Source of the DNA: an uncultured virus (IMG/VR IMGVR_UViG_3300028833_000011)
Lineage: Duplodnaviria > Heunggongvirae > Uroviricota > Caudoviricetes
IMG/VR virus record: IMGVR_UViG_3300028833_000011
Strand: one strand, 5' to 3'
DNA: 64,000 nt
The translations under genes and the position numbers were made by a program. Positions within the stretch are counted from its first letter, which is position 1; each line of letters opens with the position of its first letter. The notes beneath the pieces were generated by a model that ran no database searches, was not told where the DNA came from, and worked only from the letters and a program-made list of their open reading frames with translations. This document shows, in pieces, positions 1 to 64,000 of this stretch.

Positions 1-320
1 AAATCGAACAAGTAGAGCTGAAAGAGAAGCTGCTGCAACTGATTGACTTCATGAACGGCGAGGAGTTCGCTGGTCTTGATGGCACTGAAAAGGGACTTCT
101 TGCAAGCCAGAGGGCAGGCATGGAGGTATATCTCAATGCACTTACACAGCGGATTTATGGCGCAAATGATGCTCGCGTGGAAACTATGCTGCCTATACTG
201 ATGATGAGTATGCTGGGTTCGCCATTTGGCGCATCATCGCAGAAGATTCCGCCTTTGCCTGAAAGCCTTGTGAGCCAACAGGCAAAAGAGTGCGATTCGC
301 AACCATTACAGACATCGTGA
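1..320 (+). CDS. 5'-truncated hypothetical protein, crAss001_48-like helical family
   Basis: Frame is open from the window start (IEQVELKEKLLQLIDFMNGEEF...LLASQRAGMEVYLNALTQRI). The pattern resembles the crAss001_48-like family. Confidence 0.5.
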   Translation, partial: IEQVELKEKLLQLIDFMNGEEFAGLDGTEKGLLASQRAGMEVYLNALTQRIYGANDARVETMLPILMMSMLGSPFGASSQKIPPLPESLVSQQAKECDSQPLQTS

Positions 321-412
321 GCCCTAATGCGGCAAGGTTCAGTTGTTCGGAAAAAGTGAACAAGTGGTTGGTCGGTTTTTCCGACTGACCACTATAAAAA
401 AACTTAAAACTT

Positions 413-691
413 ATGGACGAAAAAGAACAAAAAGACAACCACGAGGAATTGATTGAATCGTTAAGACCAGATAACAAGGCTCACGAGGAATGGATGCAGT
501 CGATGCTGGAGAAACTCGCTCCTCTTGACCCCAAGGAATTGGCCGACCACAATGCGAAGATTGAGGAGGTCAAGTATTGGAGGGAGTTTGAGGGTAATGT
601 ATTTCTTGAACTGCTCCGACAATATCCGCAAAAGGACATTGATGACCTGCTTAACCTGACGAAATATGTCATTGAGGCATTAAAGCGATAA
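413..691 (+). CDS. hypothetical protein
   Basis: 92 aa ORF with an A-rich Bacteroidota-type start context (ttaaaacttATG). Confidence 0.7.
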   Translation: MDEKEQKDNHEELIESLRPDNKAHEEWMQSMLEKLAPLDPKELADHNAKIEEVKYWREFEGNVFLELLRQYPQKDIDDLLNLTKYVIEALKR

Positions 692-715
692 AATGGCACA
701 AGACGTTGTGCAAGT

Positions 716-760
716 CCAAGGCGCAAGCCTATGCGCTCAAATCGCGCCTTGGGCGTTTTC
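716..760 (+). terminator. hairpin / possible intrinsic terminator
   Basis: ccaaggcgc...gcgccttgg inverted repeat followed by gcgttttc. Confidence 0.4.
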
Positions 761-796
761 TGTTAAACAAATCGCAAATTATTAACTCAAAAAAAT

Positions 797-1807
797 ATGA
801 TTAGCGACGAACTTAAAAAAAAGGCACTTGATTTTCTTGCCGAAATCGAAAACTTGGCCAAAGACGACGGCTATCAAGTTGCCAAAGATGACTTTGATTC
901 GCAATATGCGATGTTAAAGGCCGAGTACGAAACGAAAATCAAAAAGGCTTACGACCTTGGCATGGCAGAGGGTGAAACGGCCGCAAAGAGATTGTTCGAC
1001 GACTTAATAGCGCAAATGAAAGCGGACTATGATGCAAAAGTCAAGGCCGCATATAACGAAGGCTACAACGCCCGCGCTACCGAAGAATCGGGTACAACGC
1101 CAGTTGTTAATCCCGACCCCGAGCCAATAGACGAACCCGTTGACGACCCTGTAAACGAGGGTTATAGTAAGGATAAAGTAATATCCGAATTGCTTGCTAT
1201 CAAGGGTAGTTCTTCTTACGCATTTGGCATTGTTGATGTTAACGGGAACGTGTACGCAAACGCATCGGAGTGGGTTCTTGACGGAAAGCAAGACGTGCTT
1301 GGCATTGGCTACACCAACGGCACATTGCATTTATGTATGCACACAAAGAAAATAGCATCTGCCCCCTATGGTGCTATCGGTGTCAAGGTAAGCGGTGTTT
1401 ATCACACAAAATTGCAATGGAAAAAAGACTCAAAGCCGAATCAACCATCTGCATACGAGGATTATTCGGGTGCCAAGAATTCCGACGCGCTTGTGGCTAA
1501 TTGTCCTGATTCTATTGCACACAAGGCGCACGCGGTTGTTTTTGCAAATGGCAAGCACGGCTATTTGCCGCCATGCGGAGAAATGCGCATCTACTGCCAA
1601 TATCACGCAAAGGTTGACGAACTTTTGAAAGCGGTCGGTGGCGATGCAATATATTCGCATAAAGGCACATACAACGAAGGGCTATGGACAAGCACGGCCA
1701 TTGATGCGAAACAAGCGTGGGTTGTCCTATATTCGGAAACTCACACACAACCAGCGCAACGCGACAAATCAATAAAGTGTCCTATTCGCGCATTTGTTGA
1801 ACTTTAA
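797..1807 (+). CDS. protein with coiled N-terminus and C-terminal Lcl/DUF1566-like (CLec-fold) domain; possible adhesin or virion accessory protein
   Basis: C-terminal YLPPCGEM...LWTST...AWVV...IRAF pattern; Pro/acidic linker PVVNPDPEPIDEPVDDP. Confidence 0.6.
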   Translation: MISDELKKKALDFLAEIENLAKDDGYQVAKDDFDSQYAMLKAEYETKIKKAYDLGMAEGETAAKRLFDDLIAQMKADYDAKVKAAYNEGYNARATEESGTTPVVNPDPEPIDEPVDDPVNEGYSKDKVISELLAIKGSSSYAFGIVDVNGNVYANASEWVLDGKQDVLGIGYTNGTLHLCMHTKKIASAPYGAIGVKVSGVYHTKLQWKKDSKPNQPSAYEDYSGAKNSDALVANCPDSIAHKAHAVVFANGKHGYLPPCGEMRIYCQYHAKVDELLKAVGGDAIYSHKGTYNEGLWTSTAIDAKQAWVVLYSETHTQPAQRDKSIKCPIRAFVEL

Positions 1808-1821
1808 CAACGACGAACACT

Positions 1822-3027
1822 ATGAACAAAGACAACGAAAACAAGATGCTTGGTCTATTGGACGAGGCTTTTGCCGACGGCGTTCAAAGTATGGTTCCCG
1901 CATTAAAGAAAGCGGAGGACAACGCCTACCAAAAAGGCCACGACGCGGGTTACGAGTTGGGGTATCGCACGGCGCTAAACGATGTGCAAGTAACGCCTAC
2001 GACCGAAGAACAAGAAGAGGGTAGTGGCATCCCGAAATGGAATATGGAAAGTTTGCCAACGCGCGCGTTTTTTGACTTGCTCACACCCGACGGCTACAAA
2101 GAAAGTGATTATAGCCTTATTTGGCCGTCGCTTGGTCAAACCGACATTGACGACGGGCATGCCGAAAGGAATTACCCGTATGTTGTTCACGGCAAAGGTG
2201 ACAAGTTGCTTGTTATGGGCGACGACGAACCCACACAAACCATCACGCCATATAAAGAGGCTTTCTTTATCTATTGCTTGGTGCCGAACAAGACGTATCG
2301 ATGGAAAATGATGCTCGGCGACAAAATCATCAAAGAGGGAGTGTTCCAAACCACAGGTCGTGTTCGTTGGATGAAAACAAACGTCAACAAATATCCCCAC
2401 AATATGCGCGACCTTGGTTGTCCAAAAGAATTTGTAACGGAGGGCAACGGCATTGTTTGGGAAAGATGCTATCGTGGTGAACATCCAGACAATATCGAGG
2501 TTGGTTCGGTTGACCATTTGTATCTCCGCGACCAACTTGGCATTTCGGTGCAAATAAACCTGCGCGATGCTGACGAAAACCCAGCACGTTCCGACCTTTT
2601 TGAAAAGACATATTCGTACAATATACCCGCTTACGCCGCCATCCTTACGGCAAACCAAACGTATAAAGGCAACTTCAAAAAGGCTTTTCATGCGCTTGTT
2701 ACCGAATTAAAGGCGGGACGTAACGTGCTTATCAATTGTTGGCAAGGCCGCGACCGCACTGGCACGTTCTGTTGGTTCTTGCAAGCGTTATGTCACATGG
2801 CCGCTGGTTATCTACAAGGCCATTGGGAATTGTCAACGTTCGATAGGTGTGAAAACTCTATGATTTGGGAAGAGGTGCATTCCGAAGGCAAATTACGCGA
2901 TATGGTTACGAAATTCAAGGCAAAGTGGGGTGCCAATCCATACGACCAAGCGATTGGGCTTGCAAAGTTTGTTGGCATCCCCGACACCGACATCAAGGAT
3001 TTCCAAGACGTTATGATGGCAAAATAG
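1822..3027 (+). CDS. tyrosine-phosphatase family protein (Y_phosphatase3/IphP-like)
   Basis: NMRDLG, YRG, NLR and CX5R P-loop NCWQGRDRTG. Confidence 0.8.
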   Translation: MNKDNENKMLGLLDEAFADGVQSMVPALKKAEDNAYQKGHDAGYELGYRTALNDVQVTPTTEEQEEGSGIPKWNMESLPTRAFFDLLTPDGYKESDYSLIWPSLGQTDIDDGHAERNYPYVVHGKGDKLLVMGDDEPTQTITPYKEAFFIYCLVPNKTYRWKMMLGDKIIKEGVFQTTGRVRWMKTNVNKYPHNMRDLGCPKEFVTEGNGIVWERCYRGEHPDNIEVGSVDHLYLRDQLGISVQINLRDADENPARSDLFEKTYSYNIPAYAAILTANQTYKGNFKKAFHALVTELKAGRNVLINCWQGRDRTGTFCWFLQALCHMAAGYLQGHWELSTFDRCENSMIWEEVHSEGKLRDMVTKFKAKWGANPYDQAIGLAKFVGIPDTDIKDFQDVMMAK

Positions 3028-3111
3028 TGGCATTCAAACATATAGTTGTCCATTTATAATTTATTTCATAAAATAGCACTAATTCAAATTATATACTATT
3101 CTATTCATTAA

Positions 3112-3151
3112 GCCGCAAGTGTTTGAAATTACAACGCTTGCGGCGTTTTTT
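3112..3151 (+). terminator. intrinsic terminator
   Basis: gccgcaagtgtt...aacgcttgcggc stem followed by a T-run. Confidence 0.7.
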
Positions 3152-3202
3152 ATGCCGAAGAACAAACGCAACTGGCAATAAGCAAGGACTTTCTAAAATA
3201 CA

Positions 3203-3249
3203 TTTTTCAAAATGCCATAAAATTCGTACTTTTGCACACGTAACGTTAC
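3203..3249 (+). promoter_or_regulatory. Bacteroidota sigma-A promoter with downstream palindrome
   Basis: TACTTTTG at 3227-3234 matches TAnnTTTG; perfect palindrome GTAACGTTAC at 3240-3249. Confidence 0.65.
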
Positions 3250-3294
3250 AAAGTGTGTTGTTAACAAGTATGTTTATTTTTCAAATCTAATTTT

Positions 3295-4131
3295 ATGGCA
3301 GAGATTTATCAACTCCCCGAGAATGGAAATGGAAACAACAACATCCCATTCTCTATTCCTATCGGCGGCAACGGGATGTTTGGCAACGGCCAGACGAACC
3401 TCATGGACTTGCTCGGCTTCGCAATCGTTGCAAGCATCTTCCCCAACTTCTTCGGCGGCGCAGGAGGTCGTGGCAATATGCCTAATGTCAACGCAGACCT
3501 CGCTATGCAAGCAATCGTCTCGCAAGGAGAGGCTTCTCGCACGGCTATCCAGACGCTCGCGTCAAGCATCGGGCAGGACTTCAACATCGTCTATGGCACA
3601 ATCGGCAACATTCAGAATGCGCTGTCGCAGATTGGCGCGACACAGGGCATGAATGCCTTGCAGGTCATCAATGCCATTCAGAATGGTAACGCAGGGCTCG
3701 CATCGCAGTTGTCGCAATGTTGCTGCAACAGCCAGCTCGCAATGTGTCAGCAGACCAACGCCCTCCAGTCGCAGGCCGACCGCAACCACAACGCTGTGCT
3801 CAACGCCATCAACGCTCAGACTATCGCCATGAACGACCAGTTCTGCGCCATCAAGGAACGCGAACTCCAATCCAAGATTGACACCCAAGCCGAAATCATC
3901 ACCCAATTGCGCGGACAGATTGACAACGCCAACCAGACCGCCGCTATTACGGGTTATGTCAACGGACTCGTTGCGCCATTGCAAAAGGCCGTCACCGAGA
4001 TTGCGGACAAGATGCCGAACACCATTCCCGTTCAGTGGCCGAATGTCACGGCCGTAAACACCACACCAAACGCGGGTGCATTCTACGGCGGTTTCGGATA
4101 TAACGGCTTTGGTGGCAACGTCGTATTCTAA
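3295..4131 (+). CDS. Gly/Asn/Gln-rich coiled-coil protein with SQCCC motif (cassette gene 1)
   Basis: 278 aa; hydrophobic segment LLGFAIVASIFPNFFG, LASQLSQCCC, long heptad region. Confidence 0.85.
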   Translation: MAEIYQLPENGNGNNNIPFSIPIGGNGMFGNGQTNLMDLLGFAIVASIFPNFFGGAGGRGNMPNVNADLAMQAIVSQGEASRTAIQTLASSIGQDFNIVYGTIGNIQNALSQIGATQGMNALQVINAIQNGNAGLASQLSQCCCNSQLAMCQQTNALQSQADRNHNAVLNAINAQTIAMNDQFCAIKERELQSKIDTQAEIITQLRGQIDNANQTAAITGYVNGLVAPLQKAVTEIADKMPNTIPVQWPNVTAVNTTPNAGAFYGGFGYNGFGGNVVF

Positions 4132-4156
4132 GAATTAGCGGAAAGGAGGCAAAAGC

Positions 4157-4492
4157 ATGAATTGTTTTAACGTGACAACAAATGCGGGTGGTATTCCGCT
4201 TATTCCATCCACAAAGACAACTGTCGGTACCGAAAGCGTGGATATTTCTCTTGGTTTTCGTCGTATTCAGCCAATTGGCTATTTGACCATTCGGTTGAAC
4301 GATGCAATTCCTGCGGGAACTACCGACACTTTGCCGATTACTCTTACTATGGGTGGTACGACGCGCGCGTTGACGCTATTCAACGGGACACCCGTTACTG
4401 TGGCCGACTTAATCGGCGGTACGGGAGTTTTCCTTGTGTTTAACAATCGTTTTGACGGCATTCTTCAACTGATGTCGCGAACAACAACTTAA
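4157..4492 (+). CDS. small beta-rich hypothetical protein (cassette gene 2)
   Basis: 111 aa, Thr/Gly-rich beta-strand pattern, tightly packed in the operon. Confidence 0.8.
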   Translation: MNCFNVTTNAGGIPLIPSTKTTVGTESVDISLGFRRIQPIGYLTIRLNDAIPAGTTDTLPITLTMGGTTRALTLFNGTPVTVADLIGGTGVFLVFNNRFDGILQLMSRTTT

Positions 4493-4504
4493 CAACAAGC
4501 GATT

Positions 4505-5014
4505 ATGGATTTCAATAGTTTAGGCAACGGCAATCCGTTCTACATCTTACGGCAAGGCGAGAAACCTTTGCTCGAGGTAGGTGTGGTAAAGGCGAAATCG
4601 CAACCACACGTTCAATTTCCTACGCAAACACCAAACATCATGACGGGTTTGCAAACGCAACAAGTCGTAGATGTCACTGTTACAATCAATGGGAAAGATG
4701 AGGTTTTCCAAAACATCCCAATTGGCGTAGAAATAGCGCAACGCGGCAACGACACGTTTTCGGGTAGTAGAGAGGCAATGCTTCAAGCGGTGGATGCAAT
4801 GCTGCAAACATCGAAAAAGGCATTAGACCAAGTACCCTATCACAAGTCGGTGATTGCGGAAAGTGAAAAGATGCTTGAAACACTTAATCCTCGGTATGCC
4901 GAAGAAAAGCGCCAAGCAAAAACAATAAAATCGTTGGAGGAAAGGCAAGCGGCAACCGACGCGAAGTTAGATAGCATTCTTGCTATATTGCAAAAACTTG
5001 ATTCGCCTTCTTGA
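4505..5014 (+). CDS. hypothetical protein with C-terminal coiled coil (cassette gene 3)
   Basis: 169 aa ORF in the operon. Confidence 0.8.
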   Translation: MDFNSLGNGNPFYILRQGEKPLLEVGVVKAKSQPHVQFPTQTPNIMTGLQTQQVVDVTVTINGKDEVFQNIPIGVEIAQRGNDTFSGSREAMLQAVDAMLQTSKKALDQVPYHKSVIAESEKMLETLNPRYAEEKRQAKTIKSLEERQAATDAKLDSILAILQKLDSPS

Positions 5015-5064
5015 CGCGACGATTGAATTCATAACAACAAACAAACGAAAGAAAGGGTATTAAA

Positions 5065-5298
5065 ATGAGTTGGATTTTTGTAGATAAAGACAAAGAAAGC
5101 GGGGGCGATGAAATGCGCCGACAAATGCGCCGAAACATGCGCAATGGTGGCAGTTATCGCGGCTACAATGATGGCGGCGGTTCGCAGTACAACGAGGGCT
5201 ATCGCCAAGGTTACAAGCATGGTTGGGAAGATAGCGAGGAGGAAATGGACGACGTTGAATATCGTCGCCGCCGTGATTCTCGTGGCCGATACATGTAA
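5065..5298 (+). CDS. small Arg/Gly/Tyr-rich disordered protein ending RRRRDSRGRYM (cassette gene 4)
   Basis: 77 aa, low complexity, basic C-terminal tail. Confidence 0.8.
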   Translation: MSWIFVDKDKESGGDEMRRQMRRNMRNGGSYRGYNDGGGSQYNEGYRQGYKHGWEDSEEEMDDVEYRRRRDSRGRYM

Positions 5299-5390
5299 TG
5301 TAATCGTGATTTAACAACGGATGGGCGGGCAAGATAATAATTCGTATGCTTGCCCATCTTTATTTTAACTATTAATAATAAAGCAAAAGT

Positions 5391-5786
5391 ATGGAACATT
5401 ATATAAGCAAAGGTCGTGCTATTTACGAGGATGAAAATCATGGTTTGTTTAGCAAGAAACTTGCCGAATATGCTATCTCAAAAATGCGAACGGAGGACGT
5501 TAACGGAATGCCAAAGCCCATCGTTGCAAGAAAACTTGACGATGTTAAAGACGTGTTCAAACAATACGGAGTAGTTATTCAAGACGAATTTTGCTATACG
5601 GCATGGTATTTGTTCAACATGGCGGTTGCTGATTATCCAAAGACGTTGACGACGGACGAACAACGCGCAATGTTTGTAGAGGAAACAATAGGCGACCCCG
5701 ACGGCATGCCAGAAAACGTCTTGGATTGCTTTGCCGTCAAGATGCGAAATGCGGGTGTGCCGATATTTTGGGAGGAATTCCTATAA
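5391..5786 (+). CDS. helical hypothetical protein (cassette gene 5)
   Basis: 131 aa ORF ending GVPIFWEEFL. Confidence 0.8.
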   Translation: MEHYISKGRAIYEDENHGLFSKKLAEYAISKMRTEDVNGMPKPIVARKLDDVKDVFKQYGVVIQDEFCYTAWYLFNMAVADYPKTLTTDEQRAMFVEETIGDPDGMPENVLDCFAVKMRNAGVPIFWEEFL

Positions 5787-5801
5787 CAAGCGAGAACAAT
5801 T

Positions 5802-6188
5802 ATGGAAACCATCTATATCGACGTTCCTAAAAAGAAATGGGGCGTAATTGTGGTCTATGACTATGATTTCATGGATTGGGACGAAATGGGCGCAATTATG
5901 GAATCTTTTGGCATGTCCGAACATGACATAAAAAAGTCTTTGCGCATCTTGTCGCGATATGATACGGGTATGGCCGTATCACGAACCGATTTGCGCATGT
6001 CGGTTGTTTTTGTAAGTCGAGCGACAAGGCCAAGTGAATTTTGGGACACGTTGAATCATGAATTATATCACGTCAACGTTGCCATCATAGACTACTATGA
6101 CGAACCATACGACGAGGAGGGCGCGGCGCATCTGCAAGGCTACCTTATGAAACAAGCGGTTGAAAGAATTGGCGCACCATGTCTATGA
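5802..6188 (+). CDS. HExxH zinc metallopeptidase-like protein (cassette gene 6)
   Basis: TLNHELYH...EEGAAHLQG zincin-like motif. Confidence 0.7.
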   Translation: METIYIDVPKKKWGVIVVYDYDFMDWDEMGAIMESFGMSEHDIKKSLRILSRYDTGMAVSRTDLRMSVVFVSRATRPSEFWDTLNHELYHVNVAIIDYYDEPYDEEGAAHLQGYLMKQAVERIGAPCL

Positions 6189-6194
6189 CCACCG

Positions 6195-6286
6195 AAATTT
6201 GCCCCATGTTGCACGTTCGCCGTTGCGATGGACAATTTATCGTTAAAATAATAAAATGCCAATACAGCGCAATTAAACGCGAAATA
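6195..6286 (+). repeat. dispersed 92-bp element, copy A
   Basis: AAATTTGC-N31-AATTTATCG-N39-AAATA, with the same spacing as 46887-46978. Confidence 0.65.
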
Positions 6287-6305
6287 TTGGCATTTCTTGT
6301 AGGTG

Positions 6306-6713
6306 TTAGTGTTTTTGTAGTCGGGCGTTTGCGTTCTTTATCAAAAAATCGGTAAAATGTTCGCCAAGAAAGCCAGCCAACAAAGCGGCCGATTCAACGT
6401 CGTCAACAAGATAGTGTTGCAATATTCTATCCTCTACATGTCGTTTTTCGTGAAAGTACGTATTGGCCATATCCTTTATACTTGTCATTTCATAGAAAAC
6501 GACAAATATTTGTAGGGTGCTTAACAAGCAATAGGTGCCGCCGCCATTCTTTCCTTCGGCATTTATCGACTCTCGCATGAAATCCAAATTTTCCTTGCTT
6601 ATGTTGAATCGTCTTGCCATAGCCACAACGTGTTTGGCGTCCTTTTTGCTTTCGACTTGAACACACGTCACGTCAACGTTGTATAACGGGACTTTGAATG
6701 ATATACTTTTCAT
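6306..6713 (-). CDS. HExxH metallopeptidase-like protein
   Basis: TYFHEKRH...ESAALLAG; ATG at 6713 overlaps the upstream stop (ATGA). Confidence 0.65.
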   Translation of the reverse strand: MKSISFKVPLYNVDVTCVQVESKKDAKHVVAMARRFNISKENLDFMRESINAEGKNGGGTYCLLSTLQIFVVFYEMTSIKDMANTYFHEKRHVEDRILQHYLVDDVESAALLAGFLGEHFTDFLIKNANARLQKH

Positions 6714-7330
6714 AGTTTTACCATTTGCGGGAAAAATCGTTTTCTTTGTTCGTCCCACCGAAATACTTGGTTGCAAAACTCGCAACGTATGTCAAGACCT
6801 TCTACGGCCGACAATTCGTGATTGCAGTTTGGACACATTGCGTTGAACTTGCTTGGAACAACGATAAAGTGTTTTGCAAAGGTGTCGCCCGAATCAAGAC
6901 TGCCGCTTTCGTACATAGTCTTGATAAGCGCAAGAATGTCACGCACCGAACTTTCGGAAAGGTCTTGCGTTCTATCGTGCAAAAGGCTCGCAAGTAGTTT
7001 TTGAACATCCTCGCCAGAAAACTTATATTCGCTTAGACTTGACGCTTGGGCTTGTATGTCGGAACGATACAATTCACGCAATTCCTCTTCAAGTTGCTTG
7101 CAATTTTGTGAACCAAGCAATATAGCCGCCTTTGCCCTAAATCGTGATAGATATTCCTCCTCGTCCTCGCTTGGTACGTTGCGGTTGAATTCGGCCGTAT
7201 CATACACGTTGGCATAGGCTACCTCCATTCTTTCGCCAAGTATGACTTGTAGCACAAACAAGTATTCTTGCGGCGTAAAGTTTATCATGCGCGTTTGTAG
7301 CGCGTTTTGAGTGTCGAGATAATTAATCAT
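6710..7330 (-). CDS. probable terminase small subunit with C-terminal zinc ribbon
   Basis: FTPQEYLFV...G...AYANVY...KAAILL resembles the TerS N-terminal HTH; CPNC...CEFC zinc ribbon. Confidence 0.5.
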   Translation of the reverse strand: MINYLDTQNALQTRMINFTPQEYLFVLQVILGERMEVAYANVYDTAEFNRNVPSEDEEEYLSRFRAKAAILLGSQNCKQLEEELRELYRSDIQAQASSLSEYKFSGEDVQKLLASLLHDRTQDLSESSVRDILALIKTMYESGSLDSGDTFAKHFIVVPSKFNAMCPNCNHELSAVEGLDIRCEFCNQVFRWDEQRKRFFPQMVKL

Positions 7331-7857
7331 AGGTTTTTGCGTCTTGCGTACTCACTCATAAGAATTGAATCTACCTTGTTGTCGTCGATTCGTTTCGCCC
7401 TATCGCTTTTTCTAAGGTCTATTTTCGGAAAAAGACGTTTGCAACAATTGATTGATGTCGCCTTTGTGTTCACCTCTTTCCTTGTCATCGTCTTGCCTTT
7501 GACCACGATATCCTTGTAGGTAAACTCCATATCCGAATTAATCCACATTTCTTTTTGCCATTCTTTCGGCTGGACAAGAACGTATGGAATGTCGTTCGCG
7601 GCCAATAACCCGATAAGATAGCCTTTGTTGAAACCGAAAGCGAACGTTGATTTTGCGCTACTATTAAATAGCGCATGGACATCCTCTATCACACACACCA
7701 CATTTTCGTTTTCTTTTCGCGCTGCTTGCATTATCGCACTTAATTGGTACAAATCATTGTCCTCGATTGAAAAGTGCGACCACGCGCCATTTTTTTGCAT
7801 GGATATAAAACCCTTGCTACCAACATCAATGCCGATATATAATTTATCGCTATACAT
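7327..7857 (-). CDS. RuvC-like Holliday junction resolvase
   Basis: YIGIDVG, CVIEDV, FAFG, PKEWQK, DNKVDSILM acidic catalytic pattern. Confidence 0.8.
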   Translation of the reverse strand: MYSDKLYIGIDVGSKGFISMQKNGAWSHFSIEDNDLYQLSAIMQAARKENENVVCVIEDVHALFNSSAKSTFAFGFNKGYLIGLLAANDIPYVLVQPKEWQKEMWINSDMEFTYKDIVVKGKTMTRKEVNTKATSINCCKRLFPKIDLRKSDRAKRIDDNKVDSILMSEYARRKNL

Positions 7858-7869
7858 AAAGTTTATTGT

Positions 7870-8358
7870 TTAATAATATTCTATTGTTACCGAATCTTTT
7901 AACGCTTTTGGCAAACGAATGACCAAGTTCTTTGTCTTTCTTGCCGACAATTCCTCGCACGTCTTGGCATTACGTTCTCCGATTATGGCTTTTAGTATAT
8001 TCCATCTACGGCGCCATTCGTACTCTTTGTCAATCATCGACATCATTTTAGATACGGCGTTTTGCACCGAATTCGGATTGAACTTGCCATTGTAGATATT
8101 GCTTTTCTTTGCAATAAAGGCATAACTCCCGTTCGTCATATATCTATATGCGTACCACAAAAGCCATCTTGCGTGTGCGACCGATTCCGTATTGTTCTTA
8201 TCGAGCATATCATCAACATCCACGTCACACAAGGATGCTACAATATTAGCAAGATAAACTTGCGTGTCGCATTCGTATTTTTTAAGGGCGCCGCATACGG
8301 CATTCACCACGTCCGCATCTATTTTCGTCCACCCAACAACTTTGTCATTGACATCCAT
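7870..8358 (-). CDS. DnaA C-terminal-like HTH DNA-binding protein
   Basis: VAHARWLLWYAYRYMTNGSYAFIAK...SVQNAV resembles DnaA domain IV. Confidence 0.5.
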   Translation of the reverse strand: MDVNDKVVGWTKIDADVVNAVCGALKKYECDTQVYLANIVASLCDVDVDDMLDKNNTESVAHARWLLWYAYRYMTNGSYAFIAKKSNIYNGKFNPNSVQNAVSKMMSMIDKEYEWRRRWNILKAIIGERNAKTCEELSARKTKNLVIRLPKALKDSVTIEYY

Positions 8359-8782
8359 CTTGTTTGCTTTCTTTTATTTTGTTGATTATTGTCTGTTCGT
8401 TCATAGGCAACCTTTCTACGTATAGATTGAGGCGTTTGTGTTTGTCGGTTCCAAGCACCTTGTCAAACACACCAACGATAGAATATCTAAAATGCAAAAA
8501 AATGAATTCGCCGCGATATGCACAAATGTCGTTATCGATTCCTTTTTTGAGATAAGTTTCCCAACGGGGACGCGCATCGCGTTCTTTGTAGCATTCACGT
8601 TCGGTGTCATATTCAAGCACGCGATTTCTTCTTAGCCAAAGATAAGTTTCGTTGTCTTTTTTGAAATATTGGCCTACAATTGCGCCAAGTGAAACGCCAT
8701 CAATGCTGATGCGCCCTATGAACGCACCAGCATCGTTTTTCTCGATATATCCGTTTATGTATTCATTGTCGTATGCGGCCAT
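8345..8782 (-). CDS. hypothetical protein (beta-rich)
   Basis: ORF from MAAYDNEY, overlapping the next gene. Confidence 0.7.
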   Translation of the reverse strand: MAAYDNEYINGYIEKNDAGAFIGRISIDGVSLGAIVGQYFKKDNETYLWLRRNRVLEYDTERECYKERDARPRWETYLKKGIDNDICAYRGEFIFLHFRYSIVGVFDKVLGTDKHKRLNLYVERLPMNEQTIINKIKESKQDGCQ

Positions 8783-8795
8783 ATCGCGTAGGAAT

Positions 8796-8918
8796 TTATA
8801 TGTCCAAATAGTCAACCACAATCGCGGCCGAAATGTTTAACTTTTCGGCAATTTCGTCGATTGAATAACCTCGCTTATAAAGGTCGTTGATGTCAAATAT
8901 CAAATCGCTTTCGTTCAT
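8796..8918 (-). CDS. small HTH protein
   Basis: LYKRGYSIDEIAEKLNISAAIV. Confidence 0.55.
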   Translation of the reverse strand: MNESDLIFDINDLYKRGYSIDEIAEKLNISAAIVVDYLDI

Positions 8919-8929
8919 AGCGGTTGCAA

Positions 8930-10051
8930 TTACATTATACGCATAGGCATCAACAATGACAAATGTTCGTCCTTGCTTTTGCCGTAGATAACACAAGCCT
9001 TTTGCGGAGTGTTCATATCGATGGCTATATTGTCAAAATCGACGTTTTTAGCAATTTGAATCAATGAACTACCCTTAAAGCCAATCGTCATATCGTCGCC
9101 AAAATATTGAATCAGTAGCGTTTCGGATGCGGACTTGCTATAATCAACATCCTCGGTTGAAATAGTCAACTCGCCTTGCGTGAACTTACAAACAACAAGT
9201 TCGCTTGCCGAATTTCCCATAGGCATAACGCGATTCAAGGCCATAATCAAATCTTCTTTTGGGATATAAGCCTTGCACGCGAATTCTTGCGGAATAACCT
9301 TTTGGAAATTGGGATATTTGCCCTCTATAAGCGTAGATTGTAGCATAAACTCGTCGTTCTTAAAGATGGCGGCATTTTGTGTAAACATAATTTTAACGTC
9401 GGTTTGGCCACATGATGCAAGAATGTTTTTTAATGTTGCCGACACTTTTTCTGGCATGTTGAAACCTTCCTCGGTCGTATCTACAAGCAAAGAATCATCC
9501 TTGCACGTTGAAAGTTTGGCGCCATCACTTGCGGCGGCAATAACGCCCTTGTCGGTAAAGTCGAAATGAATGCCGTTCATTACGGGGCGTAGTTCGTCAT
9601 TTGCAATAGCAAAGTCAACTCGAGTAATAAGGCGAATGAGCGCGTCGCATTTCATAGTGTGTTCCTTTGCGCCGCTAAGATTGTATTGGGGCTTTGGAAA
9701 ATCGTTGCTGTCTTGGAAAGGCAAGTTGAAATGGCCTTTGCCGTAGTCGAGGATGATATTGTGCCGTTCGGTGTCTATTTTCATGCTTACATCGACATCG
9801 CCAAGGTTGCGCAAAGCCTTGATAAAGTCGCTTGATTCAACGCACATGGTGAATTTGTCAACGTCCGAATAGTCAAGCCTCGATTGCATACGTAGTGTCA
9901 CGTCCATATTGGACGCCAAAAGGCTAATTGTGTAATTGGCTATGTCAACGAGGACACAACTAAGAATTGGAATGGTGTTTTTGCTCGAAACAACCGAAAC
10001 GACTTGTGCCAACTTTGGCAGAACTTCCTTGTTCTTAAACTTAATTTCCAT
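8930..10051 (-). CDS. dnaN: DNA polymerase III beta sliding clamp
   Basis: 373 aa; IPILSCV, RPVMNGI, ASDG, LIEGKYPNFQKVIP, LLMPMR. Confidence 0.95.
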   Translation of the reverse strand: MEIKFKNKEVLPKLAQVVSVVSSKNTIPILSCVLVDIANYTISLLASNMDVTLRMQSRLDYSDVDKFTMCVESSDFIKALRNLGDVDVSMKIDTERHNIILDYGKGHFNLPFQDSNDFPKPQYNLSGAKEHTMKCDALIRLITRVDFAIANDELRPVMNGIHFDFTDKGVIAAASDGAKLSTCKDDSLLVDTTEEGFNMPEKVSATLKNILASCGQTDVKIMFTQNAAIFKNDEFMLQSTLIEGKYPNFQKVIPQEFACKAYIPKEDLIMALNRVMPMGNSASELVVCKFTQGELTISTEDVDYSKSASETLLIQYFGDDMTIGFKGSSLIQIAKNVDFDNIAIDMNTPQKACVIYGKSKDEHLSLLMPMRIM

Positions 10052-10076
10052 AACTTAAAATGTTTTGAATTTGATG

Positions 10077-10108
10077 CAAAGATATACAAAATATATTATA
10101 TTGCCAAA
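10077..10108 (-). promoter_or_regulatory. Bacteroidota sigma-A promoter for the dnaN operon
   Basis: Minus strand TTTG-N20-TATCTTTG. Confidence 0.75.
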
Positions 10109-10141
10109 TAATTTACCATTTATTTGCCATATTTTAACAAA

Positions 10142-12331
10142 TTAGAATGGACAATCATTATTTTGGTCGTTTATAAATGCCAAATTTTGGTCATTTGTGA
10201 TATTGTTGAAATTATTATATGCGGGGTCGTAACCGACATCATCAAATGACGTAGATTCGGGTTGAACTTGCGGCGCAACAAGCGGCAATGGGTCTTGGAT
10301 AGGGTTTGTTTCCCATCCATAATGCACATACTCGTCTGCCGAATTCTTGAAACGCCTACTTACTTGGTCGTAATGAAAGCCGCACATAAAATCCACAACG
10401 CCATATAACCTATTTTTTTCGACGGCCAAAACATTGCCGTATTGCCTCAATTGTGATGCTTTCGACGCATCATAAAACTCGGTTATAGCCTTGATAAAGT
10501 CCTCGTTGGTTCGGTGCATGATGAAAACGTTATCTACGGCGTTGGTAATATCCGACGTTCCGCTAATGTCGTTCTTTCGCAAGAATGTCATGACCTTTCT
10601 TGGGTGTGCCACAAGAACTATGTGAACTTGATTGGCCATTGCAAAACTCTTAATCTTTAATATCAACTCTTTTTGCTTGTTGTTCTTGTCGCCATCGAAC
10701 AAATCAACGTCAAGCGTCATAAGGTTGTCAAGAATAAAAACCTTTACGCCCGCTTGCAAAAGAATTTCCATATCGTGCAATATTTGCTCGGCTTTTGTGC
10801 CATACACGTTGTTGTAAAGAAAGAATTTGCCATCAAGCCACGCGTCTATCTTTTCACCGACCATATCGGGGACGTAGTAACGACCCTCGTCGTATTGCGA
10901 TTGACGCAAATTTTGATGTCCAGCGGCAACCATTTGAATCCACGTCTTTAAGATGTCGGCGCGCAATTCGCCCGACCACAACGCAATCTTGTAGCCTTGT
11001 TGTACGATGTTAAGGAGTAAAGAATTAAGCCACGACGACTTGCCGCTTGAATTACATCCGCTTAAAACCGTCACCTCTGACATATATAGCCCGCCAATAC
11101 GTTTGTCAAGTTCGGTAAAACCCGTCTTTACTTTTTCAAGTTGTGTCAAATCGACTTTCTTGATAGACGACAAAGATAGCCACTTTTCACCAAGTTCGGG
11201 CAATTCCTCTTTTATTTCGTATCTTGGCCTTTGTGGAGGTTGTGGTGCATATTGTCTTTGCACATATTGTCTATTTTCATACAACGGCTTGTTATATGCG
11301 TCGGGTTCATAAAATAGCCTAAAATCTCGCCATTGCTTGTCTTTGCAATGCGAATGAAAACAATTGAACGTAATCTTTCCGTCGCCATCTTGAAACAAGG
11401 CGCTATCCCACTTTTGTTTGTCGCTATGCGTATCTTCCCAAGGGCAATGCTCTAATATAAACTTTGAACCTGCGCCTTGCTTTTCCTCGCGATAAGTGAT
11501 GTTAAATTGCGTTAGCCATGCTTTCAAGTCAAATGGCGCGTCACGATATTGTTGGTTAAACGGGCGACTTGGCGCCGCTTTAGGTTCTTCTTTCGGCAAC
11601 AAGTCCGCTATCTTTTGAAATAGCGAATCGTCGTTAGGGGAAAGGTCTTTTGGCACCTTGACTATTTCGGCCTTTCGCCATTTGCGCTCGTTGCTATCGC
11701 TACCTTTTTTTGCCCATGTACCTACAAGTTTGTCGATACGTGCGGCGTTAAACACCTTTTCGTCAAGTTCTACATTTTTGTCGCTAAACATCTTGCCAAG
11801 CGATTGCAAGAAACGTTTGACTAATTCCGTGTGTTGCTCGTCGTTCGGCATATCGCAAACAAGATATTCGTGCCATCCGTTGCCCGACTTGGTAATTATC
11901 GGTTCCTTGAAACCTTGCGCGATAAGATAGCGATATACATCAACGGCTTTCAAATGCGCCTTTTCAAATTCCTCGTCGCTTGCACTAATGCCAGCCGCGC
12001 GACAAGGGTCAAAGTCAAGCATGACGAACCGCCGACGTGTTATGTCGCCGTCCGTAGTCGTACTTTTGGGCTTTTTAACAAATGTGTCACGTTGCTCTCG
12101 ACTATATAGGTCATCCTTAATCTCGTTTAACGTGAAATACGCTTGGTTAGAACCATAATATTGTATGTTATTATGGTCTAAAAGTGGACGCAAACATTTG
12201 ATAAGCGTTTCCACATCCTTGAAATAGCCGCTATATGTAGCCTTGCCAAGCAATCGTATTTCGACTAATTTGCTATCGGGATTGAATAATGCCCACCATT
12301 TGCGTATTTGTTGTTCGTCTATTTCGTACAT
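10142..12331 (-). CDS. primase-helicase (AEP-like primase, Zn-binding domain, SF4 DnaB/Twinkle-like helicase)
   Basis: LDFD and SGNGWH primase motifs; CPW...CFHSHC; Walker A GCNSSGKS, ILDNL, LVAHPRK, DISGT, VEKNR. Confidence 0.9.
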   Translation of the reverse strand: MYEIDEQQIRKWWALFNPDSKLVEIRLLGKATYSGYFKDVETLIKCLRPLLDHNNIQYYGSNQAYFTLNEIKDDLYSREQRDTFVKKPKSTTTDGDITRRRFVMLDFDPCRAAGISASDEEFEKAHLKAVDVYRYLIAQGFKEPIITKSGNGWHEYLVCDMPNDEQHTELVKRFLQSLGKMFSDKNVELDEKVFNAARIDKLVGTWAKKGSDSNERKWRKAEIVKVPKDLSPNDDSLFQKIADLLPKEEPKAAPSRPFNQQYRDAPFDLKAWLTQFNITYREEKQGAGSKFILEHCPWEDTHSDKQKWDSALFQDGDGKITFNCFHSHCKDKQWRDFRLFYEPDAYNKPLYENRQYVQRQYAPQPPQRPRYEIKEELPELGEKWLSLSSIKKVDLTQLEKVKTGFTELDKRIGGLYMSEVTVLSGCNSSGKSSWLNSLLLNIVQQGYKIALWSGELRADILKTWIQMVAAGHQNLRQSQYDEGRYYVPDMVGEKIDAWLDGKFFLYNNVYGTKAEQILHDMEILLQAGVKVFILDNLMTLDVDLFDGDKNNKQKELILKIKSFAMANQVHIVLVAHPRKVMTFLRKNDISGTSDITNAVDNVFIMHRTNEDFIKAITEFYDASKASQLRQYGNVLAVEKNRLYGVVDFMCGFHYDQVSRRFKNSADEYVHYGWETNPIQDPLPLVAPQVQPESTSFDDVGYDPAYNNFNNITNDQNLAFINDQNNDCPF

Positions 12332-12342
12332 AAGTTGTTTAC

Positions 12343-12888
12343 TTATTTGTCGTTTAACAATAAGTCATCAAAGGGGAAAAGGTCGGTAAAATACGCCCAT
12401 TTGTAAACTTCGTCAAAAGGAATCTTGTCACGACAGTTTCTATATACGGGCGTTTCGCCGCTACATCCTTCCTCTAACCCTTGATGCTTCACCCCATATC
12501 CCATATAATGTGGATATGAGCGCGTAACAAATTTGTTTCGTCGTGGTTCGGCTATGATAACGTTGTCGTTGCATGCAAAAGGCGTTTCCTTGTCAAGAAC
12601 AATAACACAAAGCCGCAATGACGTTGGCGGGTCTTGCGCGGTAATATGCCAAACGTTCTTTCGTTGCCACTTTGCGCCAGCTTCAAACGCGTTGCACAAA
12701 TCACACCAATCAAAACTCTTTGTCCCTAATTGTGTGTGGCTCGGTAAATTCGGGTCAAGCCTACTATTGGCGTATGCAATCGATGCGTCAATGATTCTTT
12801 GTTGTGTATAGCCTATCACTTGTGCGTCTGCATCCTTTTCAAGTTTGTCGATAGTTTCGTTAATGATTTTTACAATTGAGTCTGCCAT
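12343..12888 (-). CDS. hypothetical phage protein
   Basis: AFEAGAKW...KWAYFTDLFP pattern common in Bacteroidota phage proteins. Confidence 0.7.
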   Translation of the reverse strand: MADSIVKIINETIDKLEKDADAQVIGYTQQRIIDASIAYANSRLDPNLPSHTQLGTKSFDWCDLCNAFEAGAKWQRKNVWHITAQDPPTSLRLCVIVLDKETPFACNDNVIIAEPRRNKFVTRSYPHYMGYGVKHQGLEEGCSGETPVYRNCRDKIPFDEVYKWAYFTDLFPFDDLLLNDK

Positions 12889-12890
12889 AG

Positions 12891-13244
12891 TTAACAATCT
12901 CCAAAAAGTTTATAATACATCGATTCCGAATTGTGTATTGCTGTGTCGCAAGAAACAATTTCAAAAATAGAATTTTCGAAATTTTCTTTATCGAATTTGT
13001 CACCCGTGCTACAATGGCACCTAAATTTGGCAAAGCATTTCGTGCATTCAAATACCATCATATAGCCTTGTTCGGTTTCGCACCAACCGACAAGATTGGG
13101 CTTTTCCATATAATGATTATAGTAAGCGTCATCACCGCCATATAAGGCGCATTCATCGCATTCGGGACATCTAAAGTCGGCTACATAGGGAATGCCTTTA
13201 TATTGCGTGAACTTTAAGAGTTTTGATAATATGTCGTCTTGCAT
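12891..13244 (-). CDS. zinc-finger hypothetical protein
   Basis: CPEC and CTKC pairs. Confidence 0.7.
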   Translation of the reverse strand: MQDDILSKLLKFTQYKGIPYVADFRCPECDECALYGGDDAYYNHYMEKPNLVGWCETEQGYMMVFECTKCFAKFRCHCSTGDKFDKENFENSIFEIVSCDTAIHNSESMYYKLFGDC

Positions 13245-13247
13245 ATC

Positions 13248-14174
13248 TTATTTGTTTGTTGTCCATCTTTTGCTTGATACATCCCAAGTAACATTTCCGC
13301 GTCCATTGTTAAGGACAAGCGTAGCGCCGTTTGGCCTATTATCGGCGTTATATCCGTCGTAAATAATATCGCCGTCAAAATACATGTCCATAAAGCCATA
13401 ACATTTGTTTGCGTCGTCGTAATAGATGCCATGACCTTTCGGGCAATACATGTCTTTATTTTCGGTGTTGTTCATAACCGATATAAAAGCCTGAGTGTTT
13501 TCCTTGTGAACCTTACCTTCTAACGCTTTTGTTAGCCATCCGTTAGTATTTGCAAGCCACCAATCAAAGTCTGGTTTCCAATTCTTGTGTTCGCGATTCG
13601 GATAGAACAACCATTTGTCCGCATAAGGCAAAACCGAAAACAATTTTATCAACTCGTCTTGGCTAATACTATTGGCTTGTATAACGCCATGAATTTTGCG
13701 TTTCCGTTGCTCGGTTAATTTCGTCACTTTGCCCCAAGCGTCGCCGTTATATTGGTTCCAAGTATCAACAATTGTTTGATAATCGATAGTCGGAGAATTC
13801 TTCTTTGTTTCTTTTTCCTCTACTTGTTCGTTATCAAACAACAATTGTTGCTTTTCTATAACCTTACCACGTTCTCCGTTGTCTGGCGTTTCAAAAAATG
13901 TGTAGTCGTTACCTTGAATGGTTCCTTTTTCGTTCCTTAAAACAATAAAAGAACAATAGCCGCATTCTTTTAATTCGTCAATTGCCGAATATACCGCCGT
14001 AGCGCTTTCCTTGATTATTGCACAAAGCCCCTTGATGGAAAAGTCCCAATCGTCGGGTAGTGCAAAGATTGTAGCCAATAATCCCTTTGCTTTAAGGGAA
14101 AGGCGGGTGTCGCGTAGGAATACATTGGAAATTGTCGTGTAGTTCCTACTTTTAATCCTCGATACCTTGTTCAT
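13248..14174 (-). CDS. replication initiator / replisome organizer (N-terminal winged HTH)
   Basis: NYTTISNVFLRDTRLSLKAKGLL...DDWDFS...AIDELKECGY; C-terminal WKPDFDWW. Likely start is MNKVSR at 14174. Confidence 0.8.
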   Translation of the reverse strand: MNKVSRIKSRNYTTISNVFLRDTRLSLKAKGLLATIFALPDDWDFSIKGLCAIIKESATAVYSAIDELKECGYCSFIVLRNEKGTIQGNDYTFFETPDNGERGKVIEKQQLLFDNEQVEEKETKKNSPTIDYQTIVDTWNQYNGDAWGKVTKLTEQRKRKIHGVIQANSISQDELIKLFSVLPYADKWLFYPNREHKNWKPDFDWWLANTNGWLTKALEGKVHKENTQAFISVMNNTENKDMYCPKGHGIYYDDANKCYGFMDMYFDGDIIYDGYNADNRPNGATLVLNNGRGNVTWDVSSKRWTTNK

Positions 14175-14192
14175 TGTTGTGGTTGTTAGAAA

Positions 14193-14313
14193 CATAACGG
14201 GTAATGATACTTTTGGCAACCACTCCAATTTCTCATTACCCATTATGTGAAAATAGTTATAACTTTATCGTAGAGTTTTGTGTGCGTTAAGTGTGGTTGG
14301 CAACGCGCAAAAC
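14193..14313 (-). ncRNA. structured 5' leader with predicted kissing-loop pseudoknot
   Basis: Two hairpins with complementary loops CAACCAC and GUGGUUG. Confidence 0.55.
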
Positions 14314-14334
14314 ACATTTTGTCAAATGATGCCG

Positions 14335-14366
14335 CAAAGATAACAATAATATTTTAAATACGCAAA
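14335..14366 (-). promoter_or_regulatory. Bacteroidota sigma-A promoter for initiator and primase-helicase
   Basis: Minus strand TTTG-N20-TATCTTTG. Confidence 0.75.
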
Positions 14367-14380
14367 CGAATTAACAAAGT

Positions 14381-15271
14381 TTAGTATTTCTTAAACATTA
14401 ATACATTTTGATGCACCTTTACAAGTTTGCCGCTTTTCATGTTCCCGCCCGCGCGCAAAGCCGCGCTTGCTAATGCCGTCGCCAAAATAGCGTCGTTGTA
14501 AAATCCCATGCCTTTGCAGCGTTGCATCAACTTAATCGTGTCGGCAACAAACCCGTAATAATTTCCTTGCTTATTTCTTACTTCGCCGACAACAACAATG
14601 GCCATTCCTCCTTTTTTGAGCAATTTGCAAGATTTACGCATAATGCTTTCAAATGCAAAGATAAAGTCGTCATAGTCCATATTGGAAATGTCGCCTTGGA
14701 TGTCGCTATAAACCTCCAAGTCCGCATACGGGGGACACGTAAACACGAGGTCGAACTCTTTGTTCCATTCCCTGTCTAATATAACGTTTGAATCACCACA
14801 ATACCATTGTGGCTGATTGTTGGGTTCGAGGATTGAAAGCGCTTGTTCGCGATTTGAATCAACTTGCTCTTGCCTAATGTCTATGCCGCTATAATGATAG
14901 CCAAGATAGTTGGCGACAATACCGCGTACCGAACCGCCAGCAAACGGGTCAAGAATTGCACCGCCTTGCGGACAAAACCACCGATACATCAATTCACAAA
15001 GAACGGGGTCAAAGATAGAAGTATCGCTCGGCAACTTATTGCCTTTCAAAGTTCCTTCTTGTCCTTTTTTATCTGCCCAGTCTTTCATGTGAAAAGTTAC
15101 GGCATCACGACCGACCTCGGATTGTATGCCCATGTTAATCCATTTTTTTTTCCTTGCTTGCCATAAGCCATCTTTGACATCAAGAATAGTAAAAGGATTT
15201 GCACCAAACTCTCGTTTTAAGTCACCCCTTTGCTCGATAGGGTTCCCGAATAAATCAAAATCTTGTTGCAT
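14381..15271 (-). CDS. DNA amino-methyltransferase (N6-A/N4-C class)
   Basis: ILDPFAGGS SAM-binding motif and DLVFTCPPY catalytic motif. Confidence 0.85.
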   Translation of the reverse strand: MQQDFDLFGNPIEQRGDLKREFGANPFTILDVKDGLWQARKKKWINMGIQSEVGRDAVTFHMKDWADKKGQEGTLKGNKLPSDTSIFDPVLCELMYRWFCPQGGAILDPFAGGSVRGIVANYLGYHYSGIDIRQEQVDSNREQALSILEPNNQPQWYCGDSNVILDREWNKEFDLVFTCPPYADLEVYSDIQGDISNMDYDDFIFAFESIMRKSCKLLKKGGMAIVVVGEVRNKQGNYYGFVADTIKLMQRCKGMGFYNDAILATALASAALRAGGNMKSGKLVKVHQNVLMFKKY

Positions 15272-15285
15272 ATTTATAGTTTTTT

Positions 15286-16272
15286 TTAATAAATTAAATA
15301 TTCTATCTTGCCGTCGCTACACATTTCTTTGTGTTTTATAAGCCTTTTTTCTGAAGGCATACAACCTAATATATAAATACGCTTTACATTTGGCAGGTGC
15401 TTAAAACAAAGAAATTTCGTTTTTTGTTCCATATTATACCTAAGCATTTTGTCAAGAATAGGGTCTTGTGTGTCATAATGCTTTAGGTCTTTTTGGTATA
15501 GGTTGTATGCGACATTCCCGAAGACATAAAGTACACATACGCTTATTAAAATACTCTTGTAATAAATACATAACAACTTTATATTGTCATAACCTCTACA
15601 AAAAGCACAAAATTCGTCGTTGTCTTTCTTGCTTACAAAACTACCTCTTTCAACAAGATACTTATTAAAGTCATTTACTATGGCTTGTGTGTCGTTTTGT
15701 GGTATTTTATCAAGAATAACAACATTAAAATCCTTGTTTTCTTGCAATGTTTTAATTCCCCAATGTTTTATTTTTTTTCTTGGAATTAAATCAGTTGCTT
15801 GTCGAGTATAATAATAATTTGTGTATTCAACAAGTCTTTTATTTTTTTGAACGTTCAACAACCTTGTTGCATAATCAGACATGGCAAATTTTATAAATGG
15901 CTTGTTGTTTAATATTTCAAACACCTTTCGTGTGTTGTCAATATTGCCATCTATGGCTATTGGCAAGTCAAAAACACGGATTTGTTTTGTCTTGATGATT
16001 TGTATTATTTTATACGCAATAAAATATAAAGCGCCGCAAATATCAACTACAAAAAAACGAAACGACTTGTCATTTGTAATTGTATTAAATGCTGGAAGAC
16101 AATGATAAAATGGGACATTTTCCTCTTTATTGTAAAAAGCATTATAATATTTTAGTATAGTTTCATTGTAACTATCATTCAATAAATACCCACCCTTAAA
16201 AAAATCAAATTCTGCATTTTCTAAGTCTGTTAATGAAATGGGCTCCGTATTTAATTCAAATAAACAATTCAT
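15286..16272 (-). CDS. GNAT/DUF2156-like (Fem/aminoacyl-transferase fold) protein
   Basis: YTNYYY...RKKIKHW...LLCIYYK..LISVC...AYNLYQK...IYILG..SEKRLIKHKE resembles the DUF2156 layout; recognised by eye only. Confidence 0.45.
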   Translation of the reverse strand: MNCLFELNTEPISLTDLENAEFDFFKGGYLLNDSYNETILKYYNAFYNKEENVPFYHCLPAFNTITNDKSFRFFVVDICGALYFIAYKIIQIIKTKQIRVFDLPIAIDGNIDNTRKVFEILNNKPFIKFAMSDYATRLLNVQKNKRLVEYTNYYYTRQATDLIPRKKIKHWGIKTLQENKDFNVVILDKIPQNDTQAIVNDFNKYLVERGSFVSKKDNDEFCAFCRGYDNIKLLCIYYKSILISVCVLYVFGNVAYNLYQKDLKHYDTQDPILDKMLRYNMEQKTKFLCFKHLPNVKRIYILGCMPSEKRLIKHKEMCSDGKIEYLIY

Positions 16273-17297
16273 AACTCTTTTGCAATAATACTATTTGACA
16301 ACGACCTATGTAAAAACGCTTCATACGCATTTTTAGCGTTTTTTATTTCTATTTGCGGGTGAACGGATGATAGTTTGGTGATTAAAAAATTAATACAATG
16401 CTTGTAAAAAGCCTTGTTGAGCGGCACTACATTTTTGTCGGCAAGAAAAATATATTCTGTGCAACATTTCCAACATGAACCACACCTGTTTGGAAGTAAA
16501 TCAATTTCATATTTCATTTCGTTGCGATTTCGAGTTGTTTGCCGAAAACGATATGGCAAAATACAACCGCAAACCATTTTTAATATTTCAATATTGTTGC
16601 TAACTTCGTCGAGTGTATCGTTATATGTTGCAAACGGAATAATCAATTCGGCAGTTGGTATATATTTGCGAACGCAATAAGTCCACGCATCCCACATTTC
16701 TTGCGTATCTGACCAACTCTCGTAAAATTGTGAATTGTAAATATTGTCTGTTGTAAAATCACCGAATGCTATTGTGGTGCCAATATGGTTAAGGATTGCA
16801 TAATCAAGCGCCATGCTTGCAATAAGTTGATTTTTTATTGGGTTTTCCTTAAATGACGAAACCCCAGATTGTTTAATTTCGTCTATAAATAAAGGCATAT
16901 CTATTTTTTTAGCCAAATCTATAACGTGCATAAACTCATCTGGGTATGACTTATTAATGCCTTTTATATGATAAAGAAAAACATTTTTGCCAGATTTTTT
17001 CATTTTTAATGCGGTTGCCAAACTATCTTTACCGCCACTAAAACATACTACAACGTTGTTTTTGTTATAGTCAATATTTATATGACCTTTTTCAAGTTCG
17101 GTAAAATTCCATTGGAAATGCTTATTTGCGCCACATTCTAATACGTCAACAAGTTTTTTTGTAGAAATGTCGTATTCATATTCACTTGCCAACGTTTCAG
17201 TAAAGCACAAATTTCCGATTGCCGTATATAGTTTTGCAATTTCAAGAGTGTGGCCGCTAATTTGTCGGTTGAATTTTAAGCGAATTCTATCATTCAT
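16269..17297 (-). CDS. QueC-like PP-loop ATP pyrophosphatase with C-terminal Zn site
   Basis: VVVCFSGGKDS PP-loop, NPIKNQLI, C...RCGSCWKC. Confidence 0.75.
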   Translation of the reverse strand: MNDRIRLKFNRQISGHTLEIAKLYTAIGNLCFTETLASEYEYDISTKKLVDVLECGANKHFQWNFTELEKGHINIDYNKNNVVVCFSGGKDSLATALKMKKSGKNVFLYHIKGINKSYPDEFMHVIDLAKKIDMPLFIDEIKQSGVSSFKENPIKNQLIASMALDYAILNHIGTTIAFGDFTTDNIYNSQFYESWSDTQEMWDAWTYCVRKYIPTAELIIPFATYNDTLDEVSNNIEILKMVCGCILPYRFRQTTRNRNEMKYEIDLLPNRCGSCWKCCTEYIFLADKNVVPLNKAFYKHCINFLITKLSSVHPQIEIKNAKNAYEAFLHRSLSNSIIAKEL

Positions 17298-17301
17298 ATT
17301 A

Positions 17302-17670
17302 TTATTTTTTTGAGTTTTTACTTTCCCTTAAAATGGCCTTGATTTTTTCTTGGCCAACATATAACATTGCGCTAACCTTGGAATAGATACCGACACGACG
17401 CAACTTGCGAATCTTATCAAAGTCGCCTTGTTCGTTGCTTTGTCGATAGGATTTACCGAGCATCTTTGGGATGTCGGTTCTTGAAACGCGTTCGTCGTCA
17501 CAAAGACGCGCCAACATTTCTACCTCTTTTTCGTTGGCGCAACATTGCTTGCTTTTATTGTCGGCGATAAGTTTTTCAACAACATCGTGCAAGCCAAATT
17601 TCTTTGCTATACCTTTTGTCTTGGCAAGATAAAACCTACAAAGTCTTTGTAATTCGTCGTTGTTTTTCAT
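17302..17670 (-). CDS. basic hypothetical protein, possibly DNA-binding
   Basis: 122 aa ORF in the operon. Confidence 0.7.
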   Translation of the reverse strand: MKNNDELQRLCRFYLAKTKGIAKKFGLHDVVEKLIADNKSKQCCANEKEVEMLARLCDDERVSRTDIPKMLGKSYRQSNEQGDFDKIRKLRRVGIYSKVSAMLYVGQEKIKAILRESKNSKK

Positions 17671-17700
17671 AACGAATGTTTTTTATGAGTGTGATTACTA

Positions 17701-17862
17701 TTACTTAATCTCTTCAAGACGATACCATTCAACATCTTGTTCGTTCAAGCCGAAATGCTTTACGGCATCTTTCTCGTCGTAATCGCCAATAAGTTCTGGC
17801 GTAAGCAAGTTCGGATTGTTTCTTTCTTTGATAGTAATTTTCCAATGTCGTTGTGTTTTCAT
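17701..17862 (-). CDS. small hypothetical protein
   Basis: MKTQRHWKITIKERNNP...EWYRLEEIK read by hand; ATGA overlap with the upstream gene. Confidence 0.55.
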   Translation of the reverse strand: MKTQRHWKITIKERNNPNLLTPELIGDYDEKDAVKHFGLNEQDVEWYRLEEIK

Positions 17863-18236
17863 GACCAATTGATATTATAGTTACACCTAATAAAATCCTC
17901 TGCCTCGCGTATTGTGTCGCGGCCGATATTGCGAAGTTGCAAGAATCGCGAATAGCCATATCTTACCAAATCGCCTATCGTTTCAATTTTGGCAACATGG
18001 CATGCGCCAATGAAACGCGTCTTGAATTGGCCTTTAGAAAAGGTAATTGCATTGATTGGGATTGTGTCTAACTCTTGATAAAGTTTTGCTATCTTAAACG
18101 AATCGTCAAAGAAAGACGGGTCGCACTTTTCTATCTCGTCCGCTTTTTCAACCGCGAATGCTATCAACTCGTTAGCCGTAGCCCCGTTGTTGATATTGTC
18201 ACAAACCCATTTTTGGATAAATTCTTTTCGTGTCAT
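17859..18236 (-). CDS. RNA polymerase alpha-CTD-like domain protein
   Basis: TRFIGACHVAKIETIGDLVRYGYSRFLQLRNIGRDTIREAE matches the alpha-CTD HhH pattern. Confidence 0.65.
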   Translation of the reverse strand: MTRKEFIQKWVCDNINNGATANELIAFAVEKADEIEKCDPSFFDDSFKIAKLYQELDTIPINAITFSKGQFKTRFIGACHVAKIETIGDLVRYGYSRFLQLRNIGRDTIREAEDFIRCNYNINWS

Positions 18237-18238
18237 CT

Positions 18239-18673
18239 TTACTTGTCCTTTTTATTATAAATATATATATTAAAACCCTTATGGACAAAATACAAACAAA
18301 TAAGAAAATTTATGATTGCCACAATCATCGCACTTTCCTCGGATAACTCGGTGCTTATAAAATAATGCTTTTCGCAAAGATTAACATAAAGATAAGCGAT
18401 TGCCAATTTATTTGTTATGCAAGTATGGATGGCGAACGCAAGAATCGTCACGACAAACAACAATTGAACATTATATTCGAATACAAGTCCAAGCGCCCAA
18501 GAAATAGGCTTGTTCAAGACAATTGCGCCGTTGTATGCAAGATAGTTGTTCGTCAATATAGATGCCAAACATTCCGCATAAGATATTAGCACAACAAAAC
18601 AAATTACGAAAGGCAATATCTTGCCTATATTTATAAGAAATATCCTTACCTTATATAAGCCGTCGTTGTTCAT
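18239..18673 (-). CDS. membrane protein
   Basis: Several hydrophobic segments. Confidence 0.65.
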   Translation of the reverse strand: MNNDGLYKVRIFLINIGKILPFVICFVVLISYAECLASILTNNYLAYNGAIVLNKPISWALGLVFEYNVQLLFVVTILAFAIHTCITNKLAIAYLYVNLCEKHYFISTELSEESAMIVAIINFLICLYFVHKGFNIYIYNKKDK

Positions 18674-18846
18674 TTTTTGCGTTTAAGTTTTATCTTGAAA
18701 GTGGCGCCCGCGTCGGGCGGTAGTCGTGTGGGCGCTTGACGTAAAGAATCTTTGCGTGCATTCATTGTGCTATCATTCTTTGCTACAAGTCTTACCCTTT
18801 TAAGAATCTTTAATCTCGCGTTAATTTTCTTTCTTGGTTTTGCCAT
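18670..18846 (-). CDS. small highly basic protein
   Basis: MAKPRKKINARLKILKRVR...FKIKLKRKK read by hand; ATGA overlap with the next gene. Confidence 0.5.
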   Translation of the reverse strand: MAKPRKKINARLKILKRVRLVAKNDSTMNARKDSLRQAPTRLPPDAGATFKIKLKRKK

Positions 18847-18913
18847 ATTTGATGATAGTAATTAGGATAGGTTCGCGCATGGGTAAAGCACGAACCCGTC
18901 CGTTATACAATAG

Positions 18914-19108
18914 TTATTGTTCGTTTGCATGGCACCACTCGTCGAAACCGCTTGGCTTTTCAACGAGGCGCCCAACCATCTTGCCGCGTCGGAAAGTAAC
19001 CGACGAAACAACCCCGTCACGAATAAGTCCGTAAACGTGTTGCGGTGTCTTGTTGATGAAATTTGCGTAATCACTTACGCTTATATATTCTTTAAGTTGT
19101 TCTGCCAT
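18914..19108 (-). CDS. small HTH / excisionase-like DNA-binding protein
   Basis: YISVSDYANFINKTPQHVYGLIRDG. Confidence 0.65.
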   Translation of the reverse strand: MAEQLKEYISVSDYANFINKTPQHVYGLIRDGVVSSVTFRRGKMVGRLVEKPSGFDEWCHANEQ

Positions 19109-19111
19109 CTT

Positions 19112-19603
19112 TTATGTATTAAGTTGTTTTTTAATGTCGGTGCTTCCATAGCCGTTTTCACCTCTTTCGCTTTTCGATAGTTCATCTACCTCGATGAACT
19201 TTATCGGTTCGGTGCGATTAAGCATGATTTGGCAAACCTTGTCACCGACTTTGTATCGCGGCATATTCGGCATCACATGGTAAAATACGGCCGAAACCTC
19301 GCCTCTATAACCCTTGTCTATTGTTCCCATACTACAAGATAACACCATCCCCGTTTTCCATACACTTGAACGCGGCCTAACTTCGATAGACGTAATCAAC
19401 TCATTTTCATGACCAATCAAGTGGTCGGCAAGCATAGTAGTTGCGTCGTAGACGATTTCAAAGGCCAAGCCCAATCCGTATTTATATACGTTAGGTGCAA
19501 TCTCTTCACATGTCACCGCAACCGCGTCAAAACAAAAATCGTCGTTATATGTCTTGAATGGGATAACGGCATTCGGATGTAATTTCTTAACCTTGACTTT
19601 CAT
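19112..19603 (-). CDS. dut: dUTPase
   Basis: RPRSS, GTIDKGYRGE, GDKVCQ, SERGENGYGST. Confidence 0.95.
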   Translation of the reverse strand: MKVKVKKLHPNAVIPFKTYNDDFCFDAVAVTCEEIAPNVYKYGLGLAFEIVYDATTMLADHLIGHENELITSIEVRPRSSVWKTGMVLSCSMGTIDKGYRGEVSAVFYHVMPNMPRYKVGDKVCQIMLNRTEPIKFIEVDELSKSERGENGYGSTDIKKQLNT

Positions 19604-20264
19604 CGTCGGGCATCTTGTTAAAAACGTCGTCGGCATCCTTTGCTTGTAGCGCGTTGATTTCTTGTTGTACGCGTTCGGCGTCGCTAACTTTGTTGAACAT
19701 AACCATATCCTCTACGTTTTGTAGGTATTTATCAAGCAGCCATTTGTGTTGCTCGATAAATTCCTTGGTCGTAAGGCCGTCCTTGTGTTCGCTAAGAAAG
19801 ACTTGACTTGACGCGAGGTTTACAAGGTAGTTGAAATATACAAGGAATGATGATGCGCCGTTTTCGTCGATTGAATAAAGCGGGTAGAAAATATTGAAAA
19901 GGTACCAAGAGTAATACGTTACGATATTATACTCTAATTCCTTTCCGTCAGCCTTTAACTTTTCGACAAGTTTGGCGAAAGAATACAACGTGCCGTTTTT
20001 GGTCTTGGTGCCAAAGTCGGTCGAAAGCGCAATGTCAAGAACCTTGTTAGAATAAACATACGGCTTTGAATAGCCAGCGCTCGTTACGGCATAAAAGACG
20101 TGGGTGTGCGACGCAGTTTGAATAAGGCAAACATCATCGGTCGCCGTAATCTTCAAACCCTTGTCGGTAAAATAAATTTCGCGAGTGTCCTTTGTTCGGT
20201 CGATATGAATAAGCGCCTTTTCAATGCGCGATTCCAATTGCTTGTTGCTTAGTTTCTTTTCCAT
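19587..20264 (-). CDS. hypothetical protein
   Basis: 225 aa ORF in the operon. Confidence 0.75.
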   Translation of the reverse strand: MEKKLSNKQLESRIEKALIHIDRTKDTREIYFTDKGLKITATDDVCLIQTASHTHVFYAVTSAGYSKPYVYSNKVLDIALSTDFGTKTKNGTLYSFAKLVEKLKADGKELEYNIVTYYSWYLFNIFYPLYSIDENGASSFLVYFNYLVNLASSQVFLSEHKDGLTTKEFIEQHKWLLDKYLQNVEDMVMFNKVSDAERVQQEINALQAKDADDVFNKMPDDESQG

Positions 20265-20280
20265 ACTTATTTTTGTTTAC

Positions 20281-20832
20281 TTATTTTTGTTTTTTGTTGT
20301 TCTTTTTTGCGCCGTCGTGAAAAATCACCGAAAGACGGGTAATGATGCCGTCGTGTGTAGTAGGCACGCGCCCCTTGATTTTGTTCTTGGTGTTGTATGA
20401 TGCAATGAACGCCTTTGCCTCGTCGTCGTTGGTGATAAAATCAAAGAAATATTCGTTCTTTGTGTTCATCATAAATTCGTCGTCGCCGTCGTCGTTGCGT
20501 TCGGCCGATTTTGCCTCTTTCAATACATTCAATGCCGTTTCTTTAGATTTTTCGTCCATGTCGAAATCTTCGATTTCTTCAATTGTGGTCATATATTCGG
20601 GAACGACAAAAATAGTCTTGATGTTTACAAAAGGCTCGTTGTCAAACACCTTTACGACACGAGGCTTTGTTTCCTTGCCATCGTCATAACTTGCTATGGC
20701 ATAACATTCGTCGCCATGTTGCATTTCGAGGATTGCCACACCCTTATTGAAAGATGTAAGGCCGTCCCACTCTTTCTTTGGCACATTAGGGATGCCTAAT
20801 AAATTGATTACTTCTTGTTCGTATTTAATCAT
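20281..20832 (-). CDS. hypothetical protein
   Basis: 183 aa ORF in the operon. Confidence 0.75.
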   Translation of the reverse strand: MIKYEQEVINLLGIPNVPKKEWDGLTSFNKGVAILEMQHGDECYAIASYDDGKETKPRVVKVFDNEPFVNIKTIFVVPEYMTTIEEIEDFDMDEKSKETALNVLKEAKSAERNDDGDDEFMMNTKNEYFFDFITNDDEAKAFIASYNTKNKIKGRVPTTHDGIITRLSVIFHDGAKKNNKKQK

Positions 20833-20885
20833 ATCTTATATTGTTAAGCGCGGCACGTTTTTATGCGTGCCACGCGGGTTGATGA

Positions 20886-21689
20886 TTATTCGTCTTGTTC
20901 GGTCGGGAAATTATCGAACTTTTTGGCCACATCCTCGGCTTTTTGTTCGTCGATGGGCGCGCCGTCTGACCTATCTACATACTCTACGTCGGCATCGTCA
21001 ATTTCCTCGATGCTTTGCATTTGCGTAAAGTCGCCCTTGGCTACGCCTTGGTCAAACTTGATTGCGCGTTGCATTTCGATTGAAAGGATGCCGAAACGGG
21101 ATAGCAACATTTTCAGGCACGTCTTGCGCCCCATTGCGTCGGGGTCGGTGTTCCATACGCCGCTACCAAAAGACTTGCTATAACGCTTTCCGTGCGCAAG
21201 CGCCTCTTCTTTCGTCATGTAGAAATACTTCTCAAAACCGCCGATGGTCTTGAAATACGCCATGTAGCCGATAATCTTGTCGCTTTTGCGTTTGGTGTAA
21301 TCAAACACATAGTCGTCGGTGAACGGGTCGGCCTTGACAAGTTCGCCCTCGTGTACGTCGCAATTCGTGATTTTTGCATATTGTCCGCTACGGATGGCCA
21401 ATTGCGTCAAACCGCGAACCATGATTTGAAATTGCGCTTGACGGCCGTATGGCACGATTGCCGCAAAACCAAGATTCGGGTTAATTGGCAAATCGAGTGA
21501 TGCCGCAATCATAGCGCTTGAATAGATAGACTGTGGTTCGGTGTTCTGCAACAACTTGCTATTGTTTACCACCGACAACACGCTTGTTGCGAAACCTTGC
21601 GCCTTTTGGCCAAGCATAGCGCGCAAATTCTTCTTGACCGAATCGTTTTCGAAATAGCCCTTTAAGGCCACTAAATTGTTGTTTGCCAT
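20886..21689 (-). CDS. recT: RecT-family single-strand annealing recombinase
   Basis: LDLPINPNLGFAAIVPY, AQFQIMVRGLTQLAIRSGQY, DAMGRKT. Confidence 0.9.
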   Translation of the reverse strand: MANNNLVALKGYFENDSVKKNLRAMLGQKAQGFATSVLSVVNNSKLLQNTEPQSIYSSAMIAASLDLPINPNLGFAAIVPYGRQAQFQIMVRGLTQLAIRSGQYAKITNCDVHEGELVKADPFTDDYVFDYTKRKSDKIIGYMAYFKTIGGFEKYFYMTKEEALAHGKRYSKSFGSGVWNTDPDAMGRKTCLKMLLSRFGILSIEMQRAIKFDQGVAKGDFTQMQSIEEIDDADVEYVDRSDGAPIDEQKAEDVAKKFDNFPTEQDE

Positions 21690-21703
21690 AGTTCTTTTCG
21701 TTG

Positions 21704-22702
21704 TTAAATGTTTTTATTCTTGTCGTTTTTGAGCCTAATTTGAACACTGCCCTTGCGCTTTACAACCTTGGTGTATTTGGCGGCAAGTTCGTTGCCTTTT
21801 CTCGGGTGTGATGCCTTATAATCCTCGATGAATCGTTTTCCATCGAAAGACTTGCTTTCCGTTTCATCGACGCGCACAATTGACCACGATTCATTCTTGA
21901 TAGACTTGATGCCTTTTTGTAGCATGAATTCATACAACTTGGCCTTAAAGTCGTCAACCTTTTTCTCGCGTTCCTTGATTTCCTCGAGTGCCAACGTAAT
22001 CATAGCGAATTCATTGCGCACCTTTTCGGGTAGGTAATTGCTATCTATTTCATCGCCGTCGTAATATTCATCCAATACGGATAGATATTCGTTGGCAATA
22101 TCCATAGCGCGTCCCAAGTCAAATAATGTTGACGAGAAAGCCATCTTGTGAATCGAAAGGCGTTCTGGGTCGAACGTAAATTGCTCGTTCTCCAAGTCGA
22201 TGCCTTCCGTGTTGTAATGACAAAGATAGATATGTACCCTCCAATCGCGGCCGTATTCGCTTGCCAATTCCTTGGCGATAGTCCATTGAATGAACATTTG
22301 CGAACGATACGTACCTTTCGTCGCCTTGGGATTGTATTTTGTGGCCTTGCATTCCCAAATGCTAATTGTCTTTGCGTCGTTGTCGATTTTAACGATGTCG
22401 GGATGCGCGATAAGCCTTACATGTTCGCGGCTATACTTTTTTGACACCCAAAGTGGGTTGCTTTCGTATGACGTGTCGTTTTTTACGAGGTGGTCATAGA
22501 TTTGGTTCTCGATGTAATCACCGAAAGCCATTGCTGTGCTTGTAATGTTCGTGTTTTCGACAAGTCCCTTTACAATTGCGAGCCTACGCTTGGCACTTTG
22601 CGGGATATAACCGAGATTTGCGATTTGGCACAACATAGCGCCGTCGCTACTACCTAACGAACCTTGTCTTGTTTGTTGGATTTCTTCCTTGTAGTCTTTC
22701 AT
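21704..22702 (-). CDS. YqaJ/lambda-exonuclease-like nuclease
   Basis: RQGSLGSSD, AMAFGDYIE, AHPD...WECKA, QMFIQ; adjacent to recT. Confidence 0.85.
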   Translation of the reverse strand: MKDYKEEIQQTRQGSLGSSDGAMLCQIANLGYIPQSAKRRLAIVKGLVENTNITSTAMAFGDYIENQIYDHLVKNDTSYESNPLWVSKKYSREHVRLIAHPDIVKIDNDAKTISIWECKATKYNPKATKGTYRSQMFIQWTIAKELASEYGRDWRVHIYLCHYNTEGIDLENEQFTFDPERLSIHKMAFSSTLFDLGRAMDIANEYLSVLDEYYDGDEIDSNYLPEKVRNEFAMITLALEEIKEREKKVDDFKAKLYEFMLQKGIKSIKNESWSIVRVDETESKSFDGKRFIEDYKASHPRKGNELAAKYTKVVKRKGSVQIRLKNDKNKNI

Positions 22703-23064
22703 TTTGTTTTCTCTTTATTTTTTGATGATTTAATAATACCAATAGAACGGGCGATAATAACTTGCGATAATAAGTCTATTCCACGATAATTTGACTTAAA
22801 CGAACCAACGCGCCCAAACACGAACGCATATTGATTGTTTTTTGCGCCTACGTCATGCAAATACTTGACATATCTATTATCGTACACGAACACGCGAACG
22901 TATGTTTCAAAGTTTAGCGTTTTTTCCGCGCTATCGGCTATTTCCTTGATGTAACTTGCCATTTGGAAAGAGAATGTCGCGTATTCCTTACCCGTTTCCG
23001 ATTTTCCAAACTTTAGCAAGTTTATCTTTCCGACAAGAAACGTCGTGTTTATATCTTGTACCAT
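22699..23064 (-). CDS. OB-fold ssDNA-binding-like protein
   Basis: INTTFLVGKI...ATFS...YVRVFVY...AFVFGRV; no acidic tail. Confidence 0.6.
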   Translation of the reverse strand: MVQDINTTFLVGKINLLKFGKSETGKEYATFSFQMASYIKEIADSAEKTLNFETYVRVFVYDNRYVKYLHDVGAKNNQYAFVFGRVGSFKSNYRGIDLLSQVIIARSIGIIKSSKNKEKTK

Positions 23065-23082
23065 TTTCGTTCAATTTTGGTG

Positions 23083-23113
23083 CAAATATACGAATTTGTT
23101 TTGAATATACAAA
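23083..23113 (-). promoter_or_regulatory. Bacteroidota sigma-A promoter for the recombination operon
   Basis: Minus strand TTTG-N19-TATATTTG. Confidence 0.75.
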
Positions 23114-23170
23114 ATATTTTTACCGAATTTAACTTTTTTTGATATTATTTCATTTGTTTTCATTAAATTT

Positions 23171-23207
23171 GGCGCTTTCGCCATAATTGCTATAAACGAA
23201 AGCGCCG
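23171..23207 (-). terminator. hairpin terminator
   Basis: ggcgctttcg...cgaaagcgcc inverted repeat. Confidence 0.55.
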
Positions 23208-23214
23208 AAATGAA

Positions 23215-23547
23215 TTAATACGGGGCGTCGGTACCGCCTTGTTGCTGGGCGTTGTTTCCTGCGCCGCTTGACGACGATTGTTGAGCCGTACTTACGCGCC
23301 ACGCGATAAGCGATGAAAACCAACGGCCTTGCCATTCGCGGCTTTCCACATCAAACGAAATGGTCGCGTCGGTACCCATAGTGACACTCATTCTTTGCCA
23401 TGTGTCGGGTTTCAGAACGTCGAATTTGACCTTTTTTGGATATTGGCCGAATGTTTCGACGACAAACGAATGGCGAACTACTTCGCCGTTTCTCCCGTTG
23501 AATCTTTCTTCGGGTAGAATCAAGATAACTTTTCCTTGAATTTCCAT
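23215..23547 (-). CDS. DUF3127-family ssDNA-binding protein
   Basis: MEIQGKV...QYPKKV...SFDVESREWQGRWF...AWRV, tail DAPY. Confidence 0.85.
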   Translation of the reverse strand: MEIQGKVILILPEERFNGRNGEVVRHSFVVETFGQYPKKVKFDVLKPDTWQRMSVTMGTDATISFDVESREWQGRWFSSLIAWRVSTAQQSSSSGAGNNAQQQGGTDAPY

Positions 23548-23898
23548 AATTAAATTAAATTGTTATTCAAATATTGGGGTTCCATACTTTGCATTCCATT
23601 TTTCCGAAACTGCGTCCATCAAATCCAACGACGATTGCGCGCAAAAGTCGAGGTTAACTTGCTTGTATGTTTCAAGGCTTGCCTTGGCGAACATCATTAC
23701 GCAATTTAAGTAAAACTCTTTTCGTTTCATATCCGTTTCAAATAAAAGCGTAAATAATAAGACCAATAACACAAGCCAATACAACAAACGCCGCGATTCC
23801 GATTTTAATACATCCGTTCAAAAGTTGGCGTTCCTCTTCTTCTTGTCTTTTTCGGTCGAGTTCAAACAACTCGTCCCAATCGTAATATTGTCCCATAG

Positions 23899-24483
23899 TT
23901 ATTCAAAATTAAGCATTCTTGGTATATTACAACCGATAAAATTTCCAAAAACAATAACAAGCCAATATGGGAAATAGTCTTTCACTAAATCAAAATCGGC
24001 TAATGTAGAAAACATATAGAACGCGTCGGCTATTGAGTGATAAAAGCCGCATGCGATAAACGATGGTATGCCTAACAATAACGGCAATGGATTACCTTGA
24101 CGGGCGGCGCCTACAACAAACGTCATAATTATGCCGCACATTATAGAACGGGTAAGACACAAAAAATACCCAGCCTCTATTCTTGAAAAAATGATGTCGC
24201 CGCCGTCAAGACCTATAAGGCTTGCAGCAAACAAGCATCCACAAGCGTTGACAAAAATAGTTGACAACAACAACAACCATTCGTCGATTTCGCGCCAATC
24301 AAAAAAACCTGCCATACCCGTGTATAACGGAAGTTTATAATGAACGATGGCAAGTAATCCAAACGCGAATAATACCTCACCGACTATGCCACCCACACTA
24401 ATATAGGCGGCTCCTCCAATCGAAATGCAAATACCAGATAAAAAAGTCTTTCTCATTTTGTTTCTTGTTTTTTTATTTTCCAA
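23899..24483 (-). CDS. formate/nitrite transporter (FNT) family channel
   Basis: LSGICISIGG, LYTG, FIACGFYHSIAD, GNFIG. Confidence 0.8.
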   Translation of the reverse strand: MENKKTRNKMRKTFLSGICISIGGAAYISVGGIVGEVLFAFGLLAIVHYKLPLYTGMAGFFDWREIDEWLLLLSTIFVNACGCLFAASLIGLDGGDIIFSRIEAGYFLCLTRSIMCGIIMTFVVGAARQGNPLPLLLGIPSFIACGFYHSIADAFYMFSTLADFDLVKDYFPYWLVIVFGNFIGCNIPRMLNFE

Positions 24484-25388
24484 CCTTTCTTTTCGAACTC
24501 TTGTTCAAGATTGGCTACCAACTTATTTGGCGCCGCATCTTGTTTGCCGTTCTTTTTATTTTCTCTTGATTGTTTGATACGATTAACTGTAGATTCGATG
24601 TCTTTCCCCGAATTCTTGCCAATATCGTAGCCCGCCTCTTTACATGCCGTATATATATTAACCACGTCGCATATCTTGTTGCAAATAATCGTGATTGACG
24701 CCTCCATTGGCGCCGTATATGGCACGTTGAATTCTTGCCCGTTGGCCAAGCACGCCATAATCTTGATGTTTATTTGCGTGATGCGTGAAATATCCTTTGG
24801 CGATATAAAATACGCGTTTTCGCGTGATTTGTCGTCACGAGGATTTGCGCAAAGATAATAATGCGAACCGCCTTGTAGTTTTTCGCATCGTTCAAGAATA
24901 TTTGTCGCAATCAAGCAAAATAAATGACAAGAAAGCATATCCGACATAGCCGTTTGTTGAATCACACCCGCGCGGCCAGTTTCGTTGAAAATCGAGTATG
25001 ATAACTTGTCAATTTCGGGTTGAATCACGTCGTCGATATAAGACGCCATGATGGAAAATGCCATAATTTCATCCTCGGTCATATTCCGCATAAAAGCATT
25101 TTCAATTTGGTTGCAAATAGGCAACGGGTATGTTTTTGGCTTGTAAAGTGTTTGCGCCAATTGCTTGACTTTACCTTTCCAAGCTTTCGGGTTCTTTCTT
25201 AGTGCTTGAATTGCCTTTTCGCATTGCACGCGCGATTGGTCAATAATCAAAAGTTGCAAGGCCATATAGTCGTCAACCTCGGTAAGCGGGTAATAGTATG
25301 CTCTTGGATAAAGATAGTCGGCAACGTGCGTTGTACCTATTCCCGCAAGCCTTACGGCCTCCATCCTTTGTTCTAATGTAGTTGTCAT
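24453..25388 (-). CDS. hypothetical protein
   Basis: 311 aa helical ORF. Confidence 0.75.
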   Translation of the reverse strand: MTTTLEQRMEAVRLAGIGTTHVADYLYPRAYYYPLTEVDDYMALQLLIIDQSRVQCEKAIQALRKNPKAWKGKVKQLAQTLYKPKTYPLPICNQIENAFMRNMTEDEIMAFSIMASYIDDVIQPEIDKLSYSIFNETGRAGVIQQTAMSDMLSCHLFCLIATNILERCEKLQGGSHYYLCANPRDDKSRENAYFISPKDISRITQINIKIMACLANGQEFNVPYTAPMEASITIICNKICDVVNIYTACKEAGYDIGKNSGKDIESTVNRIKQSRENKKNGKQDAAPNKLVANLEQEFEKKGWKIKKQETK

Positions 25389-25394
25389 GTCGAG

Positions 25395-25679
25395 TTAGAT
25401 TGATTTGTTGGTTGGTACAATACCGCCAAGACGGACGAATTGCTCTTTCGTTACTTGTGTAATTGTTAGAATCGAAAGCGTCCCGTCGATATAAGTAAAA
25501 TCCTTTTTCGACAAAAACTTTTCTATGCTATTAAGCATAAATTCTTGCGTTGGCAAGCCACAAGTGTCGTTTTCGGTCGTAAACGAAAAGAAAGACGTGT
25601 AAAAAGTGGCCACCTTGGTTTTGTCGTTGTTGTTGCTCGCGTTGTAATGAGCAGTTGTGATGTAATACTTTGTTTTCAT
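25395..25679 (-). CDS. hypothetical protein
   Basis: 94 aa ORF in the operon. Confidence 0.65.
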   Translation of the reverse strand: MKTKYYITTAHYNASNNNDKTKVATFYTSFFSFTTENDTCGLPTQEFMLNSIEKFLSKKDFTYIDGTLSILTITQVTKEQFVRLGGIVPTNKSI

Positions 25680-25681
25680 AA

Positions 25682-26446
25682 TTATAACGATTTGATTGTC
25701 TTTTTTACTTTGTTAATATAGCCGTCGGTCATTTCAATGAAATTAACCTCGTCACATTTGCTTAAAGCATAAATCAACAACGGGTTATGCACAACCGAAA
25801 TGATTTGTGTGTACGGCTTGTGGAATGATAATACACCTTTTACATCTACGATATTATCGATAGATAGGTTTCTATCGGGTTCATCCATTAGGATAGTCCA
25901 TTCGTTGTCGCAAGACACCTTATGCGATTGTGTGTAATCGTAGTATTGCTTGTAGTTGTCGGCGAACATGGAATAGTCGAAGTTTAACTTTGCCTTTTTA
26001 CTAAAAATGTAGTTAAACAAAGAACTTATCGCGATAAGCACACCTTGACCAGTTGACGACCTTGATTGCTCGTAGGCGTCACTAAAATCTGAAATCGTTT
26101 CTATTGCCTTTCTTGACAACTTTTCACCAGCATGCGAAAGACGGAATGTATTTTTTTCGTAGTCGGCATATACGTCAACGCCGTCCAAGAAACTATCTTT
26201 TTCCCACCCCATAAAAAGACTATTGATATTACTATTGAACATACCTTTGTTGCATTCGGTATAGTCAACCATCAAATAAGTCTTAATAAGATTCAAAAGC
26301 GTAGTCTTGCCGCATCCGTTCTCTCCGACAATAACATTCACGCCAGCCTTAAACTCGTATGTTTTGCCGTTAGCAAAATTGTCGAGTTCGCTAATATATC
26401 GGAAAGGCGTTCTTTTGTTGTCCCTGATTACTACTTTAGTTACCAT
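25682..26446 (-). CDS. stand-alone ABC-type ATPase
   Basis: GENGCGKTT, SSTGQ signature, ILMDEPD, VVHNP; likely start MVTKVV at 26446. Confidence 0.85.
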   Translation of the reverse strand: MVTKVVIRDNKRTPFRYISELDNFANGKTYEFKAGVNVIVGENGCGKTTLLNLIKTYLMVDYTECNKGMFNSNINSLFMGWEKDSFLDGVDVYADYEKNTFRLSHAGEKLSRKAIETISDFSDAYEQSRSSTGQGVLIAISSLFNYIFSKKAKLNFDYSMFADNYKQYYDYTQSHKVSCDNEWTILMDEPDRNLSIDNIVDVKGVLSFHKPYTQIISVVHNPLLIYALSKCDEVNFIEMTDGYINKVKKTIKSL

Positions 26447-26478
26447 ATTGATATTTTTTATTATATTGATATTTTTTA

Positions 26479-27060
26479 TTATTTTTGTTTTTCGGGCGTT
26501 ATAACCATTTCGGCAACTGGGTCTATCACGTTTGCGCCAACAATAACAAAATCGCACTTGTCGCATTGACGTTTCGTGTCGTCCCACATTTTTCTATCGC
26601 CTTCATTATATGGGAAACGCAAGCATAATTGTCTTGCTCGGCACCAATCATTCGTACACTTTTTATATGGCTTTTGTTCAACCTTTATAATATTTTCAGG
26701 AGAACAATACCTTTGCCACCCAACATAATATTTCCCGTCCCATTTATAGGCATTATCGGCGATTTGCTTTTTACGGCCGTCTTTAAGCGTTACGATATAT
26801 TGGTTTGTCGGGTTGTACCTTGCAAGCATTTGTAGATAATATTGGCGAGGTGTTTCGTCAAATTCCCAGCCGCCGTTAAATTTCCAAGATTCGTCGCGTT
26901 TGATATACGTAAAGATAGCCTCGCGTTCTTCGTCCGAAAGTTGTGGCCACACGTCATTTACCATCATTGGGTAAATATCCCATCTTAGATGTGACTTACC
27001 TATGGCACCCTCGCATAGCCACAACAATTGAAATCTATCTAATGTTAATTTAGCAGGCAT
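26479..27060 (-). CDS. hypothetical protein
   Basis: 193 aa ORF with a Cys-rich C-terminus. Confidence 0.7.
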   Translation of the reverse strand: MPAKLTLDRFQLLWLCEGAIGKSHLRWDIYPMMVNDVWPQLSDEEREAIFTYIKRDESWKFNGGWEFDETPRQYYLQMLARYNPTNQYIVTLKDGRKKQIADNAYKWDGKYYVGWQRYCSPENIIKVEQKPYKKCTNDWCRARQLCLRFPYNEGDRKMWDDTKRQCDKCDFVIVGANVIDPVAEMVITPEKQK

Positions 27061-27062
27061 AG

Positions 27063-29271
27063 TTAATCTTGATTACAAACAACCATAAATTTTTCCTCAC
27101 AATATTCGGTGGCCTTTTTTGCAACTACCTCCGCTTTTTCACGTTTTACAAAACCGCGTTTCTTGTCAAGTATTGTTGTTATCCAAACTCGATTACAACG
27201 TACAACGCCATTTGCATCGTGAATTTGGTTAAAGTTGGCCTTGCAAACCGCCTTGTTGCCCATTTCGTTAATTACATAATACTTTTTCATATCTTGCGAT
27301 TTAATAGTTTTCAAATATGCTTTTACCCATTGCGATGTAACAAACAAGCGCCAAAACAAGCAATATGGCCATTATAGCAAAGCCAAGAACAAGAATCAAC
27401 GCCGCAATAGGCAAACACAATAAAACTTGAATAGTTCTAATTACGTATTTCATATTTACTCGTTTTCTATAAAGAATATTTTAACCTTGGTGCCGACCTT
27501 GAATCGTTCAAGAAAAGCGTTCCATTCGTCGATGTCTTTAGGTTCAAAACAATACAAATTATTGTATTTTACAACCTTTGCGTCTAACGTGTTTTCGCTA
27601 TTAAATAGATACTCTCGTTCGCTATTTACGCCCAAAAGCATAAAATGTTTGGCTATTTGCGAAAGTTTTGCGAACGATACGTTGTCCCATCTTTGTTCGG
27701 CCTTGCCAATTTCCTTTTCAAAAATTTCCGCTATTTGTTGTTCTTTCATAACTTTTTATTTTTGATTGAAATTGTTATTTCCCACTCGTCTTGAATTTCA
27801 AACGTCAACGCCGTAGATTCGGCGCCGTTTTCGGTTGCAATATCTTGCAAACAACGAATGACCTCCTTAAAGTCAATCGATTTTGTGTCGTTCTTTGCCA
27901 TATTCTTGTTGTTTTATAAAATTTACACTTGCGTTGTTGTTATCAGTCGTTGACAACAACAATTCTTTCCAATTCCGTTCTATTGCTTGTTCGCACCAAA
28001 AAATGTGTAACACAATCTTTTCCAAATAATTTATTGAAATGACGGCGACACATATCGAAATGACACAACGGACAGCATTCGCAATCTTGCCCAGTAGCGT
28101 CGGGCATTGACGGACTTATCGCTTTTACTTGATAGTCATTACTATCTATTTCGTATCTAAATTTTGCCATAGTCGTATAGTTTTATACCCAATTTTCGCC
28201 TTTCAACTTTAAGCATTGATTCATTTTGCATGGGCAATCTCTACCTTTCATCATGTCGCATCGCAATGATTCTTTTGGTGGTGCACCTGCATGGCAATAA
28301 AGACATTTACCTTCATTGGCCTGCTTATCCGATAGAGTGACACGTTTATAATGCCACCTCCACCAAGTTTCTCGTCTTACGAAAAATTCAAACCTGATGA
28401 TTAAATCAAAAAACCTTTTCATAATCTTTCAGTTTTAATATCGCCTCATTAGGGCTCATGACCGTAAAATATCCATACAATATCACCGATTTTCCCAAAA
28501 AAACCCAAGTCTTGGTCAACGCGGAACTTCTTTTTTGACAATTTATCTAATGTTACTTTTGTTTTATTACCTTTTGCCATATTATATCACCTTTAGGGGT
28601 CAAATTATTTGGGGTTATAAAGCAGCCGTACTTTCGTATGGTTGGATAGATATGGGAAGTGGTGTTCCCATCGGTGGTTGAATTGAGTACATTGGCGGCA
28701 TCTGGATTGCCCTGCGCACTTTCAACTCGGTTAGCCACTCTGCAAGTTGGATATGTTCCTCCCTGCACTCCTTGCAGGTCTCGTGGTTGGATGCCGTTTC
28801 AAGGCAATGCCGTATTGCTTCGTCTAAATACATTTCCATAGTCTTATTGTTTATTTGGAGTTAAATCAAGTTTTCAAGTGCATAAAGGATGGCTGCATTA
28901 GCAGCTTCTTCATAGGAAGTGAATGTAGCTAAATGTCGGTCGATAATATCTGTAGTTTGGATTCTAAATCCATATACCCATTTTTCAACTTTATGGTTTT
29001 TGTCTTCTTCTCCGACAATAGAAATTTCAATTTGAATGTTTTTTACTACTCGCAACCACTTCATTACCATTTGAAGTGTAGGTATAGATATTGCGCCAGC
29101 CATGCCCAACTTCTTCATACGCTCTACATCATTCCAGTCCATCATAAATGTATCTGACACTGTTCTGATTTCATCATATTGGGCATTGTAGTACCTATTG
29201 GTGACACACCTAAATCCTTTGTCCTTCAACAGCCTTGCTGTTTCAAGACTTACATAATCTTCGGTAATCAT
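27063..29271 (-). other. run of small leftward hypothetical genes (e.g. 27063-27290, 27456-27749, 27943-28170, 28183-28422, 28615-28839, 28861-29271)
   Basis: Short tandem ORFs with A-rich ...actATG start contexts. 28861-29271 (MITEDYVSLETARLLKDKGF) is a common Bacteroidota phage family. Confidence 0.65.
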
Positions 29272-29338
29272 ATTATCTTCTATTTAGGGTTAGAAAGCGG
29301 CAATGGCGGTTGCCACCCTTGCACTGAAAGGTTGGTGA

Positions 29339-29623
29339 TTAGGGAAGTTCAATCTCCTCAATCTTGGCACGAACAACAAGGATGTCCATGTAGTCCTTCA
29401 TCGCACGGAGCTGGAAGTTGTAGGTCTCGCGCGGACAGGTTGGTGTGAATGGCAGTGTGCCGTTGTCCCACCTCTCGACCATCTTGACAAGTCCTTCAAA
29501 GCGATTCTTAAGTTGGACGTACTCCGCGATGAAACGCAACTTGTAGTCCTCGCTGACCATACCTGCTGCCGTTGCAGCCAACTGAGGGTTCTTGCACTTC
29601 TCGGTGTCAATGTTGATAACCAT
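29339..29623 (-). CDS. crAss001_48-like protein
   Basis: SEDYKLRFIAEYVQLKNR...FTPTCP...QLRAMKDYMDILVVRAKIEEIEL. Confidence 0.65.
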   Translation of the reverse strand: MVINIDTEKCKNPQLAATAAGMVSEDYKLRFIAEYVQLKNRFEGLVKMVERWDNGTLPFTPTCPRETYNFQLRAMKDYMDILVVRAKIEEIELP

Positions 29624-29698
29624 AGTTTTGATGTTTTAATAAATTATAGAGCATTTCACCCTGCTCACTTGGGTTATATTGGGTTATAAAGCGTTCAG

Positions 29699-30563
29699 TT
29701 AATCTCTTAAAGATTTCCAGTTGTCCAGTTCGTACAGAAAATCTACCAAAACAGCCAAACACACCGAAGTGACATATCTTTGCCCTTGTGTGAAATCAAG
29801 AGCCAACATAAGCAGCCAAACGTGGAACGTGCTTGTAAGGTAGATGATGGTTATGCACCCGAAGTCTTTTAACACTTTCTTCATTGGGTTATATTTGGGG
29901 TGGAACATTCATTTTGTTCATCGCTTGGCGCAATGCCGCAAAGCAATCGTGATATGCGCTTCGCTTAATTTCTACGGCCTTTTTTTCAAATGAGAAATTA
30001 TGCTCTGTAAGAAAATCAATTTTGTCAAAGCAATCATCCTCATACTTGGCAAATTTGGCAAGTAAATCGTTAAGAATTTTTATCTCTTCAGAAGTCATAG
30101 TCTTTTCGTTTTATGCACCCTTGCTGCTTTAGGGTGCTGTTTGTTTTACTAATTGGGTTATAATTAAGTTAGGAACGTTTCCAATTTAACTTCAACTGGA
30201 CTATTCTCGTAGGTCACTTCGGGGAACAGTTCACAGTCCAAGTGCATAGAGTTTTCGTTGATGTTGCCGTCAAACAGCCAAAACTCACCATAGCCATCAT
30301 CCCTTGTTGGCTTCTCGGTGTAGATGTGGAGAGAGTTGTTTCTCCACCTTGCCACCCATAAAGTTGCTTTCTTTGTCATAGTCGTATTGTTTATACTCGT
30401 TTTACATTGTTATCCTTAATCCATTTTTCAAGGGATTCATTTGTTCTCTTTCTGCTTTTGTAATCTGGACAATAACTATACGGCTTTGTGAATTTCATAA
30501 GCATATAGCAATATCCGTCAAAATGCTGCCAAAAGCACCTTGTGCAATATCCGTGATTTGCCA
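29699..30563 (-). other. run of small hypothetical genes (29699-29908, 29889-30098, 30164-30379 and a short ORF ending near 30400)
   Basis: Tandem short ORFs; 30164-30379 has WVAR...LFPEVTYENSP. Confidence 0.6.
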
Positions 30564-30585
30564 TAGCTTGCTGCTTTAGGGTGCT
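30120..30585. repeat. 19-bp direct repeat CTTGCTGCTTTAGGGTGCT
   Basis: Exact copies at 30120-30138 and 30567-30585. Confidence 0.8.
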
Positions 30586-30597
30586 AATTAGTATATA

Positions 30598-31008
30598 TCA
30601 AAACGGCAAATCGTCCTCGTCAAACTTGATGGGTTGGATGCCATATTTGGTGTTGTCAATCATTTGTACTATCGCGTTTGCGTAGAAATCGCGCTGGCGA
30701 TGGGTTGCCCCATCCTGCGCCTGTAACATTGCTTTTACGCCTTCTAAGATGCCGTGTGCGCGGGTCAAACGCTCGTTGCTTGCGTCGATAACGCGCTGGG
30801 TGTTTTCGCGCGCCAAACGTGCATCGGTTGCGGCGGCCTCGCGCTGCTCATTAAGCGTCTTGTTTTCGGTACGCAGCCTCAAGAGTTCTTTCAACCCGTC
30901 GGCGATGCGCCAATACTCAAAAAACAAATCAGTGCCGCTTTCCGCTTTTTCGCGTTTGGCAATGTATTTGTCGATAATTTCCTTTATCAGTTCTTCTTTT
31001 ATTTCCAT
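30598..31008 (-). CDS. coiled-coil protein with SSB-like acidic tail
   Basis: Ends FDEDDLPF. Confidence 0.7.
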   Translation of the reverse strand: MEIKEELIKEIIDKYIAKREKAESGTDLFFEYWRIADGLKELLRLRTENKTLNEQREAAATDARLARENTQRVIDASNERLTRAHGILEGVKAMLQAQDGATHRQRDFYANAIVQMIDNTKYGIQPIKFDEDDLPF

Positions 31009-31354
31009 AATTGTTAATTAAATAAATTTAATTCTTTACTCTCTGATGATTGTTCTATTAATAGTTTCCTAAAAATATGGAATAACACATCTATTATTAT
31101 AGTGTAGATTATTGTAACGATAAACAAAATAACATAGAACACGAAAAGCACGATAAAATAAAAGATGTTGTCGCGAATTATATCGGGTTTTATATTTATT
31201 TGTTTACAAGCCATATTTTCGTTTCGTTGTTTCGATAGGCATAGGGGCGGCTGGTTGCGCGTTTACACACAATAACCGAAATATTTTTTAATGCGCCACC
31301 GCCCCGTACCCATCATCATTCTTTTACATAGGCGTATAATTGTTAAAGTTAGTA

Positions 31355-31711
31355 TTATTCTCCTAAAAGACAACGCTCACGATATGCCTCGTATGCCTCG
31401 CTTTCTTGATATGCGATTTCGTCTGCCTCTTTTTCGGCCAATTCGTTACAAACGTCATAAAGACGATAGTGATAGTATTCGTCACGTATCGACTTGTCGT
31501 TGACAACTCGTTTTAAGTCGTCGTCCGAATAATCGTCGGGCAAATAATCATTGTCATACGCCCAATCAAGAAACGTGTCGTCGGAATTGTCGATTTCCTC
31601 GTCAATTAGCGCCGCCGCATCAGACTCATAATAATCCGTTACGTCACTTTGATTATACGGGGCATTTGGGTCAAATTCGGCACCTGGTGGGTACCATCCG
31701 CTTTCTTTCAT
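31355..31711 (-). CDS. acidic hypothetical protein
   Basis: YPPGAEFDPNAPYNQ N-terminal motif; Asp/Glu-rich. Confidence 0.75.
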   Translation of the reverse strand: MKESGWYPPGAEFDPNAPYNQSDVTDYYESDAAALIDEEIDNSDDTFLDWAYDNDYLPDDYSDDDLKRVVNDKSIRDEYYHYRLYDVCNELAEKEADEIAYQESEAYEAYRERCLLGE

Positions 31712-31732
31712 AACTTTGTTGTTTTTTAATTA

Positions 31733-32297
31733 TTAATAATCGAATGCCATTTGATTTTCGTCAATCTTATTTTTCGGTCTTTTACCCTTTTCGGTAAAGT
31801 TGGGGCAATATACTTGTTGTGTAGCCAACCAAGATGATAGCCGAATTTCCTCGTTTCCGTGTCCCAACCATTGCTTGAACAAGTCTGCTTGAATGGCACA
31901 CGTAAAGCGATTGTTGTTCTTAGAATCGCGCTTGCAAGCCGAACAATTTTTTTCAATCCAATCGCCAGCCATAGAGCCGCAAGAAAAACACGATTTAGTC
32001 GTTGTCGATTTTTTGCCCATTGTCTTTTGTTTTATAACATTTGACATACCTTTTGTAAGGTAAGCACTTTTTGTCTTTTGACGCCTCAACCAATCCGTTA
32101 AGTGTGGCCTTGACAAGTTGTTCGCCCATTTCGGCCTTTTGTTCGTCGTCGTCGCACGCGTCAATCATGACTTTTTGCATCGTCAAGGCGCTTGCCATAA
32201 GCGACGAAAGCATTTCTACTGGATGACACTCGCCGATTGCTTTCAAGCATAGCATGCTTAAAATGGTGTCGATTTCGTTCATTTCTTTTTCTTTCAT
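31733..32297 (-). other. two small genes (Cys-rich ORF ending at 31733; 31995-32297)
   Basis: Overlapping ORFs; the first likely starts at MGKKST. Confidence 0.55.
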
Positions 32298-32450
32298 AGT
32301 CTTGTTGTTTTTTAAGTTGTTATTATATATATGTTGGTGTTAAATGTTTTCTAAATAAAGCCATATCCTACCTCGCGGCTGTATATGGCAACCTATGAAA
32401 TTAACCTTTTCTAACTTCTATTATTATTTACTATCTAACTCTAAAACTTG

Positions 32451-32521
32451 TTGCCCCACCGAGACTCGAACTCAGTCAAACAGAACCAAAATCTGGTGTG
32501 CTACCATTACACCATGGGGCA
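32451..32521 (-). tRNA. tRNA-Gln (anticodon TTG)
   Basis: TGCCCCA/TGGGGCA acceptor stem, GGTGTAATGGTAGCAC D-arm, loop TT-TTG-GT, GTTCGAGTC T-loop. CCA is not encoded (CAA follows). Confidence 0.9.
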
Positions 32522-32806
32522 GAACGCTATTTATAAAAAGCCATTGCCTATTTCGCAACAATCAATGGCCATAGCCAATCATTTTTTACTCATATTTGTT
32601 GTTTTACTTGCCTGTAATATTTCTTATCGCTTTCCGAAATACATACGCAAGGCCGACGCCCACGATGAATAGAAACGGATTAAACGACACAATGCCTTTT
32701 ATGGCATACCAAATAGCGCCAAAGAACAACACTATAAGGATAGCCACCATTAGATAGTATAAAAACTTTTCGACCATAACCGAAACAAATTATAAGTTAA
32801 ACGATG

Positions 32807-32837
32807 CAAAGTTAGTAATTAAATTTCAAATAACAAA
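32807..32837 (-). promoter_or_regulatory. Bacteroidota sigma-A promoter
   Basis: Minus strand TTTG-N19-TAACTTTG. Confidence 0.7.
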
Positions 32838-32881
32838 ATAGTTTTGCAATATTTTATCATTTTTAACGTTTATTGATTGTT

Positions 32882-33103
32882 TTACCCGTAGAAATGCTTG
32901 GCACGTTCTACAATCTTGTTCTTGCATTCGGTGTCGATTTCAGAATACCAATACAAGGCCGAACGCGCATCAAGAAACTTGTTGTAGATATGCTCGCCCA
33001 AATTGTCGCCGTAAACATGTTTTGCCTCGGCTAAATTCCACTTGTTGAATATGTAATACATAAAGCAAGTGACATCGTTGTTTTTTTCGTTTGAATTTGC
33101 CAT
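32882..33103 (-). CDS. hypothetical protein
   Basis: 73 aa ORF with a good start context. Confidence 0.7.
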   Translation of the reverse strand: MANSNEKNNDVTCFMYYIFNKWNLAEAKHVYGDNLGEHIYNKFLDARSALYWYSEIDTECKNKIVERAKHFYG

Positions 33104-33161
33104 ATTTTTATCGTTTTTTATTTGTTTTTAGTGTAAAATGTAGCATTTAAGCCATTCTGAA

Positions 33162-33300
33162 CCATATTTAGGTTTTCCGCATGCGGGTTTTCCAAATGCG
33201 GGTTTTGTGTCACAACAAATTACCTATTGTATAAGCAATAATATAATATATTAAGTAAATAACCAAATACGTAAATAAAAAAGGAATACTTACGTATTCC
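33162..33300 (+). other. candidate replication origin: three 15-bp iterons, AT-rich tract and palindrome
   Basis: CCATATTTAGGTTTT / CCGCATGCGGGTTTT / CCAAATGCGGGTTTT in tandem (33162-33206), AT-rich 33225-33282, GGAATAC-TTAC-GTATTCC at 33283-33300. Confidence 0.55.
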
Positions 33301-33309
33301 CAAAAAAAA

Positions 33310-33684
33310 TCAATATTTTCGGAGTGGTTTGCGGCCGTTTTCGCTTGTTCCTTTGATTGCAATATTGCGTACCGCATAGGCAAAAGAACTATATTCGCCA
33401 TATATCCACATTTCGTTTTCGTCGGCGCCGCAAAACAATTCCGACACCTCAAAGACGTCTTTTCCGCTTTCGTCCTTAAAGCGTATAATCTGCGCGTAAT
33501 GTGTCCATGTGTAATAGTCAACGCGGCATATCTCTACTGTATCTATGCCGTCGTCGTTTCTAAACGACGGACGAAATGATACCGACGCGCCCCAATGATT
33601 ATTGTTCGGAAAATACATTTGCAAGACGGCATCCAATCCAAATTCTTGCATTTTTTCTTTTTGTGTAGATGTATAGTATATCAT
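33310..33684 (-). CDS. hypothetical protein
   Basis: Likely start MIYYTST at 33684. Confidence 0.7.
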   Translation of the reverse strand: MIYYTSTQKEKMQEFGLDAVLQMYFPNNNHWGASVSFRPSFRNDDGIDTVEICRVDYYTWTHYAQIIRFKDESGKDVFEVSELFCGADENEMWIYGEYSSFAYAVRNIAIKGTSENGRKPLRKY

Positions 33685-33694
33685 AATGTCCCCG

Positions 33695-33786
33695 TATTTG
33701 AATTTTAACGCCGTTTTTAGCGCACTTTGCGCGCGCGGTGGGTAGTTATCCCACAAATGGCGCAAAACGCGTCACAAAGGCTTAAA
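33695..33786 (-). repeat. dispersed 92-bp element, copy C
   Basis: Reverse complement aligns to copy B without gaps (ACGCGTTTT, AAAGTG, TTAAAATtCAAATA). Confidence 0.65.
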
Positions 33787-34177
33787 ACACCCAAAATCCG
33801 TAAACGCAACGCGAACCATTGCGCGACGGGTCAAAGGTGTCGTGTATCACGCCGTCAACAACGGCCGTTAGATGCTTTGAAAGCGAACAAACGATTTTGC
33901 CGTTCATAGGCACCTCCCCATCTTTCAAATGCGTCTTGCATCCGCTACCTACCGACATACAAGAATGCCATACGCCACCGAAAGCCTCAACAACCTTTTT
34001 CGTGTCGCTTTTGTTGACGCCGTTGCGCGGCGAATATCCGCAAATGTCACGAATCTTGTCGTATGTGGTCTTGTAGTCGGTGTTCGATGCAATCGCAATC
34101 GCACGCGTAACGCAATCGCCAACTCTTGATGCGTCGAAATATTCATTTCGACCGCCATCGTCATATACCCATTTCAT
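33782..34177 (-). CDS. hypothetical protein, possible Cys-His hydrolase fold
   Basis: MKWVYDDGGR...GDCVTRAIAIA...HLTAVVDG.IHDTFDP. Confidence 0.7.
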   Translation of the reverse strand: MKWVYDDGGRNEYFDASRVGDCVTRAIAIASNTDYKTTYDKIRDICGYSPRNGVNKSDTKKVVEAFGGVWHSCMSVGSGCKTHLKDGEVPMNGKIVCSLSKHLTAVVDGVIHDTFDPSRNGSRCVYGFWVF

Positions 34178-34404
34178 TTCTTTAATCGGTATTCGGCGAC
34201 CCACTTTCCACTTGGAGTTGCGACCTTTCGCTTTTCGATGTCGTAGCCGCGTTCGCGCAAATCCCAAATGCGACTTGCAAGACGAATGCACCCGAACATG
34301 TGCAATGCTTCAAGACCCGTAATCGTGTTGCCATTCTCGAGCCATTCGGCAATCATAGCGCACTGCGACCTTGCCGACGATTCATTGTCATTAATGTTTG
34401 CCAT
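34174..34404 (-). CDS. winged-helix DNA-binding protein
   Basis: ITGLEALHMFGCIRLASRIWDLRERGYDI. Confidence 0.8.
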   Translation of the reverse strand: MANINDNESSARSQCAMIAEWLENGNTITGLEALHMFGCIRLASRIWDLRERGYDIEKRKVATPSGKWVAEYRLKK

Positions 34405-34418
34405 AATAGTGATAGTTG

Positions 34419-34730
34419 TTAAAAGTTTTGAATATCGATTGTGTGAACCTCAACGAACGTCAACTTGCCCTTGTAGCCGCGTCGTGCAAGTTCCTCCATA
34501 AGTTCGCGCGGACTAAAATCCGACAAGCGCAACTTTCTTGCGTCCTCTACCTTTTGGCCAAGTTCGACTTCTTTTGCCTTGGCGTTGTTGGCGCGCGTTG
34601 CCAAGCGCTTTTGCGTTATGCAATCCTTGCAATAGCCATTGCGTACCTTTTCGCCACCGCGCGTGGTAATCATTGCGAACTCGTCAAGCGGCAATTCGCG
34701 GCCGCAACCTTTACAAACTTTTGTTTCCAT
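34419..34730 (-). CDS. zinc-finger protein
   Basis: CKGC...CKDC; FSPRELMEELARRGY. Confidence 0.75.
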   Translation of the reverse strand: METKVCKGCGRELPLDEFAMITTRGGEKVRNGYCKDCITQKRLATRANNAKAKEVELGQKVEDARKLRLSDFSPRELMEELARRGYKGKLTFVEVHTIDIQNF

Positions 34731-34902
34731 AGTTTTTTTGTTTTTAATTGGTGTTATTTATTAGAGTGAATTATACCATTTGATTCTTGCTGGAATCACT
34801 TGTGTTGTGTTACATACGTCACAACATTCGCCGTTATCCTTAATCGGGTACGGGTTGTTTCCATACCCGATAAAGATGCGGCCGCAAATACAACATTTCT
34901 TC

Positions 34903-37075
34903 TTATCCATATACTACTTCGTTAAAACAAACAATCTGCATAATAATTTCGGCGTCGCAAATATCAAATCCCGAATCGTCATTGATAAAGCGAAATGCCG
35001 CGTCTTTGACGTAACTTACGTCGTCGTCCTCGTCGTGGTTGAACGTCCCGTCGATAGCGCGTTCCAATCCCGTCTTGATGTCGTCAAGACAAAGCGTGTA
35101 GCGCATGTAACATCTATGGCCGTTGTTTTTCCATTCGTGTGGCTTGTCGCCATAGAATTCGGTTTCGTCCTCGGCGTAGCAATCTGCCATATAGATGGAC
35201 TTGCCGCTAAGTAGAACCTTTGCCCATGTGTCCTCTACACAATCTTTTTTGTCCTCTAATTCGGTGCCGTAGTAGTCTTTGCCATTCTTGCCGAATGTGA
35301 GCCAATTGCTACCATAGGATGCCGTAGAAAAAAGATTAACGAGGTCGTCGTGATTCAAATCACAAACAATAGTTTTAGTTGTCATAGTCTTGTTATTTTT
35401 TAGTGTAATACTTTTTCATAGTCTTGTCTATGATTTCTTCAATATCTGATTCGGGACGCCCCGCGAATTTTTCACGCGCCCACGCCCGAACTCTGTCGAT
35501 GTTTTCGGCGTAAAGTTTTTCATTCTTTTCCTTTAACTTTTGCGCCTTTTTTTCGTTGTCAACGTTCGTGTATTCGCCGCTTATTTCGCTCCCCATGTAT
35601 TTGGTAACGACATCGCGCACAAATAGTACCCAATTGTCGTCGAAACTTACGCGGTCGCAATGCAAATAACTTGCGTCATAGGCCAACTGAAGAATAACGG
35701 AGCCCAACTTGTTATTTTCCGATACCCATTTCTTGAAATAGTCAAGAATGCCGTCGGAGTGCAATTTGACGTATGAACTTGAAATGTTATATGCAACGTT
35801 TGTTGTCGGGTCTATTACCTCGACAAGCGTCTTGTCGGAATGGTACATGCTATGTTCAACAAATACACATGTCGCAATACCATCGCCGCGAAACTTTCGA
35901 CCGCGCTCTACCGAACATGGTATGTTGATTCGCTTTCCCGAAAAGTTGGACGCATAGTTAAATACCGACGTAATGCAATTCTTGAAACGTTCGATAAGGG
36001 CGTCGATGATTTCGTCGCGCGTTACCATGCCGTTTGCGATTGCAATTTCATACGATACTCCGCTATATGCGTCGTCGGTGCCATGTCCATAGTCTGAACG
36101 AATTATTTTCTTTTCGTTGGGGTCATAGTAGAAAGAATACCAAACGCCGTAATCGTCCCAATCATAAGGGATGTCACGTTCAAGAGCAATAAGATTCTTT
36201 TTCATAATAATATAAGTTATTTGTTAATTATTTGGCAAAGACATCCGTTCGCCCTCCCGCTGGATGGCAAAAATACGTCGTGTCTTTTATAAAAATAGGC
36301 CGTGCTATTGTTTCGCGAAACTCCCATTTGCAAACGTGCCTTGTTTCGGTCTTTGGCCTTGTTGTAGTCAAGTCCAAGACGTTCGCAAGCGAATTTCGTC
36401 AATGCCTCTAATGCGCTAAAAACAATCGGGTATTCCTTTACGCATGGTTCGTATCCGTTTTCGGCGCTGACACGTATGATTTTGTTAGTTTCGTTCATGA
36501 TAAGTATAAAGGAGATAAATATTTGTAAAATATTCAAAATCGTCAATCAAAAAAATCAAGTCGTCGAAAACAATAATTAGACTTTTTTCGATTTGTCCTT
36601 TGCAAGCGTCAAGTTTATCAAACGCGTCCTTTGCTTGTTCGGGAGGCATAATTTCGCCGTTAAGCGTGTATTTGCCAAAGTAGTGATAGCCGATTCTATC
36701 AACACCTTCGGAGCCGCCACAACTGAACATTGCCGTTCCGTCAACCCGCGCAACGTGCGTTTCGTGAAAGTATATATATTGCAAAAGTATCTTTTTATTA
36801 AAGTTTATTAGACCGAAACGGAACCAATAACTTGCTCCGAGATATTTTGCGTCGTCTGGAACGTATGCCATTTTTTCACCTCGCAAAAATCTTTTCGCGT
36901 CCGCTATCGATGCGTATGTATAGTCTTTCGGTTGCATAAGCATTGGCGCGTTCTCTATGCAATCGCCGTCGTTGTCGATAAGCGTTTGAACGCATCCAAA
37001 TTCCGTTTCAACCTTTCTAATGACATGGCCAAGATATTTCAAGTTGGCCATGTCACGCCGTATATTGACTTTCAT
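34903..37075 (-). other. early-region hypothetical genes (34903-35385, 35393-36205, 36217-36498, 36485-37075)
   Basis: Tandem leftward ORFs. Confidence 0.7.
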
Positions 37076-37163
37076 TTCGGTTTGCCACTATTTGTGAATC
37101 CTCCAGTTAGGAACATTCCGATAATTCCAATAATAAGTAAAATCTCCATATCATACAAAATGT

Positions 37164-37967
37164 TTATTTGTTCAACATTATTGCCTCGCGTATCGTGTGA
37201 ATATACGACGCAATTTTTACTTGTTTGGCACGATTATCCATGCCGTCAAAATCCCATTTTGCAAATAACGTGTGGTCGGCCATACCCTTGAAATCGCACA
37301 TCATTTCGGCAATGCGAATCGCCATGCCGTTTTTGGTGTTAATTTCGTTCCATGACCAAAGTTGAGGATTTTCTCCGCCGCACGCCGCAGGGAAAAGACG
37401 CTTAAATATTTTAAGCATCGTTTGCACGTCGCGTGAATCAATGTAACGGGCGTTTTTTGTGGCGCCACGTTTTGCCGATTCCTCTTTGCGCTGTTCTAAT
37501 GGTTTTGCGTCGAACGTTTCGCGCCATTTGTCGGACGCGCCGCCCGTCGTTTCGCCACGTTCCTTTTTCGCCGCCAAAGCCTTCTTGGTTCGGTCGCTTG
37601 TTAATTCGCGTTCGTATTGCGCGACGGCCGCGAACACACCTAAAAGCAACGTGTTCATTTGTGGCATGTCCACAAAATGAATCTCGATACCTGTGTTGAC
37701 GACCTTAAAGCAAAACTCTACGTCGCGTGCAAGTCGGTCAAGTTTGGCTATCACAAGCGCGCAATCATTCGCCTTGCAAAATGCAATAGCCGCCGCAAGC
37801 CCTTTGCGGTCGCGATGCGTTCCGCTTTCAACGTCGCAAAATTCCTCAGCCTTTTCGCCGCCGTTTGCCACGATGAAATCTTCACACATCTTTCGCTGCG
37901 CCTCCAAGCCAAGGCCGCTTGAACCCTGCTTGCGTGTCGATACCCTTATATAAATTGCGTATTTCAT
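37164..37967 (-). CDS. serine recombinase, resolvase/invertase family
   Basis: YIRVST catalytic Ser, DVESG...R, AKLDRLAR, AQYERE; no large-serine-integrase domains evident. Confidence 0.9.
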   Translation of the reverse strand: MKYAIYIRVSTRKQGSSGLGLEAQRKMCEDFIVANGGEKAEEFCDVESGTHRDRKGLAAAIAFCKANDCALVIAKLDRLARDVEFCFKVVNTGIEIHFVDMPQMNTLLLGVFAAVAQYERELTSDRTKKALAAKKERGETTGGASDKWRETFDAKPLEQRKEESAKRGATKNARYIDSRDVQTMLKIFKRLFPAACGGENPQLWSWNEINTKNGMAIRIAEMMCDFKGMADHTLFAKWDFDGMDNRAKQVKIASYIHTIREAIMLNK

Positions 37968-39991
37968 ATTAGTGTTACGTTAATAAGTTTAGGAATGCCG
38001 CAAATCCATCTTTCAACCGACACCTCTAAACCTTGTTCTTGAAAATATTTGATTGCCTTTTCCGCGTGCAATACATGAATACATGGCATTAATGAACCAT
38101 TTGGAAAACGCTCTAACGACGTTTCGGTAAGTAACTGGCGACTATGGAAACATATAGTCGTGCCTCCATGCCCCTTTATGTCGTCAAAAACGACTTTAGA
38201 TATTTTGGCAATTGCCGTTTCGAATGTATTGCCGACGTATTCGTTAATTTGCTCTTTAATCGTCGTCATGGTCGTGTGTTCTTTTTAAGTTCCTCGATTA
38301 GTGCGTCCGCTAAATCGACGGCACTTTTTGCCATTGCTTTTGGCGATGGTGTTTTGTCGGTCACTACACATCCAATTAAAGCGGACTTGGCAATTTCGTA
38401 TCTGCGCTGCTCCCAATCTATTTCTTTTGTTTCATCTTTCACGTTATTTGCAAAGAAAGAACATGCAAGACGATAAAATTTCATTTCAATTTCGGTCATA
38501 GTATTGTTGTTATTAAGTTTATTTATAACAAATCGTTCTCGCTAAACCCATTTATATGGATTTCTTTTTTGTTGTGGTCAATCTCAATATCCAAAGCCGC
38601 CGCCCATTTGTAGCGCAATTCCATTCTGTCCGAGAATGTTAATAACATTAGGCTATTATATTCCCAAACATATTGCTCGTGCGGGTCTTTGTCGTCAACC
38701 GATTCCGTCGCGCCTCGAAAAGCGTACCCCGCACGCCAAAATACTTTGTAGTCGGGATTTTCATTCAAAACGCGTTCACATGTTTCTTTGCCTACTAAAG
38801 CGTAATTTTCTTTATTATTCATAGTGCTTTCTTATATATATAAATAAATGTTTTTGTTTCGGTGTTTATAGTCGTTTGACACGAACGGAAATTGTAGGTG
38901 TCAAAACGCTTGTTAAAGTCGCGGCAAAGCGCGTTGGCCTTTTTAGTGAACTCTTTGAAAACGTCAAGACGCCAATAAATAATATTTGGCGTCGTGTTGT
39001 GTTCCGTCATTTGTTCCAACTTGCCATATTTTGACAAGGTTTTAATAATGGAGGTTTTCATAATGTTTCGATTTCAAAATCCCACCACTTGCGGCAAATA
39101 ACTTGTTCGCGGCCGTACTCAATCGCTTTCTTTCTACTTGAAAAGCGAATGCCTATTTCCGTCCGTTCGCCGCAAAAAGAAAATCCGTAAAGTGCATATT
39201 TGTAACGTCGCATAATTCACAAGTATTAAAAGATTAATATTCGTCGTCGTCATAGCAATCCCAAAAGCCGCCGCAACAACATTCCTCGCGATACCCGTCA
39301 AGTATCTGCTCTAATTCGTCGTTATCGGTGTATTCGATGCGCTTTACCATGCCGTAGTCATATTGACTATCGATGCAAGCAAGGTCGTGGTCGTACTTGG
39401 CTTTGCGGCATACCTCATAGTTGCCCGTTTTCAAGATACCTGTAATTCTTCCGTTCCACATCTTGCAACAAATGTACGTAGATTTTACGGCCGAGTGTTC
39501 GGCCTTGTATAGCGGGTCTTCTTCGTCGGCGTTGTCGTCGGCGAATTTGCTACAAGTTTCGCGATATGCGTCAATGTCTGCAAGATATTCGCGCATAAGG
39601 TTTTCTTCCTTTTGTTCGCGCGTTTCGCGATAATCGTCGTGATGTGCCTCGCGATAAAAATCGGTGTTGGTGTATTCTTCCCAAGTCATAATAGTAAAAT
39701 TTGTGTCGGCTAACGCGAATGTCGCGAATGTCTTTGTATGAATTCGCGTTCGTGCTTTCTTTTCAACTCCAAAGCCTTTTGCTTCTCCCTTGTATAAGGT
39801 TTGGAACAAACGGCCGTGTAAAAGTCAAAGTCCTCGCTTTCGATGAAAAAGTTGAATTCGTCAAGAACGAATGCAAGTTTGCGATTAGAGTGCGCTCGTT
39901 TGATTCGCTTGTCGCGGTCTATGTTAACTTTCGGTTTCTTCTTCTTTATCATAGTGTTCAAAATATTTAGATTATCCACAAAGCGCGCCAA
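37964..39991 (-). other. run of small early hypothetical genes (37964-38269, 38266-38499, 38523-38822, 38819-39061, 39234-39689, 39710-39951)
   Basis: Tandem ORFs, several with ATGA overlaps; 38266-38499 has IDWEQRRYEIAK. Confidence 0.65.
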
Positions 39992-40123
39992 GAACGTCGT
40001 CGGTCGGGTTGCAAAATGGCTGGTCGTTATGTTTCGTTTTCATATAAATAATAATATAAAGTTTTGGTTAATTAATAGTGATGCGGCGACAACGATAAAC
40101 GCCGCCGCCGCACGTCGAATGCG

Positions 40124-40609
40124 TCATGAATTAATCGAGATAGCGCCACATGTAGCCGACTTTTTCCTCGTCGTTCTTATATAATAATCGTACATAAGGT
40201 CACGGACGCACTCGAATAGGATGGAATAGAACCGCGCCCAATTGTAATTGTCGCGGCCGTTGTGCTCCCATGCTTTCCAATTCGTGCAAAGCACAAATTC
40301 TGACATGTATTCCACATTGTCCTTCCATTCGTTTATTACGCGCTTTGTGGTGTCCAATACGGCATCATAGCCGCCGCACCATTCGGCCACCGAAAGGTCA
40401 GACATAAATGTCGTGATGCGCTCGTGTCCGTTGCCGAGGTCTGCAAGATTGTCTTCCATTGTTTTCATCGACACCGCGCCATAGAACTGCGCACTGCTTA
40501 ACTTGCGCCCGCACCAAATATTTACGGGTTCTGCGTCGTAGCCGTTAATGTTCTCTTTAACCACCTTGATTGCGCCAAGAATGCGGCGCTCTAATTCTTT
40601 CGCTTTCAT
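40124..40609 (-). CDS. hypothetical protein with apparent late 2-nt frameshift
   Basis: Removing 2 nt of the TA run at 40178-40183 gives ...DYYKNDEEKVGYMWRYLD* ending at 40131. Confidence 0.6.
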   Translation of the reverse strand: MKAKELERRILGAIKVVKENINGYDAEPVNIWCGRKLSSAQFYGAVSMKTMEDNLADLGNGHERITTFMSDLSVAEWCGGYDAVLDTTKRVINEWKDNVEYMSEFVLCTNWKAWEHNGRDNYNWARFYSILFECVRDLMYDYYIRTTRKKSATCGAISINS

Positions 40610-40623
40610 AATAATAATTTTTT

Positions 40624-41283
40624 TAATGATTAATATTGCACCATTCGGGTTTTGTTGCCCGCGTTATATATCTCCACCTGTCCGACGGCGTATCACAATA
40701 GTCGTCGAGGAATTCGCGGTCGATTAAATAGCCGTTGAGTACATCCCAGTCGTGCTGGGTGTACCCACCAGCTATAAAAGGAATTTTGTCGGTGTTGGCC
40801 ATGTTGCGTTACTTGTTTTTAATGGCACATACGGCGTTAATTACGCCCGTCATGTATGCCATGAACTCTGCGGTGCTCTTGCGACAATCAAACCCGAGAC
40901 GCCCCAAGTGACTTCTATCACCTTTTTTATACATATCCCAGCCGCCGTAGTGCGAAACAAATGATGCTTCGTATTGCTCGCCAATTACTGGCGCTACGAC
41001 TTTGTTCATATACTCGAGTCTTCCTAATACTGCGGTTTTCGTTGTTCTCATAATTGTTCGTTTTTTATTAGGGTTATACGTTTTTGCGGAGTGAAATCTT
41101 TATATTGACATCGCCCGTAATATTGTTATATAAAAGATAGTTAGCTGCCGCTTCTAAAGCGTCATGCAGTGTGGCAAATCGCGGCGCCTCTACTGGCGTG
41201 CGCCCTTTATAGACGCAAAGGATATAACGTTTATAAGATTCGGCATATTCGTCGAACTTGATTTTGAAGTTATAGTTTGCCAT
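40624..41283 (-). other. three small early genes (about 40624-40802, 40809-41051, 41074-41283)
   Basis: Tandem short ORFs. Confidence 0.6.
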
Positions 41284-41361
41284 AGTTGTTTTTTTTATTG
41301 TGCGTTTAATAACATAAGATATTCAAGATAGCGCCCCTCTTCGACTTGCAATTGTTTCGGG

Positions 41362-41591
41362 TCAATTTCCGACATACTTTTCAAAAACGTCGTCGTACTC
41401 GTTTTTGTCATACGTCGGTTTTTCGCCGTATTGCTTTGCGACAGATAGTACGTTCCACTTGTAAACGTCGTTAAATCGCGCGCGAACAGTATCGACAAAA
41501 TATTTGTGCGCGTCACGTTTTGCACTCTCAAACCCGTACATGATACCTGCGGCCTTCACGTACTCTTTTTATCAATAATAAAACTGGACAT
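41362..41591 (-). pseudogene. frameshifted small gene
   Basis: Adding one A to the run at 41566-41570 joins MSSFIIDK to KEYVKAAGIMYG... Confidence 0.55.
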
Positions 41592-42094
41592 AATAAGCAA
41601 TATTTATTTAATTATATTTATTAATTAATTGTTATTGTGCGCGCGTCGCGCGTCGCGAATGCTTGCACCCGCATAGAATAGCGCCGCGACACCCGCACCG
41701 AATAAACCGAAAAACGTCGTGTCTAAAGCGATACGAAAGAAAACGCACGCGCACACTACTGCGGCGCACGCGTGCAACATACGACTAAAGCACTCCATTT
41801 GCGTCACGATTTTAGTCAATATAAAAATACTGACCGAACGTCGGCACGAATGCACCGCCGCATGGAAAGACGCCCATTTCGCGGCAATACGTTACAAAAG
41901 CGTCAACCATAGCGAAGGGGACGCACGTAATTCTCAAATTTGTCAATTCGTCAAAATAAGTAATCATAGTAAAACAAGAAATTAGAGTAAATAAATATGA
42001 TTGTTAGACGCCCGAAAAAACAGGGCAATTTGCGGCCGCGTCACGTTCCGCTCGTGAAACACCAGTAATAATTTGCGCGGCCTATCCTTAAAAA

Positions 42095-42282
42095 TTAATA
42101 GTCAATATTTGTGCTGTAAATGGCGTTTATAACGTCGATAATTTCGCCCGTCCAGCCGATAATGCCAAACCAGCCGAGATACGCGTCGAATAATTCAAAA
42201 TCAGTCATTTCTTCGACTTCGTTTTTGTCATACTCCGCCTCGTCTATCAAAAAATTTTTATATCGTCTTTATTTGTTATCAT
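42095..42282 (-). pseudogene. frameshifted small acidic gene
   Basis: Adding one A to the run at 42255-42259 gives MITNKDDIKNFLIDEAEY...FDAYLGWFGIIGWTGEII... Confidence 0.6.
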
Positions 42283-42404
42283 GTCTTTTTATTGTGTTAT
42301 TGTTTATTTATTGTTATCAAGCAAAGCAAAAACTGCGTCAAAATCTAACGACGCCTCCGCAGCGATTATCGCGTCTTCGCGCGCATAGATGTCTGCCATG
42401 TCGT

Positions 42405-42719
42405 TCAGATATATTGTTTCAATTCAAGCTCCGCCTCGTCGTATATTTCGTCTGCTATGCGATAACGCGCCGCGCGTATGTCGTATGGCGTCGGCTGGCA
42501 CCATGTGTCCTGACGTGCTATTTTCGCGGCGTCGCGCACTATTTTACGCAAAGCGCTGCTTTCTGCTAAATGTTCTCGCGTGACTGGGAGGTTTTTTTTC
42601 ATGCGATTTTTTACCTGTCGCCGCAGCGACTCTATGCGCGTGTATATTTCGCGCGTATTATTAATATATAACACGACGTGCTCCGATGCCGCAGTATTTT
42701 TGGTGATATTGTTTGCCAT
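42405..42719 (-). CDS. hypothetical protein
   Basis: 104 aa; LYINNTREIY. Confidence 0.75.
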   Translation of the reverse strand: MANNITKNTAASEHVVLYINNTREIYTRIESLRRQVKNRMKKNLPVTREHLAESSALRKIVRDAAKIARQDTWCQPTPYDIRAARYRIADEIYDEAELELKQYI

Positions 42720-42747
42720 AGTTTTATATTATATAAATAGGTGTCTA

Positions 42748-42840
42748 AATTTGCATTTTAAGCCGCGCACAAAAGACGAACGACGCCCGAAAGTACAAAT
42801 ATATGTGCGCGGCGTCGTTCGTCGAATATAGGGTAAATTT
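42748..42840 (-). repeat. dispersed 93-bp element, copy D
   Basis: 18-nt identity GCGGCTTAAAATGCAAAT with copy B; internal 13-bp inverted repeat GACGAACGACGCC. Confidence 0.6.
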
Positions 42841-42871
42841 GGGCGCCGTTTTTGTGGCGCCCAGTCTTTTG

Positions 42872-43651
42872 TTAGTTAGCCTTCAAAAGCAGCTCCTCGA
42901 GTTGTTCGTTATTACGAACATACTCCAGGTCATAGAAGCTGAGGGCGACGTCGAATTTCACGCCGTTACTTTTAAGATAACTGCGGAGGTCGTCTCCGTC
43001 CATGCTGCTGCCCATGTCATAACCAAACCAGCCATGTATTTCGCGATACCTAAAGCCGAGGCGTCTGTTCCATGCGCTCGACAAAAGAGGGAAGGCGCAT
43101 TTTACAAAATCAAGATGCTGCCCTGCGTCTTTTAGTTTTACGCTGAAGCCGAGTTTTTTGTCTTTATATTTAGACGCGCAATTTGTGGCATGTAGCTCTA
43201 TGCGATACCCCTGACGCTCGAGGGACATTATGGCTGAAAGCAGACGTGCTGATACCTTTGCGATTTTGCTCGTATCGACGTCGCCGCGCGTATTGCACCC
43301 ATAGAACACGCGGAGGACTTTCTTTTCAATTTTGCGCTCCTCACAGAAAATCATGTTATTTGGCACGCCAGCCAAATAATTTGGGACATGTGGCATAAAA
43401 CCAGCAACACGCGTCACCATGCGCTTCTGTACGCCTGTACATGGTGCATTAAATTTAAGTTTATCACAGCCGCGTATGATTTTTGATAAATTAACGTCGC
43501 CGTTAACTATGCGCTCAACTGCCTCGTCGTATGTGGCAGACCCTGACCACTCTTTGTCTGACTCGTCGTTAGAACATGCTTTTTCGTTTTCGCTTTTTGG
43601 CAAATCTTTAACGAGCGCAAATATTGAATTATACTCGGTGAAGTCCTTCAT
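42872..43651 (-). CDS. vWA-like partner of the MoxR-type ATPase
   Basis: GFMPHVPNYLAGVPNNM, SLERQGYRIEL, VKLKDAGQ; directly downstream of the AAA+ gene. Confidence 0.6.
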   Translation of the reverse strand: MKDFTEYNSIFALVKDLPKSENEKACSNDESDKEWSGSATYDEAVERIVNGDVNLSKIIRGCDKLKFNAPCTGVQKRMVTRVAGFMPHVPNYLAGVPNNMIFCEERKIEKKVLRVFYGCNTRGDVDTSKIAKVSARLLSAIMSLERQGYRIELHATNCASKYKDKKLGFSVKLKDAGQHLDFVKCAFPLLSSAWNRRLGFRYREIHGWFGYDMGSSMDGDDLRSYLKSNGVKFDVALSFYDLEYVRNNEQLEELLLKAN

Positions 43652-43714
43652 TTTTTTATGCTTTTAATTTGTCGTTTGAATTATGTTGTTATATGACACG
43701 AATGAGGAGGCCGT

Positions 43715-45121
43715 TTACCAGACCTCCTCGTTTGTCATTTCATTAATGCACGCCTTCATGGCTTTTGCCCAGCGATTATTTTTGTCGTCGAGTTGTGCAT
43801 AAAGGTTCTGCACGTCGTCAACTTCCTTCTCTTGCAATACTGAGCCGCGAAGAAGATGCGCGTCGTCATTCAAGCACGCGGCCTGGAGTGTAGCGAGGTC
43901 TGCGGCCTGGCGATAACTAAACAACTGCGAAATACCTGCGCGGCGTGCTGCGCGGCGCAAATCGGCGCCGAAATTGACTATTTCCTCGTCACCGCCTGTT
44001 ATATCAAGCATGACCTCCCTATCGTATGTTACTACTTCAAAGAAAAATCTATTTTTGAAAGACGTGTCTTGCATCTGTCGCGCGGTGTATTCAATCGTCG
44101 CGCCAGTCATTCGCGTATTGCCAGCCGCGATAACGCGAAAGTTAGGATGAGCCTCGACATTGCCGATAACTGGGAAGTCGAAGCGCTTGTTTGCAATAGC
44201 GTTATTTAATACGACAAGAGCCTCGGGTGCCGAGGCGTCAACTTCGTCTAAGAAGAACACTCCGCCGTTAACGAATGCGCGATAAAAGGACGTCTCGACG
44301 AAACGCCCTGCGGCGTCGCCGTATCCTTTTAACTCGTGTGCAAACATGGCCTGGCTCGTTTCGTAATAGTCAAAACCGAGGGCCTCAGCAATTTGCTTTG
44401 CGGTGTATGATTTGCCGCAGCCCGCAGGTCCGTACATGTATAAAGGTTTGCCTGCCTGAACGAGATTGCAATAGATAGCGAAATTCTTCGCCGTTTTTCC
44501 GTTAACGACATTCACGCCCTGTGGTGATACAACTTCGAGCTTATTCGCTGGCTGTTGCGTGAGCGCCTCCTTTTCGGCATTAATTCGGGCGTTAACTTCG
44601 TCTATCATTCGCGCCATGAATTTCTTCTCGAGGCGTGCTTCGTCAATTCCTTCGGTGTCAGCATATTTGGCAGCGGCTTCGAAAATCTCGGCACCCATGA
44701 CGCCGTATTTTTCAAGAAGCTCGGCTTTTACCTTTTCGCGGTCTGTATAATACGAAAGCTCGGTCTTCGCAATTTCCAACTCACGCTCAAACGTTTCGGG
44801 CGTCGGAGTTGTTTCGACGACAACTGGCTCCTCGATAACGGCGGGCTCCTCGATAACAACTGACTCCTCGGCGGGCGTCGATACGCGGCGCTGGCGCTTC
44901 TTGTTTGTCACTTTGACTATCTCCCAGCCTTCGGCCAGCGTGAATGTTTCGACTCCGTTCTCGTCTGTGTTAAGAAGGCTGACCTGCGGCCAGTTACTAT
45001 AAAATCTGCTGTTTGCTTTGCCGCTATAATCGGCGCTGAACGAGCCGTCTTCGTTTGCGTGGAAATGATACATTTTCTTTTCTTCACCCGAGATGCTGTT
45101 TCTGATAATGATATTTGACAT
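43715..45121 (-). CDS. AAA+ ATPase, MoxR/CbbQ/CobS-like
   Basis: GPAGCGKS, FFLDEVDA, AHPNFRVIAAGNT, NRF. Confidence 0.9.
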   Translation of the reverse strand: MSNIIIRNSISGEEKKMYHFHANEDGSFSADYSGKANSRFYSNWPQVSLLNTDENGVETFTLAEGWEIVKVTNKKRQRRVSTPAEESVVIEEPAVIEEPVVVETTPTPETFERELEIAKTELSYYTDREKVKAELLEKYGVMGAEIFEAAAKYADTEGIDEARLEKKFMARMIDEVNARINAEKEALTQQPANKLEVVSPQGVNVVNGKTAKNFAIYCNLVQAGKPLYMYGPAGCGKSYTAKQIAEALGFDYYETSQAMFAHELKGYGDAAGRFVETSFYRAFVNGGVFFLDEVDASAPEALVVLNNAIANKRFDFPVIGNVEAHPNFRVIAAGNTRMTGATIEYTARQMQDTSFKNRFFFEVVTYDREVMLDITGGDEEIVNFGADLRRAARRAGISQLFSYRQAADLATLQAACLNDDAHLLRGSVLQEKEVDDVQNLYAQLDDKNNRWAKAMKACINEMTNEEVW

Positions 45122-45690
45122 ATCTTTACAATTTGCGCGAGTCTCACGCGCTGGCCTTCCTTTTCGGCCAAATAGATAAATAAATAATAATAGAAAAGTA
45201 ATAATATATTATATATATCGCGGCCTGATAGGGTCTCGCTCCCAGTCGTTTTCGTCGCCGATAATATCGGACATTTCAGGCCTCCGTTAACGCAGCCGAG
45301 GGCTCATGTGTCCCTCCGCCGCGTCTTTTAAGATAGGTTTTTTCGGCTGTGGCTCAAAAGCGGTGCCGTTTTGCCCGCTATCCTTTTGCCGCTTTCGCTA
45401 CATTCCACTCTGGCCGCGAGACTCTACATTTTGGGCGCTTCATGATATGCTGTGTTATAATCCAGACGACTCCACCGCCGAAACATGAAACATTCACCCG
45501 CTGGCCGCGTGTTTCGCTTTACACGCCCGCCGAAAATGGGCGCGTCAAATATAACCATTTTAACTACTTCTCCAGACGCCGTTCTTCGAAGTGACGTCTT
45601 TTTATTACAGGCACCGCCTCCTCGTGAGGCTGTTGTTTGCGCCGCAGGCCCTTTCGTTTTGGTTATCTATCAGCATGTCAAAGAACGATT
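45122..45690 (-). ncRNA. candidate long structured leader / ncRNA beginning with a boxA-like site
   Basis: GC-rich, hairpin-dense and without a credible ORF; GTTCTTTGACAT at 45675-45686. Confidence 0.5.
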
Positions 45691-45697
45691 TGCACTG

Positions 45698-45730
45698 CAA
45701 ATATACGAACATTATTTTATATATTGAAAA
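45698..45730 (-). promoter_or_regulatory. early promoter heading the leftward block
   Basis: TATATTTG -7 box at 45698-45705; -33 box imperfect. Confidence 0.65.
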
Positions 45731-46620
45731 TATGTTTAAGGTTTTTTAATATTTGGTATATTATTTTAATACTTGTTAACGCTTATTTTATTGTTTTGTA
45801 AAGTGTAGATTACAAAAAAATTCAATATGTAAAGAATATACAAAAAACGTGCATTTTTCGTGTATATCAAATATTTATACATTTTAGGCGTCTTTATATG
45901 CTTTATTTCTATATATACATATTATATAATATATATTATTCTTTATGTTATTATACATGTCTATTTATTATAAATGCTTTCTATGCTTTATAGTGGATAG
46001 ATAACACGCTTTTATTGCGTGCGTGTCGCTTTGTCGTTCTATGTCTTTATAACCTTTTATTTTGTCGGTTATTGTGTCTTTTGTCATAGACACCCGAAAA
46101 GACGTTTATTTTGCTTTATATCGCATTTTGTTGCATATAGTCATATATTTATATATATATTCGTGTCTATGTCTTTATATATCGAATATTATTGCAATAT
46201 ATTATAGAACATAGAAGAAATACTTATATATCGGTGATATTCGTTTTTATATTCCTTTTCTTTATTCGTGTCTATTCCTATTTATAACGCTTATTTCCTA
46301 AATTATAACCTTTTATAAAACATGTATATTTATATATATTTATTCATATTTATTTATTATGCTTATTATATGTTATTATCTTATTATTGCTTTATTATTA
46401 TTATATTGTTTCTATTATATTACTTTTATATTGCTTTATTATACTTCTATCTATTTATTATTGTCTTTATTATTATTATTGCTATATTATTATTCTTCTT
46501 TTATTGTTATTGTCTTTTTATTATTGTTTATATTATATTGCTTTATGCTTTTATTATATTACTTTTATATTACTTTATGCCTTTTCGTTTTTTCATTCGT
46601 TTGGAATGATGCAAAAAACG
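45720..46620. repeat. AT-rich low-complexity non-coding tract
   Basis: Degenerate TTA/TTG/TAT runs, strongly T-skewed on the plus strand. Confidence 0.8.
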
Positions 46621-46676
46621 GAGATTCTCGCGTGTTTTGGATAAAAGACGAACGTATAAGAAAACAAACAATTTAA

Positions 46677-46850
46677 AAAAACGTGCCGAAAACGTGCCGC
46701 GCGGCGTCTTTTCGCGCGTATGGCACGAAAAAAGAAGGGGGGGGGGGGACAATACACACTCCGCGAAATATAGGGGGTCTATCGTTTTTTCAGCTCGAGA
46801 AAAAAAATCGAAAAATTTTCTGAAAAAAATAAAATTTCGTGAAAAATTTG
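46677..46850. other. candidate genome-end / packaging signal
   Basis: AAAACGTGCCG twice (46677, 46689), inverted GGCACG, G12 run at 46737-46748, repeated A/T tracts. Confidence 0.4.
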
Positions 46851-46878
46851 GTCATATAAAAAAATATGTTTATCTTTG
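46847..46878 (+). promoter_or_regulatory. Bacteroidota sigma-A promoter
   Basis: TTTG-N20-TATCTTTG. Confidence 0.75.
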
Positions 46879-46886
46879 CGGCGTGA

Positions 46887-46978
46887 AAATTTGCGTTCTA
46901 ACGCGTTTTCTTTGTTTAGGTGTGTAATTTATCGTTTTTCGCATAAAAGTGGCTTAAATGCGGCTTAAAATGCAAATA
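46887..46978 (+). repeat. dispersed 92-bp element, copy B
   Basis: AAATTTGC-N31-AATTTATCG-N39-AAATA with imperfect dyad symmetry. Confidence 0.65.
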
Positions 46979-47004
46979 TGGGGCTTTAATTGGCATTATA
47001 TGGT

Positions 47005-47418
47005 ATGGCGTCGTTTAGTGTTATAGGGTTTATAGAAAGTATCAAGGTTTTGGACGGGTCGTGTTTGTTGGTATTAAGTGAATATCGCAAGGGTTACACT
47101 CGTTCTGATGGCATCAAGGTTCAAGACCGCTGGCTTACTTGGTCGATAATCTTCAAGTCGTACTTCAAGCGGTACTTGTTTGAACATTTCTCGCGTGGTA
47201 TGCTGGTAGAGGTAAAGGGTGAGGTTTTGCCTTATGTTGTAGAGCGCGGGGTTGAAAAGGACGGGGGCTATTCTGTCATAGGGCAGACGTGCAACCTGTT
47301 TAGTTATCCTCGGCAATCCGTGATGCACAAGGCGGAGGAACGGATGATACGTGATAGTCAACTTGGGGATGACGGGCGGTTGCCAGACCTTGACGGGTAT
47401 AACGAGCCAGACTTTTAG
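47005..47418 (+). CDS. SSB-like OB-fold protein with acidic tail
   Basis: FSVIGFI...W.IIF...RGMLVEVKGEV; ends DGYNEPDF. Confidence 0.65.
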   Translation: MASFSVIGFIESIKVLDGSCLLVLSEYRKGYTRSDGIKVQDRWLTWSIIFKSYFKRYLFEHFSRGMLVEVKGEVLPYVVERGVEKDGGYSVIGQTCNLFSYPRQSVMHKAEERMIRDSQLGDDGRLPDLDGYNEPDF

Positions 47419-47510
47419 GGGTCGGGTGTTGAAATAGTTACATTGTTGTTAATTGGTTATTATATATCGGGTGTGTGTTATTTGCTTTTATAGACGCATT
47501 CATTTATGAA

Positions 47511-47550
47511 AGACGGGGACATGTCGTGATGACACTCCCCGTTTCTTTTT
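47511..47550. terminator. bidirectional terminator between convergent genes
   Basis: agacgggga...tccccgttt stem flanked by A and T runs. Confidence 0.65.
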
Positions 47551-47586
47551 GTTTGTTTGTCTTTTCTCTCTATATATGCGTATATG

Positions 47587-48057
47587 CTACGATGGTGTTG
47601 TTGGCGCGTCGAGGGTATGTAGTGTGGCGGTTGCCAATATGCAACTGTTTCTCCCTCGTTGCAATTTTACCAACGTCGGCTTAACGCCTTTTAGACACAC
47701 TACGTGTGCGATTTTGTTGACGTATGACGACTTGATGTAGAAATCTCCGTCATCGGCCACATACTCTACGAAAGCGTCGTAAGCGGCTTGTGTGTTGAAC
47801 GTTGTCGGATTTGCGGCGTAACGTGATGCTACGGCAAACGACAGTTCGAGGTCGATGTTGGTTCGGACAATCTTGTTGTCGGTCAATAGGTAGTCCTCCT
47901 CTTGTTCGTTCACCCATTGTGCGGTATATACGTTTTGTGCTTCGCCTCTATCTTCGAACCCCGTTATAGCGGTGATTTTCACGCCGTCGAAACGTGTTGT
48001 CACGTCGAGCCATGCGTCTTGTGGTGTCTTGCGGATGAAATACTTGTTTCTAAGCAT
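47587..48057 (-). CDS. probable distal tail (Dit-like) protein
   Basis: 156 aa beta-rich protein two genes after the tape measure; positional inference. Confidence 0.45.
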   Translation of the reverse strand: MLRNKYFIRKTPQDAWLDVTTRFDGVKITAITGFEDRGEAQNVYTAQWVNEQEEDYLLTDNKIVRTNIDLELSFAVASRYAANPTTFNTQAAYDAFVEYVADDGDFYIKSSYVNKIAHVVCLKGVKPTLVKLQRGRNSCILATATLHTLDAPTTPS

Positions 48058-48071
48058 AGTCTTTGTGGATG

Positions 48072-48662
48072 TTATAGTTTAAGTTCCTTGTCGTGGAGTT
48101 GGAATTTGTGGCAAATGAAGAACTTGCCAAGTTCCACGCTTGCGTTAGGGCTGTAACGATATACGATGACGCGCGATGTGTCGTCGATATTGTCGAGTGT
48201 CACCTTTGACTCGTCGAACAACATGACTATAATCGTGTTATATCCGTCGCCGCTTATCGTGACGTTGCTTTTGTTGCTCACGTATAGTTTTGTTGCACGG
48301 CACATGGGTAGGATGGCCGTAAGGTCGCGACACCAAAGGAGTTGCAAGACGTCGTTTGTGATTGTAAGCGGTTCCGTTGTGTCGGGTTCCACGTACATGG
48401 CGTATGTATAGCCGTATGTGTTGTCGCAATCAATGAAAGTCTTGTTTCCGTTGATGTATTCGCCGAAATTGCGTTTGCAATAGGCGGGTGTAAGGCCGAG
48501 GTTTCGGTAGCAAAAATCGGCGAAGTATGGTGCCGACTGTTGCATCAGCACCAACTCCATAAGCCGTTCCTTGTTGCCATTACATGCCGTCCACTTGTCG
48601 TTCCATTCCTTGCACAAGCCACTTTCTATGGCGTTTTTTCGAAAAAATAGTAGTTCGTCCAT
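48072..48662 (-). CDS. hypothetical protein following the tape measure
   Basis: 196 aa; GLCKEW; beta-helix-like C-terminus. Confidence 0.7.
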   Translation of the reverse strand: MDELLFFRKNAIESGLCKEWNDKWTACNGNKERLMELVLMQQSAPYFADFCYRNLGLTPAYCKRNFGEYINGNKTFIDCDNTYGYTYAMYVEPDTTEPLTITNDVLQLLWCRDLTAILPMCRATKLYVSNKSNVTISGDGYNTIIVMLFDESKVTLDNIDDTSRVIVYRYSPNASVELGKFFICHKFQLHDKELKL

Positions 48663-48680
48663 ATAATAACGTTAAATTGT

Positions 48681-51600
48681 TTATCTTGTAAGTTCAACCA
48701 TAAACGCGCGTCCGCTTGGGTTAAGGGCGCCTTGTAGTGCCGATTGTATTGACATTTGTATAGCGTGCGTCGCTTGGAGTTGTGCAAGGATTTGCTGGTG
48801 TATTCCGTCCCGCATTTCGTCTTGCATTTCCCAAATGGCGTCGCGTATTTGCGTCAATAGTTCCGAATGCACGTATTGTTGTTGTGTGTTGGCGTTCCAA
48901 TATGCCTCCAACGCCGACGCTTGTTCCTCGGTGATGCCCTTGATGCCCGCTTGCAAGTCGCTAAGTTCGGTTTCCTTGTTGACGCTTTGCGACATGATGC
49001 CAAGCGATTCGAGGTTCTTGTAGAATGCGCCAAGTGCGTCGTTGATGTCCAAGCCCACCTCTTGTGCCAACCGCGCGATGGCCATAAGTTCGTTGGTCGT
49101 CAACGTCATGCCGCCCGCCGATGCCTCTTGCGTGTATTGGTCAACCATGTCGTAAAGGGGTTGCAATAGGTTGCCGACGATTTTGGATGTGATGGCCTTT
49201 TTGATGATGTTTTGCGTTATCTCGTCCATCTTTTCCTCTATCTTGTCAAGCGTTGTTTCGCCCTCGCGCCACGCCTCTACCCACGTATCTACGAAAGATT
49301 CTGCGGCCGACTTTATATCCTCACCGAACAACGAACTTGTAACCTCCTCAATCATGTTTTGGAGTTCGATTTCGGCGTCGGCGATTTGTGAACGCAGGTC
49401 AATAACCTTGTCCTCGTCGTATTTCTTGCCCGTTCGCGATTGCTCAAGCATAAGTTGTCGCCGCAATTCGGTGAGTTGCAGTTGCTTGTTGGCTACGGCG
49501 GCGCGTCTTGCGCTTGTTTCGGCGTCACCCATCGCCTTGTTGATGGTGTTTTGCAACCTCTTGTAGGCGATTTCCAAGTTTTTCACCGCCCTTTCGCTTT
49601 CTTCGATTTGCTTGGTGATTTTCCTGTCTTTCCTATTGGAAATAAAGTTGAATACGCCGTAAATCGCGCTAAGTGCGGCCGAGATAGCCAAAAGCCATAC
49701 GTTAGAGGCCTTTAGTGCCTCCAACGCCACGCCTACGGCAACGATGATTGGAATAAGCATCTTAAAGCCCTTGGTGATGTCGTCGATGGCGTCGGCCGTT
49801 TCGTTGTCGCCGAACTCGCGGAATATGTCGCTTATTGACGAAAAGACTTGTTCGGCCGATTGCAGGGACTTGGCCGTTGCATCTACGCTGCTAATAACCT
49901 TGGCTTGCGCCTTGGTGACGGCGTTTTCGGCGTCGGCCACGTTGATTTCGGCCTTGGCTTGGCGCTTTTTCGCCTCCGTAAGGTTGTTTGTGGCCTTGGC
50001 AACCTCGTTTGGTGACGCATCCTCGGTAAGCCTGTTAAGTTCGATTTCGGCGTTGATGACGGCCTTGTTGGCAATGTCAAGTTGCTTGCGGTTGTATGCC
50101 AACGTTTCGCTTGCGTCCGACCATTCCTTGATGCCGCTGATGATACCCGCGAAAGGATTGCGTTTTACGCGCATCTTTTCGGCATCCTCGAGGGCTTGCA
50201 TCAACGCTTTCATCGATGCTGGGTCTTCCTTGACGTGTTCCTTTAGTTCGTTAAGACGCTCGATGATGCGGTCAATCGTGTTTGTGGACACGTTTTCGAG
50301 GTTTTCAAACGTCTTGGCGTAAAGGTCGCTATCCTTGAACGACTCCCACCATACCTTGCTTATGCCTTGCTCTTGTTCCTTGTTCGTCGCATCCAACGCT
50401 TGCATTGCAATAGGCTTTCCCTTGGTGACTTTTTCAAGTATCTTGGCTAATTCGTCTTGCAAGCGGGTGATTTCGGACGGGTCTTGCGACAACTTGATTT
50501 TGCTTGTAAGGTCAAGTGCCTTCCCCACGTCCTCGTCCTCGCCGAAACGACGGACGATTGTGAGTTGTTGTTCGGCGTTGTCCTTGTAAATCTTCATCAT
50601 CTTGGCTTGGATGTCGCCGTACTTTTCGACAAGTTTCGACCATTCCTCGATTTGTGACTTGCTTTCTTTAAGTCTTAGGTCGCTTGCATACTTGCGTATC
50701 TTGTCAAGCGCCTTCACGAAATTGTCGTCAAGCAAATGGCCGTTTTGTTCCACCCACTCTTTGAACTTGTCGGCATTAAGCGAATCTACAAGGTTGAATG
50801 TTTCGCTTATGTTAGCGTCTTTCAATACCTTGTCGATGCCTTTTTGTAGGCGTGCTACGACTTGGTTGTAGGTGCGCGGCAAGTCGCGAACGTCGTCGTC
50901 GGAAAGACCCATCATCTCCTTAAACACCTCGCCCATTTCGGGTGTTGCATCCATATCTACGGCCAATTCGTACTCGCTCTTTAACTTGTCAAGTTCGGAA
51001 TTAAGGCCGTCCACGACGCGCTTGTAGTCAATCTTGGTAATTTCGACGTTGATGTTTGCCAATGACTTTTCAAGCGTTTCGATACCCTTGGCGTTGTTAA
51101 GGCGTTTTGCCGATTCGAGCAACTCGGTGTAGTAGTCGCGCAAATCGCGCAAATCCATCTTGGCAATGTCATTCGTTGACTTGGTTGTCACGCCCAACTT
51201 GCGCAAAGTTGCGTTGTTGCGCGTCAACGTATTGCTATATTCTTGCGTTGCCTTGTTCAACGCGTCTTGGCCGTTTACGCCCATGTCGCGATATTCCTTG
51301 TAACGCTTGCGCATAGCATCGATGGCTTGCGATATGTTGGCAAAGGCCTCGCCTGCGATGTCCCTTTGCTTGTTGCCTTTCTTTTCCTCCTCGGCCGATT
51401 GGCCAAAAAGTTTAAGAAGTTCGGTGCGTTGGGCAATTTCGTCATCGTTTAGCTTTTGTTGCTGTTTTGACCAATCGCTTTGGTCTTTTGCAAGACGCTT
51501 GTTTTCGGCTTTGAGGTTTTTGATGGCCTTTTGTTGAGTATCAATCCAAGACATGAAATCGTCCTTTTGGGTCGGCAGCATGGACGGGTTGCCGAAATCA

Positions 51601-54545
51601 ATGGTTTTTGGTGCCTCTTCGATTCGTTTGTTGACCTCTTTTTGGAATTCGGTCAATTGGTTAACGTTGAATGTCAAGCCAATACGAATCTTAAGTTCAC
51701 TTGCATCCTGAACCATTTGCTTTACCGCGTCGTAGTATTGCGGCATGGACTTTTGGAAATCCGCGAGCGTTTCCTCAATTGCCTCGTTTTGCTTTTCGGT
51801 CAATTGATAGGTGTCGTCGTAGATTTTGTCGGTGATGTCGCTGAATGCCGACGCCCTACGGCGCAATCTTGTCGTAAACTCGTCCCACAACGATTCGTTG
51901 GCCGAAATAGCGCCGTTTGTCAACTCGCTAAGTTTCTTGTCAAGTTCGATGTCGAAAATGTTGCCAAGTTCACCGCTAAGTTTCGGGTTTTGAATCTTGA
52001 TTTGCGCCCTTGCACGTTCAAGAATTTCGCGCATTTGCAACGGGTCGGTGATGTGATACAAGTCCATAAAGTTCTTGATGCTATTCGCAGTAACGTCTAT
52101 TTCGGAAGACATTTCGTCGTAAGCGGCCTTTATATTGTTGTAATTGCCCGATTTTCCGTCGTCGTTTAGCATAAAGCGCAACGTTTCGTATGTGCCAGTA
52201 AAGTCGTCAAGGGCGTCCTTGTAGTCCTTTATGTCATCGACAAGTCCCTCACCGAATATGCCGAACGTACCCATCGTCTGCGACACCTTTATAAAGTCGT
52301 CGCCCATCTTTGCCATAACACCCTCTACGTCGCGAATACGTGTTGCGTAATCAAAGCCAAGCGATACGCGTTGGTTGATGTCGTCAATTTTGACAAGTTC
52401 GGCCAAAAGCGAATTTGCCGACGCCGACGATGCTAAAAGTTCGTCCGAAAGTGATTCCCACGCCTTTGCACCTTGCGATGCCGTAAGTTTCATTTCCCTT
52501 GCGAGGTCGCGCGTCGCCACGTTACCCTTGTTGTTGAAGAACTTTTGTAGTGAATCGGCGCTTTCGGTTGCGGCCTTGCGGATGTTGTTGTTAAGTTCCT
52601 CGGTAGCCTCGCTTGCTTGGTAGAATGAGTATGCGAGGTCAATTGCGGCGCCAACGACGGCAAATACCCATGTCCAAGGGTTAGCGGCCATAGCCTTCAA
52701 GCCACCAAGCAACTTGGAAACCGCCGCGCCAAGTTTGACGCCTATCCAATCCATTTGCGTTGCTGTGGATTGTGCGGCCTTTGCCCATTTCAATTGTAGG
52801 GCTACGGCGGCAACTTGTAAAAGTTTGACGGCGCCCATGGTGAACACAACCGCTTTGACGGCATGGTCGATAGAACGCCACCCCTCGAACAACGACTTTA
52901 AGAAACGTATTGGTGCCGTCAACAATGATTGGTTGCTTTTGCCAATATCGTTAAGCGCGTTGTTCCACGCCAACGAAAGATTGGCCATTTGAACTTTTAG
53001 CGTCTGCGCTTGCTTTGCTTGAAAGTCAAAGAATTTACCACCCTCGTCGGTAAGTTCGTTCAGAACGGCCATTACGTCGCTATACGACACCATTTTCTTT
53101 GACATACGCGAATATACCTCACCCGTGCTAACCACGCGCCCTTCAAGTTCGCTAAAATGGTCGGCAAGCGATTTGACGATAGGCAAGCCCGCGTTGGCAA
53201 AGTCGCGTGCGTCACGTGCCGTAAGAACTGTTTGTGCGCGAATCTGACCGAGGTTGTACGTAAGACGTTCCATAGGCACGCCAAGCGCCGCACTTAGGTC
53301 GGCCAAACGGCGTGTCGTGTCTACAACCTCGTTGGCGGCAAAGTTGTATGCCGTCAATTGTTTTGCGGCGCCGCCAAGTTCCATAAGCGTGAACGGCGAT
53401 TTCAAGGCCATTTCGCTTAATTCGGCAAACACTTGACTACCACGTTCGAAAGAACCGACAAGGACACCAAGCGAGCGTTCCAAAAGTTCGTATTGCGCGC
53501 GAACCTCATACACTTGCTTAACAAAACTTGTCAAAGCGCCAAGTGTCAAGGCATAGACGATACGATTGCGGATATAGCCGAACGATTGCGCAAGATAATT
53601 GTTCGAATGCGTAAGTTGAACGTTGCGGCCAAGCAATTCGGCTTGTAAGCGCGAAAGTCGTTGGTATTCGCTGCTTATCTTGCTTACATCTTGCGCGTGT
53701 GTTCCGCTTGTGGGGTCGCTGATAACCTTTTTCAGTGCTTTCATCTTGTCGGCAACCTCTTGAACCGAACGTTCGGGCATCTTCAATACATCTGCCAAAG
53801 TAACTGGGTTGTTCGACAACTTGCGTTTAAGCGTATCTATCTTGCTTGTCGTCCTATCGATGGCTTGTTGTACGCGATTAAGCTGAACCTCGTCAAAAAT
53901 ACCCTTGTCGCGCATATCTTGTTGAACCTTTTGAAGACGAGCAAGTTTGTCGTATGCGTCGGAAAGGGATTTTGTTGACATGGAATTTGCCGCATTGAAT
54001 TCCTTTAACAACGGTGATTGGCTTTTCTTTGTTTCGCGTTCGGTGCGTTTGCGTTCGTATTCCTCGAGTTGCGCTTGCGTCATCAATTGGGTTTTAAGCC
54101 TTTCTTGTTGCTTTGCAAGTTCCTCGTTTTGCGTCTTTAGTTCGTCCGATTCAAGTTTCATCGCGTCGCGACGTTGGTTTTCGGCCGCAATGATTTTCTT
54201 TAGTTCGCCGACAGTTTCGGGCTCGGTCGTGCTACCCGTTCCAGTTCCCGAACCAGCACCGCCACCGCCGCCTGTTCCCGAACCTGCGCCCGACGTAGCC
54301 ATAGCCTTTGCAAGCCCCGACATGGATGTAGAGATGCGCGTTATCACCTCTTCCGTCTGCTTGGCTTGTAAGTCTAATGACCCGTTAAAGCCTTGCAAGA
54401 TGCTGACGACGTTTTGCAGATTCCTGTCAAAAGCATCCGTCATGCCCCTTAGTCGCGCATCAACCTCATTAACCATCCTATCTATATTGGATAGTAGTTC
54501 GGAATCGTCAAGATGCCCGACAATGATTGTAGGATTTTCAGCCAT
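48681..54545 (-). CDS. tail tape measure protein
   Basis: 1954 aa, helical; tape-measure core (SPFTLMELGGAAKQL...LGQIRAQ...FANAGLPI). Confidence 0.92.
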   Translation of the reverse strand: MAENPTIIVGHLDDSELLSNIDRMVNEVDARLRGMTDAFDRNLQNVVSILQGFNGSLDLQAKQTEEVITRISTSMSGLAKAMATSGAGSGTGGGGGAGSGTGTGSTTEPETVGELKKIIAAENQRRDAMKLESDELKTQNEELAKQQERLKTQLMTQAQLEEYERKRTERETKKSQSPLLKEFNAANSMSTKSLSDAYDKLARLQKVQQDMRDKGIFDEVQLNRVQQAIDRTTSKIDTLKRKLSNNPVTLADVLKMPERSVQEVADKMKALKKVISDPTSGTHAQDVSKISSEYQRLSRLQAELLGRNVQLTHSNNYLAQSFGYIRNRIVYALTLGALTSFVKQVYEVRAQYELLERSLGVLVGSFERGSQVFAELSEMALKSPFTLMELGGAAKQLTAYNFAANEVVDTTRRLADLSAALGVPMERLTYNLGQIRAQTVLTARDARDFANAGLPIVKSLADHFSELEGRVVSTGEVYSRMSKKMVSYSDVMAVLNELTDEGGKFFDFQAKQAQTLKVQMANLSLAWNNALNDIGKSNQSLLTAPIRFLKSLFEGWRSIDHAVKAVVFTMGAVKLLQVAAVALQLKWAKAAQSTATQMDWIGVKLGAAVSKLLGGLKAMAANPWTWVFAVVGAAIDLAYSFYQASEATEELNNNIRKAATESADSLQKFFNNKGNVATRDLAREMKLTASQGAKAWESLSDELLASSASANSLLAELVKIDDINQRVSLGFDYATRIRDVEGVMAKMGDDFIKVSQTMGTFGIFGEGLVDDIKDYKDALDDFTGTYETLRFMLNDDGKSGNYNNIKAAYDEMSSEIDVTANSIKNFMDLYHITDPLQMREILERARAQIKIQNPKLSGELGNIFDIELDKKLSELTNGAISANESLWDEFTTRLRRRASAFSDITDKIYDDTYQLTEKQNEAIEETLADFQKSMPQYYDAVKQMVQDASELKIRIGLTFNVNQLTEFQKEVNKRIEEAPKTIDFGNPSMLPTQKDDFMSWIDTQQKAIKNLKAENKRLAKDQSDWSKQQQKLNDDEIAQRTELLKLFGQSAEEEKKGNKQRDIAGEAFANISQAIDAMRKRYKEYRDMGVNGQDALNKATQEYSNTLTRNNATLRKLGVTTKSTNDIAKMDLRDLRDYYTELLESAKRLNNAKGIETLEKSLANINVEITKIDYKRVVDGLNSELDKLKSEYELAVDMDATPEMGEVFKEMMGLSDDDVRDLPRTYNQVVARLQKGIDKVLKDANISETFNLVDSLNADKFKEWVEQNGHLLDDNFVKALDKIRKYASDLRLKESKSQIEEWSKLVEKYGDIQAKMMKIYKDNAEQQLTIVRRFGEDEDVGKALDLTSKIKLSQDPSEITRLQDELAKILEKVTKGKPIAMQALDATNKEQEQGISKVWWESFKDSDLYAKTFENLENVSTNTIDRIIERLNELKEHVKEDPASMKALMQALEDAEKMRVKRNPFAGIISGIKEWSDASETLAYNRKQLDIANKAVINAEIELNRLTEDASPNEVAKATNNLTEAKKRQAKAEINVADAENAVTKAQAKVISSVDATAKSLQSAEQVFSSISDIFREFGDNETADAIDDITKGFKMLIPIIVAVGVALEALKASNVWLLAISAALSAIYGVFNFISNRKDRKITKQIEESERAVKNLEIAYKRLQNTINKAMGDAETSARRAAVANKQLQLTELRRQLMLEQSRTGKKYDEDKVIDLRSQIADAEIELQNMIEEVTSSLFGEDIKSAAESFVDTWVEAWREGETTLDKIEEKMDEITQNIIKKAITSKIVGNLLQPLYDMVDQYTQEASAGGMTLTTNELMAIARLAQEVGLDINDALGAFYKNLESLGIMSQSVNKETELSDLQAGIKGITEEQASALEAYWNANTQQQYVHSELLTQIRDAIWEMQDEMRDGIHQQILAQLQATHAIQMSIQSALQGALNPSGRAFMVELTR

Positions 54546-54556
54546 TTTATATGTAG

Positions 54557-54934
54557 TTATTTTTTAGTTCTTTTTGGTACTGGGGCTTCGTATTCCTCGC
54601 CCGCTTTCAACCCGTGTGGCGCAAAGCCCGATATGAAACCTTCAAGTTTCTTTTGTGCCTCAAAAGCATCCTTGTAGTTGTTCCACGCTTTCTTGTCGGC
54701 GCCATGCAAGTATTTCGTATGCGTATTGTCTATCGCCATAAATTGTATTTGTGCGATACTTAGGCGATATAGATAGTCGTCTAATCGGAATTGGGTAAAG
54801 GTTCGGAGGAAGTCGCTTGCGTCCGCAATGATTGTGCTTCCATAAATTGTGATGCTGTCTCCTCCGATTTCTTCTTCCGCGTCAGAAGAGAATCCGTAAG
54901 CATACTCACCGATTTTTTGAGTAAAAAAAAACCC
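54557..54934 (-). CDS. tail assembly chaperone, -1 frameshift (GT-like) extension
   Basis: -1 frame ORF without a good start of its own, entered at G GGT TTT TTT TTA. Confidence 0.7.
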   Translation of the reverse strand, partial: GFFFTQKIGEYAYGFSSDAEEEIGGDSITIYGSTIIADASDFLRTFTQFRLDDYLYRLSIAQIQFMAIDNTHTKYLHGADKKAWNNYKDAFEAQKKLEGFISGFAPHGLKAGEEYEAPVPKRTKK

Positions 54935-55368
54935 GACAAGTCGATGGACTTTATCGCCCCAAGAATGATTGCCGCCCATTGGTTAGTGTCGAACGTAGAG
55001 TTCATAACCTTGGCTTTCATCACCTTAATGTACTTGTCGTTGCGCGACATAACGCTATCAACGTCGTCATACCCGTGTATATCGTCGGGTGTAAAAAGAT
55101 GATTGCATAAGACAATGGCCATTATTTCGCACATGGCGTTAAGGTCGGTGCATAAGGCCAATATCACCTTTTGGTCGGTGTCAAGCGACGAATCGTTTTG
55201 GCGCATATCCATGACAAGATGGCAAATGCGATACAACGAATAATAGCGCATGTTCTTCACGCGATATTCTTTCTCGCCTAACCTTACCAACGACGGCGTA
55301 TCGTTGATTATGTCAACAATGTCCCTTTTTACGTCTATCGGGAAATCCTTAAAATCGTTTTCGTTCAT
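54781..55368 (-). CDS. tail assembly chaperone (G-like)
   Basis: Lies between tail tube and tape measure; likely start MNENDF at 55368. Confidence 0.75.
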   Translation of the reverse strand: MNENDFKDFPIDVKRDIVDIINDTPSLVRLGEKEYRVKNMRYYSLYRICHLVMDMRQNDSSLDTDQKVILALCTDLNAMCEIMAIVLCNHLFTPDDIHGYDDVDSVMSRNDKYIKVMKAKVMNSTFDTNQWAAIILGAIKSIDLSGFFLLKKSVSMLTDSLLTRKKKSEETASQFMEAQSLRTQATSSEPLPNSD

Positions 55369-55409
55369 AGTTTCGTGTGGCGTTGTGGTGTCGTCCTTTC
55401 CGCGTGCAA

Positions 55410-55456
55410 AGAAAAAGGGGAACGCATAGGGATTTTGCATGCCCTAAACGTCCCCC
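55410..55456 (-). terminator. terminator/attenuator after the tail tube gene
   Basis: ggggacg-tttaggg...ccctat-gcgttcccc followed by a T-run on the minus strand. Confidence 0.55.
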
Positions 55457-55488
55457 GCGCCCACGAAAAGAACTATACCAATTTTGGA

Positions 55489-56118
55489 TTAGTTGTTCTT
55501 GGTGTAATAGGTCTTGCCAGTGACAACTGTGGTGTCCCAAGTCAGACGATAGCCCGTGCTGCCGTCATTCTCGTAGTAGCCCTTGGTCTTGGGGTTGCCC
55601 GCTGGACTTACGACGGCCGAGAAAGTAACGTTGGAGCCACCTACAACCTTGTAGAGGTGGTCAACATTGTTGCCGTCGGTGTAAACAAGGGTAGAAATAG
55701 TCACCGAATAGTTGAGGGCGCCGTCCTCATCCTTCTTTACAGTACCGATGGTAAGACCCTTGTAGATGACAAGGCTTGAATTGCCACGCTGGAAATCCAA
55801 CTTCCACTCGTGCTCGGAAGTGAACGCGCTTGGTGCGGCCTCGTAGGTGTCGGTCGATGAATCATAGGAACCGCCGAAAAGATTGGGCAACTCGTCGAGG
55901 TCGTAGTTGGCAAGTTCAAAATTGAACGTCACGGGATTGCCAGCATACTGGATGTCGAATGGCGCATCAAAGAACTCGGCCTCAATCTCGGTGCTTTCAG
56001 GTTCGTCCTGACCAATGGTAAGACCCTTCAAGACGCCCATAAGTGGGGTGTATTCACCATTGCTTCCTACGTCGCGATAGCCAAGTGCAATCGCTTTCAA
56101 AGTTGTTTTCTTTGACAT
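55489..56118 (-). CDS. major tail tube protein
   Basis: 209 aa beta-rich protein in the canonical position, with a short C-terminal DTTVVTGKTYY appendage. Confidence 0.75.
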   Translation of the reverse strand: MSKKTTLKAIALGYRDVGSNGEYTPLMGVLKGLTIGQDEPESTEIEAEFFDAPFDIQYAGNPVTFNFELANYDLDELPNLFGGSYDSSTDTYEAAPSAFTSEHEWKLDFQRGNSSLVIYKGLTIGTVKKDEDGALNYSVTISTLVYTDGNNVDHLYKVVGGSNVTFSAVVSPAGNPKTKGYYENDGSTGYRLTWDTTVVTGKTYYTKNN

Positions 56119-56158
56119 AGTGATTAAGTATTTTTTTAGTTATTGAATTAAGTTAATC

Positions 56159-56584
56159 TTAGATTATAACAATAAAGGACTTGACGAACGTAAAGAACGT
56201 GTTGTTCTGATTGTTGGTTTCGAAAGCGTCAACGGAAATAACGCTATCCTCTTGAACCGAATAGTCGCCGTAGTCGGCCGCTATCGCTTCGTTGATTACC
56301 GCGTTCATCGCCGTTTCATATTGCGTGTACTTTGTCTTGTCTATTCGACCACGACTTTTCGGCGGGATATACACCTCCATATAACAACGTGCATGATTAT
56401 ACGTGTTAGATGCAAATTCGCTTTCGTCAATCAAGTCGCCGACACGTATGACGATAAAGCCGTCTTGAACATCACTTTCCGTCAATTCTTGCGGCTCGTT
56501 CATCCAATAGACGTTATCGCTAACCTTGCCTTTGACAAGGCCTTCAAGGTATTCGTATATTTTGATTCGTGAATCTTCAAGCAT
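56159..56584 (-). CDS. tail terminator / completion protein
   Basis: 141 aa, acidic, precedes the tail tube gene. Confidence 0.6.
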   Translation of the reverse strand: MLEDSRIKIYEYLEGLVKGKVSDNVYWMNEPQELTESDVQDGFIVIRVGDLIDESEFASNTYNHARCYMEVYIPPKSRGRIDKTKYTQYETAMNAVINEAIAADYGDYSVQEDSVISVDAFETNNQNNTFFTFVKSFIVII

Positions 56585-56589
56585 ATTGT

Positions 56590-57201
56590 CTAAAAGAATT
56601 TACGTTTCCAACGTTCCTTGAGTTCCTCGTGTTTGTACTTGGGTACGCTAACGCGGAATCGAACGCGCATCGGCTTTAATTCGGCCTTTACTTGGTCGTA
56701 ATATTCGGTCATAACCGCGAATTGCAAGCGTTGTGAACCGCCACCATAATGGCTTTTCATCGTAAAACCTTGTTCCCAATAGCCCCAATATGGGGCAAGG
56801 ATAGCAAAGAATACGCGCCAACCGCGTGAACCATTGTTGCCATAGGAAAATAGATAGTTGTACGCAAGTTCGTGTCCGTTAACGGGAAACAAATACTTTT
56901 CGTCTCCGCTGAACCATTCGTGTAGGTACGATTCCTCGCTTGCTTTCGCACTGCGATAAAAACCACCCCTTGCAAGTCGGCCTTTGTATGAAACCCCCCA
57001 GCATAGCGAATCAAGCAAGTTGCCCGTTCTATCCATGTGGTTTGCACTATGATAGGCTTTGATAGAGTCCCCGATAGCGACAATTTTAAGTTTTGCGTAT
57101 TCCGCAAGACGTAGCGTTTGTTCGGTGATAAGTTTCTTCGTTACCGCCTCCTTGAACTCTTTTAAGTCAAGCCCGCGTATTGTCGTACTCGTCGCTGCCA
57201 T
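56590..57201 (-). CDS. neck / tail completion protein (HK97 gp10-like)
   Basis: DRTGNLLDS and APYWGYWEQG motifs. Confidence 0.65.
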   Translation of the reverse strand: MAATSTTIRGLDLKEFKEAVTKKLITEQTLRLAEYAKLKIVAIGDSIKAYHSANHMDRTGNLLDSLCWGVSYKGRLARGGFYRSAKASEESYLHEWFSGDEKYLFPVNGHELAYNYLFSYGNNGSRGWRVFFAILAPYWGYWEQGFTMKSHYGGGSQRLQFAVMTEYYDQVKAELKPMRVRFRVSVPKYKHEELKERWKRKFF

Positions 57202-57213
57202 ATCATTATGCCT

Positions 57214-57549
57214 TTACCAACTATTCCTTGTGGCATTGATGCTGACGCCACCCAATTGCGATGGTTCGGAATTGTTAACCACCAAATTGAATGTTTCACC
57301 ATAACGCGTAAGCGTAATCTTGTCGCCCTTTCGCGGCACTATCCATTCCCCGTCGGCATCTTTCTTTAGGGGAATGCTTATGATGTATGTGGACGTTTGT
57401 AGTGTCTTGCCCTCTTCGCTCGTCACCATGTGTTCGTCCATCACGCCATCGTAAATCAAGACCTCGTCGTCATCATCGCTTCCTGCGCCTTGCACAACGT
57501 GCTTGATAGTCCCGTGATACGGGTATTCAAGAATTTCGCCTTTTATCAT
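57214..57549 (-). CDS. head closure (stopper) protein
   Basis: 111 aa, beta-rich; position. Confidence 0.55.
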   Translation of the reverse strand: MIKGEILEYPYHGTIKHVVQGAGSDDDDEVLIYDGVMDEHMVTSEEGKTLQTSTYIISIPLKKDADGEWIVPRKGDKITLTRYGETFNLVVNNSEPSQLGGVSINATRNSW

Positions 57550-57935
57550 GATAATTTGTCAACATCCTCAATCGGAATAATACGTATCTTTTTTGCATTC
57601 GTCAACTCGATAAGAACATCGCCTCTATCGTCCTCGTAACGATTGTAAAGCCTTATTGCATACTTTATCTTTTCGTCTTGATAAAAGTCTTGTTCTTGTC
57701 CTATTGTTTTCTGATAACCATTATGCGATTGACTAAGGGACGCCGTATTAGACGGGCTTAATAGAACCGCCGTAAAGATGATGTCGGCCGTCATCAATTC
57801 GCGTTGCTTCTTGGTAACTTGGTCGCCGTACACCTCCCAAGACGGGTCGCATTCCCTGTCCCAAGCAATCTTTTCAAACGTTGCTTCATCGAACGTGTAG
57901 CGCGTCGATGCTTTAAGCCATTCTAAAACAGTCAT
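57546..57935 (-). CDS. head-tail adaptor protein
   Basis: 129 aa, helical, directly after the major capsid gene. Confidence 0.6.
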   Translation of the reverse strand: MTVLEWLKASTRYTFDEATFEKIAWDRECDPSWEVYGDQVTKKQRELMTADIIFTAVLLSPSNTASLSQSHNGYQKTIGQEQDFYQDEKIKYAIRLYNRYEDDRGDVLIELTNAKKIRIIPIEDVDKLS

Positions 57936-57964
57936 AATCCTTAGTCAATCACATTGTTTGGTTG

Positions 57965-59242
57965 TTAGTTGTCTGCCGTAGTGGTATCTACGCAAACGTG
58001 GTAAGGTGCCTCGTCAAGCACAGTCGCATAGCGGCCAAGCACGTCGGTATGGTACGACTTCAACATGCCGTTCGGAACGACCTTGTTGATGACATTGAGG
58101 AACCCTTGAACGCGGGCAAGCGAGAATTGAATGCCGTTGTTGACCTCGCCGCTACGCATAAGTTCGACGTCGGGTACTTGTGCGTGAACAAGCACGCCTG
58201 CGTAACCAAGTGGACGAAGAACGGCAACTCCTGGCTTCCAACCCTTGACAGTGTGGTAAGAGGTGATGCCTTGAACAGTCTGCTGCTCGCGAACGATGCG
58301 GATAGGCGCAATCTTGGAAATGGGCGAACGGCTATAAGCCACAAGTTGCTCCCAAGTGATAGAATCGACATTGGTGGTCGAACTGCCGCTTGTAACGACG
58401 ATAACCTTGTCGGGGGCGTAAAGGGCGATGTAGCGGTTGACCTCGGCCTTGAATGCGGCGTTGTTGAGAAGAGTGTTGACAACCATGTCCCAAGGCAAAT
58501 CCCATTCAAATGGGGTCGAATCGGGAATATAGTTGGCCTCCTTAAAGTCTGCCTCAATCTTGCGCATCTGCTCTGGGATGTCGCAATCGTTGGCTGACCA
58601 AACCTTGGTGCCAGCGGTCTTGAAGTTGGCAAGCGGGATGTATGCCGATTGTGCGGTCTGAACGCCGCTGAAACCTTGTGTGGTCTTTGGCGAACCCACA
58701 GTGCCAAGATTGATGGTGTTGCCGTATTGACCGCCGCGCGAAAGCGTCATAGCGGCCATATTCGAAACAGTAAGGTTGTGTGCCTTAACGAGGTCGGCCA
58801 CGCCACGAACGAAACCTGTGACAAGGTTTTCGTCGCTGCCAAGTTCGCGTAGGCGTGCCTGAAGTTCGAGTTTGGACATCGAGGTTTCGAAAAGACCCTT
58901 GCCATACTGATAGATGGAACCAGTCTTTTCCTCGAATCCCTCGGCGTCAAGTTGCATCGTTTCGGCAAGTGGTGCCATAGCGTCGGCCATAGGTACCGAA
59001 CGATTGATGCGCTGACGGACAGTCCAAGCGGGGTTTTTCTTCAAGTCGGACACGTCGATTGTGTACTCGCTACCCTCTACGCGGAAATGCTCCTGCCAGA
59101 AGAAAGCGTTTTCCTCGATTTCGATGGTGTTGTCGATAAGTGTCTGCAAAAAGCCGACGTTAGCGCCATCCATGAAACCGCGCTGATAAAGTTTTTCAAT
59201 CGCCTCGTCGGGCGACCAAACGTATTTAAGTGCGTTTGCCAT
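57965..59242 (-). CDS. major capsid protein
   Basis: 425 aa; position after scaffold and decoration genes; optimised codon usage. Confidence 0.75.
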   Translation of the reverse strand: MANALKYVWSPDEAIEKLYQRGFMDGANVGFLQTLIDNTIEIEENAFFWQEHFRVEGSEYTIDVSDLKKNPAWTVRQRINRSVPMADAMAPLAETMQLDAEGFEEKTGSIYQYGKGLFETSMSKLELQARLRELGSDENLVTGFVRGVADLVKAHNLTVSNMAAMTLSRGGQYGNTINLGTVGSPKTTQGFSGVQTAQSAYIPLANFKTAGTKVWSANDCDIPEQMRKIEADFKEANYIPDSTPFEWDLPWDMVVNTLLNNAAFKAEVNRYIALYAPDKVIVVTSGSSTTNVDSITWEQLVAYSRSPISKIAPIRIVREQQTVQGITSYHTVKGWKPGVAVLRPLGYAGVLVHAQVPDVELMRSGEVNNGIQFSLARVQGFLNVINKVVPNGMLKSYHTDVLGRYATVLDEAPYHVCVDTTTADN

Positions 59243-59274
59243 AATTTTTGTCTCCTTTCTTTAGTTGTGATGAA

Positions 59275-60009
59275 TTAAATCCAGAAGATGCCGTCGATGT
59301 ACGAGCGATTCTTTGCAAGTACATACTTTGGCAGCGGTTGCATGCGTGCAATCCAAGCCTGCTTGTTGTAAACAGTGCTGATGGAATAGTTAGCATCGCC
59401 CTCGATGCCATAACCATCAGTTGGTAAGAGGTCGCGGTCGGCCTCGATGAACGTGTTGGGGTTGGGGACAAGAACCTTCGCGCTTGCGGACTTTGCGGTG
59501 CCAGTTGCCTCGACAAGGATGTCGTCGGTGGTAAGTTCGCCAAGTGCATTGTCAAGTGTGATTGCGAACTTGCCGTTTGCCTTGTCGTAGGTGACGGCGG
59601 TAATCTTTGCCGACTGGCCTGTGTAGTCGGCGGCAGTCTTGGTCACGGCGCCAGATGTGGTGTCGGCGGTAAGGGTTTCGACAACGACCGATTCGGGTGC
59701 TTTCATAACAACCATTCCGACCTCGGGTGCGTCGCTATAACCATCGCCCTCAACATAGATGGTGGTGTCGGTGCTGGCGGCGGTTGCCGTATGAACCTTG
59801 AACGAGCGGAAAATCAAGCAACCCGAGCCTGGAGTGTACTGAACGAGTTGTGCCGCATAGAGATGGTCAAAGCCATTCTTGGGGTTAAGGATGGTGCCGC
59901 CAAGGAGAACGTTGCCACGCTGCTCGCCGTTTCCGTCCTTTACCCATACCCACTTGCCACCACGAATCTTGCGCGATGCCTCGTAGAAATAAGCCAAGTT
60001 TGTTACCAT
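59275..60009 (-). CDS. head decoration / minor capsid protein
   Basis: 244 aa, Thr/Ala-rich, between scaffold and major capsid genes. Confidence 0.55.
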   Translation of the reverse strand: MVTNLAYFYEASRKIRGGKWVWVKDGNGEQRGNVLLGGTILNPKNGFDHLYAAQLVQYTPGSGCLIFRSFKVHTATAASTDTTIYVEGDGYSDAPEVGMVVMKAPESVVVETLTADTTSGAVTKTAADYTGQSAKITAVTYDKANGKFAITLDNALGELTTDDILVEATGTAKSASAKVLVPNPNTFIEADRDLLPTDGYGIEGDANYSISTVYNKQAWIARMQPLPKYVLAKNRSYIDGIFWI

Positions 60010-60031
60010 GCTTTTTTGTGGATTTTGAAGT

Positions 60032-60676
60032 TTAACATACTTTTACCTTTTTGATGGCCGACAAGAACTCTTCGTCGCGCTTTTGGTTTTGATGAGGTTT
60101 AAGCGGCTTGATTTCACCGATGGTGTCCATGAAAATGTCTTGGAACTTGGTGACAAGTTCGGTCGCTTGTTCTTGTTCGCCCTTATCCAACGCAACCTTG
60201 TAGTCTTTCGCATACTTTTCGAAAGAGCCGTGCAGGTCGCGACGGATGTCTTTTTTTGCCAAGTCGATGACCTTGTTGTAAAGTTCTTGCTGTTTCTGTT
60301 CGGTCTTAAATGCCTCGAGTTCGGCAAGTTGCTTTTTCACGTCATCGGGAATGTCGGCACCACCTTTGTTGGGTTCGCCGCCGTTCGCCTTGGCTAACTT
60401 TTCGGTCAACTCTTGAATCTGCTTTTGATAGTCGGTTTCCTTTGCGGCAAAAGCATTCTTGTTGTCGGAAATGATGCTGCTTGCGCTGCTAAAAGCCGAA
60501 TTGATGGCAAATTTCATGTTTGCAATGACTTGCTCGTCGTCAATCTTGCCATCGGGATAGGCTTTGATAAAGTGGTCGGCGAACTTGTCCTTGAAATTCG
60601 TGGTTAGAGTTGATTCCGTGTAACTTTTCTCATTACAATAATCATTTACTTTCTGTAAAATCTCGTCCTTTGTCAT
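60032..60676 (-). CDS. capsid scaffold protein
   Basis: 214 aa charged coiled coil at the head of the operon. Confidence 0.6.
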   Translation of the reverse strand: MTKDEILQKVNDYCNEKSYTESTLTTNFKDKFADHFIKAYPDGKIDDEQVIANMKFAINSAFSSASSIISDNKNAFAAKETDYQKQIQELTEKLAKANGGEPNKGGADIPDDVKKQLAELEAFKTEQKQQELYNKVIDLAKKDIRRDLHGSFEKYAKDYKVALDKGEQEQATELVTKFQDIFMDTIGEIKPLKPHQNQKRDEEFLSAIKKVKVC

Positions 60677-60720
60677 AGTTTTCTACTATAAAAATTGTAA
60701 TTTTGGTTGTAAATTTGTTG

Positions 60721-60841
60721 CAAATATAGATAGATATTATATAAAAATTGCATAATTATTGGTTTTTTATTAGTTTTTGCGCGTATAATTAAAAATTCCA
60801 TTTTATTTTTCAAATCTACAAGCAAAAAATCTATATATTTG
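60721..60841. promoter_or_regulatory. divergent promoters for the head/tail operon and terminase-portal operon
   Basis: TATATTTG on the minus strand at 60721-60728 and on the plus strand at 60834-60841. Confidence 0.6.
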
Positions 60842-60863
60842 CAAAAAAAATAAGGCATCATTA

Positions 60864-62636
60864 ATGGCTCGAAAGAAGAATGACATAGTTCTATCTCCAT
60901 TGGAGGATGGCAACCAAAAGTTTGCTATTCGGTCGAACGCCGATATTGTGGCGATGACTGGGGCGACTGGAGGTGGCAAATCCTATGCCTTATATTACGC
61001 ACCTATCGAATACCTTATGAACGACAACGCAAAAGTTGTTTGTTTTATGCGCAATATTAGCGACTTTTGGGGCGCGGGCAAAGTAAGTGATACATTAAAG
61101 CAAATGTACCCGTTGATTGATAGAAGCGTAAAGCGTCAACCACATGACCCAATAGGCGAAATCATCCGAAATCAAGCCGACATGGGTATGAAACTTTACA
61201 ACGGCGGTGAAATAAAGTTTCAGCAATTGGACAACGAAAGCCCAATCGTCATAGACAAAATCGCAAAGGGCTTGCAAGCAAAGAAACTTATCTTTGAGGA
61301 ATGCAACAAGTTTTCTTGGCGCACAATAACATCGTTTTTCCCGCGTTTGCGTAGCGATTCAAAGGGAAAGGCGCAAATTTTCTTGGCACAAAACCCCGAA
61401 CGCGAATGTTTTTTGCGCAAACTTTGCGGGAAGGGCGAACATGGCGGCGGCTGGATAAACGATGACGGCACCATCGACAAGTCTATGGATGGTGTGGTAA
61501 TGTTTTTCAACATGCAAGAGGGCGACCTTGACAAGACATACTTTGGCCGCACAAAACTCGAGGTATACCAAAAGTGCAAAGACCATATTGATTCGCTTAT
61601 CGCACAAGACCCAGATATGACATACGAGGACTTTATCTTGTCTATGGTCTTTTATTCATTTAGTGTTCGCGACAACAAAAAAATGCTTGCAAAAAACAAG
61701 CGTTATAGGGGGCTTGCCGCAAATTCGGCGACGGCGCAGTCGTCTTATTCGGAAAACTGGAATTATTCGCTCAATGACGAAGATAGCGAGTCTGACGAAC
61801 TCGACGGCGAGGTGTCGCAAATCGACATTGAGCGGATGTTCCGACCTATGGCAATCCCCCATGATAGTGTATGCGAAAAGCGCTTTATGACTATGGATAT
61901 GGCGTCAACGGGTTTTGACAACCTTATATTCATGTATTGGGAAAAATGGTCACATTTCGGCTTTATATGCAAAGACATTGAATATTCGATGGACAACACG
62001 AATAGAGAGGCCGTTATAATGGCTATGCGTTTTCGCGACAAGCATAACCTACAAGAAAAAGATATGCTTGTGGATGTCCAAGGTTTCGGATTTTTGCGTG
62101 ATTGCTTTCCACGTTCTATGCAAATTAGCGGCGCCGAATCTGCATCGAATAGGGGAAAGACATCGTTCAAGACACGAAAAGACGAGGCGGGACACGTTGC
62201 TATGGAAATGATAAAAAGCGGCTTGGTTCATTTTGACCCAAGTTTGGCGCAAATGAAATACAACCACAAGAATATGCGCCGTAGCGGCGGCACGACGATA
62301 CTTAAACATCTTGTCTTTGAAAGCCGAATTTTCCAATTTGCAAAGACGCCAAACGGGAGGATAACGATGATGGCGAAAGAGCAAATGAAAACCATGCTTA
62401 AAGGTATGTCACCCGACCTTACCGACAACATCATTCTTTTGTGTAGCGGAATGGTTTATGATTGTTACCGAATGTTGCGCGACGACGCTGGCATATCAAG
62501 GCAACGCGCGGAATCGTCAGACATGCTTGCTTTCCTTAATGTCGATAGCGAATACGAACAAGAGGACACAAGGCTTAAAAAGGTTAAAAAAATACGTAAC
62601 GCAAATGAAATATTAAATGTTTTAAGTGCTATATGA
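60864..62636 (+). CDS. terL: terminase large subunit
   Basis: Walker A GATGGGKS, Walker B LIFEE, AQNP coupling motif, nuclease MTMDMASTGFD...SPDLTD. Confidence 0.9.
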   Translation: MARKKNDIVLSPLEDGNQKFAIRSNADIVAMTGATGGGKSYALYYAPIEYLMNDNAKVVCFMRNISDFWGAGKVSDTLKQMYPLIDRSVKRQPHDPIGEIIRNQADMGMKLYNGGEIKFQQLDNESPIVIDKIAKGLQAKKLIFEECNKFSWRTITSFFPRLRSDSKGKAQIFLAQNPERECFLRKLCGKGEHGGGWINDDGTIDKSMDGVVMFFNMQEGDLDKTYFGRTKLEVYQKCKDHIDSLIAQDPDMTYEDFILSMVFYSFSVRDNKKMLAKNKRYRGLAANSATAQSSYSENWNYSLNDEDSESDELDGEVSQIDIERMFRPMAIPHDSVCEKRFMTMDMASTGFDNLIFMYWEKWSHFGFICKDIEYSMDNTNREAVIMAMRFRDKHNLQEKDMLVDVQGFGFLRDCFPRSMQISGAESASNRGKTSFKTRKDEAGHVAMEMIKSGLVHFDPSLAQMKYNHKNMRRSGGTTILKHLVFESRIFQFAKTPNGRITMMAKEQMKTMLKGMSPDLTDNIILLCSGMVYDCYRMLRDDAGISRQRAESSDMLAFLNVDSEYEQEDTRLKKVKKIRNANEILNVLSAI

Positions 62637-64000
62637 TAAGAGAACATGACATAAGTTGGTTTCTAAACGACCCAACAAGGCTTATGCAAATGAAGCCTTT
62701 TACTCGTGGCGGTGTAATGGAGGGACACGGCTACGAGCAAAACAAGTTGCTGATTAACCAAAAAATCGACACGGGTTTCACCAACTTGTCCTTGCAGCCT
62801 ATTTCGCAAGATACGTATATTACCGAATATAGGCCAGACTTGCACCACATCATACTTAACAAGTCTATCCCTCACATCAAGGTTATTATTGACGGATGCC
62901 AAATGCCGTCGCACATGATGGAGCTTACGGAAACGGCGTCATTCCAAAAACTTATTCACGCGGCGCACGTTCGCAACCTTACGGCCAATCCAGTAGAGTT
63001 TAATCTTTGCAATCATAATATTTCGGATGGTGAAAAAGATTTGTTTAGCCAAATCAAGCAAGAATGGTTATGGCGAGAGTGCGAATGGTTCAAGTATCAG
63101 GCCGTAAACACTTGCAAGCAACTTGGAAACTGCGGCGTTTTGTTCTCGTTCGACAAGGAAAGCGGCCGTTATGAAATGACAAGTTACTCATACGAGGACG
63201 GCTATCAAATCGTGCCAAATTACGACGAATATGGACGCGAAGTTGCACGTTCGTTGGTGTATATGGTTGACGACAAACTTGTCATTGACACCTTTGACAA
63301 TAGAAACCATTATCGCACCACGCAATCGTCCGTTGGCGGTAGTTGGGAAACGCAGACACAAGTGCATGGCTTTTCGCGTTGCCCGCTTTTGCACAAGCGC
63401 GGAAAGGTGGCTTGGGAATACGCCGAAAGCACAATCGAAATGTGGGAACTTATGTCGAACATTCAAGCTATTGCGCTCAAACGTTTCGGCACATTTGCGC
63501 TTGTCCTTTGGGGCGAAATGGATAGGGAAAGTTTCCAACGCGATTCATCAACCCTTGTCATCAACCTTTCAAGCGATACGACCAACGGCAAGCAAGATGC
63601 CAAGATTTTGGATTTCCCAGAGCCGCAAACGATGGATGGCTACTTAAAGAGACTCGAGGAAAAGATTTCGCTTTTCTCGTCAACATCCTTTATCACGCCA
63701 AAAGACATCACGGCTACCAATAGCGGTGGCAATGGTATCGCCTTGGCTATGTCAAATGACTTTTCGTTGGCCACGCAAGGCGCGTTGGATTGGCAACGAT
63801 TCATTAACGAAATGGTCTATTTGCATCAAGAGGGTCTTGACCTTGAAACCAACGGCGTACACAAGTACGCGAAAGTGCGCATCGGCGCCAAAATTACGCC
63901 TTGGTCGCTTGAAACGAACAATACGAAAATCACCAACCTTGCAATGGAGGCTCCGTATCTTTCTACGCAAACGATTCTCGAGCGTTGTCCAGACGCAAGT
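62633..64000 (+). CDS. portal protein (SPP1-like), 3'-truncated
   Basis: ATG overlaps the terL stop; MIREHDISWFLNDP...ASFQKLI...LTANP...HGFSRCP...NSGGNGIAL appears open to the window end. Confidence 0.8.
   Translation, partial: MIREHDISWFLNDPTRLMQMKPFTRGGVMEGHGYEQNKLLINQKIDTGFTNLSLQPISQDTYITEYRPDLHHIILNKSIPHIKVIIDGCQMPSHMMELTETASFQKLIHAAHVRNLTANPVEFNLCNHNISDGEKDLFSQIKQEWLWRECEWFKYQAVNTCKQLGNCGVLFSFDKESGRYEMTSYSYEDGYQIVPNYDEYGREVARSLVYMVDDKLVIDTFDNRNHYRTTQSSVGGSWETQTQVHGFSRCPLLHKRGKVAWEYAESTIEMWELMSNIQAIALKRFGTFALVLWGEMDRESFQRDSSTLVINLSSDTTNGKQDAKILDFPEPQTMDGYLKRLEEKISLFSSTSFITPKDITATNSGGNGIALAMSNDFSLATQGALDWQRFINEMVYLHQEGLDLETNGVHKYAKVRIGAKITPWSLETNNTKITNLAMEAPYLSTQTILERCPDAS

What the first reader, a model, noticed from the sequence alone, without database searches (positions are those of the whole stretch)
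14381..17297. QueC-like PP-loop ATPase + GNAT/DUF2156-like transferase + DNA methyltransferase operon: candidate new DNA modification system
Seen: three co-oriented genes, the first two overlapping by ATGA and the third starting 14 nt later, placed between the dUTPase/recombination and replication genes. The first two are visibly more AT-rich than their flanks. Established: QueC-family enzymes adenylate carboxyl groups (preQ0 synthesis, with related QatC/Cap9 proteins in defence systems); DUF2156/Fem-fold enzymes transfer amino acids from aminoacyl-tRNA; CPPY-type enzymes act on exocyclic amines of A or C. No folE, queD, queE or dpdA is visible, so this is not the canonical 7-deazaguanine pathway. 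Inference: a multistep base hypermodification for anti-restriction, or a protein/tRNA-modifying anti-defence module.
Basis: partly seen in the sequence, partly recalled or inferred. Interest (0 to 1): 0.8.

Follow-up and report, generated by a model that had tools for sequence, protein, structure and literature searches.

The report
Phage methyltransferase-centred DNA hypermodification candidate
An uncultured phage carries three tightly packed enzyme genes, and comparison with other phages suggests they jointly attach an amino-acid-like group to the phage's own DNA, a chemistry nobody has measured for this enzyme set.

Summary
Three co-oriented minus-strand genes sit at 16269-17297, 15286-16272 and 14381-15271, with an ATGA overlap and a 14-nt spacer. 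The first two are AT-rich (33.5% and 29.2% GC against 43.2% for the window).

- Gene 1 is a PP-loop enzyme closest to QatC, Cap9 and QueC.
- Gene 2 is a tandem-GNAT protein closest to DUF2156, MprF and FemX, which are aminoacyl-tRNA transferases.
- Gene 3 is a PF01555 DNA methyltransferase (MTase) with a T(C/S)PPY motif.

The MTase family is the hub.
- The PP-loop family lies beside it in 14 of 18 viral loci, in both gene orders.
- In one protein the PP-loop domain is inserted inside the MTase domain.
- A PLP-enzyme domain is inserted at the same loop in cyanophage Pam4.
- The Fem-like gene lies beside the MTase in one phage lineage, and beside distant MTase-like genes in a second.
- The MTase does not need these partners: 0 of its 80 closest viral relatives has either.

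The best reading is a facultative DNA hypermodification module. It resembles Mom (tRNA-dependent) and CmoX/CmoY (MTase plus amide ligase), but uses different enzyme families. The chemistry and the target are inferred, not shown.

The parts
16269..17297 (-). QueC/QatC/Cap9-like PP-loop ATP pyrophosphatase (342 aa). It has an N-terminal extra domain, an invariant SGGKDS motif, and conserved Cys245, Cys272, Cys275, Cys278 and Cys301.
15286..16272 (-). Tandem-GNAT, DUF2156/Fem-fold transferase (328 aa), presumed aminoacyl-tRNA dependent. It belongs to a small, virus-associated family with no Pfam model.
14381..15271 (-). N6-adenine/N4-cytosine-type DNA methyltransferase (296 aa). Motif I is DPFAGGSVRG (residue 108) and motif IV is TCPPY (residue 179). 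It also has a conserved N-terminal PPF/NPF-x-LD...W..RK..W segment. This family is the hub to which the other two families attach.
   Evidence: PF01555 at 2e-13, 51.2 bits against cutoff 26.7. phrog_12517 at 2.8e-83 and phrog_498 at 4.3e-66. Motifs are shown. The nearest solved chains are 2zie, the N4-C MTases 8s9n and 1boo, and the N6-A MTases MboIIA and CcrM. In 2zie motif IV precedes motif I, whereas here I precedes IV, so the order is permuted.
17302..17670 (-). Conserved small basic protein (122 aa, pI 9.7) directly upstream, 4 nt before the PP-loop gene. In relatives it sits directly upstream of the Fem-like gene. It may be co-transcribed; its function is unknown, and a helix-turn-helix fold is only a lead.
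   Evidence: ORF; junction. Homologues sit upstream of the Fem-like gene in 15 of the 22 fetched Fem-like loci (L001, L004, L005 of the six viral ones; L025-L027, L029-L031, L033, L035, L037, L038 of the 16 metagenome ones, L025 being the window's own contig). No Pfam, PHROG or PADLOC family. Atlas scores are <=0.80, which are leads only.

Best explanation
The three genes form a co-transcribed, facultative DNA-hypermodification module built around a phage DNA methyltransferase.

**Proposed roles**
- **MTase.** The S/CPPY-type MTase binds phage DNA and flips its target base, an exocyclic amine of adenine or cytosine. It either methylates that base or presents it to the partner enzymes.
- **Fem-like enzyme.** The DUF2156/Fem-fold enzyme takes an amino acid from a charged host tRNA and puts it on the DNA-borne amine. 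This is Mom-like chemistry in a different GNAT architecture.
- **PP-loop enzyme.** The QueC/Cap9/QatC-like enzyme uses ATP to adenylate a carboxylate and forms a further amide bond. This caps or extends the adduct.
- **Slot alternatives.** In sister phages the same slot holds a second Fem paralogue instead of the PP-loop gene. Both fillings would be alternative second-step acylating enzymes.
- **Expected benefit.** Protection of phage DNA from host nucleases.

**What is shown**
- The gene arrangement.
- The folds.
- The retained ATP-binding motif in the PP-loop enzyme, and motif I and motif IV in the MTase.
- The linkage and domain insertion of PP-loop and MTase.
- The linkage of Fem-like and MTase.

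**What is inferred**
- That DNA is the substrate.
- That the donor is aminoacyl-tRNA.
- The order of the steps.
- The nature of the adduct.
For: **PP-loop and MTase are functionally integrated.**
- Of 18 viral loci fetched with the PP-loop profile, 14 carry a strong member of this MTase family directly adjacent (A3 profile E<=2e-55).
- Both gene orders occur: PP-loop then MTase in L007 and L011/12; MTase then PP-loop in L015-L019 and L021-L023.
- These loci come from genomes of 32-65% GC.
- In L013/L014 a single 656-aa protein reads MTase N-part (profile 71-230), PP-loop (residues 183-477), MTase C-part (profile 236-373).
- In L020 the PP-loop ORF lies between two MTase half-ORFs split at profile 215/219.
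- On an MTase tree of 96 sequences the PP-loop-linked MTases fall in at least five separate places.

**Other amino-acid-chemistry enzymes attach to the same hub.**
- A PALP-fold PLP domain is inserted at the same loop (profile 214/216) in Pseudanabaena phage Pam4 gp70.
- Homologous PALP genes lie beside the MTase in L003 and in Staphylococcus phage Alsa_1. A second, only distantly related PALP branch lies beside it in L118 and L101.
- SAM decarboxylase follows the MTase in phages ZRG1 and P2559S.
- SAM synthetase precedes the MTase-PP-loop pair in L022.

**The Fem-like gene is adjacent to the MTase.**
- In viral loci, 5 of 6 show this adjacency.
- In metagenome loci, 11 of 16 do, one of them the window's own contig. 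Three more cannot be assessed because the contig ends, and one is negative (L032).
- A second, 26%-identical lineage (L006/L040) has the Fem-like gene flanked by distant PF01555 MTase-like genes.

**PP-loop and Fem-like genes occur together elsewhere.**
- They are together in L039.
- They are probably together on four further contigs, judged only from equal contig lengths. This was not verified.

**Folds.**

**Precedents in print.**
- Mom transfers glycine from Gly-tRNA to N6 of adenine in dsDNA (PMC13219725, abstract and Discussion read).
- CmoX is an MTase-fold enzyme and CmoY is an ATP-dependent amide ligase homologous to asparagine synthetase; together they build 5-glycylcarboxymethyl-C. 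That paper states that no N6/N4 counterpart was found (PMC12783734, abstract and sections 11, 13, 14 read).
- QueC-family enzymes form amides with amines other than ammonia (10.1101/2025.11.03.686418, abstract and section 7 read).
Against: - The MTase does not need either partner. Among the 80 best of 385 viral relatives of the MTase (44-87% identity), none had a PP-loop or Fem-like gene within 3 kb. Most neighbours there are ordinary phage genes.
- The Fem-MTase linkage rests mainly on one syntenic phage lineage, whose MTases form a single clade. Conserved gene order alone could explain it.
- No fused form of the Fem-like protein was found. This is weak evidence.
- In the window the PP-loop and Fem-like genes have a GC content 10-14 points below the MTase and the genome. 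They therefore arrived separately from the MTase.
- Every characterised relative of the Fem-like fold acts on lipids, peptidoglycan precursors, small molecules or protein N-termini, not DNA (titles).
- The only non-ammonia acceptors known for QueC-family enzymes are protein N-termini (QatC preprint).
- The insertion loop in the MTase coincides with the circular-permutation junction relative to 2zie. It may simply tolerate insertions.
- No chemical or sequencing-kinetics data exist.
Confidence: 0.5

Rival explanations
1. The MTase is an ordinary orphan anti-restriction methylase. The PP-loop and Fem-like genes form an unrelated accessory (moron) cassette dropped into a recombination-prone slot beside it. 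They act on a non-DNA target, for example host lipid or cell-wall precursors (as MprF and FemX do) or a small metabolite, for host takeover or superinfection exclusion.
For: - 0 of 80 closest MTase relatives carry either partner.
- The slot upstream of the Fem-like gene is variable: PP-loop, Fem paralogue, or empty.
- The cassette is strongly AT-rich against an average-GC MTase.
- The best structural matches of the Fem-like protein are lipid, peptidoglycan and natural-product aminoacyl transferases.
- One Fem-like locus has no MTase (L032).
Against: - The PP-loop domain is inserted inside the MTase polypeptide (L013/14), and the MTase is split around the PP-loop gene in L020.
- 14 of 18 PP-loop loci have this MTase family adjacent, in both orders and in unrelated genome backgrounds.
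- A second Fem-like lineage is again flanked by MTase-like genes (L006/L040).
- The PP-loop family is almost absent from cellular genomes. Only 1 strong hit appeared among the 12 loci returned from one genome each of 185,579 species, and that hit lies beside a phage capsid gene.
Confidence: 0.22
2. The two accessory enzymes modify a protein rather than DNA. The PP-loop enzyme acylates the N-terminal amine of a partner protein, possibly the MTase itself, as Cap9 and probably QatC do. The Fem-like enzyme adds an amino acid to a protein N-terminus, as L/F-transferase and Ate1 do. Together they would tune or protect the MTase or another phage or host protein.
For: - Tight linkage and fusion with the MTase would also fit an enzyme-substrate pair.
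Against: - The window MTase begins MQQDF.... It lacks the glycine at position 2 that the QatC preprint describes for QatB.
- With the PP-loop domain inserted in the middle of the MTase, no obvious role in N-terminal modification follows.
- PALP, SAM decarboxylase and SAM synthetase partners fit small-molecule or base chemistry better than protein tagging.
- Ate1 matches are well below the DUF2156/MprF matches.
Confidence: 0.13
3. The PP-loop enzyme is not an amide ligase. It is a base-activating or sulfur-transferring enzyme of the TtuA/ThiI/LarE/DndC type. It would use its CxxCxxC cysteines for an Fe-S cluster and thiolate or aminate a carbonyl of the base that the MTase flips out.
For: - The best sequence-level matches are to TtuA (NCBIfam 2.3e-6; PDB profile hit 5e-9) and to LarE.
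- Three closely spaced conserved cysteines, C272, C275 and C278, could hold a cluster.
- The PHROG hits include 'PAPS reductase' families.
Against: - Those sequence matches cover only the generic PP-loop region, residues about 59-144.
- By whole-domain structure QueC, Cap9 and QatC score about 3 Z units above LarE, TtuA and ThiI.
- No sulfur-carrier or cysteine desulfurase gene was seen among the neighbours scanned.
Confidence: 0.06

Closest known systems
Mom of phage Mu (tRNA-dependent adenine N6 hypermodification; PMC13219725)
   Same: A phage GNAT-superfamily enzyme that uses aminoacyl-tRNA as the activated donor to acylate an exocyclic amine in double-stranded DNA for restriction evasion. 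This is the only precedent for the chemistry proposed for the Fem-like gene.
   Different: - Mom is a single GNAT domain with a helix-turn-helix-like insertion and acts alone. The window protein is a 328-aa tandem GNAT of the DUF2156/Fem type with no sequence match to any Pfam or PHROG family, Mom included.
- The window protein is paired with an MTase and a PP-loop enzyme.
- Its DNA activity is untested.
CmoA/CmoX/CmoY of Synechococcus phage S-B43 (PMC12783734)
   Same: A methyltransferase-fold enzyme on DNA plus an adjacent ATP-dependent, AMP-forming amide ligase that extends the adduct. ParB-domain proteins are often nearby.
   Different: - CmoX is a C5-cytosine MTase homologue with an SPPC motif and a carboxylate-binding Arg, and it needs the Cx-SAM synthase CmoA.
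- Here the MTase is a PF01555 N6/N4 type.
- Here the ligase is QueC-like, not asparagine-synthetase-like.
- No CmoA-like family was seen among the 62 window proteins scanned.
- The authors state they found no N6/N4 counterpart.
QueC-family conjugating enzymes Cap9 (type IV CBASS) and QatC (QatABCD)
   Different: - Cap9 and QatC are bacterial defence proteins that act on the N-terminus of a partner protein and have TGT-like or QatA/B/D partners.
- The window protein is phage-encoded, its partner is a DNA MTase, and no Qat or Cap partner was detected.
DUF2156 / aminoacyl-phosphatidylglycerol synthase C-terminal domain (MprF) and FemX/FemA
   Same: The same tandem-GNAT fold over about 250-276 residues. 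The nearest non-viral Atlas clusters carry PF09924 or PF02388.
   Different: - No Pfam model is matched by the window protein.
- Only 1 of 84 family members gives even a sub-threshold PF09924 hit.
- The protein is soluble and stand-alone, is encoded by a phage, and sits next to a DNA MTase rather than membrane or cell-wall genes.
ParB-N6/N4 methyltransferase fusions of phages (PMC12704722) and IbrA/ParB-type PP-loop cassettes
   Same: - The hub MTase family includes many ParB-fused members.
- PP-loop enzymes next to ParB and MTase genes recur in phages.
   Different: - The window MTase retains only a short N-terminal remnant (phrog_15396 at 4.6e-5).
- The PP-loop enzyme is QueC-like, not PAPS-reductase/IbrA-like.
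- The survey paper assigns no function to the fusions.

Membership tests
QueC (7-cyano-7-deazaguanine synthase; PF06508 / TIGR00364) | PP-loop pyrophosphate-binding motif SxGxDS | tested here: met
   SGGKDS at residues 87-92 is invariant in 51 aligned family members.
QueC (7-cyano-7-deazaguanine synthase; PF06508 / TIGR00364) | Score above the curated family threshold | tested here: not met
   PF06508 scores 13.5 bits against cutoff 22. TIGR00364 scores 12.3 bits against 150.3.
QueC (7-cyano-7-deazaguanine synthase; PF06508 / TIGR00364) | Whole-domain fold closer to the QueC clade than to other PP-loop enzymes | tested here: met
   QatC 15.3, Cap9 15.0 and QueC 14.8/14.3, against LarE 12.1 or below for other families.
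QueC (7-cyano-7-deazaguanine synthase; PF06508 / TIGR00364) | C-terminal four-cysteine zinc site | tested here: inconclusive
   C245, C272, C275 and C278 are conserved and lie within the range aligned to QueC (79-292). No residue-level superposition was available. The spacing of the first Cys is longer than I recall for QueC (recalled, not from a call).
QueC (7-cyano-7-deazaguanine synthase; PF06508 / TIGR00364) | 7-carboxy-7-deazaguanine-binding Tyr/Asp pair (BsQueC Y129/D131, as given in 10.1101/2025.11.03.686418 section 7) | not testable with these tools
   Sequence alignments to QueC cover only residues 77-140. The fold tools return no residue-by-residue alignment.
QueC (7-cyano-7-deazaguanine synthase; PF06508 / TIGR00364) | Genomic company of FolE/QueD/QueE or DpdA | tested here: not met
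   None were found among 62 window proteins scanned against PHROGs. DNA outside the window was not examined.
QatABCD / type IV CBASS QueC-like component | Partner genes QatA/B/D or a CD-NTase with Cap10 | tested here: not met
   PADLOC gives only a generic QueC model hit (1e-4) for gene 1. It gives nothing for gene 2 or the upstream gene, and MTase models for gene 3.
Fem / DUF2156 aminoacyl-tRNA-dependent transferases (PF02388, PF09924, PF13480) | Tandem GNAT fold | tested here: met
Fem / DUF2156 aminoacyl-tRNA-dependent transferases (PF02388, PF09924, PF13480) | Match to a family profile | tested here: not met
   0 Pfam and 0 NCBIfam families at E<=1. 0 PDB chains at E<=10 with the family profile. 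1 of 84 relatives hits PF09924 at 1.7e-4, below its cutoff.
Fem / DUF2156 aminoacyl-tRNA-dependent transferases (PF02388, PF09924, PF13480) | Use of aminoacyl-tRNA as donor | not testable with these tools
   This needs an enzyme assay. The window encodes one tRNA, tRNA-Gln(TTG) at 32450-32521, whose relevance is unknown.
Mom-like DNA aminoacyl transferases | Single GNAT domain with HTH-like insertion and catalytic R111/S124 (PMC13219725 abstract and section 13 passages) | tested here: inconclusive
   The window protein is a two-lobed tandem GNAT. No Mom family appears in Pfam or PHROG hits. Mom is not among the listed fold matches, which does not exclude relatedness.
N6/N4 DNA methyltransferase (PF01555) | Family profile above threshold, with SAM-binding motif I and catalytic (D/N/S)PPY motif IV | tested here: met
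   51.2 bits against cutoff 26.7. In the 18-sequence alignment A3, D108, F110, G112 and G117 of motif I and P180, P181 and Y182 of motif IV are invariant. Motif IV reads T/S-C/S-PPY across relatives.
CmoX/CmoY carboxymethyl pathway | C5-MTase homologue with SPPC motif, plus the CmoA Cx-SAM synthase | tested here: not met
   The MTase is PF01555, not a C5 type. No CmoA-like family was found among the window proteins scanned.

The most novel reading that the evidence does not exclude
This permuted S/CPPY methyltransferase family is a general docking platform for a combinatorial phage toolkit that builds amino-acid or peptide-like adducts on the exocyclic nitrogen of adenine or cytosine in DNA.

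The handle could come from either of two sources:
- the amino-acid end of SAM (3-amino-3-carboxypropyl, or aminopropyl where a SAM decarboxylase is present);
- an aminoacyl group from charged tRNA.

The handle would then be tailored by interchangeable modules:
- a QueC-like amide ligase;
- one or two DUF2156-fold tRNA-dependent transferases, acting like FemX, FemA and FemB in succession;
- a PALP-fold PLP enzyme;
- a 2-oxoglutarate hydroxylase-like enzyme;
- a radical-SAM enzyme.

The window phage would then carry an 'aminoacyl/peptidyl-DNA' mark of a type not yet described. It would be made by two enzyme families never before tied to DNA.
Probability: 0.17. Interest if true: 0.9.

Novelty: new variant of a known kind. 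Interest (0 to 1): 0.72.

Why it matters
Phage DNA hypermodifications defeat restriction enzymes and CRISPR nucleases and complicate sequencing. They have also supplied new enzymes for biotechnology.

Only two routes related to this one are known:
- Mom, a single tRNA-dependent GNAT enzyme acting on adenine N6.
- CmoX/CmoY, a C5-carboxymethylase with an amide ligase.

The authors of the CmoX/CmoY paper state that they found no N6/N4-type counterpart. This module is a concrete candidate for such a counterpart.

If the reading is right, several things follow:
- The DUF2156/Fem fold and the QueC/QatC/Cap9 clade gain DNA as a substrate.
- Charged tRNA would be shown as a donor for DNA modification beyond Mom.
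- Recurrent, unexplained fusions get an explanation: methyltransferase with a PP-loop domain, and methyltransferase with a PLP-enzyme domain (one of them in the cultured cyanophage Pam4).

The idea is directly testable by expressing gene subsets and measuring nucleoside masses.

Tried and rejected
**Searches that found nothing**
- Nucleotide search of the region against cultured phages gave only a 90-nt match inside the MTase gene, to Pam4.
- The Fem-like protein has no tblastn match in 50,697 phage records.
- The whole-genome search failed because no genome is held for this window.
- Searching for fused, longer forms of the Fem-like family found none; this is weak evidence.
- The Fem-like family profile matched no PDB sequence at E<=10.

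**Complex prediction**
- The MTase plus Fem-like job then returned 'no answer' (score 0.00 against a mark of 0.32). This is neither support for nor evidence against binding.

**Contexts for distant Fem-like relatives**
- Two single-protein scans of viral contigs found no relative.
- The context of most of the 129 Fem-like clusters is therefore unknown.

**Ideas considered and dropped**
- A universal third partner downstream of MTase-PP-loop pairs. The 160-201-aa neighbours are only pairwise related within lineages; one is a SET-domain protein.
- Canonical 7-deazaguanine pathway. No FolE, QueD, QueE or DpdA was found.
- A QatABCD or CBASS defence system carried by the phage. No partner genes were found.

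**Uninformative or untestable**
- The promoter and terminator scan was uninformative, apart from showing no minus-strand terminator-like site inside the cluster.
- The upstream 122-aa protein gave only sub-threshold helix-turn-helix leads.
- I could not map the deazaguanine-binding residues of QueC onto the PP-loop protein.

**Literature**
- Searches found no paper describing a QueC-like enzyme plus a DUF2156-fold enzyme plus an N6/N4 MTase.
- They also found no paper describing aminocarboxypropyl-DNA.
- This holds only for the library searched. Supplementary files were not opened.

Full report
**1. Observation**

One search lists three long minus-strand ORFs at the coordinates given:
- 16269-17297, 342 aa, here called PPL.
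- 15286-16272, 328 aa, here called FEM.
- 14381-15271, 296 aa, here called MT.

The junctions are as described.
- The PPL stop and the FEM start share ATGA.
- FEM ends in TAA and a 14-nt spacer precedes the MT start.
- A fourth gene, a 122-aa basic protein at 17302-17670, ends 4 nt before PPL.

GC falls to 0.28-0.32 over 15200-17200 against 0.40-0.45 on both sides. Per gene the values are PPL 33.5%, FEM 29.2% and MT 43.2%, against 43.2% for the whole window.

The surroundings are a phage replication and recombination block:
- dUTPase, RecT-like, RecE-like, SSB, sliding-clamp-like and primase-helicase genes.
- A DnaD/replication-initiator-like gene.

Tail and terminase genes lie further on. No minus-strand terminator-like site lies inside the cluster.

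**2. What the three proteins are**

*PPL*
- Its sequence matches to PP-loop families are weak and cover only the nucleotide-binding region.
- SGGKDS is invariant in 51 aligned homologues, together with C245, C272, C275 and C301; C278 is conserved in at least 90%.
- With that alignment AlphaFold gives a confident model, pLDDT 95.5.
- PPL is therefore a member of the QueC/Cap9/QatC structural clade, but it fails the curated QueC thresholds.

*FEM*
- It matches no Pfam or NCBIfam family, and its family profile matches no PDB sequence.
- Its model (pLDDT 87.9) is a tandem GNAT.
- Foldseek finds FemX at E 5e-11, then A-PGS, MprF and Sbb17.
- Apart from 2hqy, which has no known function, every entry down to rank 16 is an aminoacyl-tRNA-dependent transferase.
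- The family is small. There are 16 homologues by the word-indexed search and 129 clusters at E<=1e-3 among 1.84 billion representatives. Only 1 of 84 of these shows even a sub-threshold PF09924 hit.
- The nearest Atlas clusters are viral.

*MT*
- It is a bona fide PF01555 enzyme (51.2 bits against 26.7).
- Motif I is DPFAGGSVRG and motif IV is TCPPY. Both are conserved across relatives as DPF(A/G)G... and (T/S)(C/S)PPY.
- Relative to the nearest solved chain, 2zie, the order of the two motifs is permuted.
- Solved N4-cytosine and N6-adenine enzymes match about equally, so the target base is open.
- From memory, not from a call: S-PPY/F is commoner in N4-cytosine enzymes.

**3. Linkage: the methyltransferase is the hub**

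*PPL with MT.* The PPL profile fetched 18 viral loci.
- 14 of the 18 carry a strong member of the MT family directly adjacent.
- L008 has a weak family member (1.4e-10).
- L009 and L010 instead have a radical-SAM gene.
- L024 is only a marginal PPL hit.
- Some loci are duplicates of each other (L009=L010, L011=L012, L013=L014). L015 and L023 are near-identical.
- Both gene orders occur, in genomes of 32-65% GC.

*Domain insertions and splits.*
- In L013/L014 one 656-aa protein has the PPL domain inserted inside the MT domain. The layout is MT profile 71-230, PPL residues 183-477, MT profile 236-373.
- In L020 the PPL ORF separates two MT half-ORFs at profile positions 215/219.
- The MT motifs are kept in the inserted L013 protein. 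In L020 motif I lies on the first half-ORF and motif IV on the second.

*Tree.* On a tree of 96 distinct MT sequences the PPL-linked MTs sit in at least five separate places, some nested among MTs without partners.

*Distribution.* In one genome each of 185,579 prokaryotic species, only one of the 12 loci returned is a strong PPL relative. It lies downstream of a phage capsid gene, beside GmrSD-like and EcoRI-type methylase genes. The PPL family is essentially viral.

*FEM with MT.*
- FEM lies next to the MT in 5 of 6 viral loci.
- It does so in 11 of 16 metagenome loci, including the window's own contig. Three more end at the FEM gene, and one (L032) has no MT.
- These loci share the order small basic gene, [PPL | second FEM paralogue | nothing], FEM, MT, replication initiator. 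Their MTs form one clade. Most of this linkage could therefore be synteny.
- Independent support is thinner:
  - A 26%-identical FEM in a 28%-GC phage (L006/L040) is again flanked by distant PF01555 MT-like genes.
  - L022 has, two genes upstream of its MT-PPL pair, a 322-aa protein that matches the FEM profile only marginally (hhalign probability 68%, E 4.7e-5).
- PPL and FEM occur together in the window and in L039.
- Four more pairs are suggested only by equal contig lengths. This was not verified.

*The MT without partners.* The MT does not need partners.
- Of 385 viral relatives, the 80 best (44-87% identity) have no PPL or FEM within 3 kb.
- Their neighbours are mostly ordinary phage genes.

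**4. A wider toolkit on the same hub**

*PALP (PLP-enzyme) partners*
- Pseudanabaena phage Pam4 gp70 is annotated as a 'PLP-dependent enzyme'. It is in fact this MT with a PALP-fold domain inserted at the same loop, profile 214/216.
- Homologues of that PALP domain lie beside the MT in L003 (order FEM-MT-FEM-PALP) and in Staphylococcus phage Alsa_1.
- In Alsa_1 the order is MT, an apparently frameshifted PPL homologue, then PALP.
- L118 and L101 carry a second PALP branch.

*SAM-related partners*
- SAM decarboxylase follows the MT in phages ZRG1 and P2559S.
- SAM synthetase precedes MT-PPL in L022.

*Other partners*
- Asp/Arg-hydroxylase-like proteins and a sulfotransferase occur occasionally.

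*Reading.* All of these enzymes work on amino-acid-like groups or on SAM. The insertion loop coincides with the permutation junction of the MT fold. That may make it tolerant of insertions, so the position itself proves little. The repeated fusion still shows that the domains work together.

**5. Mechanism**

*Best-supported reading (confidence about 0.5).* This is a facultative DNA-hypermodification module.
- The MT binds DNA and exposes an exocyclic amine.
- FEM transfers an amino acid from charged tRNA to a DNA-borne amine.
- PPL adenylates a carboxylate and forms a further amide.

- Mom transfers glycine from Gly-tRNA to N6-adenine in dsDNA (PMC13219725; abstract, Discussion and found passages).
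- CmoX/CmoY combines an MTase-fold enzyme with an ATP-dependent amide ligase, and its authors found no N6/N4 counterpart (PMC12783734; abstract, sections 11, 13, 14).
- QueC-family enzymes acylate amines other than ammonia (10.1101/2025.11.03.686418; abstract, section 7).

*An inference from the slot.* In sister phages PPL's slot is filled by a second FEM paralogue. This suggests that both act as alternative second-step acylating enzymes. It is an inference.

*Shown.* The gene arrangement, the folds, the retained motifs, and the linkage and fusion.

*Inferred.* The DNA substrate, the tRNA donor, the order of steps and the adduct.

*Rivals.*
- An ordinary MTase plus an unrelated accessory cassette (0.22).
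- Protein N-terminal modification (0.13).
- A thiolating or base-activating PP-loop enzyme (0.06).

**6. Novelty**

Searches of the held literature found no description of this enzyme combination or of an aminocarboxypropyl-type DNA mark. The ParB-fold survey notes ParB-N6/N4 MTase fusions in phages without assigning a function (PMC12704722, passages).

I did not test it.

I rate this a new variant of a known kind, namely phage post-replicative DNA hypermodification. It uses two enzyme families not previously tied to DNA.

**7. Limits**
- No chemistry was measured.
- FEM contexts are known for only a fraction of the family.
- The complex prediction gave no verdict.
- DNA beyond the 64-kb window was not scanned.
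- Supplementary files of the papers were not opened.

Noticed in passing
L054 (Pseudanabaena phage Pam4, ON014756.1) 2018-4507: Pam4_70 is annotated as a 'pyridoxal-phosphate dependent enzyme'. It is an 829-aa protein in which a PALP-fold domain (residues about 405-646) is inserted inside a ParB-type N6/N4 DNA methyltransferase of the window's family.
   Followed up: yes
L053 (Staphylococcus phage Alsa_1, OR354820.1) about 3900-5447: A homologue of the PP-loop gene follows a DNA methyltransferase. It appears frameshifted: the SGxDS motif is in one frame and the rest in another, and the region is annotated as several short hypothetical CDS. The next CDS (Alsa1_CDS0035) is a PALP-fold protein, 35% identical to the one in L003.
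   Followed up: partly
L057 3980-4369 (Pseudomonas phage ZRG1) and L058 3875-4195 (Croceibacter phage P2559S): A small S-adenosylmethionine decarboxylase gene directly follows, with a slight overlap, the ParB-methyltransferase of this family in two unrelated cultured phages.
   Followed up: partly
L022 1213-5930: A same-strand array in a 50%-GC viral contig. It reads: a 322-aa protein with a marginal match to the Fem-like profile, an S-adenosylmethionine synthetase, a ParB-type MTase of this family, and the PP-loop enzyme.
   Followed up: partly
L009/L010 4890-7072: Here the PP-loop gene is followed by a radical-SAM protein (381 aa) instead of a methyltransferase, and sits among clamp-loader genes.
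   Followed up: no
L041 4752-8302 (Acidobacteriota MAG contig): This is the only strong cellular-genome relative of the PP-loop protein. It lies downstream of a phage capsid gene and next to a GmrSD-like type IV restriction endonuclease and an EcoRI-type adenine methylase on the opposite strand.
   Followed up: no
window 32450-32521 (-): The only tRNA gene in the window is tRNA-Gln (anticodon TTG). Whether it bears on a tRNA-dependent transferase is unknown.
   Followed up: no
window 37164-37967 (-): A serine-recombinase/DNA-invertase-like gene (phrog_125 at 1.9e-32) lies in the middle of the phage genome.
   Followed up: no
window 42872-45121 (-): An AAA-type ATPase filed under PHROG 'porphyrin biosynthesis' (phrog_249 at 9e-46) lies next to a conserved protein of unknown function (phrog_1909). 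It resembles a chelatase/MoxR-like pair in a phage.
   Followed up: no
window 14381-15271 compared with PDB 2zie: The hub methyltransferase family has motif I before motif IV, the reverse of the nearest solved beta-class enzyme. All three domain insertions or splits found fall at the junction of this circular permutation.
   Followed up: partly

Follow-up and report, generated by a model that had tools for sequence, protein, structure and literature searches.

Processive antitermination through boxA is textbook knowledge for the rRNA (rrn) operons of E. coli and for phage lambda, where it depends on the N protein. The boxA RNA recruits NusB/S10 and, with NusA, NusG and SuhB, gives RNA polymerase resistance to Rho. 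The boxA of lambda is a weakened form, and without an N protein from the phage, boxA/Nus complexes counter chiefly Rho-dependent termination and act poorly on intrinsic terminators. In Bacteroides, the capsule operons have long 5' leaders that are served by the NusG-like protein UpxY in another kind of processive antitermination. Baniulyte et al. (2017, PMC5725501) describe folding as the main role of the Nus complex at rRNA, with boxA also regulating non-rRNA genes in a phylogenetically widespread manner, and leave it to context whether a boxA/Nus complex blocks or helps Rho.

The locus considered here lies in a stretch of 64,000 nucleotides from an uncultured virus (IMG/VR IMGVR_UViG_3300028833_000011), to which we refer in its entirety as the window. 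The window is a tailed-phage contig, with genes for a tape-measure protein (48681-54545, minus strand), the large terminase (60864-62636), an SPP1-type portal (from 62633 onward) and a serine recombinase (37164-37967). TAnnTTTG boxes are grouped in its intergenic gaps, for example at 60698-60841 and 42746-42841, and 56 of the 59 listed gene starts have A-rich upstream sequence and no Shine-Dalgarno site. Promoter boxes and translation starts of this kind are Bacteroidota traits, and because of them we take the host to be of Bacteroidota type; the source would be a gut phage of such bacteria. A sigma-70 promoter scan of the window was set aside as not meaningful for a host of this type.

Minus-strand ORFs continue from 45121 to about 6306, beginning with a gene for an AAA+ ATPase (AAA_5, MoxR/CobS-like; 43715..45121; PF07728 at 2.4e-16 and phrog_249 at 9.1e-46). 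The initial annotation had placed a structured leader at the head of this co-oriented block of 39 kb. This stands as a description of gene orientation only; there are -7-box motifs on the minus strand within the block (e.g. 42803-42796) and a strong terminator-like hairpin at 41744..41776 on the minus strand (13 pairs, 8 of them G-C, then TTTTCTTT). The latter is the strongest sense-strand hairpin of its kind in the early block, and between 26000 and 45800 there are 38 terminator-like sites, compared with 24.0 +/- 4.7 in shuffles. The early/middle block also includes a phage-borne tRNA-Gln gene (anticodon TTG; 32450-32521, minus strand).

Upstream of the ATPase gene, a Bacteroidota-type -7 box, TATATTTG, is situated at 45698..45705 on the minus strand, with GCA next to it as in rrn promoters (TAccTTTGCA). 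Exactly 11 nt downstream on the same strand is the 12-mer GTTCTTTGACAT (45686-45675), which includes the core GTTCTTTGA (45686-45678) and is itself part of a boxA-like 20-mer, CGTTCTTTGACATGCTGATA (45668..45687). The arrangement is as first annotated, and the reading of this word as an rRNA-type boxA agrees with 71 Bacteroidales 16S leaders, with copies in rrn leaders and spacers and with one related phage, as described below. Taken by themselves the two motifs are at chance level, with one match to a relaxed boxA pattern in the window against 0.89 expected, and 70 matches to TAnnTTTG against 69.6 expected. The exact 9-mer GTTCTTTGA occurs twice, in the leader boxA and within a gene at 55975-55967, and of 3000 Markov-shuffled windows, 69 contain a -7 box with the exact core no more than 60 nt downstream of it (p about 0.023). 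There is no boxB-like hairpin between the promoter and the boxA of the window, unlike in two related phages (L001 and L013), and the 40 nt downstream of the boxA hold only a 3-bp GCC/GGC stem.

For comparison with the host clade, genome_contigs was scanned with a published Bacteroidales 16S primer, which yielded 71 usable regions upstream of 16S genes. The core GTTCTTTGA occurs 59 times in these leaders, downstream of TAccTTTGCA, most commonly in the form GTTCTTTGAAAG (29), and the core variants GTTCTTTGACAA/GACAG occur six times (GACAA 4, GACAG 2); the phage word therefore falls within the natural range of host-clade boxA. The sequence TACCTTTGCA is present in 50 of 72 fetched 16S leader stretches and GTTCTTTGAA in 49 of 72. 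Agreement extends beyond the core, as the phage 20-mer is identical at 18 of 20 positions to a true 16S leader (L168, with five listed copies in genome G043) and at 17 of 20 to the spacer after tRNA-Ala (L170 and L171, with five listed copies per genome), and is thus two to three changes away from each of these; with other intergenic sites of the host-type family included, the range is zero to three changes. The spacing is less similar. In the Bacteroidales rrn leaders boxA is most commonly 43-47 nt from the -7 box and the 15 commonest spacing classes are all at least 27 nt, whereas the phage has 11 nt with no hairpin between.

The 20-mer was also searched for, as CGTYCTTTGACATRCTGATA, in 401 genomes of one Prevotella-containing family. 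At up to two mismatches it is found in 75 of the 401 genomes and its reversed control in about 68, so that this level of matching is near chance. Among the listed places, 4 have no mismatch and 20 have one mismatch, and as random matches are calculated to be about 25 times rarer at one mismatch than at two, only the class with zero or one mismatch is clearly enriched. BLAST of the leader against the same genomes gave 28 short matches and no homologue of the leader body: 6 are at the promoter/boxA end (one of them a 21-nt exact match), 4 are scattered, and 18 fall in an AT-rich spacer between the leader body and the gene (45176..45230, minus strand, evident from sequence and GC profile), which marks that spacer as low in complexity.

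Many of the non-rrn copies of the 20-mer in the host-family genomes are situated 60-130 nt upstream of a -7 box and not downstream of it, which leaves room for a role of the boxA-like word at the DNA level. An extended form of the word, CGTTCTTTGACATACTGA[TG]A, recurs at non-rrn intergenic sites (L164, L182, L185, L187, L142, L136, L190 and L191), often with caaGACGAAAG or caaacggatat next to it. Toxin-antitoxin genes (PIN and Zeta) are among the genes nearby, as are those for the S subunit of a type I restriction system accompanied by an HTH protein, for a nuclease of the YhcG kind, and for KilA-N and ThiF. At L164 two extended copies are 1232 nt apart with a small cassette between them, and one genome (G316) has 18 copies. 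A Prevotella-type chromosome (L134; G003:C1:1976341-1979361) has, 20 nt downstream of TAATATTTGCA, 21 nt identical to the phage boxA with its flanks; the site is in an intergenic gap of 578 nt and adjoins a repeat of about 120 nt, and neither of the two ORFs that border the gap has a Pfam match. The extended word may mark accessory or mobile cassettes. We regard as improbable the broader proposition that phages and mobile cassettes of Prevotella-type Bacteroidota routinely use the rrn boxA with its CTGATA-type extension, placed at the start of their transcripts, to pass foreign RNA off as rRNA and so evade Rho silencing, combined here with a functional orphan early ncRNA of ~450 nt.

Related phages were collected by way of the ATPase (55-88% identity), giving 4 loci from viral_contigs and 9 from metagenome_contigs, one of which (L005) is the window's own contig; a scan of genome_contigs with the ATPase gave no prophage relative. 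L001 has TACTTTTGCA, a hairpin (ACGG...CCGT) and then, 43 nt on, at 2013, the identical 12-mer GTTCTTTGACAT. In L013, TACCTTTGCA is followed by the hairpin seen in L001 and, 43 nt on, by GGTCTTTGA, and L002/L007 have GCTCTTTCGAAAGA and GTTCTTTCA; the boxA of L013 and that of L002 each differ from the 9-nt core at a single position. The same type of promoter is found in L003/L010 and L004/L011, whose leaders contain no boxA even when one mismatch is allowed, and L009 has no recognisable promoter. Where upstream sequence and a recognisable promoter allow the comparison, all five lineages (L001, L002, L003, L004 and L013) have early leaders of 700-930 nt free of any ORF of at least 60 aa, and a long untranslated early leader is therefore a trait of the group.

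The sequences of these leaders are another matter. They are not homologous to the leader of the window and the surroundings of the promoters cannot be aligned; blastn, nhmmer and tblastx of the window leader against the 12 related loci gave no homologue. Three exact leader 20-mers in viral_contigs led to no homologue of the body, and the INPHARED phage collection held no match to the leader. One candidate from a translated scan of viral_contigs (L159) proved by blastn to be a chance match, and a search with the hairpin pattern AAACGGAG..GGCCGTTT returned, among its 12 matches, only the two known relatives. When words from the whole region 43700-47600 were sampled, 24 sequencing runs shared some of them: three runs, marked as possible sources of this DNA, contain 98-99% of the words, and 21 runs, including three metatranscriptomes, contain 6-19%. 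These shares are for the region as a whole. The leaders of L002 and L013 are homologous to each other. The relatives also differ from the window in having an ORF between leader and ATPase (L001 2673-3254, L002 2997-3554, L013 962-1531, L004 3312-3764), which is missing in the window.

Two of these loci have features of their own. In L013 a Pistol self-cleaving ribozyme (RF02679; 57.8 bits, gathering score 34.5) is located at 1553-1629 on the plus strand, in the interval that separates the ATPase gene from the first of the early ORFs; Rfam gave no Pistol match in the window. L004 is the closest full-length relative (ATPase 83% identical) and has a window-like layout at 2470-3311, where DNA of 11-20% GC is followed by TATCTTTGC and then by about 840 nt of purine-rich, ORF-free sequence in which GNRA-like loops are numerous. 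This leader has neither a boxA nor sequence similarity to that of the window.

From the boxA to the ATG of the ATPase gene (45121) is about 555 nt, most of it taken up by an ORF-free leader body (45231..45667, minus strand) of about 50% GC, which contains the annotated hairpins. The stretch had been annotated as GC-rich and ORF-poor, and it is both: GC is 0.45-0.54 in 150-nt windows across 45175-45699, compared with 0.12-0.31 in the AT-rich DNA at 45625-46600, and no ORF up to the ATG is longer than 81 aa in antisense or 44 aa in sense. Inside the body there is another -7-like box (45553-45546, minus strand), weaker than the first. Beyond the AT-rich spacer are two short hairpins (GGCC-loop-GGCC and GCGCG-loop-CGCGC; 45135..45170, minus strand), seen in the sequence and in the minimum-energy fold, which end 13 nt before the start codon. 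There is one possible small ORF of 21 codons, MSDIIGDENDWERDPIRPRYI (45209..45274, minus strand), with a codon score of +0.225 and GGAGG (45285-45281) six bases upstream; strong Shine-Dalgarno sites are rare in this phage, at 3 of 59 listed gene starts.

The leader shows no sign of being a protein-coding gene in its open frames, its codon usage or its relatives. Codon log-odds, for which 23 long ORFs from the window served as training set, were scored in 150-nt windows and are 0.26-0.74 over the ATPase gene and -0.79 to +0.05 in the six frames of 45250-45700. Every frame has stop codons of all three kinds and the codon scan reveals no coding patches; readings of the stretch as recoded or as a pseudogene were rejected. 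Three antisense ORFs gave no match in Pfam or PHROG, tblastx against the relatives gave a best E of 0.14, and a comparison of the 80 aa of a stop-free stretch in sense with 5.8 billion protein clusters gave no homologue. Two of the antisense ORFs match one record and no other, P0002, a protein of 113 aa encoded on a contig of 1182 nt; it has 28 residues identical to one frame of the window and then continues in a second frame and in a third, at 91% identity. The variant of the leader is known through this protein record alone, from which eight single changes in the DNA can be deduced, together with an indel of +1 nt near 45441 and, at 45462-45466, a replacement of +4 nt. As the indels shift the frame in so close a variant, no ORF is conserved across that part on either strand. 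Codon scores, homologue searches and the P0002 frame shifts together give no coding signal, and the view that 45122-45697 is non-coding, the 21-codon ORF aside, is supported by the sequence comparisons.

A non-coding stretch need not be a functional one. It could be spacer or decayed DNA at the place where the relatives have a gene of 150-190 aa, and the boxA word could be fortuitous or a site acting at the DNA level, for example for a regulator. The missing ORF is what one would expect from this, as are the orphan state of the leader body, its tolerance of indels in the close variant, its local folding at chance level (see below), a GC content and purine bias that resemble neighbouring coding DNA, and the expectation of 0.89 relaxed boxA matches per window. 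However, residual coding signal is absent in every frame, and the tblastx comparison with the relatives' ORFs finds nothing better than the E of 0.14 given above. The coincidence of promoter and core is itself infrequent in shuffled windows, L001 has the identical 12-mer behind an early promoter, and agreement with rrn sequences over 20 nt argues against chance. On balance we think it unlikely that the stretch is without function of its own.

Whether the leader forms a structured RNA, as the initial annotation held, depends on the scale at which folding is considered. All six hairpins that it listed are present in the sequence and in the minimum-energy fold. The whole leader (576 nt) folds at -187.8 kcal/mol, with z = -2.98 and 1 of 100 shuffles as good, and the antisense strand has z = -1.80. 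In 160-nt windows, by contrast, z ranges from +1.07 to -2.63, which is no better than shuffles and no different from the neighbouring gene. A 9-bp closing helix between leader and trailer, GAUAGAUAA with UUAUCUAUU, was rejected as 144 of 500 shuffles do equally well, and closing helices in the leaders of L001, L002 and L013 are likewise not significant against shuffles. The Rfam search proposed earlier matched no family to the leader body, EAR, ROOL, GOLLD, riboswitches and ribozymes included; at gathering scores the tRNA is the only match in the window to the 4227 families of Rfam 15, and at E up to 10 there are two chance-level matches in 44900-47700, both outside the body. The eight substitutions deduced from P0002, a single natural variant, are mixed: three are at positions 81-100% unpaired, two keep a G-U (one at a weak pair), two would break pairs and one is ambiguous. 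We would describe the body as a non-coding RNA whose predicted structure is modest at best; the reading of the leader as a structured RNA, or as a new large phage ncRNA, is weakly supported.

These observations bear on a further possibility, that the body (about 45231-45667) is a stable, rRNA-like ncRNA, made from a host promoter with boxA serving its synthesis and folding, and then processed. We consider this doubtful, and equally doubtful its corollary that the ATPase message is a by-product or is separately controlled. The body is indeed a non-coding, GC-rich island amid DNA of 12-30% GC, its whole-leader fold is better in sense than in antisense, and four of the eight variant substitutions are at positions at least 57% unpaired, with two more keeping G-U. 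The leaders of L002 and L013, which are not homologous to it, give a two-sequence consensus of 96 predicted pairs, none of them broken, of which 7 have changes on both sides and 7 on a single side. Nevertheless, a stable RNA of this kind is at odds with local folding like that of shuffles, a 5'-3' closing helix that is not significant, the lack of an Rfam family and of any homologue of the body in the 401 host-family genomes, the relatives' loci or viral_contigs (three exact 20-mers and one translated scan), the absence of a terminator 3' of the body, and a base composition that is coding-strand-like.

The strongest local folding in this part of the window is found outside the leader, upstream of its promoter in AT-rich sequence (45881-46200; z = -2.7 to -4.2 on both strands). 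At the same place there are repeats around GTGTCTATG, both inverted and direct, for example at 46158-46190 and 46263-46295. These repeats look like operator or origin-type DNA sites. Further along the divergent control region, a GC-rich island (46600-46800) has a run of 12 G (46737-46748). This run precedes a -7 box on the plus strand (46871-46878) and an ORF of 142 aa (46990-47418), the latter conserved in L003. At 46940-46975 there are repeats of the word GGCTTAAA(A/T)G (ggcttaaatgcggcttaaaatgc), which are shared with the control region of L002 (about 1215-1250) and may be iterons or a repressor site.

We propose that the -7 box and boxA form a host-mimicking module that recruits Nus factors, so that RNA polymerase crosses the long untranslated leader and the early genes, a reading for and against which we find the evidence about evenly balanced. 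Equally balanced, in our judgement, is whether the element is the 5' end of an early transcription unit built like the start of a host rrn operon. With transcription starting a few bases past the -7 box, the transcript would carry boxA at roughly +7 to +18. As it emerges from the polymerase, this boxA would bind host NusB/S10, and with NusA, NusG and SuhB would modify RNA polymerase as in rrn operons, such that it would not be stopped by Rho across ribosome-free RNA and would carry this resistance into the early genes. The untranslated RNA to be passed is about 570 nt, and an RNA of ~560 nt without ribosome cover would be the kind of transcript that needs boxA protection; the excess of terminator-like sites in the block and the long ORF-free leaders of the relatives likewise speak for a need of antitermination. 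By analogy with rRNA, as described in PMC5725501, the Nus complex may also aid folding of the leader. In this way the phage probably borrows the antitermination machinery of its host. Against the model are the 11-nt spacing, the lack of boxA in L003/L010 and L004/L011, and the change of three bases just 3' of the boxA core in P0002.

The opposite outcome is conceivable, in that the Nus complex at boxA could loop the leader so that ATPase translation drops and Rho terminates, as at E. coli suhB, where PMC5725501 describes a boxA in the 5' UTR that represses translation and promotes Rho termination. The hairpins just upstream of the ATPase start codon would suit such an arrangement. However, the distance from boxA to start codon is far greater than at suhB, and the leader RNA is G-rich, not C-rich (A 134, G 133, C 102, U 81), and is therefore a poor substrate for Rho loading. 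We consider repression of this kind very unlikely, and with it the idea that early gene output is tied to the level of free Nus factors.

In the literature searched, part of which gave only irrelevant matches, we found no paper on boxA in Bacteroidota phages. The present locus is of interest because a phage of this type seems to use the unmodified host rrn signal right behind a host-type promoter and without a recognisable phage cofactor, and because in L001, L013 and L002 a boxA is likewise found in front of comparably long untranslated leaders. If true, the antitermination model would give a handle on early transcription in gut and rumen phages whose hosts have little-studied Rho/Nus biology, a sequence rule (-7 box plus GTTCTTTGA) for locating phage early promoters, and a hint that boxA may serve foreign DNA quite generally as a means of evading Rho silencing. 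The boxA half of the original proposal is on good comparative ground; the half that concerns a large structured ncRNA is weakly supported.

Among the known systems, the suhB gene of E. coli is similar to the phage locus in having a host boxA in the untranslated leader of a protein-coding unit, although translation repression and Rho termination operate there over a short distance (Baniulyte et al. 2017, PMC5725501), as opposed to a leader of about 555 nt in the phage. The HK022 put and EAR RNAs resemble what we propose in that an RNA at the head of a long operon makes the polymerase resistant to termination, but they act by their own fold and without boxA, whereas the phage leader has no Rfam match at E up to 10. 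The Bacteroides capsule operons with UpxY share with the phage the long untranslated leaders of Bacteroidota, but depend on a dedicated NusG paralogue and a locus-specific leader sequence and do not use boxA.

In lambda, nutL and nutR are similar to the phage element in placing boxA near the 5' end of the early transcript of a long operon with terminators. However, nut sites comprise boxB and are used with the N protein, whereas the phage has no hairpin of the boxB type after its boxA, nor did a scan of 24 neighbouring ORFs bring up an antiterminator family or an N-like protein, such proteins being hard to recognise. The boxA of the window is therefore not a nut site of the lambda type, and in place of lambda's weakened boxA it has the full rrn-type core of a Bacteroidota-type host. 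The closest correspondence is with the rrn leaders of Bacteroidales, which have the TAnnTTTGCA -7 box, the core GTTCTTTGA and a long untranslated RNA next, and of which one (L168) has an extension, GTTCTTTGACATATTGATA, that the phage boxA extension resembles. What follows is different, namely rRNA in the rrn operons and, in the phage, an orphan 560-nt leader without a significant leader-trailer helix and then protein genes. Notwithstanding these differences, the comparison of sequences suggests that the phage module works like an rrn leader and not like a lambda nut site.
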